NCBI GenBank assembly: GCA_022821845.1 | Contig: JAJECT010000009.1 | Span: forward strand, 10,899 to 74,898 | Length of the DNA: 64,000 bases | Source of the DNA: Rhodothermales bacterium | GTDB taxonomy: Bacteria > Bacteroidota > Rhodothermia > Rhodothermales > VXPQ01 | Direction of reading: 5' to 3' | Shown here: positions 1 to 64,000 of the stretch, piece after piece | Position numbering within the stretch: the stretch's first letter is position 1 | Layout of the letters: every line of letters begins with the position of its first letter | Notes under the pieces: generated by a model | Databases searched by the model: none | Seen by the model: only the letters and a program-made list of their open reading frames with translations | Told to the model about the DNA's origin: nothing | Position numbers and translations under genes: made by a program

Positions 1-1047
1 CTGCTGCGCTTCCTCGACCATCCGAACAATGCGGGCCAGCGCCGTATCCTCCCCCACATGGGTCGCCCGAAAATGAAAGCCGCCTCGCCCGTTGACGGTG
101 CCTCCCACCACCTTGTCGCCCGCTTTTTTCTCGACCGGAATGGATTCTCCCGTAAGCATCGATTCGTCTATCCAGGACGTCCCCTCCTCCACGACGCCGT
201 CCGCAGGCAGGCGTTCGCCGGGCCGCACAAGCACCAGATCGCCGACCGCGAGTTCTCCGATGGGAATATCTATCTCCTTGTCCCCCTTGGCGATGCGGGC
301 CAGCGGCGGACGCAGGGAAAGCAGCGACCGCATGGCGTCCCCGGCCCGCTCCCGGGCGCGCGCTTCCAGATATTTTCCCAGCAAAATGAGCGCAATGATC
401 GCCGAAGAGGCTTCGAAGTACGCATGGGCGGCGCCGGCGGGCAGCGAACCGGGCCAGAACAGGGCCACCACCGAATATCCATAGGCCGCGCTGGACCCCA
501 GCATCACCAGCGCATGCATGTCCGGGCGCAGCGCCCGCGTCGCCTTCCAGCCCAACCGGTAGAACCAGCGCCCCGGCCCGAATTGCACAATGCTGGCCAG
601 CGCGAACAGGGTGTACGCCAAGGGCTCCTCCCCAATCAGCAGGTGGAGCCAGGACGCAGCCGGAGGCCACAGCATCGGGGCCATTTGCAAGACGACGACC
701 AGCGCGGCGGGAATGCCCGCAAGCAATGCCCGCCTTCCGAGGGCGCTCCGCTCCGATTCGCGGGCCGTGGTTTCTGCCTTTGTTTGTTCCCTGACGTCCG
801 CCGCCGCTTCCACGACCTCGTATCCGGCGGCGCGCGTCGCGGCGTACAGGGCTCCGGGCAGCCCGGAATCGCCCTGGTAGCGTACGCGCGCCCGTTCGGT
901 GGCCAGGTTGACGTCCGCCGCTGCCACGCCATCCACGGCGCTCAGCGCTTTTTCGACGCGGAGCGCGCAGGCGGCGCACGTCATGCCCCGGACCCCGAAT
1001 TGTATCTCCTCTTCGGGAGCGCGGCGGATAGCAAGATCGGCGGCCAT
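1..1047 (-). CDS. copA: Cu(I)-translocating P1B-type ATPase, N-terminal part (runs off window start)
   Basis: Not in the ORF track because it is truncated. Manual minus-strand translation from ATG 1047 gives [35 protein letters not shown] (HMA domain GMTCxxC), then [22 protein letters not shown] and the actuator motif [14 protein letters not shown]. Confidence 0.92.
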
Positions 1048-1078
1048 GGCGCGAGGGAAAAAGGTATGCGCAGGCGCG

Positions 1079-3574
1079 TTATTCTTCCTGCGGGTCCAGA
1101 ATGTTGTCGATGCGGGCCCGTACGTCTTCGAGATGCAAGGCCGTAGGCCGGTCCTGCGTCCGCCGGGCGGCTTGCTGCGCATCCCTGGTTAGCGCTTCCA
1201 GTTCGCCCCGTACGTAGGCCCGGATATCGCTTTGGCTCACGTCGATGGGGGTATAGCCAAGGTAGCGGCGGGCGGCGGCGGGCGGCGCCGTCGCCTCCTC
1301 GTTCATCAGCCGCCGAAGGTCCTCCAGGTAGGCGCGTTGCAGATTGCGCCGCCACGGATCGATGGCCTCGCCGGCGGCGAGTTCGCGCCAAAGGCCCTTG
1401 CGCAGGTCTTCCAGCATATCAAGGGGGGCGTACGCCTCGCTGCCGAGGCGCGCCTCCGCTTCGATCAGGCGGGCCAGGCGCTGCGGGTCCAGCACCAGGT
1501 CCAGCCGATTCGCCTGGATGCTGCGAATGCGCTCGAGGGCTCCCGCATGTTCGATCCGGCGAAGAACATCCTCGTCGAGGAGCCATCGGGGCGTCTCGAA
1601 TCCGAATTCGTGCAGAAAAGCCATGGCCTTCGTTTGCGCCTCCCGCGAAACCATGGTATAGACGGGTCCTTCCTGGTCGTACGTCTTCGGGGTTTCGTAC
1701 ACGCCGCCGATTTCGCGGGCTACGTGGCCGAGGTAGCGTCTCCACTGGACCACGATCTCCCCGTACAACTCCTCAAGGTGCGCGTAATCTTCGCCCTCCT
1801 CTCCGGTCCATTCGATCAGGTTCGGCACGATCCGTTGCAGGTTCGCCATGCCCAGCCGACCGGCGTCCACGGCATCGTCGCCCAGGTCTTCGCGCTGCGA
1901 CCGGGGATCGATGGGATTGCCCGTCTGCCGCCCGTAGAAATACAAGGGGTCGTCTGCGCGCTCCGCGACCCAGCTGTTCAGCACGGCCCTTATTTCCTCT
2001 TCGCTCGTTGCGTCCGGAATGGGCCGGTAGCCCCAGCGAACGCTCCATTTGTCGTATTCGCCGATCATGGGTATGAAATGCGTCACCCCGTCTTCTGGCT
2101 GCGCGATGTAATTGAAGCGGGCGTAATCCATGATGGACGGCGACGTGCCGCGCGCGCTTGTAAACGCAGGCGAACGCAGCGAATCGACGGGAAATGCGTA
2201 GCTCGAACCCCAGTTGTGCGGCAGCCCAAGCGTATGGCCCACCTCATGGGCGGAAACGAACCGGATTAATTCCCCCATCACCTCCTCGTCGAACGCTACG
2301 CTGCGCGCATGGGGGTTCGCGGCGGCGGTCTGCACGAAATACCAGTTCCGCAACAGGTTCATCACATTGTGGTACCACCCGATATCGCTTTCGAGAATCT
2401 CTCCCGTGCGCGGGTCGTGCACGTGCGGGCCGTACGCGTTTTCAATATCGGAGGGGAAATACCGGATTACGGAATAGCGCGCGTCCTCCGGGCTGAATTC
2501 CGGGTCTTCCTCTGCGGAAGGCGGGTATTTGCCGATAATGGCGTTCCGGAAACCGGCTTCCTCGAACGCCGCGTTCCAGTCGTCCACGCCCTGTTTGATG
2601 TACGGACGCCATTTCATCGGGGTGGCCGGATCGATGTAGTACACGATGGGCCGCACCGGCTCCACGAGTTCGCCGCGCGCGAAGGCTTCGGGGTCGGAGG
2701 GGTCCAGCCGCCATTTCGTAATGAAGCATTTTTCCTCCGCCCGCTGCGCGTCTGCCCCGTAATCGATGGTCTCCACGTTGAAGTACCCCACGCGGGCGTC
2801 GCAGGGGCGCGGCGTCATCCGTTGATCTGGCAAAAGCACCATGGACTGGTTCATTTCCACGGAAATGGTTCCGGTCGATGGGTTTTCGGGCGGCTCGTCC
2901 GCGGAGTACGTGAGCGTATGGCGCACCTCGATATTGCGGGGAAAGCTTTGGGCCGCATTGACATAGGAACGATCCTTGTCCAGGCTCTTGACCTTGTAGC
3001 GTTCGCGGCTCGTCGAGCCGAGGCCCAGAAAGCGAACGTCCGTCGTAAAGAGTTCCGTCACGTCCACGACGGAGCGGGTGGAATCGTCGCTGCGGGCAAG
3101 AATGTCGAAGGCGCCCACGACGGGTTCGAGGTTGGCGTTGCGGACCGCCTGGTAAATCGGCTTCTCCTCGCTCGCTACGCTTTCGTAGGAGACGATGCGA
3201 AGAAGCGTCTTGTCCCCCTGCCGCTCCCATCGCAATACCTGCGTATTGGTTTTTTGCCCGCCGTAGCCCATGCCGGCGTGCGTACGGGCCTGGCGAGTCA
3301 CGAGAATCATCTCCCGTCCAAGCAACGTATCCGGGATCTCGAACAGGAGCTGCTCCGCATCCCGATGCACCGTAAACAGGCCCGCGTCGGAGGCCATGCT
3401 TTCCTTGACGACCTCCGAATATTTCTTCATTTTGGAATCGGAATCCTCCGACTCTTTGGCGTCCGAAGCAGGGGCGTCGGCCATGCGGGCCGTTTGCAGC
3501 CCGATGCTACAGCCCCCGAATAAAACCGCAAGCGCAAGAAACGTCCACAGCGAAGAAATTCCTGAACGAGGCAT
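1079..3574 (-). CDS. Zinc-dependent metalloprotease lipoprotein (DUF5117/DUF5118/DUF4953, EcxA-like metzincin)
   Basis: Lipobox-like LFGGC after a hydrophobic signal; [12 protein letters not shown] (HExxHxxGxxH); Met-turn SIMDY; family motifs [27 protein letters not shown]. Confidence 0.88.
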
Positions 3575-3764
3575 GGTCGGTTGGGCGATTATGGAAAATG
3601 ATTCCGGCGGAGCGCGGCGCCAGGCCCGTTGCGCAAAGCATGACGCGGGCCGGGCGCGGAGGCCGCCCGTTCGAAAAGGTACGGCACAGAGACGTTAAGA
3701 GCGAAGCACGAAAGAGATTAAAGGTTGCCGGCGGCGATGCGGCAATTGCCCTTAGTACTGCTTG

Positions 3765-3777
3765 TAACTATGTGATA
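3765..3777 (-). promoter_or_regulatory. IHF-like binding site
   Basis: Minus strand TATCACATAGTTA matches WATCAANNNNTTR with one mismatch, in an AT-rich patch next to the composite repeat. Confidence 0.35.
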
Positions 3778-3797
3778 TTTAAGGATTTAACAAGAAA

Positions 3798-3843
3798 GCC
3801 TTAAAAAGTAAGGACCAAAAATGTCGCGCCTTAGAAAGTAAGG
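3798..3843. repeat. 30-bp-period AT-rich dyad (family C), site 1
   Basis: GCCTTAAAAAGTAAGG at 3798 and GCCTTAGAAAGTAAGG at 3828; linker contains AAAATGTCG, also present at site 2. Confidence 0.75.
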
Positions 3844-3855
3844 CAAGGCTTATGT

Positions 3856-3962
3856 GGGGCCTGGGGTTCGCCTTTTCACGAAACATCGGGCCCCGAATAC
3901 ACACGCAAACCCATCGTCTGTCGCGCCCTTATGTATTCGTGAAAAGGCGCGCCACAGGCCCC
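3856..3962. repeat. 107-bp long-hairpin element (family A), copy 1
   Basis: Arms GGGGCCTGGGGTTCGCCTTTTCACGAA and TTCGTGAAAAGGCGCGCCACAGGCCCC (24/27 complementary); reverse complement aligns end to end with 27519-27629. Confidence 0.85.
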
Positions 3963-3996
3963 GTTTTCATGCTGCACCCGGTTCTCCAGCAAGCCC

Positions 3997-4042
3997 GGTT
4001 AAAATAATAAGGCGCGAAAATGTCGAGGTTAAAAAAATAAAC
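3997..4042. repeat. 30-bp-period AT-rich dyad (family C), site 2
   Basis: GGTTAAAATAATAAGG at 3997 and GGTTAAAAAAATAA at 4027, linker CGCGAAAATGTCGA. Confidence 0.75.
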
Positions 4043-4054
4043 CGCCGGGAAATT

Positions 4055-5128
4055 TTACAATACCGTCCAGTCTTTCGGCGCGTCGGTAAGGTTGCGTACG
4101 CCGTCCTTGCCGAGGCACACGACGTCTTCGATGCGCACGCCAAAGCGTCCCGGCAGGTAAACGCCCGGCTCGATCGTAACGACGCACTCCTCCGGCAGCA
4201 CCTCGTCCGCGTGGCGAGACAGGCGCGGCCATTCGTGAATTTCCAGCCCGACGCCGTGCCCGAGGCTGTGCGAAAATGCTTCGCCGTACCCTCCCGCCCG
4301 AATCGCGTCGCGGGCCAGCGCGTCGACTTCCCGGCCCGTCATGCCCGCCCGCGCATGGCGCAAGGCATGGGTCTGCGCAGCAAGCACCAGGTCGTACGTC
4401 TCGGGGACGAGGGGGTCCGGCTCCCCCACCGCCACCGTGCGCGTCATGTCCGAAGCGTACCCGTCCAGAAAGCACCCGAAATCGAGCAGCAGCACATCCC
4501 CGGAGCGGACCGCCCGGTCGGACGGCTGCGCATGCGGGAGCGCGCTGCGGGGACCCGCCGCCACGACCGGGTCGAAAGCCATCCGCTCCGCGCCGCGCCG
4601 AAGGTGTTCCCCGGTGATCCGGGCGGCAATTTCTTTTTCGGTGCGTCCCGGACGGATCCATTCCGTCAGAAAATCGAACACTTCGCTTGTTAAGGCCTGG
4701 GCGGCGCGGATCCGCTCCTGTTCCGCGGGGCTTTTGCAGGCCATCAGCGGGGCGAGGAGGTTGGGTTTTCCGATCCATTCGACGTCGGGAAAATGCTTCT
4801 GGAGCGTTTCGAGGGACGAAACGACAAGGCGATCCGAGGCATAGACCGCCTTGCGCGCGCCCGCGAGGCACCCTGCCGCCGCCGCGCATTCGGCGGCAGC
4901 GCGTTGCGAAGGGCTCATGACGCAGACCGCGGCGCCCGTCACTTCTTCCGCGGCTTGCGTACGGTAGCGCCCATCCGTTACGAAATGCGCGGTCTCCTCC
5001 CGCAGGATCAGTACGCCATGCGACCCGGTGAAGCCGCATGCCCAGCGCACCTGGGCGGGATGCGTCAGGTACAGGGCGTCCGCGGACAAGGAGCGAAGCA
5101 AGGCGCGGAGAGAATCGATGCGGTCCAC
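4055..5128 (-). CDS. Xaa-Pro aminopeptidase/prolidase (M24B)
   Basis: Creatinase-N domain (GFTGS, TDGRY); metal-binding motifs DFG..GYASDMTRT, HSLGHGVGLEIHE, TIEPGVY, GVRIED. Confidence 0.92.
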   Translation of the reverse strand: MDRIDSLRALLRSLSADALYLTHPAQVRWACGFTGSHGVLILREETAHFVTDGRYRTQAAEEVTGAAVCVMSPSQRAAAECAAAAGCLAGARKAVYASDRLVVSSLETLQKHFPDVEWIGKPNLLAPLMACKSPAEQERIRAAQALTSEVFDFLTEWIRPGRTEKEIAARITGEHLRRGAERMAFDPVVAAGPRSALPHAQPSDRAVRSGDVLLLDFGCFLDGYASDMTRTVAVGEPDPLVPETYDLVLAAQTHALRHARAGMTGREVDALARDAIRAGGYGEAFSHSLGHGVGLEIHEWPRLSRHADEVLPEECVVTIEPGVYLPGRFGVRIEDVVCLGKDGVRNLTDAPKDWTVL

Positions 5129-5142
5129 AAAAAATCTCTGGA

Positions 5143-5227
5143 AAGGATACGCTGATTATGGATACGCTGATTAGGGCCGCGAAGCGCAGCGGCTTGCGAG
5201 GCGCGCGCTGGCAAGGAACGACGAAGC
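5143..5227 (+). mobile_element. Truncated left end of MITE family B with duplicated terminus
   Basis: GGATACGCTGATTA occurs twice in tandem (5145, 5160), then ...CCGCGAAGCGCAGCGGCTTGCGAGGCGCGCGCTGGCAAGGAACGACGAAGC, which aligns with 39010-39059. Confidence 0.75.
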
Positions 5228-5236
5228 CGCGCGGCC

Positions 5237-7587
<2,351 letters not shown>

Positions 7588-7754
7588 GTCGGCAAAAGGG
7601 ATCCTGGTCAGCATAGCGCGTACGGCAATGAACAATGAACGAAACAGCGCGCGTTCTGTTCTTTGTCGGAAAAATTCCGATGGCGGGGCTATGCCTCAGG
7701 ATACGCCGACGAAAACCGCTTTGCCCGGCGCGTCATACTCGCCCGCGAAAAACG

Positions 7755-8429
7755 TTATGCTTGCGTCGGTTCATTCTCCTCGTCCTGACGCTGCATCGTT
7801 TCGTCTTCCTGTTGCAGCTGCAAGAGTTCGGCCCGTTCCCGACTGAAGGCCGGATCTCCAAGTATTTCCTCGATTTCGCGCAAGGTGGGCAGCGCGTCGA
7901 GGTCCGCCAGCCCGAATTGCTCCAGAAAAGCGCTTGTCGTGGCGTAGATCAGGGGGCGCCCCAGCGAATCGCTACGGCCCGCCACGTCGACGAACCCCTG
8001 CTCCATCAGTTTGCCCAGCGCATACCCGGAATCGACGCCCCGCACAAAATCGATTTCCGGTTTGGTTACGGGTTGCCGATACGCCACGATAGCGAGCGTT
8101 TCCATAAGCGAGCGCGACATTTTCTGCGCACGCTTGCGATTGAAAAAAGATTTCAGGTACGGAGCGACCGGAGCGATCGTCGCCATGCGAAAGCCCGCCG
8201 CCCAGCGCTCGATCCGAAAAACGCGCCCTTCGGTTTCGTACGCTGCGTTCAGGTCGGCGACGGCCTCCAGCACCTGCGCGTCCGCGGGGGCGGCGTATCC
8301 TGTCACGTCGCTATACGCCTCGGCGATTTCGCGCGCGGCCACCGGCCGATCCGCCGCAAAAATCAGGGCTTCGACCACCTGGACCAGCGTTCGATCCGCC
8401 AATTCGCGTATGGAAGCCACGTGCGGCAC
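7755..8429 (-). CDS. scpB: SMC-Scp complex subunit ScpB
   Basis: VEALIFAA, LMETLAIVAYRQPVTKPEIDFVRGV, GRPLIYATT..FLEQFGL..L..LP. Confidence 0.95.
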   Translation of the reverse strand: MPHVASIRELADRTLVQVVEALIFAADRPVAAREIAEAYSDVTGYAAPADAQVLEAVADLNAAYETEGRVFRIERWAAGFRMATIAPVAPYLKSFFNRKRAQKMSRSLMETLAIVAYRQPVTKPEIDFVRGVDSGYALGKLMEQGFVDVAGRSDSLGRPLIYATTSAFLEQFGLADLDALPTLREIEEILGDPAFSRERAELLQLQQEDETMQRQDEENEPTQA

Positions 8430-8507
8430 TATTCGGGATATGCTGGTTAGGGAATCTCTGTCTTTCCAAAGATATGAAACCGGACATTAAGCGGCGCATC
8501 CGCGCAA

Positions 8508-8547
8508 CGGGACCCGATGTTTCGCTTAAAGGCGCGCTCCAGGCCCC
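8508..8547 (+). repeat. Partial (right arm) family A hairpin element, copy 3
   Basis: CGGGACCCGATGTTTCGCTTAAAGGCGCGCTCCAGGCCCC matches the 3' part of copies 1 and 2 (GGGGCCCGATGTTTCGTG.AAAGGCG...CAGGCCCC). Confidence 0.65.
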
Positions 8548-8558
8548 TCAAACCGCCC

Positions 8559-8606
8559 CGCCTTATTTATTTAACCTCGAAATTTTTCCGCCTTCTTATT
8601 TTAAGC
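8559..8606. repeat. 30-bp-period AT-rich dyad (family C), site 3
   Basis: CGCCTTATTTATTTAA at 8559 and CGCCTTCTTATTTTAA at 8589; resembles the reverse complement of site 2 (TTAACCTCGA.ATTTT). Confidence 0.75.
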
Positions 8607-8625
8607 ACCCTTGTTTCCGGCTCCC

Positions 8626-9372
8626 TTATCCGTTTTCTTCGGGACGGTCCGGGTCGTCGGCTTCCGGGGTCCAAAGCGCAAGGTAAAAGTCAATCGGATT
8701 TTCTTCCGAAATATGTACGCGCGCTTGCTGCGCCTGAACGAGTTCGAGCGTGGCCAGAAAGGTGGCGATGATAAACGGCCGGGACCGGCCCGCCGCCAGC
8801 GCGGCGAACGAAAGCGGCTCGTCGGCCTCGAGGCGCTCCAGCAAAAACGCGCGTTGCCCCTCGATAGAATATTCTTCGCGCGCTACGTCGTGCGCCGCTT
8901 CCTCTGGCGCCTCCGCAAGGATTCGCTTCAGCGCCGACACCAGATCGAAAACAGAAGCATCCAGCGTCGGTTTTTGCTCCCACGCGGTGCGCTCGGTATT
9001 GGCCTGGCTTCGCGTAAAACGTTGCGCGCGTTCGTCTTCCAGCGAAAAAAGGTGGCCGGACGCTTCTTTGTACCGGACATATTCCAGCAGCCGCTCCACC
9101 AGTTCGCGTCGCGGGTCGATGGGGTCTCCGGCTTCGTCTGTCTCCTGGCCCGGCAGCAACATGCGGGCCTTTATGCCAATCAGAATGGCCGCCATATACA
9201 GAAATTCGCCCGCGCTGTCGAGATCGATCCTCTCCAGCAGGCGCACATGCTCCAGGTACTCGTCCGCAATGCGAGCCACCGGAATATCGAAAATATCCAG
9301 TTCGTCCCGCCGAATAAAAAAGAGGAGCAAGTCCAGGGGCCCCTCGAAGTCCTCAAGGTTTATCTGATACAT
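8626..9372 (-). CDS. scpA: Segregation/condensation protein ScpA (kleisin)
   Basis: MYQINLEDFEGPLDLLLFFI, EFLYMAAILIGIKARMLLP, TFLATLEL. Confidence 0.95.
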   Translation of the reverse strand: MYQINLEDFEGPLDLLLFFIRRDELDIFDIPVARIADEYLEHVRLLERIDLDSAGEFLYMAAILIGIKARMLLPGQETDEAGDPIDPRRELVERLLEYVRYKEASGHLFSLEDERAQRFTRSQANTERTAWEQKPTLDASVFDLVSALKRILAEAPEEAAHDVAREEYSIEGQRAFLLERLEADEPLSFAALAAGRSRPFIIATFLATLELVQAQQARVHISEENPIDFYLALWTPEADDPDRPEENG

Positions 9373-9421
9373 TTTCGCGGGCTTGATCGGATCTAACGCC
9401 TTGCCCTGCAAGGGGAAAGCG

Positions 9422-10348
9422 TCAATAATTCATGTGCCTTTCGAACCAGGCCGCCGTTTCCTCCAGTCCCTCTGCAAGGGCTGTGCGGGGAACCCAGCCA
9501 AGCGTTTCGCGGGCCAGGGCGCAGCCCAGTACGCTCCGCCGCTGTTCGCCGGGCCGTCCCGATTCGTGGCGTCGCGTCATGTTCGGCGCCATGCGATCCC
9601 GCAAGGCGTCGAAAAGGTCGTTTACGCTGGTTTCTGTCGCCGTGCCGATATTGAAGATACCCGATCCGCCGTACGCAAGCGCCTTCAGGTTGGCCTGCAC
9701 GACATCGTCCACATACACGTAGTCCCGCGTTTGCAAGCCGTCTCCGTAGACCACGGCCTGTTCGCCTCGCAACATGCGTTGCGCAAAGATCGCAATCACC
9801 CCGGCTTCTCCGTGCGGATTCTGCCGGGGGCCGTACACGTTTCCGTAGCGCAGGGCCACAAAGGCGACGCCATACTGATTTCGGTAATAATCGAGGTAGC
9901 GCTCCGAACACAGTTTGGCGACGCCGTACGGAGACAGGGGCCGCGTGGCGTGCCGTTCGTCCTGCGGGGCATAGTCGGGCTCGCCGTACATGGCGCCGCC
10001 CGTCGAGGCGAAAACGACTTTCTTCAGCCCCGCCCGCCGCCCGGCCTCCATGATATTCAGCAAGCCGAGAATATTGACGGTGGCGTCGAAGCGCGGGTCC
10101 GCGACGGATTTGCGCACATCCATTTGCGCGGCATGGTGTACGAACGCCTCGAAACCATGCTCCAGCATGCAGTCCGCCGCTTCGGGGGACCGAATGTCCA
10201 TTTCATGGAAAACGGCGCCGTCCGGAATGTTTTCCCGGCGTCCTCCGGACAAATCGTCGAGGATGTGCACGTCGTGGCCCGCCGCCAGCAGGGCTTCGCT
10301 TACATGAGACGCTATGAAGCCGGCGCCGCCGGAAACCAGTATTTTCAT
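9422..10348 (-). CDS. NAD-dependent nucleotide-sugar epimerase/dehydratase (UDP-glucose 4-epimerase-like)
   Basis: GGAGFIASH Rossmann motif, YGVAK catalytic YxxxK, LRYGNVYGPRQ, TRDYVYVDD. Confidence 0.9.
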   Translation of the reverse strand: MKILVSGGAGFIASHVSEALLAAGHDVHILDDLSGGRRENIPDGAVFHEMDIRSPEAADCMLEHGFEAFVHHAAQMDVRKSVADPRFDATVNILGLLNIMEAGRRAGLKKVVFASTGGAMYGEPDYAPQDERHATRPLSPYGVAKLCSERYLDYYRNQYGVAFVALRYGNVYGPRQNPHGEAGVIAIFAQRMLRGEQAVVYGDGLQTRDYVYVDDVVQANLKALAYGGSGIFNIGTATETSVNDLFDALRDRMAPNMTRRHESGRPGEQRRSVLGCALARETLGWVPRTALAEGLEETAAWFERHMNY

Positions 10349-11607
10349 GCCTGTCCTTGCGGCAAAAGCGCGGCGGTGGACAGCTGGTCTTCCCGAAAAA
10401 GCGTCGCCGCCACGCGCTGTATGTCTTCGACGGCGACTTGCTCGATCATTTCGTTGATTTCGTCAAGGGTCAGGTGGCGCCCGAAGTGCAATTCCCGCCG
10501 CCCGATGCCCATCATGCGGTTGCTCATGCCTTCCAGGCCAAGCATGAGGCCGCCCCGGACCTGATTTTTGGCCTCGCTCAGCGTCCGCTTCCCGACAGGA
10601 ACATTGGTAAAATGCCGAAATTCCTTCCGAATCAAGGCTTGCACGCGTTTCATCCTTCGTATATCCGTCGCGGCGTATACCCCGAAATCCCCCGAATCCG
10701 AGTGCATATTCGCGAACGACCCGATGCTGTAGCAAAAGCCGTATTTTTCCCGCACGTTCCGGTTGAGTCGGCTCGACATGCCGCCGCCCAGCAAGGTGTT
10801 CAAAACGCTGAACGCCACCCGGTCCGCATCGGTTACGGCAAGGCCGCGCGCGCCCACCACGAAATGCGCCTGCTGAACGGGGCGGGCCTCCATATAGTTG
10901 CGGGGCACATAGCCGTTGGCGGGCGGGCGGCGGATCGGACGGTCGTCCGCCGGCATATCTCCAAGCATCTTCTCGGCAAGGCGCAGCACGTCGTCGTGTT
11001 CTGCGTTGCCTGCCACGACCAGCGCGATGCGATTCGGAGCGTAGTGCTTTTCCATATACTCGCGCAAGATGGCGCGGTCGAAGGATTGCACCGTTTCGGG
11101 ACGCCCGATTACGGGCGCGCCCAGCGCATGGCCCTGGTACACGACGGATTCGAACCGGTCGAACACGAGCTCTTCCGGGGTATCCTCGTACATTTTTATT
11201 TCTTCGAGAATGACCCCCTTTTCCTTCTCTATTTCGTGTTCGGGGAACGTCGGGAAGCGCACCATGTCGCACAACGTATCGATCGCCCGGGCGAGATGTT
11301 CGTCCAGGGCGCGCGCATAGTAACAGGTGTACTCCTTGCCCGTAAACGCATTCAGGTAGCCGCCCACGGATTCCATGCGGCGCGCGATATGGTGCATGCG
11401 CCGCTTCTTCGTGCCCTTGAACGCCATATGTTCAAGGAAATGGCTGACGCCGCGTTGCGCGTCGCTTTCGTCCCGGCTGCCCGCCGCGACCCATACGCCC
11501 ACCGAAACAGAGCGTACCGACGAAATGCGCTCGGAAAGGACCCGAACGCCGTTTGGCAGCGTGGTCTTCCGGAAAGACGGCGACAGGCCGTTTCCCGCTT
11601 GTTTCAT
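10345..11607 (-). CDS. M16 family (pitrilysin-like) zinc peptidase
   Basis: Inverted zinc motif HFLEH, LNAFT, GGGMSSRL; conserved position downstream of pnp. Confidence 0.93.
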   Translation of the reverse strand: MKQAGNGLSPSFRKTTLPNGVRVLSERISSVRSVSVGVWVAAGSRDESDAQRGVSHFLEHMAFKGTKKRRMHHIARRMESVGGYLNAFTGKEYTCYYARALDEHLARAIDTLCDMVRFPTFPEHEIEKEKGVILEEIKMYEDTPEELVFDRFESVVYQGHALGAPVIGRPETVQSFDRAILREYMEKHYAPNRIALVVAGNAEHDDVLRLAEKMLGDMPADDRPIRRPPANGYVPRNYMEARPVQQAHFVVGARGLAVTDADRVAFSVLNTLLGGGMSSRLNRNVREKYGFCYSIGSFANMHSDSGDFGVYAATDIRRMKRVQALIRKEFRHFTNVPVGKRTLSEAKNQVRGGLMLGLEGMSNRMMGIGRRELHFGRHLTLDEINEMIEQVAVEDIQRVAATLFREDQLSTAALLPQGQA

Positions 11608-11673
11608 GACGTGTTTTGCGAGGGAAAGTGAAGCGCGAGGCTTTGCGCGAAGCGGTTTTGCCGAGGGGGATCC

Positions 11674-13953
11674 TTAACGAGGCCTGCGCTTCCGGTATCC
11701 GTCTCGTCCGCCCCGGCCATCGCGACCGTCGCGCCCCCCGCGATAGGACCCGCCGCCCCGACCGTCGCGCCGGGGGCCTCCGCCGTGCGAATGCTGAGGC
11801 CGCCGAGGCCGTTCTTCCTGTCCGCCTTCCCTTGGCTCCAGGAACGACTTCCGGCTCAACCGCAGTTTCCCGTCGTCGCGCACCTCGACGAGTTCGACCT
11901 TGACCTTGTCCCCAACCTGAAAATAATCCTCCACGTTTTCGACGTATCCATGGTCCAGCTCGGAGATATGGAGCAAGCCTTCCTTGCCGGGCAGAATCTC
12001 GATGATGGCGCCAAAGGCGAGAATGCTTTTCACCGTCCCTTCGTAGGTGTCGCCCGGCTCCGGCACCGTAACAATGCCTTTGATCAGGTCGATGGCGGCC
12101 TGCGCGTCTTCCTGGTTGGTCGCGGAGATCGTTACGATGCCCTTTCCGTCCTTGTCCTCGATTTCGATCGACGTGTTCGTGTCGCGCTGCATGCCCTGGA
12201 TCACCTTTCCGCCTGGCCCAATGATTGCGCCGATAAACTCTCCGTCCACGGCGATCTGCGTAAGCCGGGGCGCATAGGCGGACAAATCGTCCCGGGCGGC
12301 GGCGATCTCCTCGTCCATAACGTCTAAAATATGCTGCCGCGCATCCCGCGCCTGCTCCAGCGCCTGCCGAAGCACGTCCCGGGAAAGCCCGGCGATCTTG
12401 ATATCCATCTGACAGGCGGTCACGCCGTCGCGCGTGCCCGTCAGTTTGAAGTCCATATCTCCAAGGTGGTCTTCCGTGCCGAGAATATCGGTGAGCACCG
12501 CCGTGCGGCCATGCTCGCTGATAAGCCCCATGGCGATGCCCGCCACCGGCTTGCGCAGCGGAACGCCCGCATCCATCAGCGCCATGGACCCCGAGCATAC
12601 CGACGCCATGGAGGAAGAACCGTTCGATTCAAGCACGTCCGCATTGACGCGGATGGTGTAGGGAAATTCTTCCAGCGGGGGCAGCACGTGCTGCAATGCC
12701 CGTTCGGCAAGCATGCCATGGCCTATTTCCCGGCGGCTGGTGCCGCGAATGAATTTTGCCTCTCCGGTGCAAAACGGAGGGAAATTATAATGCAGGTAAA
12801 ACCGCTTGTCCTCTGTGGAAAAGATCTGATCCACCGCCTGCACGTCCCGGCCCGTGCCCAGCGTGATGGAGGCGAGCACCTGCGTTTCGCCGCGGGTGAA
12901 AACCGCCGAGCCGTGTACGCGCGGCAAATAGCCCGTGGCCGTCGATATCGGACGCACTTCGTCCGCCGCGCGCCCGTCGATGCGCCGGCCTTCGTCCAGA
13001 ATCATGCTCCGCATGGCCTGCTTCTCCAGCGTGCGAACCGCTTCGCGGATATGTCCCGCCGCGAAGCCTTCGGGCATAGCCTCCGCCCCGTCCTCGCCAA
13101 GCAATTCCGCCGCCACGTCGTTTCTGATCTGGTCCAGCCCGCCGTAGAACGCGCCCTTTTCGTACGGGGTGCGAAGGTGGTCATGGATCCGGCTGCCGAC
13201 CGTTTCCGAAACTTTCTCCAGAACGCCTTCCGGCAGCGTCACGAGTTTCGGCTCGAACGGTTCTGCTGCGCCCGCCTCGTCCACCAGTTCATGCTGCATC
13301 GCGCATAATTTCCGAATCGCTGCGTGGGCCACGTCCAGCGCCTCCAGCATTTCTTCTTCGTCCACCTCCTGCATCTCCCCTTCCACCATCACGATGGCGT
13401 CCTCCTTCCCCGCCACGACGATATCCATGTCGCTTTCCGCCGTTTCCTCAATGGTGGGGTTGACGACGAAAGCGTCGTCTACTCGCGCTACGCGCACCTC
13501 TGCGATGGGGCCCTCGAACGGCGCGCCGGCAAGCATCAGCGCGGCGGACGCGCCCACGCCCGCAAGCACGTCGGCGTTATACTCGTCGTCGGCGGAAATT
13601 ACGTACGCGATAATCTGCGTCTCGTGCAAAAAGCCGTCCGGGAACAGCGGGCGAAGCGACCGGTCCACCAGCCGCGACGACAGGACCTCCTTGTCCGTCG
13701 GGCGGCCTTCCCGTTTAATGAATCCGCCAGGAATTTTCCCCCCCGCCGAAAATTTTTCGCGATACTCCACGGTAAGGGGAAAAAAACTTTGCCCCTCCCG
13801 CACGTCTTTCGAAATCACAGCGGTGCACAACACCATGGTGTCGCCCAGCCGAACCACGGCCGATCCGCCTGCCTGCCGCGCAAGACGGCCCGTCTCCAGC
13901 GAGAGGACCTTGCCCGGCGCCAGTTCGATTTCCTTGTGGGTAAACGTTGCCAT
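11674..13953 (-). CDS. pnp: Polyribonucleotide nucleotidyltransferase
   Basis: FFPLTVEY, RLVDRSLRPLF, RREIGHG, ESNGSSSMASVC, DHLGDMDFK, KH and S1 domains, R/G-rich tail. Start set at MATFTHK. Confidence 0.97.
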   Translation of the reverse strand: MATFTHKEIELAPGKVLSLETGRLARQAGGSAVVRLGDTMVLCTAVISKDVREGQSFFPLTVEYREKFSAGGKIPGGFIKREGRPTDKEVLSSRLVDRSLRPLFPDGFLHETQIIAYVISADDEYNADVLAGVGASAALMLAGAPFEGPIAEVRVARVDDAFVVNPTIEETAESDMDIVVAGKEDAIVMVEGEMQEVDEEEMLEALDVAHAAIRKLCAMQHELVDEAGAAEPFEPKLVTLPEGVLEKVSETVGSRIHDHLRTPYEKGAFYGGLDQIRNDVAAELLGEDGAEAMPEGFAAGHIREAVRTLEKQAMRSMILDEGRRIDGRAADEVRPISTATGYLPRVHGSAVFTRGETQVLASITLGTGRDVQAVDQIFSTEDKRFYLHYNFPPFCTGEAKFIRGTSRREIGHGMLAERALQHVLPPLEEFPYTIRVNADVLESNGSSSMASVCSGSMALMDAGVPLRKPVAGIAMGLISEHGRTAVLTDILGTEDHLGDMDFKLTGTRDGVTACQMDIKIAGLSRDVLRQALEQARDARQHILDVMDEEIAAARDDLSAYAPRLTQIAVDGEFIGAIIGPGGKVIQGMQRDTNTSIEIEDKDGKGIVTISATNQEDAQAAIDLIKGIVTVPEPGDTYEGTVKSILAFGAIIEILPGKEGLLHISELDHGYVENVEDYFQVGDKVKVELVEVRDDGKLRLSRKSFLEPREGGQEERPRRPQHSHGGGPRRDGRGGGSYRGGRDGRDGRGGRDGYRKRRPR

Positions 13954-14138
13954 TTGTTCTTTTTCCTCGTTTTCGTTCAATGACCTGCGCGTCGTTTTCC
14001 TGCGCAGCAATGGGTGTTCCCGTAGTTCAGCCTCTTTGCCGTCTGGCGCTCCAAAGCGCCGCATGGCTCGAAAAACGCATGCGGCGCATGCCTTGGCTCA
14101 TGTCCATTTGGGAAATGCGACCTACCGGGCGTACGGAT

Positions 14139-14405
14139 TTATTTGCGAATGCCCAATTTCTTAATGATAGAACGATAGCGTTCTATGTCCCGGTCCATAA
14201 GATAATTGAGCAAGCGGCGCCGTTTTCCTACGAGTTTCAGCAAGCCTCGTCGCGTAGAGTGATCTCCCGGATGAAGTTTGAGGTGTCCGTTCAGTTCGTT
14301 GATCCGATGTGTGAAGATCGCAATCTGAACCTCCGGGGCGCCGGTGTCGTCGGCCGATTTTCCATAGGTCTCGACCAACGTTTTTTTCTGCTCTGTCGTA
14401 ATCAT
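14139..14405 (-). CDS. rpsO: 30S ribosomal protein S15
   Basis: [41 protein letters not shown]. Confidence 0.97.
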
Positions 14406-14501
14406 GGCGTGTTCTGTCCTCTTTAGATTATGCCATCGTAAAGAAGAGCGCCCGCCCGTCGGGAAGGCGCGCAAAAGCAAGGGGCGCTACGTCAGGGTGC
14501 G

Positions 14502-15443
14502 TCAGGGTCCCTTGAGTATCTTACTGCTACGCGCCTTGTCTTCGGAAAGTTGCCTCGCCAGTTCTTTTTTACTGCCGAAACGCCGCTCGCCGCGCATTCT
14601 GGAAACGAATTCCACGCGAAGAATCTCGCCGTACAGGTTTTCGTCCAGGTCCAGCAGATGCACTTCGATCATTCGCTGCGCGCCGCCGAACGTAGGCCGT
14701 ACGCCGATATTCATCATGCCGGGCAAGGCCGCAGGTTGGCCTTTCGAGCGGCGGCGCACCCGGACGGCGTATACGCCATGGGCGGGAATCGCCTTGCGCG
14801 GATGCGTTATCGCCATGTTCGCCGTCGGGAAGCCGAGGTCCCGGCCCCGGCCTGCGCCCCGAACGACCTTCCCTTCGAGGCTATAGGGACGTCCCAGCAT
14901 GGTTGCGGCGGCCGCTACGTCCCCGGCTTCTTCGAGCAGCTGCCTGATCTTTCGGGACGATACGGTTTGCTCCGCTACGATCCGGGCAGGAATCATGTCC
15001 ACCGCAAAGCCATGCTTCGCGCCCAGCGCGCGCAGCAAGTCCGCATTGCCCCGCCGATCCCGTCCGAAGGCGTGGTCGTAGCCAATCACGATTTCCCGCG
15101 CCCCAATGCCCCGAACCAGCACGTCCTCCACGAACGCTTCCGCGGAAAGGCGGGAAAACTCCTTGGTAAAGGGCAGCACGATCAATTGTCCCAGGCCCAT
15201 GGTCGCCATAAGGTCCGCCCGCTCGTCGATGGTGGTCAGCAGGGACAAGGCCGTTTCTTCCACGATTTCCCGGGGATGCGGATGGAAACTCAATACCGCG
15301 CTGATTCCGCCCAGCGCCGCGGCGCGTTCCTGCAAGTACCGCAAAATAGCCTGATGGCCGAGGTGCACCCCGTCGAACGTGCCTACGGTAAGCACGGAGG
15401 CGCTGTCCCTGCAAACCTCGTCAAGTCCATGCAGCCGTTTCAT
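14502..15443 (-). CDS. ribF: Bifunctional riboflavin kinase/FAD synthetase
   Basis: GTFDGVHLGH, GYDHAFG, VSSRKIR, GFPTAN, NIGVRPTF, IEVHLLD. Start at MKRLHG overlaps the truB stop. Confidence 0.96.
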   Translation of the reverse strand: MKRLHGLDEVCRDSASVLTVGTFDGVHLGHQAILRYLQERAAALGGISAVLSFHPHPREIVEETALSLLTTIDERADLMATMGLGQLIVLPFTKEFSRLSAEAFVEDVLVRGIGAREIVIGYDHAFGRDRRGNADLLRALGAKHGFAVDMIPARIVAEQTVSSRKIRQLLEEAGDVAAAATMLGRPYSLEGKVVRGAGRGRDLGFPTANMAITHPRKAIPAHGVYAVRVRRRSKGQPAALPGMMNIGVRPTFGGAQRMIEVHLLDLDENLYGEILRVEFVSRMRGERRFGSKKELARQLSEDKARSSKILKGP

Positions 15444-16174
15444 GCGCGCCGCTCCCGGATTGTTTTTCGAAGGTCGTCCACGGCCCAGGCGTCTTCCGCG
15501 GAGAAGGCGCCGATGCGCGCGCGCCGCAACCGTACGATATGCGCGCCCACGCCCAGCGCCTGCCCGAATTCGTGCGCCAGGCTGCGGATATAGGTTCCCC
15601 TGGAGCATTCGACCGAAAAAGAAACGTCTGCGCCCTTGCGCTCCAGCAGATCGAACGACCGGATGGTTACGATGCGGCGCGGCGGAACCACGGCCTCGCC
15701 CCGGCGCATTTTGCGATACAGGCGTTCGCCTCCCTGCTTGACGGCAGACCAGGCGGGGGTTATTTGTTCGATAACGCCGAGGAAGCCCTCGCGCGCATGC
15801 AGCAGGTCTTCGTCCCGGATTCCCGACGGATCGCGGCGGTCGGTTATTTCGCCGTCGGCGTCGTAGGTATCGGTGGTTTCGCCAAGCCGCAGCGTGGCTT
15901 CGTAGGTCTTGGGCAATTCCATGAACTTCTCCATGAGCCGCGTCGCCTGGCCCGTGAGGACCATGAGCAGCCCGGTCGCAAGCGGATCAAGCGTTCCGGC
16001 GTGCCCCGCCTTGCGTCCGTCGAGCAAGGGCCGCAGCGCGCGAATTACGTCGAACGAGGACCAGCCCGGCGGCTTGTCCACGGGGAGCGCGGCCCGCTCG
16101 AAGGTTTCCGGCAAGGTCGGCGCCGGGTAAAAGACCGCCTCGAGATCGAGGTCTCGAATAAAGGTATGCGTCAT
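15440..16174 (-). CDS. truB: tRNA pseudouridine(55) synthase
   Basis: VDKPPGWSSFDV, KAGHAGTLDPLATG, CSRGTYIRSLA. Start at MTHTF overlaps the rbfA stop. Confidence 0.95.
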   Translation of the reverse strand: MTHTFIRDLDLEAVFYPAPTLPETFERAALPVDKPPGWSSFDVIRALRPLLDGRKAGHAGTLDPLATGLLMVLTGQATRLMEKFMELPKTYEATLRLGETTDTYDADGEITDRRDPSGIRDEDLLHAREGFLGVIEQITPAWSAVKQGGERLYRKMRRGEAVVPPRRIVTIRSFDLLERKGADVSFSVECSRGTYIRSLAHEFGQALGVGAHIVRLRRARIGAFSAEDAWAVDDLRKTIRERRA

Positions 16175-16548
16175 TGCAAACCGGCTTCCCTGCCTTCCCG
16201 TTCGGCCCGTATCCTCTCGATAATCTCGTCCATGCGCTTCGAGGCGTGCAGGCCTTCGTCGAGGAAAAAACGAAGGTCCGGGACGGCCCGCAGTTGATGG
16301 CGAATGCGGCGGGCCAGGGCGGCGCGGATTTCTGTTTTCAGGTCGGTAAAATGCCGGAACGCCTCGCGGCGCGCTTCGATATCCTGTTCGTAGACGCTGA
16401 CGTCCACATAGGCTATGCCGAGGTCCTTTGTTACGCGCACATTCGTTACTGCGTACATACCCGGAATGCGTTCCGAAAAAGCCGTTTGCAGTACGCTTGC
16501 AATTTCCCGTTGCAAGAGGCGAGAGACGCGTTCGGCGCGAATGCTCAT
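16171..16548 (-). CDS. rbfA: Ribosome-binding factor A
   Basis: R.ERV..LLQREIA, VTKDL..A.V.VS, LRAVPDLRFFLDE; lies between infB and truB. Confidence 0.95.
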   Translation of the reverse strand: MSIRAERVSRLLQREIASVLQTAFSERIPGMYAVTNVRVTKDLGIAYVDVSVYEQDIEARREAFRHFTDLKTEIRAALARRIRHQLRAVPDLRFFLDEGLHASKRMDEIIERIRAEREGREAGLQ

Positions 16549-16601
16549 GGCGGATCACAGAAAGGTAAGGAGAAGCGGTCGCGGCCTTGCTTGGGGCGCG
16601 T

Positions 16602-19565
16602 CTATACGGGGGCGCCCGCCGCGAGCGTACGTTTTTCTTCGACGATCTCGTAGCCTTCGATCTGATCCCCCACCTTCAGGTCGTTGTAGCCCCGGACAGA
16701 AATGCCGCATTCGTAGCCGCTTTGCACTTCGCGCACGTCGTCCTTGAAACGGCGGAGCGAATCGATTTCTCCCTCGTAAATCACGACGCCTTCGCGGATT
16801 ACCCGAAAACGATCGTTGCGGCGGATTTTGCCCTCGATCACATAGCATCCCGCCACCGTGCCGGCCTTGGGCACCTTGAACAGGTTTCGCACTTCTACGG
16901 TGCCCTTCGTAACCTCTTTTTCTTCGGGAGACAACAGGCCTTCGAGGGCGTCCCGGATGTCTTCTATGGCGTCGTAGATGACGGAGTAGGTGCGAATGTC
17001 TATTTCTTCTCGTTCGGCGAGGAGACGGGCGCCGGGCGTCGGGCGCACCTGAAATCCGATAATCACCGCGTCGGACGCCGACGCAAGCATCACGTCGCTT
17101 TCGGTGATGGCGCCTACGCCGCTATGAATGACATTGAGCGCCACCTCTTCCGTGCTCAGTTTGAGCAGGGAATCCGCCAGCGCTTCCACCGAGCCGCCTA
17201 CGTCCGCCTTGATAATCAGATTCAGCTCCCTGAAATCGCCAAGCGCGAGGCGACGGCCAATCTCGTCCAGCGTAATGTGCTTTTTCTGTCGCAAGGATTG
17301 CTCCCGGCGGATCTGCTGACGGCGCTGGGAAATGTCCCGGGCTTCCTTTTCTTCGTCCAGGCCCACCAGCTGGTCTCCTGCTTCGGGCGAGCCGCTCAGT
17401 CCGAGGACCATCGCGGGCTGGGACGGTCCGGCTTCGGCTACCCGGTGATCCCGTTCGTCGAACATGGCCCGGACGCGCCCGTTGTACAGCCCGGCGATAA
17501 AGTAGTCGCCGAGGCGGAGCGTCCCGTTGCGCACAAGCACCGTCGCCACGTTGCCCCGTCCTTTCTCAAGGCGGGATTCGATGACCACGCCGTCCGCGTT
17601 GCGATCCGGGTTCGCCTTCAGTTCCATGACTTCGGCTTCGAGCAGAATTTTTTCCATCAAATCGTTCACGCCATCCCCTGTGTGGGCGGAAACCATCGCG
17701 CACTGCACCTTGCCGCCGTATTGCTCCACCAGCACGTTGTGATCGGACAGTTGCTGCATCACCTTTTCGGCGTTCGCCTGCGCCCGGTCCATCTTGTTTA
17801 TGGCGACGATGATCGGGACTTCCGCGGCGCGGGCATGGTTGATGGCTTCGATCGTCTGAGGCATTACGGCGTCGTCGGCGGCCACGACCAGCACGACCAC
17901 GTCCGTCACCTTGGCGCCCCGGGCGCGCATGGCCGTAAACGCTTCGTGCCCCGGCGTGTCCAGAAACGTGATGTCCCGGCTGTCCGGGAGATTCACCTTG
18001 TGCGCGCCAATATGCTGGGTAATGCCGCCCGCTTCGCCCGCCACGACATTGGCGTTGCGAATATAGTCCAGCAAGGAGGTTTTGCCATGGTCCACATGGC
18101 CCATCACGGTTACGATGGGGGCGCGCGCTTTCAGCAGCGCCGGATCGTCCTCCTCCAGCAGAATGTCTTCCATGCCGAATTCGGTAATGAATTCGACGTC
18201 GTATTCGTATTCGTCGGCTACGAACGAAATGGTGTCTGCGTCGAGGCGCTGGTTGATCGACACGATCATGCCCGACTCGAAGAGTTTCTGGATGACCTCG
18301 TTCACCGGGATATTCATCAGATTGGCAAGGTCGCCCGTCGATACGAATTCGGGGATGCGGAGCGTTTGTTCCTGCTCGCGCTGCTCTTCGATTTCCTGTT
18401 CGCGCTGTTCCGCATGGCGTTCCCGCCTGCGTCGGCGCCGCTGACGCCGCGCGCCGCCTGCTCCCTGCTCGATTTCCCGAAGCGTTTTCTGAAGCGTTTC
18501 CTCGATATCCTCTTCGTCTACGCCCGTTCCCTTGCGGCGTCGCTTGCGCTTCGAGGTCTGGCGTCCGTCCGCCCCCTGCGGGACCGGTTCTTCGTCGGCG
18601 GGCGCGGCGGTTTTGCGTTTGCGCTTTCTTTTGCGTTTGCGTTTTCCGGGCTCGGCGTCCTTTACTTCGGAAAGGTCCATCTTGCCGAGCACCGTGGTTC
18701 CGGCCAGTTTGTAGCGCTTTGCGGAAAGCGTTTCGTCTTCGGGGTCCTCTTCGTCGTCGCCCGGCTCTTCGAGAGCGTCTTCTTCGTCCAGCGGTTCCTC
18801 GGCGACGTCCTCCACAGATTCCAGAGGCGGTTCTGTGGCGGTTTCTTCCGCCGCCAACGGTTCCTCCGGGGCAGGCGTTTCTTCGACCGGCGCCTCTGCC
18901 GCGGGCGTTTCCTGGGCCGGAACGCTTTCTGTCAGGGCGGGCTCCGGGGCGGGTTCTTCTTCGGCGGACGTTTCGGCCTCGGCTTCGACCGGTTCCGGGA
19001 CGGGGGCGGGCGCCTCCTCGGTCGTCGCCGCTTCCGCCGGGGCCACTTCCACTGGCGCCGGTTCCGCAGGCGTATCCACTGCATCGACCTGGTCGGCTTC
19101 GTCCGCGGGCGCCTCGGCAACCTGTTCGACCGTCTCCGCTTCTTCTTCGGGCGCGGTTTCTTCCGCCGCCTCCTCCGGTTCGGGCGCGACGGGTTCGACG
19201 GGCTCGACAGCCACGGGCGCTGCTTCCGGCAACGGTTCCGCCCCGTCGCCCGCCACGACGGATGGCTCTGGCGCAGGCTCCGCCTCCGGCGCGGCCGGTT
19301 CAGGTTCTGCCTGAGGCGGCGTTTCCGTCGCAATCTGCCGGGCCCGCTTCTTGTGTACGCGCTCCGCCGTTTCCCGGTCGGAGGCGAAGGCGCTGAGCAG
19401 TTCGTTGTACGCCGCTTCGTCCTTGATGGCTGCATTTAACCCCGAACCGGTCAACGCCTCTGCGTAACCGGTTTGCTCAAGGTGTTCCGTCAACGTTTCT
19501 AATTTGACGTTGAACTCCTTGGTCAGCTTGTGAAGCCGTACTTTTTTGAACCTGGTCGTGGTCAT
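16602..19565 (-). CDS. infB: Translation initiation factor IF-2
   Basis: [44 protein letters not shown]; long acidic N-terminal region. Start set at MTTTRFKK. Confidence 0.97.
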
Positions 19566-19611
19566 TGGCGACAGCTGCCGTTCCTGAGGTTGTGATGCTT
19601 CCTGCCTGAGA

Positions 19612-20925
19612 TTATCCTCCTGGCGCTTCCTGCGCAGCGTCCGGGGCGGGCGCATAGTCGGGGGCGGACGCTCCCGCCTCCTCTTCCTCGAATTCGAGGC
19701 GAATCGTCTCCAGCACATGCTGGGCCGTTTCCTGTTCCAGCCCGGAACGCCGCATCAATTCGTCCGCGGAAAGTTCCACGACCTGCTTGGCGGTATCGCA
19801 GCCGATATTGCGGAGTTTTTCCAGCGTGTCGGGGCTGAAGGCGTCCGCAAACTCGTCGATCTCTACGTCCTCCTCGTCCTCGGTGATTTCCCGGTATACG
19901 TCTATTTCGTAACCGGCCAGGCGCGAGGCAAGCCGAATGTTGATTCCGCCGCGCCCGATGGCCTGGCTTACCTCTTCCGCTTTCACCACCACCTTGGCGC
20001 GCGGCGGATCCAGTTCGTCGTTGATGGTTACGCTCACCGGATTCGCCGGAGAAAGCGCCCGCTCGATGAGGCGATAGGGATCGCTCGAATATTCCAGCAC
20101 GTCGATATTTTCGTTGCCCAGTTCGCGAACGACCGCATGAATGCGGACGCCCTTTACGCCGACGCAGGCGCCCACGGGGTCGATGCGGTCGTCGTTGCTC
20201 AGCACGGCCACCTTGGCCCGGTCGCCGGGCTCGCGCACGATGCGCTTGATTTCCACGATGCCCTCGTAAATTTCAGGCACTTCCAGCTCGAAAAGCCGTT
20301 CCATGAAAACGGGAGAAGCCCGGCTGATGATGACTTGCGGATTGCTGCCCAGGTCTCGCTTCACCTCCTGCACCACCGCCCGGAGCATGTCGCCCTTGCG
20401 GTACCGATCCTTGAATATCTGCTCGGAGCGGGGAAGCACCAGCTCCACCTTGTTGTGAATCACCAGCACTTCGCGTCGCCGCGTCTGGTAAATCTCCCCC
20501 ACCACTACTTCGCCGACCAGGTCCGTGTAGTCCTTGTAAATCTTTTCTTTTTCGATGTCCCGGATCCGCTGGCTGAACGCTTGCCGGGCCGTCATGACCG
20601 CGCGCCGACCGAATCCTGCGATGTTGATCTCGCTGGCCACCTCTTCGCCTATTTCGAAATCCTCGTCCACCTTTCGGGCATCGTCCAGTTCGATCTCCGT
20701 GACCGGGTCCTTCAGGTCCCAGTTCGCCACGATATCCTGCACGTGGATGATCTGAATATCCCCGTTGTCCGGATTGAAAATGATGTCGAAGTTGTCGTCT
20801 GCGCCGTAGCGCTTGCGAATCATGGCTCGAAAAACATCCTCGACGATCAGCGTGAGGGAATCTCGATGGATATCCTTTTCGCGCGCAATCTCTGCAAACG
20901 ACGATATAAGATCCGTGCTTTGCAT
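19612..20925 (-). CDS. nusA: Transcription termination/antitermination factor NusA
   Basis: [12 protein letters not shown]1 and KH domains, [36 protein letters not shown]. Confidence 0.97.
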
Positions 20926-20986
20926 GTCTCGGTATTCCTTGCCGGTTGGTTCTGGTCTGTGTCTCAGTAAGATGTATGGCCTGTTC

Positions 20987-21475
20987 CTACCATGGAAGCT
21001 GCACCTGCGCCCGCACTACGTCGTCGAAGGGAATGCGGAGCGCGCCCGAGCCGGACGCCGCCACTTCGATCGCGTCGTCGGCCACGCTCAGCAACGCGCC
21101 GACGACTTCCGCATTTTCGTTGGCCTCTCCGGTCGCATACCGGACGCGTAGGTCCCTGCCCACGTTTTTGCGGTACTGCCGCGGCAACGAAAGGGGGCGA
21201 TCCAGGCCGGGCGTAGACACATTCAGCGTGTATCGCCCCTCGACCGCATTCTCTACGTCCAGCAGGAATCCTGTCTCGCGGCTTATCTTCGTCAAATCGT
21301 CGGAGCCCAACGGGCCTTCGCTGTCTACGAAGATATCGACGACGCGAGAGCCTCTTGCGCCGCGCGCCTGCACCTCGACGAGAAACGCCGCCGAATCGGC
21401 GAGGACTTCCTCGACAAGCGCCGCGATGCGTTCGCAAAGCGCGTCGCATTCCCTTGCAAGCGACGGTTCGGCCAT
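20987..21475 (-). CDS. rimP: Ribosome maturation factor RimP
   Basis: VDIFVDSE, YTLNVSTPGLDRPL; first gene before nusA-infB. Confidence 0.93.
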   Translation of the reverse strand: MAEPSLARECDALCERIAALVEEVLADSAAFLVEVQARGARGSRVVDIFVDSEGPLGSDDLTKISRETGFLLDVENAVEGRYTLNVSTPGLDRPLSLPRQYRKNVGRDLRVRYATGEANENAEVVGALLSVADDAIEVAASGSGALRIPFDDVVRAQVQLPW

Positions 21476-21501
21476 AAGTCGTTTCCCGTTTTTCGCGTTA
21501 T

Positions 21502-21533
21502 AAAAAAAGCCCGTACCCGATTACCGGGCGGGC
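21502..21533 (-). terminator. Intrinsic terminator-like hairpin in the rimP leader (proximal)
   Basis: Minus strand GCCCGCCCGGTAATCGGGTACGGGC followed by T7, ending 27 nt before the rimP ATG. Confidence 0.65.
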
Positions 21534-21556
21534 GCTAACGTACCTACGCCAACCAC

Positions 21557-21588
21557 AAAAAAAGGGGGTTTCGGGAGAAACCTCCTTT
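21557..21588 (-). terminator. Intrinsic terminator-like hairpin in the rimP leader (distal)
   Basis: Minus strand AAAGGAGGTTTC-TCCC-GAAACCCCC followed by T7. Confidence 0.7.
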
Positions 21589-21757
21589 CGTAATTACGCC
21601 AACCGGACAGCATAACGCATTTCGCGCCATGGCCGGTCGGACACTGCTCCACGAAAAGGTACAACACGGACCGGCGGGGGTTGTTCCGGTATTTTCGCCG
21701 CAAACCTGGCGTTTCCCGCATGAAAAAACAGTGCGCAGGCCCCGCCAAGCGACGCGC

Positions 21758-23341
21758 TTACATGAAGGTGGGGCGTTTTTCTTCTTCCACCGATTCGGGA
21801 TAATCAAGGGTATAGTGCAGGCCCCGGCTTTCGCGTCGCATTTGCGCGCTTCGGATAATCAGATAGGCTACCGCAATCATATTGCGCAATTCGCACAATT
21901 CGACGGATACGCGCGTCCGACGGTAGAAGCCCTCGGTTTCCTCGTACAAAAGCCGGGTCCGCCGAAACGCGCGGTCAAGTCGCAGGCTGGAACGCACCAC
22001 GCCTACGTAATCCCACATCACGCGGCGCAATTCGTCCCGATTGTGCGAAACGAGCACCCATTCCTGCGGACGCTCGGCGCCGCTGGCGTCCCATTCCGGA
22101 ATGTCGTCCCGGAACGACTGGTCGCGCGCGTATTCGATGGCGGCGCGGGTCGCCCGTTCGCTGAACACGAGCGCTTCGAGCATCGAATTGCTTGCGAGGC
22201 GGTTGGCGCCGTGCAGTCCCGTGTACGCCACTTCCCCGCAAGCGAAGAGGCCGCCGATGGAGGTCCGCCCCGCATGGTCGGTAAGCACGCCGCCGCATTG
22301 GTAATGCGCCGCCGGAACGACCGGAACCGGCTGCCGGGTCATATCGATCCCGAACTTGAGGCACGTGGCGTGGATGTACGGGAATCGCTCCCGGATCATG
22401 TCCGCGGGCCGGTGGGAAATGTCCAGCAGCACATGGTTGTCGCCATGCTTTTTGAGTTGATCGTCGATGGCGCGGGCGACGATATCGCGCGGAGCCAGTT
22501 CCTGGCGCGCGTCGTAGGCGGGCATGAACCGTTCGCCTTTCATGTTGTACAGCCGCCCGCCTTCCCCGCGCACCGCTTCCGAAACGAGAAAGGAATCCGC
22601 CTGGTGGCCGTAGAGGGACGTGGGATGGAATTGCACGAACTCCATGTTGGCGATGCGCGCCTTGGCCCGGTACGCCATTGCCACGCCGTCCCCTGTCGCT
22701 ACGTCGGGATTGGTGGTGTGCAGATAAATTTCGCCCGAACCACCCGTCGCCAGCAGGGTCGATTTGGCAAGAAACGCCTCGACGCAGTCTGCCCTGGAAT
22801 CGTATACGTAGGCCCCGAAGCAGCGAATGTCTGGCCGCAGCTTCGTGACATGCTGCCCCAAATGATGTTCGGTAATCAGTTCGACGGCGAAGTGGTATTC
22901 ATAGGTAGCGATATGAGGATGGCTTCGGACCGAAGCAAGCAACGCGCGCTCTACTTCCCGTCCGGTGGCGTCCGCCGCATGCACAATCCGGTCCGCGGAG
23001 TGTCCGCCCTCCCGCCCCAGATGCAAGGCTTTGCCCCGCCGCGTAAAATCGGCCCCCAGCGCCATCAGTTCGCGCACCCGCTCCGGCCCCTCTTCGATCA
23101 CGAACCGCACGACCTCGGGGTCGCACAGCGCTGCGCCGGCCGCTACGGTATCCTCGATATGGCTTGCGTACGAATCCGGCGAACCCATGACCGCGGCGAT
23201 TCCACCCTGCGCGTAATTGGTGTTCGATTCGGCGGTTTCTTTTTTGGTCACGACCGCCACGGAACCGCGCTCGGCCGCCTTCAGCGCATACGAAAGCCCC
23301 GCTATGCCGCTCCCGATGACAAGAAAGTCCGTTTTGACCAT
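21758..23341 (-). CDS. nadB: L-aspartate oxidase
   Basis: IGSGIAGL FAD motif, SNTNYAQGGIA, EGGHS..RIVH, EFVQFHPT, SEAVRGEG, LAPRDIVARAI, HGANRLASNS. Confidence 0.96.
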   Translation of the reverse strand: MVKTDFLVIGSGIAGLSYALKAAERGSVAVVTKKETAESNTNYAQGGIAAVMGSPDSYASHIEDTVAAGAALCDPEVVRFVIEEGPERVRELMALGADFTRRGKALHLGREGGHSADRIVHAADATGREVERALLASVRSHPHIATYEYHFAVELITEHHLGQHVTKLRPDIRCFGAYVYDSRADCVEAFLAKSTLLATGGSGEIYLHTTNPDVATGDGVAMAYRAKARIANMEFVQFHPTSLYGHQADSFLVSEAVRGEGGRLYNMKGERFMPAYDARQELAPRDIVARAIDDQLKKHGDNHVLLDISHRPADMIRERFPYIHATCLKFGIDMTRQPVPVVPAAHYQCGGVLTDHAGRTSIGGLFACGEVAYTGLHGANRLASNSMLEALVFSERATRAAIEYARDQSFRDDIPEWDASGAERPQEWVLVSHNRDELRRVMWDYVGVVRSSLRLDRAFRRTRLLYEETEGFYRRTRVSVELCELRNMIAVAYLIIRSAQMRRESRGLHYTLDYPESVEEEKRPTFM

Positions 23342-23345
23342 GCCG

Positions 23346-24465
23346 CTATGCGTCCGTTCGCTGCATTAAAAACGCCTTGACGAACGGCTCGATATCTCCG
23401 TTCATAACCGCTTGCACGTCTGTCAACTTGGTGTCCGTGCGGTGGTCGTTCACCATCGTGTAGGGCTGAAATACGTAGGACCGAATCTGGCTTCCCCATT
23501 CGATCTTCTTTTTTGATCCTTCGAGCCGGTTCTTTTCCGCTTCCTTAATGTCTTGCTCCAGGCGGTAGACGCGGCTTTTGAGCATCGTTTCGGCGCGGTC
23601 CCGGTTCTGGAGCTGGCTGCGCTCTTCGGTGCATTCCGCCACGACCCGCGCCGCTTCGCCGTTCGACAATTTTCCGCTCCAGATCAGCCGTACGCCGGTT
23701 TCTACCTTGTTTACGTTTTGACCGCCCTTGCCCCCGGAACGAAACGTCTGAAGTTCCACGTCGTCCGGGTTCAGCGCGATTTCTATGGCGTCGTCGATCT
23801 CCGGATACGCGAAGACGCTGGCGAACGACGTGTGTCGCCTGCCGCTGGAATCGAACGGCGATATGCGCACGAGGCGATGTACGCCCGTTTCGGACTTCAG
23901 GTAGCCATAGGCGTACGGCCCCGTCACGCGAATGCTGGCGCTTTTTACGCCCGCCACGTCCCCCGCCTGACGCTCCACCAGTTCGGCCTTGTAGCCGTTT
24001 CGCTCGGCCCAGCGGGTGTACATTCGCAACAGCATTTCCGCCCAGTCCTGGCTTTCCGTGCCGCCCGCGCCGGGGTGGATCGTGAGGATGGCCGGGCGCT
24101 CGTCGTCCGGCTCGCCCAGCATATTTTTGAATTCCAGGGCTTCGAGCGCTTTTTCCATGCGGGCGGTTTCCGCCTGGATTTCGTCCGAAAGGTCGGCGTC
24201 CCGCTCCTCTTCGGCAAGCAGCAGGAGCGTTTCTACGTCTTCCGCTTGCGCCGACAGCCCCTCCCATGCTTCGATCCACGCCTGCTCGGCGGCGAGCTGC
24301 TTTTCGACCTTGCGCGCTTCGTCCGCATGGCTCCAGAAATCCGGATCCATCCGTTTCCGGTTCAGCCCCTCGACGATATTTCTGCGGCGATCGACGTCAA
24401 AGATAACCTCCGAGCACGCGTACGCGCTCCAGAAGCGATTGAATATGATCTTCGGAAAAAGCCAT
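23346..24465 (-). CDS. prfB: Peptide chain release factor 2 (programmed +1 frameshift)
   Basis: Frame 0 from ATG 24465 reads MAFSEDHIQSLLERVRVLGGYL then TGA; the +1 frame continues DVDRRRNIVEGLNRKRMDPDFW into the tracked ORF carrying the SPF and GGQ motifs. Confidence 0.96.
24396..24411 (-). promoter_or_regulatory. prfB +1 ribosomal frameshift signal
   Basis: Minus strand GGAGGT-TAT-CTT-TGA-C: internal Shine-Dalgarno plus the canonical CTT TGA C shift site. Confidence 0.95.
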
Positions 24466-24666
24466 GCGGATACCGTTCAGGCGCGTAGAGGATACATGGC
24501 CGGGCAAGGCATTTCGCCCGGCGCTACGCTCGTACGACGACGCGCGCCCATCGTTTCCCGACCGCGACGCCGAAGAAATTTTTCACAAGGATGCGCGCTC
24601 CAGTCCGCTATGCCCGAAAATGCGGCCTGGAAGATTATCGTCAAATAATAATTGACCTAAAAGCAA

Positions 24667-25851
24667 TTATTTATTGATTTTTCGGCAGCGGGCGACGAAT
24701 CGGGTTATGCGCCGTACGGCCTCTTCCAGCTGCTCCATGGAGGTAGCGTACGAACAACGCACGTAGCCTGCGCCGCTCGGCCCGAAGGCGTCTCCCGGCA
24801 CGCAAGCCACCTGCTCTTCCTCCAGCAACCGTTCTGCGAACGCCTCCGAGGACAACCCGGTGGAGGTAATGTCGGGAAAGCAATAGAACGCGCCCTCCGG
24901 TTCGAAAGTGGGCAATCCGGCGGCCCGCAATCCGTCCACGATAAAGCGCCGCCGCTGGTCGTAGGCGCGGCGCATGCGCTCCACGTCGTCGTCGCAGGCT
25001 TCCAGCGCGGCCACGGCGGCCACCTGCCCCATCGTGGACGAGCACATCACTGCATACTGGTGCATCTTGTACATGGCGTCGCTGATGGCCTCTGGCGCGC
25101 AGACATACCCTACGCGCCAGCCGGTCATGGCGTGGTTTTTGGAAAATCCTCCTGTCAGGATCGCGCGTTCGTAAAGTCCGCCGAGGGACGGCAAGCTCAC
25201 ATGCCCTTCTTCTGCCGCCTGTCCGTAAATCAGCCGGTCGTATATCTCGTCGGACAGGACAAGCAAATCGTTGTCGATGGCCACGCGGGCAATATCCTCC
25301 AGCGTGTCGCGCCGAAGCACCGCGCCGGTGGGATTGTTCGGATACCCGAGGAACAGTACTTTGGAACGCGGGGTGACGCGGGCGGCGATATCTTGCGCCG
25401 TGACCTGGAAACCGGTTTCCACCCTCGTAGGTATGTACGTTACCTTCGCGCCGGCGAACTCGGCAAGCGGGCCGTACGAAACGAAACAGGGTTCGGGGAT
25501 AAGCACCTCGTCCCCGGGATCGACGGTCGCGAGCAGGGCGATGAGCATGGCCTCGCTTCCTCCTACCGTGACGACGATCTGGTTTTCCGGAGCGTAGGCA
25601 ATGCCGTAGCGGCGCGCCAGGCTTTCCGAAATCAATTGGCGCAGGCGCAGCAAACCCGCATTGGAGGTGTAACTGGTATGGCCCTTGCGCAGCGAAGCGA
25701 TGGCCGCGTCGACGACCGGCTTCGGCGATACGAAATCCGGCTCGCCGATCCCCAGAGAGATCACATTATCCATGGTGGCGGCGATCTCGAAGAATCGACG
25801 AATTCCGCTGGGCTTCGTATTGTTCGCTCTGGTGCTGATATGCTTGCTCAT
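24667..25851 (-). CDS. PLP-dependent aminotransferase class I/II
   Basis: ISLGIGEPDF, YPNNPTGAV, SDEIY, GFSKNHAMTGWRVG (PLP lysine). Start set at MSKHIS. Confidence 0.92.
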   Translation of the reverse strand: MSKHISTRANNTKPSGIRRFFEIAATMDNVISLGIGEPDFVSPKPVVDAAIASLRKGHTSYTSNAGLLRLRQLISESLARRYGIAYAPENQIVVTVGGSEAMLIALLATVDPGDEVLIPEPCFVSYGPLAEFAGAKVTYIPTRVETGFQVTAQDIAARVTPRSKVLFLGYPNNPTGAVLRRDTLEDIARVAIDNDLLVLSDEIYDRLIYGQAAEEGHVSLPSLGGLYERAILTGGFSKNHAMTGWRVGYVCAPEAISDAMYKMHQYAVMCSSTMGQVAAVAALEACDDDVERMRRAYDQRRRFIVDGLRAAGLPTFEPEGAFYCFPDITSTGLSSEAFAERLLEEEQVACVPGDAFGPSGAGYVRCSYATSMEQLEEAVRRITRFVARCRKINK

Positions 25852-26002
25852 TGCGTTGGCGCGAGGCGTCGATACCGTTTCGGACAGGCCGCAAAACGGG
25901 ATGTATAAAAAACGGATTACAAAAATCGGATCCGGGGGGCATGAAAGATAGTACGGAATTCGCACACAGTAACAGTAAATCCATGAACCAAACAAGAAGA
26001 CG

Positions 26003-27493
26003 ATGCCTGACGCTTTTCAGAATTTCGTGAACGGATCCTGGGTAGACGCGGAACAGGGCGCTACCTTCGAGAAGGTCAATCCGGCGCGTACGCGGGAAAA
26101 GATCGGTCTTTTTCCCGAATCCGGCCCCGCGGACGTCAATGCTGCCGTGCGGGCGGCGCGCAAGGCCTTTCCTGGCTGGTCCCGTACGCCGGCCCCGCAG
26201 CGAGGGGAAATCCTCCGACGCATCGGGGATTTATTGACAGAACGCAAGAAAGCGCTCGCGTTCGAGGAAACCCGCGAAATGGGCAAGCCCTTCGCCGAAA
26301 CCTGCGGGGACGTGCAGGAGGCCATCGACACCGCGTATTACGCGGCCTCGGAAACGCGGCGGTTGTTCGGGCGCACGGTTCCCAGCGAATTGCCGGATAA
26401 ATTCAATATGAGCGTCCGGCGGCCCATAGGCGTGGCGGGCCTGATTACCGCATGGAATTTCCCGATCGCCGTGCCCACCTGGAAAATATTTCCGGCGCTG
26501 GCCTGCGGCAACGCCATCGTTTTCAAACCCAGCGAAGAGGCGCCGCACAGCGGGGCGCTGCTTACGCAATTGCTTTCGGACGCAGGCGTGCCCCCCGGCG
26601 TGTTCAATCTGGTGCATGGAGGGGCCGCGGCGGGCGAAGCGCTGGTCGCGCATCCGGACGTAGATGCCGTGTCGTTTACCGGCTCGAATGCGGCGGGCTC
26701 GAAAATCGGAGAGACCTGCGGCAGGATGCACAAACGCCTCGCGCTTGAAATGGGCGGAAAGAACGCGCAAATCGTGATGGCGGACGCGGACCTGGACCTG
26801 GCGCTCGAAGGCGTATTGTGGGGCGCGTTCGGAACCACCGGGCAGCGCTGCACGGCCACGAGTCGCCTGGTGTTGCACGAAGCCATTCACGATGCGTTTG
26901 TCGAGCGGTTGCTGGAGCAGATGCAAACGCTGGTCCTTGGATACGGCAACGACGAGGGCGTGCATGTCGGGCCGCTGGTTAACCAGAAGGCGCTGGACAA
27001 GGTGGCTCGCTATGTCGAGGTCGGGCAGAGCGAAGGGGCTACCCTGCGGGTCGGGGGAAAGCGGGCGACGGAAGGGGCGCTTGCCGAGGGCTTTTTCTTC
27101 GAGCCTACCCTCTTCGCCGACGTCGCGCCGGACATGCGCATTGCCCGCGAGGAAATTTTCGGCCCGGTGCTTTCGGTGCTCAAGGCCGCGTCCTACGAAG
27201 AAGCCGCGCGGATTGCGAACGCGACGCGCTACGGCCTCTCCTCCAGTATCTATACGCAGGACGTGTCCCTGGCGTATCGCGCCATGCGGGACCTGGAGGC
27301 GGGCATTACGTACGTCAACGGTCCGACCATCGGCGCCGAGGCGCACATGCCTTTCGGAGGGATCAAACACACCGGCAACGGCCACCGGGACGGCGGCTGG
27401 GAAGTATTCGATTTCTATACGGAAACGAAAACCGTTTACGTGGATTACAGCGGGCAGTTGCAGAAAGCGCAAATGGACAACGCGGCTTCGTAA
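26003..27493 (+). CDS. Aldehyde dehydrogenase family protein
   Basis: ITAWNFP, FKPSE, FTGS, LEMGGKN, GQRCTA (catalytic Cys), EEIFGPV, PFGG. Substrate not determinable. Confidence 0.93.
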   Translation: MPDAFQNFVNGSWVDAEQGATFEKVNPARTREKIGLFPESGPADVNAAVRAARKAFPGWSRTPAPQRGEILRRIGDLLTERKKALAFEETREMGKPFAETCGDVQEAIDTAYYAASETRRLFGRTVPSELPDKFNMSVRRPIGVAGLITAWNFPIAVPTWKIFPALACGNAIVFKPSEEAPHSGALLTQLLSDAGVPPGVFNLVHGGAAAGEALVAHPDVDAVSFTGSNAAGSKIGETCGRMHKRLALEMGGKNAQIVMADADLDLALEGVLWGAFGTTGQRCTATSRLVLHEAIHDAFVERLLEQMQTLVLGYGNDEGVHVGPLVNQKALDKVARYVEVGQSEGATLRVGGKRATEGALAEGFFFEPTLFADVAPDMRIAREEIFGPVLSVLKAASYEEAARIANATRYGLSSSIYTQDVSLAYRAMRDLEAGITYVNGPTIGAEAHMPFGGIKHTGNGHRDGGWEVFDFYTETKTVYVDYSGQLQKAQMDNAAS

Positions 27494-27518
27494 AGGCGCC
27501 GGGACGTCAGGGTGAGCA

Positions 27519-27629
27519 GGGGTCTTGCGGCCCGCCTTTGCACGAATACATAAAGGGTAGGTAGGCTCATGGGTTGGCATGCGTATTTCGGGGCCCGATG
27601 TTTCGTGCAAAGGCGGGCCCCAAGACCCC
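27519..27629. repeat. 111-bp long-hairpin element (family A), copy 2
   Basis: Arms GGGGTCTTGCGGCCCGCCTTTGCACGAA and TTCGTGCAAAGGCGGGCCCCAAGACCCC (27/28 complementary); sits between convergent genes; homologous to 3856-3962. Confidence 0.85.
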
Positions 27630-27646
27630 AAAGACCGCTCCTTCAA

Positions 27647-28663
27647 TTATTTCCTTTCTTCCCTTTCTTCCCTTTCCTCCCTTTCCAGAAACGTCTTTAG
27701 CACAAGATCTGCGGCGGCGGCCACGGCTATTTCTCGGCGGGCGGCCCGCTCTTCGTATTCTTCCAGCAAGCGATGGACGCTTGCGTCGGCGCGCGCCGTT
27801 TCGAGGAGGCGGGCTTCGAGCGTTTCGCGCAGCCAGCAGCCGATCTGCTTGCGTCGCCGCCGGGCAAGGTGCTCCGACGATTTCACCAGGCGTTCGTACT
27901 CCCGCATATCTTTGCGGATCATATCCAGGCCGGATTCTTTCTGGGCGGAACAGGTGTGCACGGTCGGGGTCCAGCCGGATTCCTTGGGCGGAAAAAGCCT
28001 TAGCGCCGCTTTCATGCGCCGGGCGTCCAGGCGTATCGCTTTCGGCGTATGCGCGTCCTCCTTGGTGAAAACCACGATGTCCGCCTCCTCCATGACGCCG
28101 CGCTTCACTCCTTGCAGTTCGTCCCCCGATCCAGGCAACGTCAGGAGCATCAGAAGATCCACCATGTCGCTAACCGTCGTTTCCGCCTGCCCGGAGCCTA
28201 CCGTTTCGACGAATACCGTATCGTACCCGGCTGCTTCGCACAGGATAATGCTTTGGCGCGTTCCGTCCCCAATCCCTCCTGCTCGCCGCTTGCCGGGCGC
28301 AGGCCGCACGAAGGCGTTCGGGTGCGTGGCCAGGCGCGTCATGCGCGTCTTGTCTCCAAGAATGCTGCCTCCGGTGCGTTCGCTCGCCGGATCGTAGGCC
28401 AGCACCGCCACGCGACGATTTTCGTGCATGGCCAGCCGGACGCCAAGGGATTCGATGAACGTGCTTTTTCCCACGCCGGGCGCTCCAGTGATTCCAATGC
28501 GGATGGCCGTCCCCGACAAGGGCAGGCAGGCGTCCAGCAGGGCCTTTGCGCATTCGCGGTGGTCGGGGTGAGCGCTTTCCATGAGGGTAATGCTCCGCGC
28601 CAGCAGGACGCGGTCCCCGTTCCGGACGCCTTCGAACAGTTCCTCTACAGGGGGAAACGTCAT
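27647..28663 (-). CDS. meaB: Methylmalonyl-CoA mutase-associated GTPase
   Basis: [24 protein letters not shown]....[28 protein letters not shown]; overlaps the mutase stop. Confidence 0.95.
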
Positions 28664-31600
28664 GCCGCGCCGCCCTCCTCGATCATCCCGAGAAGAATCC
28701 GGGACGCCGCGTCGGTTACCGGGGTGCCGGGACCGAAAATTTCCGACACGCCCGCCGCGCGCAGAAACGCATAGTCCTTTCGGGGAATCACCCCGCCGAC
28801 CACCACGCGAATATCCTCGCGGCCCATTTTCCGCAGCGCGGCGAGTACTTCAGGCAAAAAGGCCTTGTGCCCGCCGGCAAGCGTGGACACGCCGAGAATA
28901 TGCACGTCGTTTTCGACGGCCTGCAAGGCGACCTCGCCGGGCGTCTGGAATAAGGGTCCGATATCTACGTCGAACCCCATGTCCGCAAAGGCGGTCGCAA
29001 TCACTTTTGCGCCCCGGTCGTGTCCGTCCTGTCCGATTTTCGCCACGAGGATGCGTGGCCGTCGGCCCGCCCGGTCGGCGAAAACGCTCGCAAGCCGCAG
29101 GATTTCTTCCGGCTTTTCTCCGGATGCGCGGGCGCGGACATACGCTCCCCCGGCCATGTTGCGGCGAGCGCGATGTCTTCCGAATTCTTTTTCCATAGCG
29201 ATGGATATTTCGCCGAGGGTAGCCCGCCGCCGGGCAGCCTCCACGGCGCAGGCCAGCAGGTTGCCCTCTCCTGTGCGGGCGCAGGCGGTCAGCGCGGCAA
29301 GGGCCTGCTGCGCGGCTTCGTCGTCGCGGGACGCCCGAACCGCGCGAAGCCGCGCTATTTGCGCTTCGCGGACGGCGGCATGGTCTATTTCCAGTACGTC
29401 GATCGGCGCTTCCTGTGGCGGTTCGAACCGGTTGACGCCTACGATGGTCTCCTTTCCGGCGTCGATTCGCGCCTGCTTGCGGGCCGCGGCTTCTTCGATG
29501 CGGGCCATGGGAATGCCTGCTTCGATCGCCTCGGCCATGCCTCCGGCTTCTTCTATTTCTTCGATCAGCGCCCACGCGCGGCGCGCCAGCTGATCGGTCA
29601 GCGTTTCTACGTAATACGATCCGCCCATTGGATCGATGGCCTGCGCGATATCCGTTTCCTTCTGTAAATACGTTTGGGTATTGCGCGCAATCCGGGCGGA
29701 AGCCTCCGTAGGCAGCGCCATGGCTTCGTCGAGCGCGTTCGTATGCAGCGACTGGGTATGTCCCAGCGCGGCGGACAAGGCTTCGAGGCAAGTGCGGGCC
29801 ACGTTATTGTACGGATCCTGTTCGGTGAGGCTCCAGCCCGAAGTCTGGCAGTGCGCCCGCAGCGCCATGGATTTCGGGTTTCGAGGGGAAAAGCGCCGGA
29901 CGATCTTCGCCCACAGCAGCCGCCCGGCCCGCAATTTGGCGATTTCCATAAAGTGATGCATCCCGATCCCCCAGAAAAAAGAAATGCGGGGGGCGAAATC
30001 GTCGATTTGCAACCCTGCCTTGAGGCCCGTACGGAGATATTCGAGTCCGTCGGCAAGCGTATAGGCCAGTTCGAGGTCTGCCGTGGCGCCTGCTTCCTGC
30101 ATATGGTAGCCGCTGACCGAAATGGCGTTGAATCGGGGCATGCGCTCGGCGGCGTACCGGAATATGTCCGCCACGATGCGCATGGACGGGCCGGGAGGAT
30201 AGATGTACGTATTGCGCACCATGAACTCTTTCAGAATATCGTTCTGAATGGTGCCGGCAAGCGTTGCGGCGGGCGCGCCCTGCTCTTCCGCGGCCACGAT
30301 ATAAAAAGCCATGACGGGCAAGACGGCCCCGTTCATGGTCATGGAGACGGACATGCGGTCCAGGGGAATGCCCTCGAACAAGCGCTTCATATCCTCTACC
30401 GTATCGACTGCGACGCCCGCCTTGCCGACGTCTCCCGCCACCCGCTCGTGATCGGAATCGTAGCCCCGGTGCGTGGGCAGGTCGAACGCGACGGAAAGGC
30501 CCTTTTGCCCGTCGGCCAGCGCCCCGCGATAAAAAGCGTTCGATTCCTCGGCGGTCGAAAAACCCGCGTATTGCCGGATGGTCCAGGGGCGGACAAGGTA
30601 CATTCCTGCGTACGGGCCCCGCAAAAACGGGGGGACGCCCGCGGCGTACTCGAGGTGGCGGAGCTCCTTGCGCGCTTCGGGACCGTACGCCGGACGTTCT
30701 TCGACGCCTTCGATCTCGCGCCATGGCTTGCCGCTTCGGGCGGGCAAGAGCGACGGCGGACGGTACGCCGCCGGAAAATCCGGGCAGGGCGCAGGCTCCG
30801 TTTCGCGGGAGATCATACGCCGAAACGCTTCCCATGCCGCTTGCGCAATGCGGTCCGTAAGGACCTCTATGGCGTAACTGCCTGCGGCGGGATCGTTCAC
30901 CTTGCCGAGGCGGGCTTCGTGGCGAAGAATATGCTGAAGGTTCCGGGCCAGGCGCAACGCGCCGTCCGACGCCCCCCCGTCCGCCGCGTCGTACGGATGC
31001 ACCGTCAGCGCGTCGCACGTTCCGACCACGGCGGCAACCGATTGCACGGCGGCCCGCAGCAGGTTGGCGTACGGATCGCCGGCCGGCGGCGCTTCGCAAG
31101 CGGCGACGGCGCGCAGCTGGGCGGTTTCGCTCCGCGCCGGGTCGAACGCGCGCGCTACCTGTGGGATAAGCAACCGCAACGCCCGGAGCCGGGCGATTTC
31201 CGTTAAAAAGGACGAACGCGTCCGAACCGAAACGTACAGCGAGGCCAGTACTTGCTCTGGCGCGCATCCCTGGTCGGCAAGGCCCGCAAGGTAGCCGGCC
31301 GTCGCAACGAGAATGCGGGCGGTTTCCTCGATAAGGCCGTTTCCCTGGCGCGGTTCGGCGGCGGCGCGTAAAAACCGGGGCAGCCTGTCGGCGCTGTCGC
31401 TTTGGCGCGTCGCATTGCGCAGGAAGCGGGCGGCGCGATCCGCCCAGCCGTCCGGGAGATGGCCTGTGCGGGCGCGCCATGCGAACGGATCGAACGCCGC
31501 AGAGCACGAGGCGGCGCCCGCCGGGGGGCGCGGGGCGAGGGCAAGCCATTCTTCCAGCAGCGCAAGGCTTCGTTCGCCCGCTTCGATATGGATCGCGGCG

Positions 31601-32028
31601 CCGGCGACGTTGAGGCCGTCCAGCAGGGCCGCGACGTCCGCGGCTTGCGCTGTCCGCGAGGCCGGAAAAGACAGGCCAATCTGCTCCACGCCGCCGCGCG
31701 CGGCGTCTTCGATGCGCCGCCGGGTTTCGTCAAAATCCCCGACGGGAATCTGCTGGCAAATCCGCCAGGAAGCCGGAATCGGCGCGACGCGCTGGTTGTC
31801 GGAATCCAGATGCGGAATCCCCGCAAGGTCTTCGGAGCGGCCCCAGGGCCGGATCGCAACCCCTTCGCACGGCGTCCATAAAGGCAATGCTTCGCCTTCC
31901 TGCCGGTTCAGCGCTTTTCGAATCAGCGCCTCCCAGGTTTCGGTAGAAACCGGAGGAAAAGCGTCGAAAAGCCCGCCCCGGTCGCCGTCGGGCGGCGGGT
32001 TCTTGTCTAACCTGTCCGTCTTATCCAT
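28660..32028 (-). CDS. Methylmalonyl-CoA mutase, fused small-subunit (MutA-like) + large-subunit (MutB) polypeptide
   Basis: First ~400 aa are small-subunit-like ([34 protein letters not shown]). The rest is a full catalytic subunit: [36 protein letters not shown]12-binding GQDGHDRG. Confidence 0.9.
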
Positions 32029-32593
32029 GGGGCGTTTCCTTGCTATCGCGGCCCTCTGGCGCCGCGCTCCGCCGATACGCGCGGACAATGTCGAATATAG
32101 CGATGCCGTACGCCACGGCTACGTTCAGCGACTGCTTGGCTCCGAATTGCGGTATTTCGAACGCCACGTCTGCTTCGGCCACCAGGGAATCGCGGACGCC
32201 GTGCAATTCGTTGCCTACGATAAGGCAAAGCGGGAAAAAAGATTCCGCGACGTCCGTTGTGTGCGTGGGGCAGTCTGTTATTTCCAGTACGCCGATGGTA
32301 TAGCCCTTGCGTTTGAGCGCTTGCGCCACAGGAAGCGGATCCGCCTGGTATTCCCATCGAACCGTATCTTGCGCTCCAAGGGCCGTTTTGTGCAATTTCC
32401 TGTTCGCCGGCGTTCCGGTAATGCCCGTCAAATACAATTTTTCGACGAGCGCGGCATCCGACGCGCGGAACATCGCCCCGACATTGTAAATAGATCGTAC
32501 ATTGTCGAGCAGGACGGAAACCGGGTGTGGGGCCAGCGCGCGCGCCGTTGTCGGATCCGGACGGGGTATTTCTTCGTGTCTGAGTTTGCGCAT
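32021..32593 (-). CDS. TrmH/SpoU family RNA methyltransferase
   Basis: [39 protein letters not shown]. Confidence 0.92.
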
Positions 32594-32630
32594 GGACGCC
32601 TGCCTGCGCCGCGCGGACGCAATGGCGCAT

Positions 32631-32651
32631 GGATTGAATCAAAGTATCCTT
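32631..32651 (-). mobile_element. Isolated terminal inverted repeat remnant of MITE family B
   Basis: Minus strand AAGGATACTTTGATTCAATCC versus the left end AAGGATACTCTGATTAAATCC. Confidence 0.55.
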
Positions 32652-32662
32652 AGCAAAAGTAC

Positions 32663-33358
32663 GTGATTATCGCCATAGATGGGCCGGCCGGATCGGGAAA
32701 ATCGACCACGGCCCGCGCAGTGGCCGAACGGCTCGGCTACGTATATGTGGATACCGGGGCCATGTACCGTACGGTCGCGCTTGCGTTTATCCGGTCCGGC
32801 TTGCCGGCGGAGGCGCCGTCCGGGGAGGCGCTTCGCGGATTGCTTGCGGGCATTCGTCTGGATATGCGTTTCGATCCGGACGGCATGCGCGTTTTGCTGA
32901 ACGGACAAAACGTAACCGGGGACATCCGAACCCGCGAGGTTACCGAAGCCGCCAGTCGCGTGGCCGCGATTCCGGCGGTGCGCGAGCGGATGGTCCGGGA
33001 GCAACGGCGCGTTGCCCGAGCGGAGGAAACAAGGCGTGGCGGCGTGGTGCTCGAGGGGCGCGACATCGGGACGATCGTGTTCCCGGACGCCGAGGTAAAA
33101 GTGTTTATGGACGCCAGCGTAACCATGCGCGCGCGGCGGCGGTACGATGAATTGCGGGAGAAAAATTCCGACGTATCGTTCGAGGAGGTGCTGGACGACA
33201 TTCGCGCACGGGACGCGCGGGACATTTATCGGCGGGTTTCTCCCCTGCGCAAGGCAGAGGGAACCGTTGAAATAGACACATCGCACATCGCGATCCGCGA
33301 GCAGGTGGAAATGGTTGTTCGGGCCGCGCGGGAACGAGCGAAGTCCCCGGATGTATAA
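32663..33358 (+). CDS. cmk: Cytidylate kinase
   Basis: IAIDGPAGSGKST, DTGAMYR, EGRDIGT.VFPDA; lies upstream of rpsA. Confidence 0.96.
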   Translation: MIIAIDGPAGSGKSTTARAVAERLGYVYVDTGAMYRTVALAFIRSGLPAEAPSGEALRGLLAGIRLDMRFDPDGMRVLLNGQNVTGDIRTREVTEAASRVAAIPAVRERMVREQRRVARAEETRRGGVVLEGRDIGTIVFPDAEVKVFMDASVTMRARRRYDELREKNSDVSFEEVLDDIRARDARDIYRRVSPLRKAEGTVEIDTSHIAIREQVEMVVRAARERAKSPDV

Positions 33359-33601
33359 ATAGTTTGTGCGAAAAAAGATCGCCATGGCCCCGGCGGCGCA
33401 GTGTTTCTCCGGCAGGCCTCCCTTTCTGGCGATCATATCCACGTTCACGTAAACGCCACAAGAGGGCTGCGCGGCACAGAAAGGGTTGCCCGGCGGCGCC
33501 TTGTAATGCAGGGAAATAACGAACGGCGCTGCATGCGCCGATGGGCAAGGACTTTCGTCTCGCGCCTGGATTTGCGAAAATTTCTCTGAAAAACCAGCCT
33601 T

Positions 33602-35923
33602 ATGACCGAAAACCCGCAAGAAACTTTACAAAACCAGGAAATTCTTACCAACGATACCGCGCCGTTGTCTCCGGGCGACGACGAATCCCCTGCGGAACAA
33701 GCCTCGGCCCCTGTGGAAGAAAACGCGCAGTCGGCGGCGAATGGCGCGCAGGCGACAGATTCGGAAACGGCGACCGCCGTCCCGGAACCAAAGGAGGATG
33801 CCGCGCCTGAAGAGGCCGTTGCCGAAACGCCTGTGGACGCGGATTCGTCGGAACCCTCCGAGCCTTCCGCCGAACAGCAAGAATCGGGCGACGATCCCCT
33901 GTCCGGGGCGCCGGTTGCCGAGCGGGAAAAAGACGATGCAACGGGTACGATAGGATATACGGGCGAGATTATTGGCCCGGTCGTAACCCTTGAAGAAATT
34001 GCGCAAGGAGACCAGGAAGAACAGGAAGTAGCGCAATCCTGGAAAGAACTCGAAGAAATGGTCGCCGCCTCGTTTACGGCGGTCCGCGAACAGGAAATCG
34101 TTGCGGGGCGCGTAATAAGCGTCGGAGAAAAGGACGTAGTCATAGATATAGGGTTCAAGAGCGATGGCATTGTATCCCTGAACGAATTCGACGATGCGCT
34201 TGCGGCGGGCGACGAAGTAGAAGTGCTCGTCGAGCGCCTGGAGGATTATCATGGGCAGCTTGTGTTGTCGAAGACCAAGGCGGATCAGTTGCGCCGCTGG
34301 CAGCGGATAGAGGAAGCCCATGAAAAGGGCGATATCATAGAAGGCACGATCACGCGCCGCATCAAGGGCGGCATGATCGTCAATCTCGACATTGGCGGCA
34401 TGGAAGCCTTCCTCCCCGGCTCGCAGATCGATGTTCGCCCGGTGCGCGATTTCGATACGTACCTCGAAAAGCGCATGGAGTTCAAGATCGTCAAGCTGAA
34501 TCCGGCCAACGACAACATCGTTATTTCGCACAAGGCCCTTATCGAAAAGGAACTTGGGGCGCAGCGCGAAAAAATCCTTGCGACGATGGAGCCCGGCCAG
34601 ATTCTGGAAGGCATGGCCAAAAACATTACCGATTTCGGCATTTTCGTCGATCTGGGCGGCGTGGACGGCTTGCTGCACATCACCGACCTTTCCTGGGGCC
34701 GCGTTTCCCATCCTTCCGAATTGGTGGAACTCGACCAGAAACTTACGGTCGTGGTGCTGGATTACGACAAGGATCGGCAGCGCATCTCGCTGGGCCTGAA
34801 GCAACTCCAGCCGCACCCGTGGGAAACCATCGACGACAAATACCTGGCAGGCGGCGCCGTGGAAGGCAAGGTGGTTTCCATTACGGACTACGGCGCCTTC
34901 GTGGAACTGGAGAAAGGCATTGAGGGCCTTGTCCATATCTCTGAAATGAGCTGGACGGAGCACATTCGCCATCCGAGTCAGATGGTTTCGCTGGGGCAAC
35001 TGGTGAACGTCAAAATTCTCAAGATCGACAAGCAAGGGAAGAAGATTTCTCTTGGCATGAAGCAGCTCGAGCCCGATCCGTGGGATGGCATTTCGGACCG
35101 CTATCCTCCGGGCACGGTCATGGCGGGCAAGGTGCGCAACATCACCAATTTCGGCGTGTTCGTGGGCATCGAGCCGGGCATCGACGGGCTGGTTCATATT
35201 TCCGATCTGTCCTGGACCAAGAAAGTGCGTCATCCGAACGAAATGGTGCGCAAGGGGCAAAGCCTCGACGTCGTGATCCTGAATATCGACGAGGGGTCGC
35301 GGCGCATCTCGCTGGGCCACAAGCAAGTGGAGACGAATCCGTGGAATCAGTTCGCCAAGGCGTACGCCGAGGGAACCGATACCCAGGCGACCGTGGTGCG
35401 CACCAACGAGGGCGGGCTTGTGATCGAACTGCCGCTTGGCGTCGAGGCGTTTGCGCCCGCCAGCGAGTTGCGAAACGGGCCGCATAATTTCCAGGATTTT
35501 TATCCGTCGGGACAGGAACTGGAGTTGCGCGTGATCAAGTTCGATCCGCAGCAGAAGGAAATTGTCCTGAGCGAGGTGGCGAAGGAGCGGGCTGCCGTAC
35601 GCGCCGAAAAAGCCGGACAAGATCGCGTACGCCGCGAATCGAAGAAGCGGGAAGCGCGGGAGGTGAGCAAGTATCAGAAGGCGGCGACTTCGGCGGGCCG
35701 GACCACGTTTGGAGATATTTCGGGCCTGGCGGACCTGAAGGCGCAGTTCGAAAAGGCGGAGAAAGGAACCCGCAAGAAGGCGGCGCCCAGGAAGGCCGCC
35801 CCAAAAACCGCATCGGCGCAAAAGGGCAAGGCGTCCGCCGCGAAAAAGGCGGCTCCCGCCGAGGACAAACAGGATAAAACGCCCGCCAAAAAGGAGGCCA
35901 AGGCCGAAAGCGAGGCGAAATAA
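33602..35923 (+). CDS. rpsA: 30S ribosomal protein S1 with acidic N-terminal and Lys/Ala-rich C-terminal extensions
   Basis: Six S1 repeats (DIGFKSDG, AFLPGSQID, DGLLHITDLSW, EGLVHISEMSW, DGLVHISDLSW). Confidence 0.96.
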   Translation: MTENPQETLQNQEILTNDTAPLSPGDDESPAEQASAPVEENAQSAANGAQATDSETATAVPEPKEDAAPEEAVAETPVDADSSEPSEPSAEQQESGDDPLSGAPVAEREKDDATGTIGYTGEIIGPVVTLEEIAQGDQEEQEVAQSWKELEEMVAASFTAVREQEIVAGRVISVGEKDVVIDIGFKSDGIVSLNEFDDALAAGDEVEVLVERLEDYHGQLVLSKTKADQLRRWQRIEEAHEKGDIIEGTITRRIKGGMIVNLDIGGMEAFLPGSQIDVRPVRDFDTYLEKRMEFKIVKLNPANDNIVISHKALIEKELGAQREKILATMEPGQILEGMAKNITDFGIFVDLGGVDGLLHITDLSWGRVSHPSELVELDQKLTVVVLDYDKDRQRISLGLKQLQPHPWETIDDKYLAGGAVEGKVVSITDYGAFVELEKGIEGLVHISEMSWTEHIRHPSQMVSLGQLVNVKILKIDKQGKKISLGMKQLEPDPWDGISDRYPPGTVMAGKVRNITNFGVFVGIEPGIDGLVHISDLSWTKKVRHPNEMVRKGQSLDVVILNIDEGSRRISLGHKQVETNPWNQFAKAYAEGTDTQATVVRTNEGGLVIELPLGVEAFAPASELRNGPHNFQDFYPSGQELELRVIKFDPQQKEIVLSEVAKERAAVRAEKAGQDRVRRESKKREAREVSKYQKAATSAGRTTFGDISGLADLKAQFEKAEKGTRKKAAPRKAAPKTASAQKGKASAAKKAAPAEDKQDKTPAKKEAKAESEAK

Positions 35924-35940
35924 ACCTTTTACCCGTCCGC

Positions 35941-36933
35941 ATGGGGTCAGCAAGCACGTTGCGTCCGTCGATCAGGAACGCGATTCGGCGGCAACTTGAC
36001 CGGACGATCTGCGAAACGCACTTTACGGAAGCGGGCCAGCGCTATCAGGGCAAGGTGCGCGACGTCTACCGGACTCCGGACGCGCTTTTCCTGGTTACGA
36101 CCGACCGTATTTCGGCTTTCGACTGCGTGCTGCGCCAGCAGATTCCGTTCAAGGGGCAGGCGTTGAATCGGCTGGCCGCTTTTTTCTTCGAACAAACGCG
36201 GGACGTCGCCCCCAATCACCTGGTGGCGATTCCGGACCCGAACGTGACGGTGGCGACGCCGTGCGACCCCCTGCCCGTCGAGTTCGTGGTTCGGGGCTAC
36301 CTCGCAGGCCATGCCTGGCGGGAATACCGCGCCGGGCGGCGCAGCGTTTCCGGGGTATCGTTGCCGGACGGCCTGCGGGAAAGCAGTCGCCTGCCGCGGC
36401 CCGTGCTTACGCCCTCCACCAAGGCGGCAACGGGACACGACGAGGACATTTCCCGAGAAGAAATCATAGCGCGCGGCCTGCTGACAGCGGATGCCTTCGA
36501 CGAATTGGAAGCCGTTGCGCTGGCCCTGTTTGCGCGGGGCGCGGAGATGGCGTCGGCGCGGGGGCTGTTGCTGGTGGACACCAAATACGAATTCGGTCGC
36601 GCCCCGGACGGCGGATTTCTGCTTATAGACGAGGTGCATACGCCGGATTCGTCCCGATACTACTATGCGGACGGATACGAAGCGCGGCTGCGCGGCGGGC
36701 GCCCCCAAAAGCAGCTTTCCAAGGAATTTGTTCGGGAATGGCTGATGGCGCAGGGCTTTCAGGGGCGGCCCGGAGAGCGCCTTCCCGACTTGCCGGAAGA
36801 TTTTCGCATTCGGGTGGCCGCCCGCTACATCGAGTTGTACGAAGCCGTAACGGGACATCCATTCGAACCGGATACCGACCCGGACCCGGTCGAACGCATA
36901 CGGCGCAGCATTATTGCGTATCGCTCGCGCTGA
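35941..36933 (+). CDS. purC: SAICAR synthase
   Basis: YQGKVRDVY, TDRISAFD, EFVVRGYL, TPSTKA, LVDTKYEFG, DEVHTPDSSRY. Confidence 0.95.
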   Translation: MGSASTLRPSIRNAIRRQLDRTICETHFTEAGQRYQGKVRDVYRTPDALFLVTTDRISAFDCVLRQQIPFKGQALNRLAAFFFEQTRDVAPNHLVAIPDPNVTVATPCDPLPVEFVVRGYLAGHAWREYRAGRRSVSGVSLPDGLRESSRLPRPVLTPSTKAATGHDEDISREEIIARGLLTADAFDELEAVALALFARGAEMASARGLLLVDTKYEFGRAPDGGFLLIDEVHTPDSSRYYYADGYEARLRGGRPQKQLSKEFVREWLMAQGFQGRPGERLPDLPEDFRIRVAARYIELYEAVTGHPFEPDTDPDPVERIRRSIIAYRSR

Positions 36934-37393
36934 AATCCCCAGCGGCGAAACGTCCTTCCACCCACTCGGCGCTTCCGTCGGCGAAGCGCTCCTTCTTCCA
37001 GATGGGCGCCCGGCTTTTCAGCGCGTCGATCAGGTAGCGACAGGCGGCAAAGGCTTCTGCGCGGTGCGGCGAGGCCGCGCCGACGATTACGCTTGCTTCT
37101 CTGAGGGGCACCGCGCCCGTCCGGTGCAGCAGACAGGCGCGACACAGGGGCCAGCGGCGAAACGCTTCTTCCGCAATCCGCCGCATCTCCTTGAGCGCCA
37201 TAGGTTTATAGCACTCGTATTCAAGTCGTATCGTTTCCCGTCGCGGCGCGTTGGAGTCGGCCTCGGTCCAGCGGCGCGTTGTTCCGAGGAAAATATCGAT
37301 CCCGCCCGCCTCCTCCACCCGAAGAAATGCTGCGACCGCTTCAAGGCGGAGCGGCGTTTCCTGAATATCTACCCACACGGCGTCGCTGGTCAT
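36911..37393 (-). CDS. moaE: Molybdopterin synthase catalytic subunit
   Basis: F.GTTR, LEYECY..MA, HRTG, SPHRAEAF..C...ID.LK...PIWKKE. Confidence 0.94.
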   Translation of the reverse strand: MTSDAVWVDIQETPLRLEAVAAFLRVEEAGGIDIFLGTTRRWTEADSNAPRRETIRLEYECYKPMALKEMRRIAEEAFRRWPLCRACLLHRTGAVPLREASVIVGAASPHRAEAFAACRYLIDALKSRAPIWKKERFADGSAEWVEGRFAAGDFSASDTQ

Positions 37394-37394
37394 T

Positions 37395-37664
37395 TCATCC
37401 TCCGCTGACGGGCGTAATGAGGGCTACCTCGTCTCCTGCCCGCACGGTATGCGCGCCGGATACGTATTCCTGGTTGACCGCGACGCGGACGGCGGGAAGC
37501 AGGGGGCGCAGGGCGGGATACGCCTCCGCGAGGCGTTCGAGCAATCGGGCGGCGGACAGGGTTTCCCCCGGATCAAGCGGCAAGGCAGCCGAATCGACCC
37601 CGGCGCGCTCCCGAAGCACGCTGAAAAACAGTACGTTCACATGGCGCGATTCCTGAGGATGCAT
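37395..37664 (-). CDS. moaD: Molybdopterin synthase sulfur carrier
   Basis: VLFFSVLRE, VAVNQEY, GDEVALITPVSGG (C-terminal GG); adjacent to moaE. Confidence 0.93.
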   Translation of the reverse strand: MHPQESRHVNVLFFSVLRERAGVDSAALPLDPGETLSAARLLERLAEAYPALRPLLPAVRVAVNQEYVSGAHTVRAGDEVALITPVSGG

Positions 37665-37691
37665 GCGCTTTGCGGACCTTATGAAGGTATT

Positions 37692-38948
37692 TTAACGAAA
37701 TCGGATGGCGCGAATGGCTTCGATGCGGGACGCCGCGCGCGCCGGCGCGTACGCCGCCCCTGCGCACAGCGCGATGGCGAGCGCGCCGGCGATCAGAAAG
37801 TCGAAAACATGCAGCGCCACGGGAGCCGTCGTCAGGTAGTACGCCTCTTCCGGCAACGAAACGAGGCCGTATTTGTCCTGCAGCAGCACCAGAATCAGGG
37901 CAAGGCCCTCCCCTGCGGCGACGCCCGCCGCGCCAATCAGCAGGCCGGACCATACGAATTGTTTTCGGATGGACCGCATCGACGCGCCCATGCTTTTGAG
38001 TACGCCAATTTCCCGCGTTTTTTCAAGCACGGTCATCAGCAGCGTCCCGACGATGTTGAACGCCGCCACAATCACGATAATGCTGATTACGACGGGGATA
38101 ATGCTTCGTTGCAAGTTAATCCAGGCGAAAAGGCCGCCGTATACGTCATAGATGCTGCGCGCCATGAGGGGAAATTCCAGGCGGTTTTCTATCCTTGCGG
38201 CGGCTTCGCGCGCCTGGTCCGGCTCGGCAAGCGTGACGTCGAAGCGGGTGGCCTGGTCCGGCCCGTAGGCAAGCAGTGCCCGCGCGGCGGCGAGGGACGT
38301 AAAGACGTACAGCGCATCGAAATGGGCCAGGGACGTTTCGTAGACGCCTGCGACACGGAAGGTTTTTGCCCGAGGCATGGGCAGGCCCGCAATGGAAGGC
38401 GTGGTTTCCGCGGGCGCGTCGCGCATGGAAAACGACGTAACCGTATCCCCCGTCCGCACCTGAAGCAAATCGGCCAGCTCCTTGCCGACGACAAGGCCTG
38501 CGCGCCCGGCGCTGTCCGGCGTCGTATCGAAAGCGCCTTCCGTCATTTGCCCCAGAAACCAGGCAGGCGGCGCGGCCGTCCCCCGGATTGCTACGCCCTC
38601 GATATGTTCGCGGGATTTGCGAAGCAGCGCAAATTCCTGCACAACCACGGCGGCGTCCGCGACGCCGTCCATGGAGGCCAGCGTATCCCGGATCGTCGAC
38701 GACCGGTCGATGGGCGCGTCCCGGAAGGTTTCCACTTGCACATGCGCGCCGAATCCGGTGATCTTGGCTTCGATTTCCTGGCCGAATCCGCGCACGACCG
38801 AAAGCGCCAGCAGCAACGCCGCCGTGCCGAGGGCCACCCCCGCTACGGCGATCCAGGCGATAAACCGGACAAAACGGCTCCCCTCCTCTTGTCCGCGGAC
38901 GGACCGGAGATAGCGCATCGCCATGAAACGTTCGAAACGGGAAGGCAT
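37692..38948 (-). CDS. Lipoprotein-releasing ABC transporter permease (LolC/E family)
   Basis: F.AMRYL, IAVAGVALG.AAL....SV..GF, VAAFNIV.TL.M.V.EK.REIGVLKSMGA, PA.AASRI....AIR. Confidence 0.9.
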   Translation of the reverse strand: MPSRFERFMAMRYLRSVRGQEEGSRFVRFIAWIAVAGVALGTAALLLALSVVRGFGQEIEAKITGFGAHVQVETFRDAPIDRSSTIRDTLASMDGVADAAVVVQEFALLRKSREHIEGVAIRGTAAPPAWFLGQMTEGAFDTTPDSAGRAGLVVGKELADLLQVRTGDTVTSFSMRDAPAETTPSIAGLPMPRAKTFRVAGVYETSLAHFDALYVFTSLAAARALLAYGPDQATRFDVTLAEPDQAREAAARIENRLEFPLMARSIYDVYGGLFAWINLQRSIIPVVISIIVIVAAFNIVGTLLMTVLEKTREIGVLKSMGASMRSIRKQFVWSGLLIGAAGVAAGEGLALILVLLQDKYGLVSLPEEAYYLTTAPVALHVFDFLIAGALAIALCAGAAYAPARAASRIEAIRAIRFR

Positions 38949-38990
38949 AGCGCGGGCGGCGGACTACGATGGCAAAGGATCGGGAGCGTT

Positions 38991-39248
38991 AAGGATACTC
39001 TGATTAAATCCGCGAAGCTCAGAGGCTGCGAGGGGTGCGCTGGCAAGGAATGACGAAGCGATGTGGCAGGCCCCACATAATGAGGAATGACACAGCCAGC
39101 GTGCTCCTCGCAGCCTCCCGAAGGGCGCGTCACGGACGCAACGTGCCGAATCTACTGTATTTTCTGCTGATTTCAATGGTCCGGGCATGACGGTCTTTGC
39201 GGGCAATAGTGACGCGCTGAGCGAAGCGGCTTTGATCAGAGTATCCTT
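38991..39248 (+). mobile_element. Complete 258-bp MITE-like non-autonomous element (family B)
   Basis: Terminal inverted repeats AAGGATACTCTGATTAAA and TTTGATCAGAGTATCCTT (17/18; 27/32 when extended). Internal stems GAGGCTGCGAGG/CCTCGCAGCCTC and GCGCGTCAC/GTGACGCGC. No credible ORF; three other partial copies in the window. Confidence 0.85.
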
Positions 39249-39420
39249 TGATACCCGTCGGGGCGCCTGCCGGTTCTCAAGATGTTTCGGCTTGCTTTTT
39301 CGCAGAAAATCGAAAATCGGACCCGCCGCGCGCAAAACCTGCGGGCCGCCTGCGGGTATGCTATCCGCGAGACAAATCGCTGCGCCCCCTTTTGCATCCT
39401 GTATATGGAGGCTCTCTGTC

Positions 39421-41046
39421 ATGCATACGAATCTGCCGGAAATTCCATTACCCCAAAACGAGCCTGTGCTCGAGTACGCGCCCGGCTCCGCGGAGCGTCG
39501 GCGCCTTGGGGAGAAACTGGCCGCGCTCCGGGGCGAAACGATAGAAATTCCCGCGATGATTGGCGGACGCGCCGTGCGCACGGGCAAAACCGTAGAAATC
39601 CGGGCGCCCCACGACCATCGGGCGCTGCTTGCCGTTGCGCATTGTTGCGGCCCGGACGAGGTGGAGGAAGCCATACGTTGCGCGCTCGTGGCGCGGCGGG
39701 AATGGATGCGGACGCCCTGGGCGGAGCGTCTCGGCGTCTTCCGAAAAGCCGCCGACCTGCTTTCCGGCCCCTGGCGGGATACGCTGAACGCCGCCACCAT
39801 GCTGGGGCAGAGCAAAAACGCGTTTCAGGCGGAAATCGACGCGGCCTGCGAAACGATCGACTTCTGGCGATTCAATGCGGCGTACGCGGAGCGCATCGTA
39901 GCCGATCAGCCGCTTTCTTCGGAAGGCGTCCGAAACCGTATGGAATACCGGGCGCTCGAGGGATTCGTGGCGGCGATCACCCCGTTCAATTTTACGGCGA
40001 TTCAGGCGAACCTGGCGACGGCCCCCGTCCTGATGGGCAATGTGGTCCTGTGGAAGCCGGCCACGACCGCCCTCCTGTCGGCCTGGCATACGTATCGCCT
40101 GCTGGAGGAAGCGGGGTTGCCGCCGGGCGTCGTGAACTTGCTCCCCGGCGATGGTCCGGAGGCGGGCGCGCCCATGCTGGCCTCCGAGCATCTGGCCGGA
40201 CTGCATTTTACCGGCTCCACGAAGACGTTTCAGCATATGTGGCGCGCGATCGGCGAGCGCATCCACCGATACCGCGCCTACCCGCGCATCGTGGGGGAAA
40301 CCGGAGGCAAGGATTTCATTATTGCACATCCTTCCGCCTCTCCCCTTGCCGTGGCCACGGCCATCGTGCGCGGCGGGTTCGAATACCAGGGGCAGAAATG
40401 TTCTGCGGCGTCGCGCGTCTACCTGCCCGCCTCGCGCTGGCCCGCCATCAGGCAGGCCTTGACGGAGCAACTGGGCGAAGTCAAGACGGGGCCGGTCGAG
40501 GACTTCGGAAATTTCGTGAATGCGGTAATTGACCGGGCGGCGTTTCGGCGCATTGCGGGCTATATCGACCGGGCGCTCGCCCACCCGGATGCAGACCTGG
40601 TGCATGGCGGGACGTACGCCGACGAAGAGGGGTATTTTATTGCTCCGTCCGTCTTTCAGGTCCGCGATCCCTTGCACGAAACCATGCGGGAAGAGATATT
40701 CGGGCCACTCGTTTCGGTATTCGCGTACGAGGACGCCCGGTACGACGAGATGCTGGACCTCGTAGACAAGACCTCCCCCTACGCCTTGACCGGAGCGGTG
40801 TTCGCGACGGACAGGGACGTTATTCGGAAGACCTCGGATCGGCTTCTCGACAACGCCGGAAATTTCTATATCAACGACAAGCCGACCGGGGCCGTGGTTG
40901 GCCAGCAGCCTTTTGGCGGCGCGCGCAAGTCGGGCACCAACGACAAGGCGGGTTCGCCACTGAATCTGACGCGCTGGACGTCTTCCCGGACCATCAAGGA
41001 GAATCTGTCGCCGCCGACCCACTTTGCCTATCCCTTTATGAAGTAG
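39421..41046 (+). CDS. pruA: L-glutamate gamma-semialdehyde (P5C) dehydrogenase
   Basis: NEPVLEYAPGS, NAATMLGQSKN, EIDAACE, PFNFTAI, GETGGKDF, EYQGQKCSA, NFYINDKPTGAVVGQQPFGG.R.SGTNDKAG. Start set at MHTNLP. Confidence 0.95.
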   Translation: MHTNLPEIPLPQNEPVLEYAPGSAERRRLGEKLAALRGETIEIPAMIGGRAVRTGKTVEIRAPHDHRALLAVAHCCGPDEVEEAIRCALVARREWMRTPWAERLGVFRKAADLLSGPWRDTLNAATMLGQSKNAFQAEIDAACETIDFWRFNAAYAERIVADQPLSSEGVRNRMEYRALEGFVAAITPFNFTAIQANLATAPVLMGNVVLWKPATTALLSAWHTYRLLEEAGLPPGVVNLLPGDGPEAGAPMLASEHLAGLHFTGSTKTFQHMWRAIGERIHRYRAYPRIVGETGGKDFIIAHPSASPLAVATAIVRGGFEYQGQKCSAASRVYLPASRWPAIRQALTEQLGEVKTGPVEDFGNFVNAVIDRAAFRRIAGYIDRALAHPDADLVHGGTYADEEGYFIAPSVFQVRDPLHETMREEIFGPLVSVFAYEDARYDEMLDLVDKTSPYALTGAVFATDRDVIRKTSDRLLDNAGNFYINDKPTGAVVGQQPFGGARKSGTNDKAGSPLNLTRWTSSRTIKENLSPPTHFAYPFMK

Positions 41047-41196
41047 CTTGTACAGGCAGCCGAAACGCGCCGATACGCATGCTGAAAAATGCGACCGGGC
41101 ACGTTTGCAATGAACCGTTGCTGCGTCGCATTGCGCCTGCGTCTGGCGGGCAAACCCGTAACCGGAAACGATACCTCAACCCATTCGAATTGCCCA

Positions 41197-42228
41197 ATGT
41201 CTTCCCCCATACGCGTTCTTCAATACGGCGTCGGCCCGATCGGGCTGGCGTGCATTCGAACGATTCTGACCAAACAGGCTACGGGCCAGCTGGCGCTGGC
41301 GGGCGCCGTGGACGTAGATCCGGATAAGGCGGGCCGCGACGTGGCGGCGTTGCTGGGCGGCGATGCGCCCGCGACCGGCGTTACGGTGCGGGACGATGCG
41401 GAAGCGGCGCTGGCCGAGATCGCGCCCGACGTCGTGCTGCATACCACGTCGTCTTTTCTGGACCGGATGCATGGACAGCTCGAAGAGTGCATTCGGGCCG
41501 GCGCGCCGGTGGTTTCCTCTACGGAAGAACTGGCTTTTCCGTACGACCGGCATCCCGAAATCACCCGCCGCCTGCACGAGGAAGCCGTGGCGCAGGGCGT
41601 GGCGGTCGTGGGCACGGGCGTAAACCCCGGCTACGCCATGGATACGCTGGCGCTGATGGCGACCGGCGTGTGCTGCGACGTTTCGGAGGTGCGCGTCGCG
41701 CGCGTGGTGGATGCAGGAAAGCGTCGCCGACCGCTTCAGGTCAAGGTGGGCGCCGGGCTTTCGGCGGCGGCGTTCGAGGAGAAAAAGGCGACGGGGATGT
41801 TCGGGCATATCGGGCTGCGCGAATCGCTGCTTTTCGTGGCGAAGGGACTGGGCTGGTCCCTGGACCGCGTGGACGAGCGGCTGGACCCGGTCCTGGCGGA
41901 TCGGGAAATAACCACGCCCTTCGTGACTGTCGAGGCGGGACGCGTGGCGGGGATCCATCACGCCATCGCGGGCTACGCGAAGGAGCGTCCTGTGCTTTCC
42001 CTGGACTTGAAAATGTTCGTCGGGGCCGAAAATCCGCGCGACGTCGTACGGGTAACGGGCGATCCGCCGGTCGATCTGGAGATTCGCGGGGGCATATTCG
42101 GGGATACGGCTACGGTGGCTGCGCTGGTGAACGCGATCCCGCTGGTCCTGCATGCCTCGCCGGGCCTTAAAACCATGATGGACCTCCCCGTCCCGCGCGC
42201 GTTTGCTTGTCTTCCTGGCGCAGGTTGA
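41197..42228 (+). CDS. NAD(P)-dependent amine dehydrogenase family protein (2,4-diaminopentanoate dehydrogenase/DapB-like)
   Basis: QYGVGPIG Rossmann motif, AVDVDPDKAGRD, VVSSTEEL, GTGVNPG, GGIFGD.AT....VNAIP, PGLKTM.DLP. Confidence 0.8.
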   Translation: MSSPIRVLQYGVGPIGLACIRTILTKQATGQLALAGAVDVDPDKAGRDVAALLGGDAPATGVTVRDDAEAALAEIAPDVVLHTTSSFLDRMHGQLEECIRAGAPVVSSTEELAFPYDRHPEITRRLHEEAVAQGVAVVGTGVNPGYAMDTLALMATGVCCDVSEVRVARVVDAGKRRRPLQVKVGAGLSAAAFEEKKATGMFGHIGLRESLLFVAKGLGWSLDRVDERLDPVLADREITTPFVTVEAGRVAGIHHAIAGYAKERPVLSLDLKMFVGAENPRDVVRVTGDPPVDLEIRGGIFGDTATVAALVNAIPLVLHASPGLKTMMDLPVPRAFACLPGAG

Positions 42229-42267
42229 TGGTTTGGGAAAAATGCTTGCCGGGAGGCCCGCTCGCCT

Positions 42268-42909
42268 ATGAGCCAGCGCGTTGGAAGACTGCATGTACTG
42301 ACGGACCTGCGTTTCCAGCAGCGTTTTCGTCCTGCGGAACTGGCCCGCCTCGCTGCGGCAGGCGGCGCCGACGCAATCCAGTTTCGGCAGAAAACGGGGA
42401 CTGCGCGCGCCATGCTGACCGAGGCAAGGCGCGTCGTGGCCGCCTGCCGGGAACGGGGCGTGCCCTGCATTGTCAATGATCGCCTGGATATTGCGCTCGC
42501 CTGCGGCGCCGACGGCGTGCATCTCGGGCAGGACGATCTGCCTGTTCGGGACGCCCGCCGCCTGCTCGGCCCCGCCGCCACGATAGGCGGCACGGCCACG
42601 ACGCTCAAAGAAGCGCTGGCGGCGCAGGACGCCGGGGCGGATTACGTGGGATTCGGTCCGGTGTTTTCCGGGGCGAGCAAGGAGCGAGCGGCTTCCGTGA
42701 AAGGGTTGGCGAATCTGGCGCGCGTTTGCGCGGCGGCGCGCATCCCGGTCCTGGCTATCGGGGGGATTTCTGTGGATCGGATTCCCTCCGTTCTGGACGC
42801 CGGAGCGCATGGCGTGGCGGTGATGACCGGCGTGACGACCGCCGATGATCCGGCCCGCGCAGCCCGCGCCTTCCGCGAGGCATTGAACGTTTCCGGGCAA
42901 GGCGGCTAA
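42268..42909 (+). CDS. thiE: Thiamine-phosphate synthase
   Basis: IQFRQK, IVNDRLDIA, GVHLGQDD, DYVGFGPVF, PVLAIGGI. Confidence 0.92.
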   Translation: MSQRVGRLHVLTDLRFQQRFRPAELARLAAAGGADAIQFRQKTGTARAMLTEARRVVAACRERGVPCIVNDRLDIALACGADGVHLGQDDLPVRDARRLLGPAATIGGTATTLKEALAAQDAGADYVGFGPVFSGASKERAASVKGLANLARVCAAARIPVLAIGGISVDRIPSVLDAGAHGVAVMTGVTTADDPARAARAFREALNVSGQGG

Positions 42910-43655
42910 TGTGCCTTGCGAACGGCTTGGGCAAGGGCTTCCGGAGCGGGCTCTTCGGCGATGGCCCGGACCGCAAGGCCCTGGGCGCGGACGGCCTCTG
43001 CCGTCGCAGCGCCGATTGCGGCGATGGCAAGCCCCTTGAGGGATAATCCGGGAGACTGAAGCAGGGCTTCCAGGCCGGAAGGACTGAAAAACACGACCCA
43101 GTCCGGTTTTTTATGGCCGGGCCATGCGCGCAGCGTACGCAAACGGGTGCGATAAACCACGATTTCTTCCGTGGCGATCCCCCCCTCGCGCAAGATTGCG
43201 GGCAAGGTCTCTCGCCTGCGATCCCCGCACAAAAAAAGCAACGGGCCGCCCACGGCTTGTTTCAGGATATACCTTGCCAGCTGCTCCGCCGATCCACTCG
43301 CCTCCCCTTCCGGTTCGCATCCGAGCGAACGCAGGGCGGCGGCGGTGCGCGGGCCTACCGCAAACACTTTTTTCGCGCGCCATGCGTTGCCTTCCGCCGG
43401 GTTTGCGGCGACAGCCTTGCCGAAGGCCGCTACCGCGCGCGAACTGGTGAATATCCACCCCGCGTACCGGTCTGGAGGATTTGCAAGGCGGCGCAACGTT
43501 TCCGGGGCTTCGTACTCGAAATCCAGCGCCGGGCGCGTAGCGACCTCGAAACCGGCGGCCCGGAGCGCCGCTTCCCAGGGACAGGATGCGTCCTGGCCAG
43601 ACGGGTTGTCCGCGGAGGCATCCCCGGAGCGCAGCAAAAGCACCCTGCTTTTCAT
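42906..43655 (-). CDS. hemD: Uroporphyrinogen-III synthase
   Basis: IFTSSRAV, AVGPRTA, VVYRT, VFFSPSG, AAIG.ATA; downstream of hemC. Start at MKSRVLL. Confidence 0.88.
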   Translation of the reverse strand: MKSRVLLLRSGDASADNPSGQDASCPWEAALRAAGFEVATRPALDFEYEAPETLRRLANPPDRYAGWIFTSSRAVAAFGKAVAANPAEGNAWRAKKVFAVGPRTAAALRSLGCEPEGEASGSAEQLARYILKQAVGGPLLFLCGDRRRETLPAILREGGIATEEIVVYRTRLRTLRAWPGHKKPDWVVFFSPSGLEALLQSPGLSLKGLAIAAIGAATAEAVRAQGLAVRAIAEEPAPEALAQAVRKAH

Positions 43656-44620
43656 GGCCCCGGAGCGCGCAGCGCTTGCAGGATTTCCCCGCCCCCCTGC
43701 GCAAGCAACTCGGCGGCCAACTCGGCGCCCAGGGTTTGGCTTTCGGTGGCGGGCCCTGTCCGTTGTCCCCGGCATACTTGCTTGCCGTCCAGCGAAGCGA
43801 TACACCCGTCCAGAACCAGCCGCCCTTCCCGAAGGCGGCCCCATGCGCCCACGGGCACGGAGCATCCTCCGCGCAACGCGCGCAGGAAACTTCTTTCCGC
43901 CAGCACGGCGGACGCCGCGCGCGCATCGTGCACCGTTTCCTGGAGCAGCGAACGGAGCGGTTCGTTCCGCTCCCTGCAAACGATTCCAAGGGCTCCCTGG
44001 CCGGGCGCGGGTAGCATAATATCTTTCGGGATGCGCTCTGTAATGCACGCTTCCATATCCAGCCGCTTGAGTCCGGCGGCGGCCAGCACGAGGCCGGTCC
44101 AGGCGCCCTCCGCCAGTTTGCGCAGCCGGGTGCCCACGTTGCCGCGCACCGGTTCAATGCGCAAATCGGGTCGCCAGGCCAGCAGCTGGGCTTGCCTCCG
44201 GGGAGAGGACGTCGCCAGCGCAGCCCCTTCAGACAGGTCCGCGAACCCTCCCGAATACGCTGGATGGCCCACGAACGCGTCCGACGGGTCTTCTCGCCCG
44301 CTGATCGCTCCGACGACCAGGCCTTGCGGGGTTTCTGTCGGCCAGTCTTTCAGCGAATGCACCGCCAGATCGATCGCGCCGCTGAGCAGCGCCTCGTCCA
44401 GTTCCTTCGTAAATAGCGCCTGACTGTTTATGTTGGCGAGCGGCTTGTCGAGGATGCGGTCGCCCGTCGTCGTGATTTCGCATAATTCCGCGAGATGTCC
44501 TTTCGCGGCCAGTCGATCCCGCACCATGGCGGCCTGCCGCCGCGCAAGGGGGCTGGCCCTTGTTCCGATCTTCAGCGAAGCGGCATGGCGAACAGGCGGG
44601 GCCGCGCGGTCAGAAAGCAT
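43652..44620 (-). CDS. hemC: Hydroxymethylbilane synthase
   Basis: IGTRASPLA, T.GD, LFTKEL, DLAVHSLKD, TSSPRR..Q, RGNVGTRL, GGCSVP (cofactor Cys). Confidence 0.95.
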   Translation of the reverse strand: MLSDRAAPPVRHAASLKIGTRASPLARRQAAMVRDRLAAKGHLAELCEITTTGDRILDKPLANINSQALFTKELDEALLSGAIDLAVHSLKDWPTETPQGLVVGAISGREDPSDAFVGHPAYSGGFADLSEGAALATSSPRRQAQLLAWRPDLRIEPVRGNVGTRLRKLAEGAWTGLVLAAAGLKRLDMEACITERIPKDIMLPAPGQGALGIVCRERNEPLRSLLQETVHDARAASAVLAERSFLRALRGGCSVPVGAWGRLREGRLVLDGCIASLDGKQVCRGQRTGPATESQTLGAELAAELLAQGGGEILQALRAPGP

Positions 44621-46052
44621 GACGGACGGTATCCGAATCCCGGGAAGGCATTCGCAACACATCGCCTGCGCGGCGTTCCATATCCTCCATCGGACAGTCC
44701 GCAGGCAGCGCGTCTGCCGGGCGCGCGGCGGGGTTTTCGGCGTCCGGGCGGGACGGGTTCTCTGCTGCCGGGGCCTCTTCTTCGTCGCAATCCTCCCGCA
44801 GGAAAAGGTGCTGAAGCAAACGCACCCCATGAGAGAAATCAATACGTTCGGGATCGACGCTTTTCAGGCGAACCACCGGCACGGCCAGCAATTTCTGCAC
44901 GATCGAGCGGGTGAGCTGGTCCAGTTGCTCCTGACCGTCTTCAGAGAAGCGCTGGCGATACTTGTCTACTTCCTGCGCTCGAATGGCTTCGAACGTTTTC
45001 GCAATAGCCTGAATAGCCGGTTGCAGCGATTGATGCAGGAATACCCAGGAGACATATTCGGCGATCATCTCGTCCACGATTTCGCCCGCCTTGTCCAGCG
45101 AAGCCTGGAGCGCGTCCTGCGTTCTTGTTTCGGCTTTGCCGAGCTGGTCTATGGTCACGAGTTCGACCCGGGGCAGCGCGCCAATCGCTTCGTCCACGCC
45201 GCGCGGCACGGAAATATCGACGAGCAAGCGCGCCGCGCCGCTCGTTTCCATCGCAAACGCTTCCCGGCGCAGCACGGGGTTCGGCGCCGAGGTAGCCACG
45301 ATCACGGCGTCCGCCTGCGCGGCAGCGGCGTGACGGTCTTTCCAGGGGACATGGTTCGCCCGATACCGTTCGGCTGCATTGCGCGCGCGTTCCTCCGTCC
45401 GGTTCGTAAACGAAAGCCGCGCTATCCCCAGCATCTGCAACGCTTCCGCCGTTTCCTGTCCGATCTGCCCCGCGCCGACAACCAGTACGCCCGCCGAGGC
45501 AGGGGTTTCCTTGCGGTTTTCGCCCTGCGTCCGGGTTATCCGGGACCGGATAACTTCCGCCGCCCGCATCGGCACAGAAGCATTGTTATGCGACAGCTCC
45601 GTTTCGTTGATGACCCGCTTGGCGGCGCGGAAGGCCGTGTGCAAGAGGCGGTGCATGGTCGTCTCGACGCGCTCCTCTTCTACCGCGACGGCGTACGCCT
45701 TCTTGAGCTGGAAATAAATATGCACATCGCCCGGCACCATGGACTTCATGCCAGCGGCCACCTCGAAAATATGCCGGATCGCGTCTTCGTCCCGATGCAA
45801 AAAGGACATATCTTGCGGCCAGGCGCGGCCTGCATGGCGCTCGAACGCTTGCTGCACGGCGCGGACGTCTTCTTCGACTCCGTAGAGATAGGCTTCCGTA
45901 CGGTTGCAGGTGGAAAGCAGGACCAGTTCGGAACCCGCGTGGAGCGCGACGCCGCCATACACGGAGCGCCCCTCTTCCCAAGACGAGGCGAAGGCTTCCC
46001 GAATCGCTACGGGAGCCTGCGAATAATTGACGCCCAATGCGTAAAATGTCAT
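44610..46052 (-). CDS. hemA: Glutamyl-tRNA reductase
   Basis: APVAIRE, LLSTCNRTE (catalytic Cys), VGAGQIG, NRT.ERA, DISVPR; first gene of hemACD. Confidence 0.93.
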   Translation of the reverse strand: MTFYALGVNYSQAPVAIREAFASSWEEGRSVYGGVALHAGSELVLLSTCNRTEAYLYGVEEDVRAVQQAFERHAGRAWPQDMSFLHRDEDAIRHIFEVAAGMKSMVPGDVHIYFQLKKAYAVAVEEERVETTMHRLLHTAFRAAKRVINETELSHNNASVPMRAAEVIRSRITRTQGENRKETPASAGVLVVGAGQIGQETAEALQMLGIARLSFTNRTEERARNAAERYRANHVPWKDRHAAAAQADAVIVATSAPNPVLRREAFAMETSGAARLLVDISVPRGVDEAIGALPRVELVTIDQLGKAETRTQDALQASLDKAGEIVDEMIAEYVSWVFLHQSLQPAIQAIAKTFEAIRAQEVDKYRQRFSEDGQEQLDQLTRSIVQKLLAVPVVRLKSVDPERIDFSHGVRLLQHLFLREDCDEEEAPAAENPSRPDAENPAARPADALPADCPMEDMERRAGDVLRMPSRDSDTVRHAF

Positions 46053-46188
46053 AACCGAAAGCAGGGCTTGCAACAAGCGTAAACAAAGAGGGCGAAAAAA
46101 GCCCTATCCTGACAAAGTACGCATTTACGTCGTTTTACGCAAATTTTCACCGTCGCTTCGCCAAAATTCCCTATTCGCGTCGTACGCC

Positions 46189-47310
46189 ATGTCCGAATCC
46201 CGTTTTTTCGCTCGTCAGCAAGCCCTTGCGGGCCAGCTAGTCTCCCGCGATTTGCATGCGCTTGCGGTCGTTCCCGGCGCGTCCATGCGGTATCTGTCCG
46301 GGCTGGATTTTCATTTGAGCGAACGCCCCGTGGTGGCGTTTTTTGGCCAGGAAGGCCCTCCGGCGATGGCGCTTCCCGAACTGGAAGAGGGCAAACTGCG
46401 CGGATTGCCGTTCGACGCGCGCGTCTGGACGTATGGAGAGGATCCTGCGACCTGGAGCAAGGCGTTTCGGGAGGCTGCCCGCGCCGCCGGGCTGGACGGA
46501 CAGCGCGTCGGGGTCGAATCCGGGCGCATGCGCGTACTCGAACTCCGCCTGTTGCAAGAAGCCTTGCCGGAGGCTACGTACCCGGACGGCAGCGAAGCGC
46601 TCGCCGCCCTGCGCATATGCAAGGACGCCGAAGAAATCGCTTGCATGCGCCGGGCCGCGCAGGTGGCCGAAGAGGCCATGCGGCAGACCCTCCCCGCCAT
46701 AGAACCGGGCATGACCGAGCGGGACGTAGCTTCCCTCATTACCGCCCGCCTCTTTGCCGCCGGGTGCGCTCCCGAACTGCCTTTTTCTCCCATTGTGGCG
46801 TTCGGAGCTTCCGCGGCCAATCCGCATGCGACGCCGGGCGATCAGAGATTGCGTCCCGGCGACTTGATTCTGTGCGATTGGGGGGCGCAGGCGGGCGGGT
46901 ATTTTTCCGACATGACGCGGATGTTTACGTATGGCGAGGCGGGGCCTGCGGAGCGGCGCATCGTCGAGATCGTGGATCGCGCCCGGCAGGCGGCGACGCA
47001 GACCGCCCGGCCGGACGCGCTTGCCTCGGAAGTGGATCGCACGGCCCGCGCCGTAATCGAGGAGGCTGGTTTCGGGGATCGATTCATACACCGCACCGGA
47101 CATGGCCTGGGGCTGGAGATTCACGAGCCGCCCTGGATTCGGGAGGGCAATGCGATGCGTTTGCGTCCGGGCATGACCTTCACCATCGAGCCGGGAATCT
47201 ATCTGCCCGGCGCGGCGGGGGCCCGCCTCGAGGATATGGTGACGATCACCGAGGACGGCGCCGAAACGCTTACGACCTTGCCCCGGAGCCTGACGAATAT
47301 CGCAGCGTAG
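46189..47310 (+). CDS. Xaa-Pro peptidase (M24B), second paralog
   Basis: ANPH, DWG...GYFSDMTR, HRTGHGLGLEIHEPP, TIEPGIY, RLED. Confidence 0.92.
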   Translation: MSESRFFARQQALAGQLVSRDLHALAVVPGASMRYLSGLDFHLSERPVVAFFGQEGPPAMALPELEEGKLRGLPFDARVWTYGEDPATWSKAFREAARAAGLDGQRVGVESGRMRVLELRLLQEALPEATYPDGSEALAALRICKDAEEIACMRRAAQVAEEAMRQTLPAIEPGMTERDVASLITARLFAAGCAPELPFSPIVAFGASAANPHATPGDQRLRPGDLILCDWGAQAGGYFSDMTRMFTYGEAGPAERRIVEIVDRARQAATQTARPDALASEVDRTARAVIEEAGFGDRFIHRTGHGLGLEIHEPPWIREGNAMRLRPGMTFTIEPGIYLPGAAGARLEDMVTITEDGAETLTTLPRSLTNIAA

Positions 47311-47344
47311 CCGCAGGCGAAGGGCGCCCGTCGGCAGCCCTGGA

Positions 47345-49132
47345 TTACGCCAGTCTTTCCGTTTGGGCCAGCGTTTCCGCTTCCGCAATCCATGTTTCGA
47401 TGGCCGCCAGCCCGTCTCCCCACAAGCCGGGGTCTTGCAGGTCTACGCCCGCCCTGGCGGCCAGCGCGTGCGGCCAGTCCGAGCCGCCGGCTTCCAGCAG
47501 GGCAAGGTATCGGGCAGGAAAATCTTCCGGCTCGGCAAGGTACCGGGCGTATAGCGCCAGCACCAGCAATTCCCCGAAGGCGTAGGCGTATACATAGCCC
47601 GGCGTATGCAGGAAATGGGGGATGTAGCTCCACCAGCGGCGGTAATGCTCGCCGAGCGTCACGCTGCCCGCGAACATGGCCTCCTGGGTTTGCATCCAGA
47701 GGTCGCCAAACCGGTCGACGCCCAGCTCTCCGTGTTCGCGCCGCGCCGTATGGATGGCCTCTTCGAACCGGTTCATGGCGATTTGCCGGAATACGGTGGC
47801 CATCGTGTCGTCGATTTTGCCGACGAGCAGGGCAAGCCGGTTGGCGGGATTTTCCTCGTGCGCAAGCATTTCCCGGAAGGTGAGCATTTCGCCGAAGACA
47901 GAGGCGGTTTCGGCGGTCGTCAGCGGGGTGTCGGCTTGCAGCGCGCCCTGTTTTCTCGACAGATACTGATGTACGCCGTGGCCCAGTTCGTGCGCCAGCG
48001 TTTGCACGTCGCGCGGTCTTCCCGCAAAATTCATGAGAATGTACGGGTGCGCGCTGGGCACGACGCCGTGGCTGAACGCCCCGCCGCGCTTGCCGGGGGC
48101 GGGCGGCGCGTCGATCCAGCGGCGGTCGAAGAAAAGGTCGGCGACGGCCCCCATGCGGGGATGGAATCCGTGGTAGGCGGCCCGCACGACCTCGCGTGCT
48201 TCGGCCCACGTATACTCCCGGTCGGATTCTCCCACCGGGGCGTACCGGTCGTAGTCGAACAGTTCGTCGTATCCGAGCAATTGGCGTTTCAGTTCGTAGA
48301 ACCGGGCCACGAGGTCGTATTTCGAGACGACGGCTTCAATGAGCGCCTCCACGGTTTCATTCTGGACCTCGTTGGACAAATTCCGGTCGGAGAGCCAGGT
48401 GGGGTATCCGCGAAGCCGGTCGTCGACGGCCTTGTCCGCCAGGATCGTATTGAACACAGAAGCCAGCGTACGGCTATGCGTCGCCAATCCTTCTGTCAGG
48501 CTGAGGGCGGCCCGTCGGCGCAGCGCGCGATCCGGTTCGTGCAGCATGGAGAGGACTTCCTGCTCGGTTTTTTCTTCTCCGTCGAGGCGAAAGCGAACGC
48601 CGCCCAGCAGTTCGTCGAAGAAGCGGTTCCAGGCGCCGCGCCCCGTGACCGCCTTTTCGGCCATTATTTTTTCTTCCGTCTCGGTAAGGAGATAATCTCG
48701 CTGCGCCCGCTGCACTTCAAGGTAATGCCGATACCCGGCCAATTCCCCGGAAGCGACGAGGCGGGCAGCCTGGTCGTTGTCCGCCTGGCACCATTCCAGC
48801 CCGAAAAAAATGAGTTGCTGCATTGCGCGGGTATAGGCCTCGCGGACATGCTGAAGCAAGGCGCCCCGCCGCTCGTCGCCGGTATCCGTGGCCCATTGGA
48901 GAAAAGCATAGGCGTACGCCTTGCCTGCGCGGTCCTGGATGGTTTCCAGCTGCGCCAGCGCTTTGGTCATTGCCGCCGGCGCCAGGCCCGCGACCTTGCC
49001 TCGCCAGGCGGCCCTGAAGGCCTCGGCGTCGTCCGACGCTTGCGCAAGGTCCTGGCGCAGGGCTTCTTCCGACGGGTACAGGTCGGCAAGATTCCAGCGG
49101 ACGTTTTCGGCTCCGGTCTTTTTTTCGGACAT
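47345..49132 (-). CDS. pepF: Oligoendopeptidase F (M3B)
   Basis: WNLADLY, GKRGGAF, TLAHELGHGVH, AETASVFGE, WSYIPHF...YVYAYAFG. Start uncertain (49132-49153). Confidence 0.9.
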   Translation of the reverse strand: MSEKKTGAENVRWNLADLYPSEEALRQDLAQASDDAEAFRAAWRGKVAGLAPAAMTKALAQLETIQDRAGKAYAYAFLQWATDTGDERRGALLQHVREAYTRAMQQLIFFGLEWCQADNDQAARLVASGELAGYRHYLEVQRAQRDYLLTETEEKIMAEKAVTGRGAWNRFFDELLGGVRFRLDGEEKTEQEVLSMLHEPDRALRRRAALSLTEGLATHSRTLASVFNTILADKAVDDRLRGYPTWLSDRNLSNEVQNETVEALIEAVVSKYDLVARFYELKRQLLGYDELFDYDRYAPVGESDREYTWAEAREVVRAAYHGFHPRMGAVADLFFDRRWIDAPPAPGKRGGAFSHGVVPSAHPYILMNFAGRPRDVQTLAHELGHGVHQYLSRKQGALQADTPLTTAETASVFGEMLTFREMLAHEENPANRLALLVGKIDDTMATVFRQIAMNRFEEAIHTARREHGELGVDRFGDLWMQTQEAMFAGSVTLGEHYRRWWSYIPHFLHTPGYVYAYAFGELLVLALYARYLAEPEDFPARYLALLEAGGSDWPHALAARAGVDLQDPGLWGDGLAAIETWIAEAETLAQTERLA

Positions 49133-49249
49133 GGGATAATCGGACATGGACAAAAGTGGTTACGGCAGGATGTTTTTCCCGAATTTATCGGCAGTGCGTA
49201 TATTGCGCATTCCAAACGCTACATCCATCGAAACATTCCCTTAACGATC

Positions 49250-49675
49250 ATGCAAGTACGTACAGCCGAAGCAATCTGGAAAGGCAACCTGAAAGAGGGC
49301 GAAGGCCAGGTAACGGTGCTGGGCGAACAAGTCCCCTACTCCTTCGCTTCCCGTTTCGAGCAAGGCGCCGGAACGAATCCCGAAGAACTGCTGGCTGCCG
49401 CCCACGCAGGGTGCGTCGCCATGGCGTTTTCGAACGACCTGGCGAACGCGGGCTATGCGCCCAGGCAAGTGCATGCCGCGGCCAGGGTGCATTTGACGAT
49501 AACGGATGCGGGCCCCGGCATTTCTCAGATCGACCTGACGATCCAGGGCGACGTGCCGGGTATCGACGAAGCCACCTTTCTGGAGATGGCCGAGGCGGCG
49601 AAGTCCAATTGCCCGGTCTCGAAGTTGTTTGCGGGGGCGAACATCGCGCTCGTCGCCACGCTTCAGGCGGGTTAG
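49250..49675 (+). CDS. osmC: OsmC family peroxiredoxin
   Basis: C-terminal part of the tracked 689-aa ORF: A.W.G.LKEG.G, YSFASRFE, TNPEELLAAAHAGC, AK.NCPVSK. Confidence 0.93.
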   Translation: MQVRTAEAIWKGNLKEGEGQVTVLGEQVPYSFASRFEQGAGTNPEELLAAAHAGCVAMAFSNDLANAGYAPRQVHAAARVHLTITDAGPGISQIDLTIQGDVPGIDEATFLEMAEAAKSNCPVSKLFAGANIALVATLQAG

Positions 49676-49680
49676 GCGCG

Positions 49681-50958
49681 TCAGGCGCGGATGTGTCCCT
49701 GTCCGACGCCGATCCATTTGTAGCTGGTGAGTTCCTCCAGGCCCATGGGGCCGCGGGCATGCAGTTTTTGCGTGCTGACGGCCACTTCTGCGCCCAGGCC
49801 GAACTGTCCGCCGTCCGAAAACCGCGTACTGGCGTTTACGAACACCGCCGCGGAGTCGATGCGGTCCACGAAGACGTTTGCGCGCGCCCAGTCGTTGGTC
49901 AGGATGCTGTCCGAGTGGGCCGTTCCGTGGCGTTGTATATGTTCTATGGCGTCTTCCACGCCGTCCACGATGCGAACGCCGAGGATAAGCGACAGCCATT
50001 CCTGGTCGAAGTCGTCCGGTCCGGCGGCGGCGCATGCCAGGCCCCCGGTCCGTTCGAGGATGCGCAGCGCTTCCGGGTCGGCGCGGAAGGCGACGCCCTG
50101 CGCGCCAAGGCGTTTAGCCAGCGGCGGCAGAAACGCGTCGGCGACGTGGCGGTGCAAGAGCAGCGTGTCCAGCGCGTTGCAGACGCTCGGACGCTGCACC
50201 TTGGCGTTTTCCACGATGTCCTCTGCCCGCTCGAGGTCCGCCGAGTCGTCCACGAAAATGTGACACACGCCCATGCCGCCCGTAATGACGGGGATCGTGC
50301 TTTTTTCCAGGCATAGCCGGTGCAAGCCCGCCCCGCCGCGCGGCACGATCATATCGACATACTTGTCCAGCCGCAACAATTGCTCGACGAGGCCGCGGTC
50401 GGGATCGCCTACGTATTGCACGACGTCGGGCGGTATGCCTGTTTTTTTCAGGGCTTCCCGGATGGCGGCGACGAGGGCCAGATTGCTTCGCAGGGTTTCC
50501 TTGCCGCCGCGCAGGATCGTCGCATTGCTCGTTTTCAGGCACAGCGAGGCAATGTCGATGGTTACGTTGGGGCGGGCTTCGTAGACGACGCCCACCACGC
50601 CCAGCGGGATTCGGCGCTTGAGGAGCCGCATCCCGTTCGGGAGCATACGGCTTCCGAACTCGACGCCCACCGGGTCCGGCAGGTCAATCACGGCGCGGAC
50701 GTCGCGCGCCAGCGCGGCAAGGCGTTCTTCGTCAAGCAACAGGCGGTCGAGCATCGCCTCGGACAATCCGGCTTCCCTTCCGTCCGCTATATCCAGCGCG
50801 TTTTCCCGGAGAATCGTCGCCGAGGCGGACGTCAGTTCGTCGGCGATAGCGGCCAGCGCGGCGTTTTTCGCCCCGGTGCCGAGGGTCGCCAGCGCGCGGC
50901 TTGCGACGCGGGCCTGCTCCCCCATTTTCTGCATGGAAATCGTTTCTTCGACAAGCAT
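49681..50958 (-). CDS. proA: Glutamate-5-semialdehyde dehydrogenase
   Basis: [60 protein letters not shown]. Confidence 0.96.
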
Positions 50959-51036
50959 GGAAATCGTTCAGGTCATGTTGCGGCGGACGGACAAAGGCCG
51001 GCGGCGTTCATGGCGCGCGTTCGCGCAATAAAATGG

Positions 51037-52137
51037 TCAGATCAGGATCAGGTCGTCGCGGTGAATGACGACGGGGCCGTAGGCGTACCCCAGCGTTTCG
51101 CGGATGCGATCGGATTGCAACCCCCGGATGCGGCCCACGTCGGCGCTGTCGTACCGCACGACGCCCCTGCCCAGGTTCGTTCGGTCGGCTGCCGTAATCT
51201 GCACCACGTCGCCCCGCTCGAACGATCCGTCTACGCGAATGATTCCTGCGGGCAACAGGCTGCCGCCGCCGCCCGCCAACGCCGCGGCGGCGCCCTCGTC
51301 GATCGCCACAGCCCCCGATGCGTTCGCCCCGCCCAGTATCCACCGTTTACGATTTTCCACCGGGACGTCGAGCGCCGGGAAGCGGGTGCCGATACGCTCT
51401 CCCGCCACGATCCGCCGGATGGCCTCCGGGGCGTCCCCCGCCGCAATCACTACGCAGGCGCCGGCGCGCCGGGCCATATCCGCCGCGTCCAGTTTCGTTT
51501 TCATGCCGCCCACGCCCAGGCCGGACTTGCTTTCGCCGGCGACGGCGTGCAAATCGGCGTCGATGCGCCGCACCTCTTCAATGAGTTCGGCCTTTGGATC
51601 GGTTCGGGGGTCCGCCGTGAACAGGCCCGGCTGGTCGCTCAGCAGAATCAGCAAATCCGCCTCGGCAAGCAGTACGCATAAAGCGGACAGGTTGTCGTTG
51701 TCTCCTACGCGAATCTCGGCGGTGGTTACCGCGTCGTTCTCGTTGATCACCGGCACGATTCGATGTTCGAGCAGCGCGCGCAGCGTATCGCGTGCGTTCA
51801 GAAAGCGGCGGCGGTCTTCCACGTCCGCCCGCGTGAGCAGCATTTGCCCGACATGGATGTGGAACCGGGTGAAAAGTTGCTCCCAGATTTCCATGAGCCT
51901 GCTTTGCCCGACGGCGGCCAGCATTTGTTTTTCGGCCAGCGAATCCGGTTGCCGGGTCATGCGAAGCCGCTCGCTTCCGGCGGCGATGGCGCCCGAAGTG
52001 CATACGACCAGCTCGTATCCTTCCTCGTGGAGCGCGGCGCATTGCCGAACGATCTCGAGCATGCGGCCATGATCGAGCTTTCGGGTGCCCCCCGTAAGCA
52101 CGCTGGTTCCTATTTTAAGTACGATGCGCTGCGTCAT
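51037..52137 (-). CDS. proB: Glutamate 5-kinase with PUA domain
   Basis: IVLKIGTSVL, SGAIAAG, AAVGQ, INENDAV, GDNDNLSA, GGMKTK, PUA domain. Confidence 0.96.
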   Translation of the reverse strand: MTQRIVLKIGTSVLTGGTRKLDHGRMLEIVRQCAALHEEGYELVVCTSGAIAAGSERLRMTRQPDSLAEKQMLAAVGQSRLMEIWEQLFTRFHIHVGQMLLTRADVEDRRRFLNARDTLRALLEHRIVPVINENDAVTTAEIRVGDNDNLSALCVLLAEADLLILLSDQPGLFTADPRTDPKAELIEEVRRIDADLHAVAGESKSGLGVGGMKTKLDAADMARRAGACVVIAAGDAPEAIRRIVAGERIGTRFPALDVPVENRKRWILGGANASGAVAIDEGAAAALAGGGGSLLPAGIIRVDGSFERGDVVQITAADRTNLGRGVVRYDSADVGRIRGLQSDRIRETLGYAYGPVVIHRDDLILI

Positions 52138-52193
52138 ACATACGCTGCGACGGTGCGCAGGCCAGTGGATTTACGCGTATTTTAGGTGATTCG

Positions 52194-52277
52194 TACCGGG
52201 AGCGGGATTCGAACCCGCACGGAGCATCGCTCCAACGGATTTTAAGTCCGTTGCGTCTACCGTTCCGCCATCCCGGC
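52194..52277 (-). tRNA. tRNA-Leu (anticodon TAA)
   Basis: GCCGGGA-TGGCGGAACGGTAGACGC-AACGGA-CTTAAAA-TCCGTT, long variable arm GGAGCGATGCTCC, GCGGGTTCGAATCCCGC, TCCCGGT-A. CCA is not encoded (CGA follows). Confidence 0.96.
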
Positions 52278-52409
52278 TGTCAGCGTACCCTGACGCCGTC
52301 CATATTGCGCTAATCAGGATCGAGATTGGACCATGGCGCGTCCAATTCGCTAAAATTACGGAAAAATCCGGCGCGCTACGCACCCGGAAGTTCGTCTCCT
52401 CGCTTTTGC

Positions 52410-53366
52410 ATGTCTATTTCGTTTTTTCTTTTTACGCTGGGGCTTGTCCTGGTTTATTTCGGAGCCGAATGGTTGCTGAAGGGGGCCGCGGGGCTGGTGC
52501 GCGCGTACAGCGTGCATCCGCTGATGGTGGGCGGCACCGTGGTGGCGTTCGGCACCTCCATGCCCGAATTCGTATTCAACCTGTTCGCGGCGGTTTCGCG
52601 GGAGGACGGTCTGGCCCTGGGGAATATAACCGGTTCGAACATTTGCAACATGGCCCTGGTTCTGGGCGCAAGCGGGCTGGTGCTGCCCCTTGTGGCCGTG
52701 CGGGAAGTGCTTACGAAGGGATACCCCGCCATGATGCTTGCGCTGGTCGTTTTTTACCTGGCGGCGCTGGACGGAACGATTGGCCGGCTCGACGGCGCCG
52801 CGCTGGCGGCTTTGCTGGTCGTTTTCATTGTGCTCGTCGCGCGGCAAGGCGGGTACGGCGTCGGCGGGCGCGCATCGGAGGCGGCGCTGGCGGACGCCGC
52901 CGCTTCCGGGGAATCCGCGGGCCGAAAATGGATATTCCTTGTTGCGGGCGTCCTGACGCTTGCGCTCGGTTCCTGGACCATGGTGGAGTCTGCCGTGCGT
53001 ATCGCCGACCTGCTTGGCGTTTCTCCCGCCATTGTCGGGTTGACGGTCGTTGCGTTTGGCACCAGTTTGCCCGAATTGGCTACGTCTGTGGTGGGCGCGC
53101 TCAGGGGGCAGGCGGAACTTTCCATAGGCAACGTGCTGGGCAGCAACATACTGAACGTGTTGTTCGTGGTGGGGCCGATTTCCCTGTTCCACCCCTTGCA
53201 GGTGGACGCGAACCTGCTCACGGCGCATTTTCCGGTCATGCTTGCGTTCGGCCTGGCGCTATGGCCTGTTTTCCGGTTCCGGCGGCGGGTCGGGCGCCGG
53301 GAGGGGGCGTTGCTGCTCGGCGGTTTTCTGGCGTGGGTTGGCTGGTTGATCATGCCCTATCTTTAA
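52410..53366 (+). CDS. Calcium/sodium antiporter (YrbG/CaCA family)
   Basis: Two alpha repeats: VAFGTSMPE...GNITGSN and VAFGTSLPE...GNVLGSN. Confidence 0.93.
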   Translation: MSISFFLFTLGLVLVYFGAEWLLKGAAGLVRAYSVHPLMVGGTVVAFGTSMPEFVFNLFAAVSREDGLALGNITGSNICNMALVLGASGLVLPLVAVREVLTKGYPAMMLALVVFYLAALDGTIGRLDGAALAALLVVFIVLVARQGGYGVGGRASEAALADAAASGESAGRKWIFLVAGVLTLALGSWTMVESAVRIADLLGVSPAIVGLTVVAFGTSLPELATSVVGALRGQAELSIGNVLGSNILNVLFVVGPISLFHPLQVDANLLTAHFPVMLAFGLALWPVFRFRRRVGRREGALLLGGFLAWVGWLIMPYL

Positions 53367-53370
53367 TCAA

Positions 53371-53406
53371 GCCTCTGCGCTTCGTGGACTTAATCAGGGT
53401 ATCCTT
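53371..53406 (-). mobile_element. Left-end remnant of MITE family B
   Basis: Minus strand AAGGATACCCTGATTAAGTCCACGAAGCGCAGAGGC versus 38991 AAGGATACTCTGATTAAATCCGCGAAGCTCAGAGGC. Confidence 0.75.
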
Positions 53407-53432
53407 AGAAAATCGTTCATTCCCCTGCCCCC

Positions 53433-55598
53433 ATGTCTTTTTCCCTCGGCATAAATCCATGGCTGCTTGCGGCGTCCCTGCTTGCAGCGGGCGGGGCCGC
53501 CGCATGGTTCTATCGCCGCACGATGCCTGCGCTGCCCCTGGGCAAGCGAATTGCCCTCGGCGGGCTGCGGTTCGGGGCGCTCTTTTTTATTCTGCTCCTT
53601 CTGCTCGACCCCGTGCTGCGTCTTGTCCGACAGGACGAAAGGGAGCCCGTGGTCGTCGTGCTGCTTGACGACAGCGCCAGTTTGCGCCTTGCGTCTGCCT
53701 CGGATACGTCGCTTGCCGGGGCGCAGGCGCGTATTCGGGACCTGCTTCGGCATGCACCCTCCGCGGCGCAGGGAGCCGAGGTGCGGTACGTGCGCTTCGG
53801 GGCGGACATCGAGGGGACTTCTTCCGCTCGTTTCGACGCAGATTCGCTTGGGCTCGCGGCTTTTCGGACGAATATCTCGCAGGCCCTCGTTTCTGTCGAG
53901 GAGCACTGGCGAGACGATAACTTGCGCGCCGTAGTGCTTGTGTCCGACGGCCAGTACAATACGGGCCGCAACCCGCTGTACGTGTCCGAACGCTATCCGG
54001 CCCCGGTGTTTACGGCCATCGCAGGCGATACCTTGCGGCGGCAGGACGTTCGGATACAGCGCGTGCTTACCAATGAAGTAGCCTATGCGGGGGCCGAACT
54101 TCCGGTCGAGGTGGGGATCCGGGCGGAGGGCCTCGGCGGGCGCCGGATTACCGTATCCCTTGCCGAAAACGGACAAATCGTCGCTTCCCGCGCGCTCGAA
54201 ATTCCGCCGGGGAATACGGAAATCGTCGCCGAGTTGTCCGTAACGCCCGAATCGGAAGGCTTGCGTCGCTACGCGGTGGCCGTAACGGAACTGCCCGAAG
54301 AAGCGACGCACCGCAATAACCGGGAATCGCTGGCGGTGCGCGTACTTTCTTCCAGGCGCCGCATGCTGTTCGTGGCCGCCGCGCCCGGCCCGGACGTCGC
54401 GGCCGTCCGAAGAGTCCTTGCCCGAAACGAGGCCTTCGAAGTGGTCCCGTTCGTGCAAAAAAGCGAGGGCGCTTTCTACGAGGGCGCGTTTCCGGCTTCG
54501 CTGACGGATTTCGACGCCATCGTGCTGGCGGGGTATCCCGGTCGGGTCGCCGACGCAAGCATCGTCCAGCGCATCGACGAGGCGGCCCGCGAGGGGATTC
54601 CCCTGTTGTTTTTGCTTGCGGCGGGCGGCTCCATTGCCCGGTCTGGCTTGTTGTCCGACGCGGCGCTTCCGGTCCAGGCCGTCCGGGTTCGGGAGGATTT
54701 TACAGAAGCCGCGCTTCGCGCTACGCCGTCGGGGAACCGTCACCCGATCCTGCGTATTCCCGGCGTCGATCCGGACGCATGGCGCGCCCTGCCCCCGCTG
54801 GAATACAGCCGAACCCAATGGGCGCCCGCCCCCGACGCCGAGGTGCTGGCTACGGCATCCGTCCGCGGCGTCGATTTGCCAGAGCCGCTATTGGTCGTTC
54901 GCCGCCGCGCCCGGCATCGCAGCGCCGCCCTGCTGGCCGCGGGTACGTGGCGCTGGCAAAACCTGCCGGAGGACCTGGTCGCGTACGAATCCGTGTCGGA
55001 AACCCTCTTTGCGAACATCATTCAGTGGCTTACGGCGCTGGAAGACGACCGTCCTGTGCGCGTACAGCCTGTCCGGGACGTTTTCGGGGGCGGAGAAGCA
55101 GTGCAATTTTCAGGTCAGGCGTACGACGAAAGTTTTAATCCCGCGGCGGACGCCACGATAGAGATCAAACTGGTTTCGCCCGATGGCGCGGAGTTTCCGT
55201 ATCTTATGCGCGGCGTCGGGAACGGGCGATACGCGCTGGACGCCGGGCCGTTGCCGGAAGGGACGTACGCCTGGACCGCCACGGCTTACCGGGGAGAAGA
55301 GACGCTGGGGTCGGACCGCGGCGCGTTCGCCGTGGGTTCCCTGACGCTGGAATACCGGCAACCGGGCGCGGACGCCGCCCTGATGCGCCAGATCGCCCGG
55401 CGTTCGGGCGGCGCGACGCTGGATCCGAACCGTCCCGAGGCGTTTACCGAGGCCCTCTCCGCCTCGCTGGAAGGCGCCGCCCAGACCGTATCGAGCGCGA
55501 CCGAGGAAGATTTGCGTACGCATTTTTCGTTTTTACTGCTTGTCGTCGCGCTGCTCGGCGCGGAATGGTTTTTCCGCAAACGCAGCGGAATGGTTTGA
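53433..55598 (+). CDS. Membrane-anchored vWA-domain protein with Ig-like and GATase-like regions
   Basis: Two N-terminal TM helices; MIDAS-like LLDDSAS...TNIS...VSDG; NNRESL.VRV; C-terminal TM ending EWFFRKR.G. Confidence 0.72.
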   Translation: MSFSLGINPWLLAASLLAAGGAAAWFYRRTMPALPLGKRIALGGLRFGALFFILLLLLDPVLRLVRQDEREPVVVVLLDDSASLRLASASDTSLAGAQARIRDLLRHAPSAAQGAEVRYVRFGADIEGTSSARFDADSLGLAAFRTNISQALVSVEEHWRDDNLRAVVLVSDGQYNTGRNPLYVSERYPAPVFTAIAGDTLRRQDVRIQRVLTNEVAYAGAELPVEVGIRAEGLGGRRITVSLAENGQIVASRALEIPPGNTEIVAELSVTPESEGLRRYAVAVTELPEEATHRNNRESLAVRVLSSRRRMLFVAAAPGPDVAAVRRVLARNEAFEVVPFVQKSEGAFYEGAFPASLTDFDAIVLAGYPGRVADASIVQRIDEAAREGIPLLFLLAAGGSIARSGLLSDAALPVQAVRVREDFTEAALRATPSGNRHPILRIPGVDPDAWRALPPLEYSRTQWAPAPDAEVLATASVRGVDLPEPLLVVRRRARHRSAALLAAGTWRWQNLPEDLVAYESVSETLFANIIQWLTALEDDRPVRVQPVRDVFGGGEAVQFSGQAYDESFNPAADATIEIKLVSPDGAEFPYLMRGVGNGRYALDAGPLPEGTYAWTATAYRGEETLGSDRGAFAVGSLTLEYRQPGADAALMRQIARRSGGATLDPNRPEAFTEALSASLEGAAQTVSSATEEDLRTHFSFLLLVVALLGAEWFFRKRSGMV

Positions 55599-56833
55599 AA
55601 CCCCTGCACGTCATAACGGATATTCCTGCCCTGAACGGGTCGTCCGGGGCGCCAGAAAGCGCGCCGCCGCCGGAGGAATTCGCGGCGTTCTTGCGCGACG
55701 TACGGCGCTGGATTCATCGCCACCCCGAACCGGGTTTCGAAGAGCGCCGCACCAGCGCGTTCGTGCGCGACGCACTGGAACGGCACGGGCTGACGGTCAC
55801 GGGTCCCCTGGCAACCACCGGCCTCTATGCAGATATTCGGGGAGCGGAAGAGGGTCCCCTTCTTGCGTATCGGGCGGATATGGACGCCTTGCCCATTCAG
55901 GACGCCAAATCCGTGGACTATGCTTCGGAGCACCCGGGGTTCGCCCATCTTTGCGGACATGACGCGCATACGGCGGTCGGGGTTGGCGTGGCGCTTATCC
56001 TGCATCGCAACCGGTCGCGGCTTCGGGGTACGGCGCGCGTATTGTTCCAGCCGGACGAGGAAGGCGCGCCCGGCGGCGCGGTCGATATGATTCGCGAGGG
56101 CGCGCTGGACGAGGTGCAGGGTATTTACGCTATTCATGTGGATCCTACGCTGCCCGTGGGCGCCTACGGCGTGCAGGAAGGCGCGATTACGTCGTCTACG
56201 GACCGGTTCCGCATTACGGTCAAGGCGCCGGGAACCGGGCATTCGGCGCGGCCCCACGAAGCGGTGGACACCGTTTGGGTAGCCAGCCAGATTATCCAGG
56301 CGCTTTATCAACTTACGGGGCGTTTTTCGGATGCGCGCAAGGCGGCGGTCCTGACCATTTGCCGGTTCCGCGCAGGGGATGCGTACAATGTAATTCCGGA
56401 ACAGGCAGAATTCGGAGGCACGATTCGCACCACAGACCCGGAAGAGCGCGCAGCTATCCGGCGCCGAGTCGAGCGCATCGCCCGGGAACTGGCCCGCTTG
56501 CACGGAGCCGAGGCGGACATCGACCTCCTGCCCGGAGCGCCTGCCGTGCGCAACGACGCCGATCTGGCCCGGCGCGCGGCTTCGGTTATCCAGGCGCTAT
56601 ACGGGGCCGAGGCGGTCTTGCCCATTCCCCTTCCCAGCATGGGTTCGGAAGACTTTGGACATTACCTCGAAAAAGTACCGGGCTTGTTGCTTCGGGCAGG
56701 CACATGTTCCGGCCCCGAAACGGCCTGGCCTCTGCACAACGCCCGCTTCGACATAGACGAAAGCGCCCTGGCCCCCGCCGCCGCGCTCATGGCCCATATC
56801 CTCTGCGCGCACCTGGACGGGGAAGCCGTTTGA
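55565..56833 (+). CDS. M20 family amidohydrolase
   Basis: RRWIH.HPE.GFEE, RADMDALPI, HLCGHDAH, FQPDEEG, GSEDF, LH...F.IDE. True start may be TTG 55595. Confidence 0.92.
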   Translation: MVFPQTQRNGLKPLHVITDIPALNGSSGAPESAPPPEEFAAFLRDVRRWIHRHPEPGFEERRTSAFVRDALERHGLTVTGPLATTGLYADIRGAEEGPLLAYRADMDALPIQDAKSVDYASEHPGFAHLCGHDAHTAVGVGVALILHRNRSRLRGTARVLFQPDEEGAPGGAVDMIREGALDEVQGIYAIHVDPTLPVGAYGVQEGAITSSTDRFRITVKAPGTGHSARPHEAVDTVWVASQIIQALYQLTGRFSDARKAAVLTICRFRAGDAYNVIPEQAEFGGTIRTTDPEERAAIRRRVERIARELARLHGAEADIDLLPGAPAVRNDADLARRAASVIQALYGAEAVLPIPLPSMGSEDFGHYLEKVPGLLLRAGTCSGPETAWPLHNARFDIDESALAPAAALMAHILCAHLDGEAV

Positions 56834-56872
56834 TCGTTTTTTGCGCAACGACGGGAAGGCGTTTTGGGCGGC

Positions 56873-56918
56873 GGTTAAATTATTTAGGCGGGGAAATTCG
56901 GGGGTTAAATAATTAAGG
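56873..56918. repeat. 30-bp-period AT-rich dyad (family C), site 4
   Basis: GGTTAAATTATTTAGG at 56873 and GGTTAAATAATTAAGG at 56903, linker CGGGGAAATTCGGG. Confidence 0.75.
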
Positions 56919-56930
56919 TATCCGCTTTAC

Positions 56931-57932
56931 TCACCACTCGTTGCCGTCCTCGTCGAAGCGGTATGTGTCGGTTGCGTACCCGCCGAATACGCCGAAGCCG
57001 TTCTTGATGTTGGTGTATACGGGAATCGGGTAGACTTCGGAAGAATAGGCAGGCGCTGATTTCTGATGTCGATCCAGCGTATGCAGATACGTAAACATTT
57101 CATGAGAAAACGTAGAAAAGATAATCGTAAAACGAGGCTCGAAGCCCGGATAGGTATACGGTTCAAAAGCGATTTCGATATCATGCAACGTTCCATCGAA
57201 AAGATCGTCCGAAAAAACGGCGCGCCCATAAAAATCAAAATTTATCGCTTCCTTCTGTTCCAGATTTCCTACCTCGCCATAATGAAAATGAAGGGAAGGA
57301 TCTGTACTTCGAAAATCAACTTGGCGATAGTTGAAAACATCTTCTACAGCTTGGGGAATATACAATGTATCGTTAATGATAGCGCCGGTATCTTCAGGGC
57401 CAACCTGGAATAACTCGAGTCGATAGTAATTCGCTCCCGGCGGATCTTCTATGGAAAAACGTAGCGAAGCAGTTCCCTTGTCGTTCGAATACGCAATATT
57501 TTGCACAGCGACCCGTTCCGGAAGTCGCGCCGTAGCTTCTACGGGCACAGGCGGCGATGACGTTTCGCTGGAAATGAAGCCGGGCATTTCTACCCGCAAC
57601 GTATACGTTACCCCAGGGCGCGGGCGCAGGCCCTGTGCGGATCGATAGTTTAATCCAGCTCCGATGTTTACAGGATAATACTGAAGGATATCCGCGTGCC
57701 CTCGATCATCCGACACGACCACGATCGTCTGTCCGGGATCTGCATGCGACAACGTAACCGGGAAGCCGCTCGTATGCAAACTCAGACCGGCATTAACCGT
57801 CCACACGCTATCCGCCGTAAAAAAACTGTGCGCCACAATCTTGTGCCCGTCGGAAGGCGTTTCTACGTCAATGATGCTTTCGCAGGCGCCGAGCGCGAAC
57901 AAGATAAGTATGGTTCCCGTAATCCGTCGCAT
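56931..57932 (-). CDS. DUF4249-like lipoprotein
   Basis: Lipobox LGAC, PGVTYTLRVE, EDPPG.NYY, FSD.LFDG, VYTNIKNGFGVFGG; downstream of a TonB receptor. Confidence 0.8.
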   Translation of the reverse strand: MRRITGTILILFALGACESIIDVETPSDGHKIVAHSFFTADSVWTVNAGLSLHTSGFPVTLSHADPGQTIVVVSDDRGHADILQYYPVNIGAGLNYRSAQGLRPRPGVTYTLRVEMPGFISSETSSPPVPVEATARLPERVAVQNIAYSNDKGTASLRFSIEDPPGANYYRLELFQVGPEDTGAIINDTLYIPQAVEDVFNYRQVDFRSTDPSLHFHYGEVGNLEQKEAINFDFYGRAVFSDDLFDGTLHDIEIAFEPYTYPGFEPRFTIIFSTFSHEMFTYLHTLDRHQKSAPAYSSEVYPIPVYTNIKNGFGVFGGYATDTYRFDEDGNEW

Positions 57933-57939
57933 AGCGGCC

Positions 57940-60291
57940 TCAGAACGTTATATTGTACGAAAGGATTGGCAACAACGGGAATAGCGTGAATCGACGAAAT
58001 TTGCCGGGTTCGATATAGGGAGCGTCTATCTCCAGCTGAAAGGGATTCATTTTGTTGTAGGCATTCCAGGCGCCGACGGAAAACGCCTGCTCTCCCCAGG
58101 CCCGGCGCTTGCTAAAACGCGCCGACACGTCAAGCCGATGATACGCAGGAAGGCGAGACGCATTTCGGGGGCCATAGTGAACCACGCTTGACGTAAAAAA
58201 GTGGCCAAACGTTTCCGACGGAGTTTCAACGAGATATTGCGCGCTCGGCAACCAGATGGCGTATCCGCTTCCGAACAGCCAATTGGCCGAAATGCGTATG
58301 CCTGGCGTCAGATGATGCTGCAAGACTACCGCAATGTCGTGCCGCCGGTCGAACCGATCCGGAAAAGATTCGCCCCCGTTCAGGTTTTCGAATTGTCTTG
58401 TCGTACGCGCCCAGGTATAGGCCACCCAACCCGTCAAGCGGCCCTGTGTTTTGCGCAGCAGCGCCTCGAATCCGTACGACGCTCCGTCTCCCGTTTCCAC
58501 CAAATCAGGCCATTCCGTGTAGGCCGATTCTATGGGAGGAACGCCTCCCTTGTACTGCACAAGACCCGTCATCCATTTGCGATACGCGTCGAACGATACG
58601 TCGTAGCCGGCAGACCAGGCGTACGTAAAACCCAGCGTTGCCTGACGCGCCTGCAAGGGATGCGCGCCCGCCGCAAGCGGGAGCCACAAGTCCATCGACA
58701 ACCCGTCGAAACCATGGCTTTGCAACAAGTGCACATATTGCTGCATTTCCGTGTACGAAGCATGCAACGTCGCTGCGCCCCACAGGCTGCGGCTTGCGCC
58801 CAGGCGTGGCTCAAAAGAACGATGGCTGCGGCCATCCACGAAATACGTCGAGAAACGAACGCCCGGATTCAGGCGAACGACGCCGGGTATTTCCAGATCG
58901 TTCTCGACGTACAGGGCAAGCTCTTGCGACGAAATGGTTCCAACCGGCTTGCGCGCTATTTCCACCAGTTCCTGTCCAGGCGCCTCGAAAATCGCTTCCG
59001 CCGCGCCCGGCGTAAAGCGGTGCAAGGTCCCTTCCAGGCCAACGCGTACGTAATGCCTCGGATTGGGCAAATAGTCGATATCCGTCTTTAAGGTTACGTC
59101 GCGAATCGACGAATAGTACTTGCCGTTGTACACGTCTTCGAAATCCTCTTTCCCGGTCGTGATTTCTTCCACTTCGTTAAAGCGCTGCTGGAAACGATAG
59201 TTCGTCACCCCGATCAGCGTATTGGCGAACATGCGGGCGCCAAGCACCCGGTTCCAGCGAAAAGACGCCAGATGCCCAAACCAGTCCATGCGATCTTTTG
59301 CAGTCTGTTCATTGGGGAAGTCTTGCGCGCTGCGCCAGCCGTCCTGTCCGGTATACGCGCTTACATAGAGCCGATCCCGCCTCGAAAGGATATAATTGAG
59401 CTTCAGATTCGCGTCATGAAAAAAATACCGCGTACGCTCCACGGGAGGCTGCTCCTGAAACAGGCGCGCCAGCGCCACCAGCGGTTCCATGTACGTCCTG
59501 CGCGCGGCCACGAGGAACGAGGCCCGATCCTTTTTCAGCGGCCCTTCCAGCGTCGCTTGCGAAGACAAAATGCCTATCAAGGCCTCGCCGGCGAACTCCT
59601 TCAGATTGCCTTCCTTCATTGTAAGGTTCAACACCGACGATATGCGGCCTCCGTACCGCGCGGGAAAGCCCCCCTTGATCAACTCCACATGCTTCATCGC
59701 GCTTGCATTGAAGGAACTCAGAAAACCGAACAAATGATTGGGATTGTAGAGGGGGAGGCCATCCAGCAGGATCAGGTTCTGGCCCAGCCCGCCGCCGCGC
59801 ACGTGCATGCCGCTGCTGCCCTCGACGCCTCCCTGAACGCCAGGCAAAAGTTGAAGCGTTTTCTGAATATCCACCTCGCCCAGCATGGCCGGCAGCGTCT
59901 TGATCTGCTCCAGGGAAGCCGTATGCCAACCCGGTTTAAGAGACGCCCCCTGCTCTCCCGTTATTTGGATCTCGTCCAGTTCTATCGTCCGGGGCGCAAG
60001 GGCTACGTCCAGCGTCCTGTCGGCGGACAAGACAAGCGCGTGCGACGCTGCTTCGTATCCGATATGCGACACAAGGAGCGTAACCGAATCCGCCCGGACC
60101 GTGAGGCTATAGAAACCATAGGCGTTGCTCACCGTCCCGACAGAAAGAGCAGGAACGCCAATGGCCACGCGCTGAAGCCGCTCGCCGCTGGAAGCGTCCT
60201 CCACGTAGCCGCTAATCGTCCAGGACTGGCCAGCGGCTACGCCGACCTGCAAGCACGTAAGCAGGGTTATGGCGACGAGGCCGCGGCGCAT
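57940..60291 (-). CDS. TonB-dependent receptor with N-terminal carboxypeptidase-regulatory-like domain
   Basis: Signal peptide, TISGYVED..SGE.L, SNAYGFYSL, plug LQLLPGV...VRGG...QNLILLDG, GGFPARYGGR.SSV, YHRLD, terminal Phe. Confidence 0.92.
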   Translation of the reverse strand: MRRGLVAITLLTCLQVGVAAGQSWTISGYVEDASSGERLQRVAIGVPALSVGTVSNAYGFYSLTVRADSVTLLVSHIGYEAASHALVLSADRTLDVALAPRTIELDEIQITGEQGASLKPGWHTASLEQIKTLPAMLGEVDIQKTLQLLPGVQGGVEGSSGMHVRGGGLGQNLILLDGLPLYNPNHLFGFLSSFNASAMKHVELIKGGFPARYGGRISSVLNLTMKEGNLKEFAGEALIGILSSQATLEGPLKKDRASFLVAARRTYMEPLVALARLFQEQPPVERTRYFFHDANLKLNYILSRRDRLYVSAYTGQDGWRSAQDFPNEQTAKDRMDWFGHLASFRWNRVLGARMFANTLIGVTNYRFQQRFNEVEEITTGKEDFEDVYNGKYYSSIRDVTLKTDIDYLPNPRHYVRVGLEGTLHRFTPGAAEAIFEAPGQELVEIARKPVGTISSQELALYVENDLEIPGVVRLNPGVRFSTYFVDGRSHRSFEPRLGASRSLWGAATLHASYTEMQQYVHLLQSHGFDGLSMDLWLPLAAGAHPLQARQATLGFTYAWSAGYDVSFDAYRKWMTGLVQYKGGVPPIESAYTEWPDLVETGDGASYGFEALLRKTQGRLTGWVAYTWARTTRQFENLNGGESFPDRFDRRHDIAVVLQHHLTPGIRISANWLFGSGYAIWLPSAQYLVETPSETFGHFFTSSVVHYGPRNASRLPAYHRLDVSARFSKRRAWGEQAFSVGAWNAYNKMNPFQLEIDAPYIEPGKFRRFTLFPLLPILSYNITF

Positions 60292-60403
60292 CGACTTACC
60301 CCCCCCTTTTTTTAACATCCAGGCATGCATTAACGTTTACGATGTCAGATCTGGCCCAGGGATGAGCCGAAACAGAAGGCTATATCCCTATCCCCCTGCT
60401 GCA

Positions 60404-60432
60404 AGCATAATTCATTCAAGACATATTGTCAA
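60404..60432 (-). promoter_or_regulatory. Sigma70-type promoter for the TonB receptor operon
   Basis: Minus strand TTGACA-17 nt-TATGCT; the palindrome ATATTG-T-CAATAT (60423-60435) overlaps the -35 box. Confidence 0.7.
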
Positions 60433-60644
60433 TATTCTTTTCGAAGGCGCCGTTGCGGTCCCCAGGCGCCTACAGGTCGAACGCACCCGCCTCGATCTCG
60501 ACCCGCTTTTCCGCCTAACCGTTGCGTCGCATAGCCCAAGTGGTGCGCCATCTCCCCCCACATACCACCACAAAAAAATCCCCCGCAAGGTTATATTCGC
60601 CCCGGCTATGTGTCTTAAGGGAGCATTGCATTTTTTCCGGTCCC

Positions 60645-62357
60645 ATGCGCGTCCCTTGCTTCGTTGTTGCTTCCCTCCTGCTGGCGGCAGGTCTGTGCCC
60701 GTCGCCCGTCCTCGCCCAGTCGTATCGCGGCGCGGCGGGCGTTGCGCGGTCCTTGCAGTCCGGGCAGATCGCCGCCGGGGATATCGTAATCAACGAGGCG
60801 TACCCTCGCCCGCTTGCTTCGGGATCGGAATTCATTGAGCTCTTTAACCGCAGCGCGGTCACGTTCGACCTTCGGGATTTGACGATTCGGGATGCAGCGT
60901 CCGCCCCGCTTCGCCTCGCCGAGGAGGCTTCGCCGTTTCCTCCGGGGGCCTACCGGGTGATCGTGTCGGACGGCGTAGCCTTTTCCAATCGTTTCGGCGG
61001 GGTTCCGTATAGCCAGCCGAGCCGTTGGGCCTCGCTGAATAACGGGGGCGACGCCATCGTGCTCGAATCCGGCGGCGTGGTGATCGATTCGCTTTTTTAT
61101 CCCGGGAGCGTGGTGGAAGAAGGCCGGTCTCTCGAGCGCATCGATCCGGCGGCCCCGTCGGATGCGTACAACTTTGCGCTGTCCACGGACGCGCTTGGGG
61201 CGACGCCGGGCGCCCGAAACAGCCAGTACGCGCCCGACGCGACCGCCCCGGCGCTGGTTTTCGTCAAGGCGTCCGGCGATAACGAACTGATCCTGCATTT
61301 CAGCGAACCGGTCCAGGCGGCGGCCATCCCGCCCGCCTCCATTCGGCTGGAAGCCCTTGCGGCAGAACGCGTTGAGCCGCTTGGCCCGGATGCGCTAAAG
61401 GCATGGTTTCCGCAGGTCGTAACAGGCGCCGTCGTGCGGATCGGGGCGGTATCCGATTTGCGGGGCAATGTTTCGGACCCCCTCGCGGCGCCGATATATT
61501 ATCGTCCCGGGGCGCGGGACCTCGTCGTGAACGAAATCCTGTACGAACCGCTTTCCGACGCGTACGACGGCCTGCCGAACCAGACGGAATTCATCGAATT
61601 GGCCAACCGCTCCGGTCGCCGGGTGTATCTCGACGGCCTGTACCGGACCCGCGACCCGGACGAATCCGGCGACGCCGACACGGTCCGCACGGCAGATCGG
61701 TTTCTGGGACTGGCCCCCGACGGATACGCGCTTTTCGCCGCTGCGCCCATGGAGCACGAAAGCGCCGTCGTAGCCACAGGGAAGGGACTTAGCCTGCGCA
61801 ACGACGGAGATCGCATCCGGATACACGGGGAAGACGGCGAAACGCTGGACGACATACGGTACGACCCTTCGTGGCATCATCCGGACGTTCTGGAGACCCG
61901 AGGCGTTACGCTGGAGCGGATCGACCCGGACGCGAACGGGAACGATCCGCAAAACTGGACGAGTTCGGCGGCCCCGGAAGGCGGAACGCCCGGACGCCCC
62001 AATTCGGCGCGCATCGCCGCTGCGCCTTCGCCCGCCGGGCAAGGCATTCAGATATCCCCGAATCCGTTTTCCCCGGATCGGGACGGCGTGGACGATATCG
62101 CGCGCATCCGGTGCGTTTTTTCTTCCGCCGTTTCGCGGGTCCGCGCGCGGGTGTTCGACCTGGCGGGGAACGAAGTGCGGGAACTGGTCGGGTCCCGCCT
62201 TGTCGCGGAATCGGTAGAATTGTTGTGGGACGGCCGGGACCATGCGGATCGGCGCCTGCCAACCGGCGTATACATTGTTTTTGTCGAGGCCTGGGACGAG
62301 CGGGACCAGGTTATGGAGGCATTCAAGGCCCCCCTCGCGCTTGCGCGCCGCTATTGA
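60645..62357 (+). CDS. Secreted lamin-tail-domain protein with C-terminal FlgD-Ig/T9SS-like sorting domain
   Basis: Signal peptide; two LTD repeats (IVINE..P...EFIELFN and LVVNEILYEP...EFIELAN, each with L.N.GD, LERIDP, TPG..NS); C-terminal PNPFSPD.DG...VFDLAG...WDGRD...G.YIV. Confidence 0.8.
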   Translation: MRVPCFVVASLLLAAGLCPSPVLAQSYRGAAGVARSLQSGQIAAGDIVINEAYPRPLASGSEFIELFNRSAVTFDLRDLTIRDAASAPLRLAEEASPFPPGAYRVIVSDGVAFSNRFGGVPYSQPSRWASLNNGGDAIVLESGGVVIDSLFYPGSVVEEGRSLERIDPAAPSDAYNFALSTDALGATPGARNSQYAPDATAPALVFVKASGDNELILHFSEPVQAAAIPPASIRLEALAAERVEPLGPDALKAWFPQVVTGAVVRIGAVSDLRGNVSDPLAAPIYYRPGARDLVVNEILYEPLSDAYDGLPNQTEFIELANRSGRRVYLDGLYRTRDPDESGDADTVRTADRFLGLAPDGYALFAAAPMEHESAVVATGKGLSLRNDGDRIRIHGEDGETLDDIRYDPSWHHPDVLETRGVTLERIDPDANGNDPQNWTSSAAPEGGTPGRPNSARIAAAPSPAGQGIQISPNPFSPDRDGVDDIARIRCVFSSAVSRVRARVFDLAGNEVRELVGSRLVAESVELLWDGRDHADRRLPTGVYIVFVEAWDERDQVMEAFKAPLALARRY

Positions 62358-62447
62358 CGCCGCGCCTGCGGAACCGCGCCCGCAGGCCGTCGTTCATTTT
62401 ACAGGTCCCCGCTCTTGCATCCAGGTACGTTAAAACACTTTCGGACC

Positions 62448-62825
62448 ATGCCCGCCGACGAGATTGCCGTTCAAACCGGGCCGCGGCCTGCGCCCGCGGC
62501 GCCTATTGCGCTCAGCGACCGCGCTGCGAGGGAAATTCGCAAAATCATGTCCACCCGGGACATCCCCGAAGGATTCAACCTCCGCGTGGGCGTTCGGGGA
62601 GGCGGTTGTTCGGGCATGAGCTACATCCTCGGATTCGACAAAATGCGCGAACACGACGCGACGTTCGACGTAGACGGCGTTACGGTATACATGGACAAGC
62701 GCCATGGATTGTATCTTATGGGAGTAACGGTGGATTACCATGACGGCCTGAACGCGCGTGGCTTCACTTTCGAGAACCCGAATGCGACGCAAACGTGCGG
62801 GTGCGGGTCCAGCTTTGCTGCATAG
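62448..62825 (+). CDS. Iron-sulfur cluster assembly A-type carrier (IscA/ErpA/HesB)
   Basis: LRVGVRGGGCSGMSY, F.NPNA..TCGCGSSF. Confidence 0.95.
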   Translation: MPADEIAVQTGPRPAPAAPIALSDRAAREIRKIMSTRDIPEGFNLRVGVRGGGCSGMSYILGFDKMREHDATFDVDGVTVYMDKRHGLYLMGVTVDYHDGLNARGFTFENPNATQTCGCGSSFAA

Positions 62826-62841
62826 CCTTGCTTTTTATCCT

Positions 62842-64000
62842 ATGGACGGCAATTTTTCCAATCGCGTCAGAGATGTTATCCGGGACAGCCGGGAAGAGGC
62901 GATACGTCTGCGTCACGATTACATCGGTACGGAGCACTTGCTTCTGGGGATTATCTGCGAGGGCGAGGGCATAGCCGTCAGGATCCTCCGCAGCCTCGGC
63001 TGCGATTTGCTCAAGCTCAGAAAGGCGGTCGAAGAGACGGTCCGCGGTACGGGCCGGGTGGTCGAGGTAGGCAATATCCTGTTTACCAAACAAGCCGAAA
63101 AAGTCCTCAAGATTACCTATCTGGAGGCGAAAATATACAAGAGCGACATCATCGGCACGGAGCATCTCTTGCTTAGCCTCCTGCGCGACGAAGAAAACGT
63201 GGCGGCCCGCATTTTGCAACAGGGCTTCTCGATTACGTACGATGCGGTGCGGGCCGAACTGGACGCGATTATCGGCGGAAAAGTACCGGCGACGGGCGGC
63301 GGCCTGGAAGCCCCGCCCCCCGAAGGGCACGGCAAGGAGCGCCGCAAGGTGGAAAAAAGCAAGACCCCGGTGCTGGACAACTTCGGCAGGGACCTGACGC
63401 GGCTGGCCGACGAATCCCGACTGGACCCGATCGTGGGCCGGGAACAGGAAATCGAGCGGGTTGCCCAGGTGCTCAGCCGTCGCAAGAAAAACAACCCCGT
63501 GCTGATTGGCGAGCCGGGCGTGGGCAAGACGGCCATCGCCGAAGGGCTGGCCATACGCATCGTGCAGCGCAAGGTGAGCCGGGTGCTCCACAACAAACGG
63601 ATCGTGACGCTGGATCTGGCGGCGCTGGTCGCCGGCACCAAATACCGGGGGCAGTTCGAGGAGCGGATGAAGGCGGTGATGAACGAACTCGAAAAAAACC
63701 CGGAAGTCATTCTTTTTATCGACGAATTGCACACCATCGTCGGCGCCGGCGGGGCTTCTGGCAGCCTGGACGCTTCGAATATGTTCAAACCGGCGCTTGC
63801 CCGGGGCGAAATTCAATGCATCGGCGCGACGACGCTGGACGAATACCGGCAATATATCGAGAAGGACGGGGCGCTGGATCGCCGATTTCAGAAAATTATC
63901 GTAGACCCCTCCACCGTAGACGAGACGGCGGAAATTCTTCGCAACATCAAGGGGCGCTACGAGGAGCATCACCGCGTCCGGTACTCCGACGAAGCGCTCC
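62842..64000 (+). CDS. clpC: ATP-dependent Clp protease ATP-binding subunit (runs off window end)
   Basis: Not in the ORF track. Manual translation from ATG 62842: [34 protein letters not shown] (Clp-N repeats), [49 protein letters not shown]. Confidence 0.92.

Follow-up and report, generated by a model that had tools for sequence, protein, structure and literature searches.

The BIMEs of E. coli are mosaics of REP palindromes and linker motifs, among which BIME-1 carries an IHF site, and IS5 of E. coli generates a 4-bp YTAR duplication upon insertion. Correia/NEMIS elements of Neisseria, ERIC of enterobacteria and RUP of pneumococcus are imperfect palindromes of ~100–130 nt that give long transcript hairpins, occur in dozens of copies and are present or absent between relatives. 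REP palindromes have been described as 20–40 nt long with a conserved GTAG or CGTC head (PMC3733652).

Here we analyzed a window of 64,000 nt (C14:10899-74898) from the genome of an uncultured sponge-associated Rhodothermales (hereafter named G000; 2.8 Mb in 45 contigs, 61% G+C, 96% complete). One intergenic region of this window is a real mosaic of two small non-coding palindromic repeat families, a hairpin (A) and a dyad (C), and represents selfish 'hitch-hiker' DNA of a MITE/BIME-like kind. By architecture A/C is BIME-like, and by mechanism, where this is visible, it is an IS5-type MITE. Similar to BIMEs, A and C are palindromic modules with fixed spacings, sometimes form arrays and are extragenic near gene 3' ends. 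However, their units measure 107 and ~52 nt instead of 20–40 nt and have no GTAG/CGTC head, no RAYT was found in 12 genomes of the genus, and the IHF motif is not recurrent. With Correia/NEMIS, ERIC and RUP, the families share size, palindromy, copy number and presence/absence between relatives; compared by description, they differ in having no known sequence relation to these elements and no Rfam match, in the lack of a TA duplication at A and in the regular coupling of A to a second repeat family. As in IS5-family MITEs, A is small, non-coding, multi-copy and always intergenic, the composite is ~200 nt long, and 15 of the 26 copies in a related genome (G003) have 15-bp repeats identical to those of an IS of the genus, with AT-rich 4-bp duplications that are mostly TTAA. 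Unlike in such MITEs, the A copy of this region, like the copies of G000 and its closest relative (G006) in general, is devoid of these terminal repeats and of a recognizable duplication, and the conserved part of A is the internal 107-nt hairpin rather than the ends. The A and C families appear to be undescribed in the literature on Rhodothermales-type names and are not a new kind of system. The term 'Rhodotherm' is absent from the main text of a study whose supplements list MITEs per genome (PMC11602168).

Results

Layout of the A/C mosaic

The mosaic occupies a 480-nt spacer separating two minus-strand genes, a Met-zincin (DUF4953) gene that starts at 3574 and an M24 peptidase gene that ends at 4055 (Table 1). 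Its two C copies lie 199 nt apart and are 72% identical. Box 1 of C1 is of the same type as the solo C found at this site in the related genomes G002 and G007. C2 looks hybrid: its left half is of the A-linked type, and orthology to the solo C of G002/G007 extends over its right half and flank. The spacer that follows A is common to the copies at C6:77372 and C19:101012. The locus occurs in sponge and marine metagenome runs from four studies. Contigs from four public runs matched the flanks within 3300–4500 at 90–99% identity, and contigs of the same runs break or multiply at A and C of this site. Summed contig depth at A/C was ~8–30 times that of the flanks, which fits a multi-copy repeat and gives no copy number.

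Table 1 Repeat modules and related elements located in the window.
Feature	Position	Strand	Remarks
Dyad C1	3798..3844	+	Boxes GCCTTAAAAAGTAAGG and GCCTTAGAAAGTAAGG, 31 nt apart; box 2 ends 12 nt before A
Linker, C box to A 5' terminus	3845..3855	+	12 nt; length of 12–13 nt conserved across copies
Hairpin A, full-length 107-nt palindromic repeat	3856..3962	+	Stem of ~30–33 bp, variable apex of ~38 nt
Spacer 3' of A	3963..3992	+	~30–35 nt, GTTTTCA...CCAGCAAGCCC
Dyad C2	3993..4046	+	8 nt from the M24 peptidase stop codon
Truncated A (model positions 1–40)	8508..8547	-	
C linked to truncated A	8556..8607	-	Box to A terminus, 13 nt
Full-length A between convergent genes	27521..27628	-	No C called
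IS5-derived MITE 'M', 258 bp	38991..39248	+	15-bp terminal repeats are those flanking A in G003
Solo C	56871..56923	+	C14:67769-67821

Structure and copies of hairpin A

Hairpin A has 27-nt arms with 89% complementarity. Folded as RNA, it reached −58.4 kcal/mol (z = −8.4), a value matched by none of 200 shuffles, and the opposite strand folded at −62.8 kcal/mol. A profile built from the copies identified 23 non-overlapping loci on 16 contigs of G000, including 16 full-length well-scoring copies, two full-length diverged copies and five partial ones, three of which touch contig ends. According to our own rough gene calls, all 23 are intergenic and none lies inside a gene. The consensus hairpin, derived from 47 distinct copies in five genomes, comprises 30 pairs; 96.7% of cells are paired, and 16 of the 30 pairs show changes on both sides. 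None of 500 shuffles attained any of the five measures, and sliding the structure by 1–3 columns reduced pairing to 40–54%. Across the 47 copies the inner stem (GAAACATCGGGCC / CCCTTATGTATTCG) scarcely varies, and the apex is variable. On the defined A strand, we counted ~37 G:U-type against ~8 A:C-type cells, which are not independent events.

The orientation of A shows no bias to the neighboring genes, with six sense and four antisense copies in tandem-gene contexts by our own reading. Median pairwise identity of the G000 copies is 80% and that of the top pair 95%; judged from their sequences, these copies are old. Tandem copies with periods of 122–131 nt were observed as a pair on contig C42 of G000, as three copies in G006 where G000 has one, and as a pair in G002. 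Three A copies lie behind paralogous gene ends, and the flanks of the A loci are mostly unrelated. The covariance models of Rfam 15 gave no match to A or C, either over the whole window at gathering thresholds or over 3560–4080 in E-value mode; the sole match in the latter interval was nhaA-II (16.9 bits against a threshold of 70.4), outside A and C. A viral contig scan and a plasmid collection yielded no match for the repeat.

Structure and copies of dyad C

Dyad C is a ~52-nt AT-rich unit in which two TTAA-rich boxes of 14–16 nt surround a GAAAATTTCGA-like center. The box starts are 30 nt apart in paired pattern matches, and 31 and 30 nt apart in the two window copies. In G000, a profile search iterated over three rounds retrieved about 65 C loci at E values up to 0.05, the weakest few of which may be false; 50 of the 65 stand alone. 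These solo copies form imperfect palindromes of ~50 nt that fold down to −27 kcal/mol, and the A-adjoining subtype folds no better than shuffles. C is found mostly near stop codons, with flanking genes arranged as convergent (17), tandem (32) or divergent (7) pairs. We rejected C as an oriented intrinsic terminator for two reasons: it has no orientation preference, in that genes run into solo C in 28 of 48 cases on the sense side of the model and in 28 of 46 on the opposite side, and a T-run follows only 22 of the 50 solo copies.

Some C copies adjoin start codons and have near-identical flanks (C45:127050 and 128274, C29:109347 and 110707, and C24:138 of G000). The genes concerned are apparently paralogous, suggesting that C was duplicated along with gene 5' regions. 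A separate observation concerns contig C27 of G000 (6976 bp), whose two ends share 137 identical nt containing a C copy. By eye, the 1059-aa protein encoded on it resembles a DNA methyltransferase, and the contig may be circular or may be a cassette between direct repeats.

Linkage between A and C

A C copy lies within 60 nt of 15 of the 23 A loci, far beyond the chance expectation (mean 0.66, maximum 4 in 2000 random intergenic placements). Eight A loci have no C, and many A copies have C on one side only. The arrangement follows a fixed syntax: either a box ends 12–13 nt from one terminus of A, or the first C box begins 29–35 nt from the other terminus. The flank order at A is box2–A–box1. 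The truncated copy at 8508–8547 obeys the same syntax. Half-sites of C next to A are uniform (Hamming distance 1.2) compared with the distal half-sites (2.8) and with those of solo copies (5.6 and 4.0), and solo Cs combine box types as mosaics. Three loci display an odd arrangement in which an A 5'-arm fragment is followed by C, 12 nt and A. The uniform A-adjacent half-sites, the 199-nt period in the window and the odd arrangement at three loci point to the copying of some A–C composites as units.

These data bear on a preliminary description of the window made from its sequence alone. It had delimited hairpin A and the two dyads, all of which proved to be real, and had reported recurring A-to-C linkage, which was confirmed both at the truncated copy and genome-wide. 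It had also noted that it did not recognize the family; Rfam has no match at A and C. Of its further elements, one proved weak and another was not confirmed. The weak A–C link proposed at 27629 concerns CCTTCAATTATTT following the A copy at 27521–27628, which the profile did not call as C; the G006 orthologue carries CCTTAATCAG in that position. The IHF-like site (3765–3777), which had been counted as a module, has one mismatch to the consensus WATCAANNNNTTR and is not recurrent: an exact IHF motif was found near none of the 23 A loci, and a motif with one mismatch near three of them, at 0.24 per kb compared with 0.74 per kb in all intergenic DNA.

Distribution and orthologous sites in relatives

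A was detected in five of the 11 other genus members searched and in none of 29 genomes outside the genus. When one genome for each of 185,579 species was screened, a strict A pattern matched only two records, which are the G006 and G003 genomes. The C-box pattern matched 54 times in G000, 62 in G006, 58 in G003, 27 in G002 and 28 in G007, compared with 0–7 times in the other 36 genomes and 0–5 in reversed-pattern controls. No A was found in G007, and the only two A copies of G002 are a tandem pair adjoining a C and an A-arm fragment. The box-pattern counts, together with the presence of C without A in G007 and the two-copy state of G002, indicate that C is the wider and probably the older family.

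Orthologous sites were then compared for filled and empty alleles, and both were found, as the preliminary description had proposed to look for. At the window site, G006 contains the entire composite with 93% identity, G002 and G007 lack A and each have one solo C downstream of the peptidase stop codon, and neither A nor C is present in G003 or in the five other genus members examined. The site orthologous to 27521–27628 is empty in G002, G003 and G007, and is occupied in G006 by three tandem A copies with a 122-nt period. Further sites revealed rearrangements. At C30:13984, a solo C stands without A in G002, and the orthologous A of G006 has its asymmetric center inverted between the same flanks. 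At C40:192-298, a clean interior deletion in G006 has reduced A to a 21-nt palindrome whose perfect stem is formed by the two stem bases. At C10:8098, G006 has 264 nt that include A with a box 12 nt beyond it, compared with 28 unrelated nt in G000. An extra inverted A, an A-arm fragment and a C are present in G006 at C5:15863.

IS5-type elements carrying A in G003

Alignment of filled G003 sites with empty G000 sites delimited insertions of ~200–230 nt. Both 15-bp terminal inverted repeats (GGATACTCTGATTAA) are present at fixed distances around 15 of the 26 A copies in G003, defining elements of 200–208 nt; one or both repeats are missing from the other 11. The 4 nt outside the repeats are equal in nine of the 15 elements (eight TTAA, one TCAA), and the orientation of A relative to the unequal arms is split 10 against 5. 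These terminal repeats are identical to the ends of a 1171–1181-bp IS in G001 and G002, genomes with 14 and 13 PF01609 matches, respectively. The terminal motif was found at both ends in 16 of the 19 loci inspected in these genomes, enclosing elements of 1171–1384 bp, and nine of the 16 copies (L100, L101 and 14 further loci) have equal 4-nt flanks. The 314-aa product scored 332 bits on NF033581 'IS5 family transposase' (cut-off 140) and contains the domains PF05598 and PF01609. The terminal repeats, the mostly TTAA duplications and the matching IS thus identify A as cargo of an IS5-derived MITE in G003.

The terminal motif, allowing up to 2 mismatches, occurs 25–547 times per genome in all 12 genus genomes and in none of the controls. 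It also bounds the MITE family M (~259 bp), which has terminal inverted repeats of 15–17 bp (AAGGATACTCTGATYAA) and 4-bp AT-rich duplications; 28 copies bounded by the motif are present in G000, one of them in the window. The intact, multi-copy 1171–1181-bp IS is likely the parent of both M and the A-bearing MITE of G003. It was not found in the fragmented assemblies of G000, G003 and G006, which gave only weak or unrelated PF01609 matches. At C44:38973-39167 of G000, one diverged A stands behind an IS5-type arm inserted at the TTAA of a C box.

No IS5-type terminal repeat was detected in the window composite at up to 3 mismatches, none of the eight G006 A copies examined has both terminal repeats, and none of the G000-type A copies yielded a definable target duplication. 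In a global alignment, the consensus arms flanking A in G000 were not significantly similar to the IS5-type arms, with 734 and 258 of the 2000 shuffles scoring as well; on this result we abandoned a diverged IS5 terminal repeat as the origin of the C box. Two other candidates were also discarded. A 660-nt terminal-repeat pair (C28:18762-19426), considered as an IS, consists of a solo motif, an ordinary small gene and a MITE, and a gene adjoining the truncated A at C19:100889, considered as a transposase, appears AAA ATPase-like from its sequence.

A second IS5-like element is present in G000 as contig-end stubs only (C2, C12, C13, C23, C24, C42 and both ends of C45). It has the terminus GGGCCTGTTAACACTA and a product beginning MELTEAQFERIAP, and is invariably preceded by TTA or CTA. 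Of its eight ends, two interrupt a called C copy and another two fall within AT-rich sequence resembling C boxes. This IS was rejected as the mobilizer of A because only its first 8 terminal nt are common to A and the A flanks lack the TTA/CTA target. The 15-nt terminal-repeat motif also occurs outside MITEs, solo or in tandem with up to six in a row (window 5145–5174, C45:18034-18080 and C40:2914-2960), and by our own reading several of the solo motifs precede start codons by a few to 30 nt. Such motifs outside MITEs may be relics, or may serve as a binding site in their own right.

Discussion

We favor, with moderate confidence, the explanation that the region is a fossil mosaic built from two families of small, non-autonomous repeats, both of them lineage-specific. 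Hairpin A would be the palindromic core of a MITE-type element, with copies that are inserted at some orthologous sites and absent from others, amplify in tandem, sometimes lose their interior and flip their asymmetric center between the arms. The IS5-type ends and the 4-bp, mostly TTAA duplications in G003 imply cut-and-paste mobilization in trans by a DDE transposase. C would be an AT-rich palindromic repeat in its own right, older and more abundant than A and residing mostly just after stop codons, and its TTAA-rich boxes may be the sites where A-bearing units land or recombine; landing or recombination at these boxes would account for the fixed 12–13-nt spacing between box and A. At 3761–4045, an A-bearing unit with C sequence would have been added, in the ancestor shared by G000 and G006, to a solo C already at the site, presumably by transposition or by C-to-C recombination, and both A and C could form 3'-end hairpins when transcribed. 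The window copy looks like an old insertion common to G006, and it is probably immobile now because no IS5-type ends are left. Candidate routes for the spread of A–C units within G000 are transposition followed by loss of the ends, C-to-C recombination, and gene conversion together with tandem growth. The box2–A–box1 order is the inverse of what insertion into C would produce, and is a better fit to tandem or recombinational spread.

The preliminary description had envisaged a non-autonomous mobile element, and this proved to be the right class, given the presence or absence of A at orthologous sites and the terminal repeats and duplications in G003 that match an IS5-family IS. Its proposal that A and C spread as one unit stands insofar as some composites were copied as units, but an obligate unit is not supported, given the 50 solo Cs, the eight of 23 A loci without C, and the occurrence of C in G007 without A and in G002 with only two A copies. 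It had further suggested REPINs, i.e., a REP/BIME system spread by a RAYT (HUH Y1) transposase. Palindromic units with conserved linkers, occasional arrays and extragenic positions near gene 3' ends do give the region a BIME-like architecture. However, PF01797 was detected in 0 of the 12 genus genomes, compared with 6 of 14 in the control, although a gene may be missed in an assembly such as G000 (96% complete, 45 contigs); A is 107 nt long and starts with GGGGCCTG (GGGG) without a GTAG or CGTC head, C is AT-rich, and the IHF motif lies outside the module. We consider spread by a RAYT very improbable. A host-selected function, as a terminator, mRNA 3'-end stabilizer, small RNA or protein-binding platform (the last corresponding to the nucleoprotein platform of the preliminary description) with mobility being secondary, would be in line with the very stable fold of A on both strands, its nearly invariant inner stem, the excess of G:U-type over A:C-type cells (again, not independent) and the location of C near stop codons. 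Against it stand the unbiased orientation of A, the flipped center between orthologues, the presence or absence of A at orthologous sites among close species, the lack of an Rfam match and the absence of IHF motif enrichment, and we consider such a function improbable as the explanation.

The remaining alternatives concern how the composites arose. Host processes only, namely slippage or unequal crossing-over, segmental duplication with neighboring genes and gene conversion between Cs, could produce the tandem A copies of G000, G006 and G002 and the three copies behind paralogous gene ends, and would leave no definable duplication or terminal repeat, as in G000. But the 23 loci are dispersed over 16 contigs with mostly unrelated flanks, G003 exhibits clean transposon hallmarks, and at C10:8098 the A and box of G006 face unrelated nucleotides in G000. 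We regard an account by these processes alone as unlikely. Site-specific integration has also to be weighed, in which a ~199-nt unit (A, spacer, C and linker) recombines its own C with a chromosomal solo C. C would then be an att-like site of ~50 nt with two boxes and a central crossover, and hybrid Cs would flank A. The mosaic in the window indeed reads C, 12 nt, A, spacer and C with a 199-nt period, the same site holds just one C in G002 and in G007, and both window copies look hybrid, C2 having a resident-type right half and an A-linked left half and C1 a resident-type box 1. The uniformity of half-sites by A, against diverse distal and solo ones, and the mosaic box types of solo copies agree with such exchange. 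On the other side, no recombinase has been linked to C or A, many A copies have a one-sided C and 8 of 23 none, the 15-nt center of C is longer than the known core spacers of tyrosine recombinases, and homologous recombination or gene conversion between dispersed Cs gives the same pattern. We regard this mode of integration as quite unlikely, and assign an equally small probability to the fuller version in which C is a ~50-nt att-like site and A the cargo of a ~200-nt protein-less mini-cassette that would enter solo C sites through C-to-C recombination by a host or mobile recombinase, the hairpin having been captured in addition by an IS5-type MITE in G003.

Three apparently undescribed repeat families in an uncultured sponge-associated Rhodothermales lineage are now named and bounded: A, the 107-nt hairpin; C, the ~52-nt dyad; and M, the ~259-bp IS5-derived MITE. 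Most noteworthy are the strong covariation of the hairpin, the regularity with which it is coupled to a second repeat, and the occurrence of this one hairpin module in two different flanking contexts. For annotation, intergenic A/C hairpins should be treated as repeats, not as regulators of the neighboring peptidase genes. The repeats break assembly, several copies being located at contig ends. If the att-like reading of C were true, one structured module would be riding two unrelated vehicles, and C-to-C integration, if true, would offer a compact model for the recombination-driven spread of non-coding cassettes. Collectively, the repeats mark recent genome dynamics between species of this lineage, comprising insertion, tandem growth, center inversion and interior deletion.
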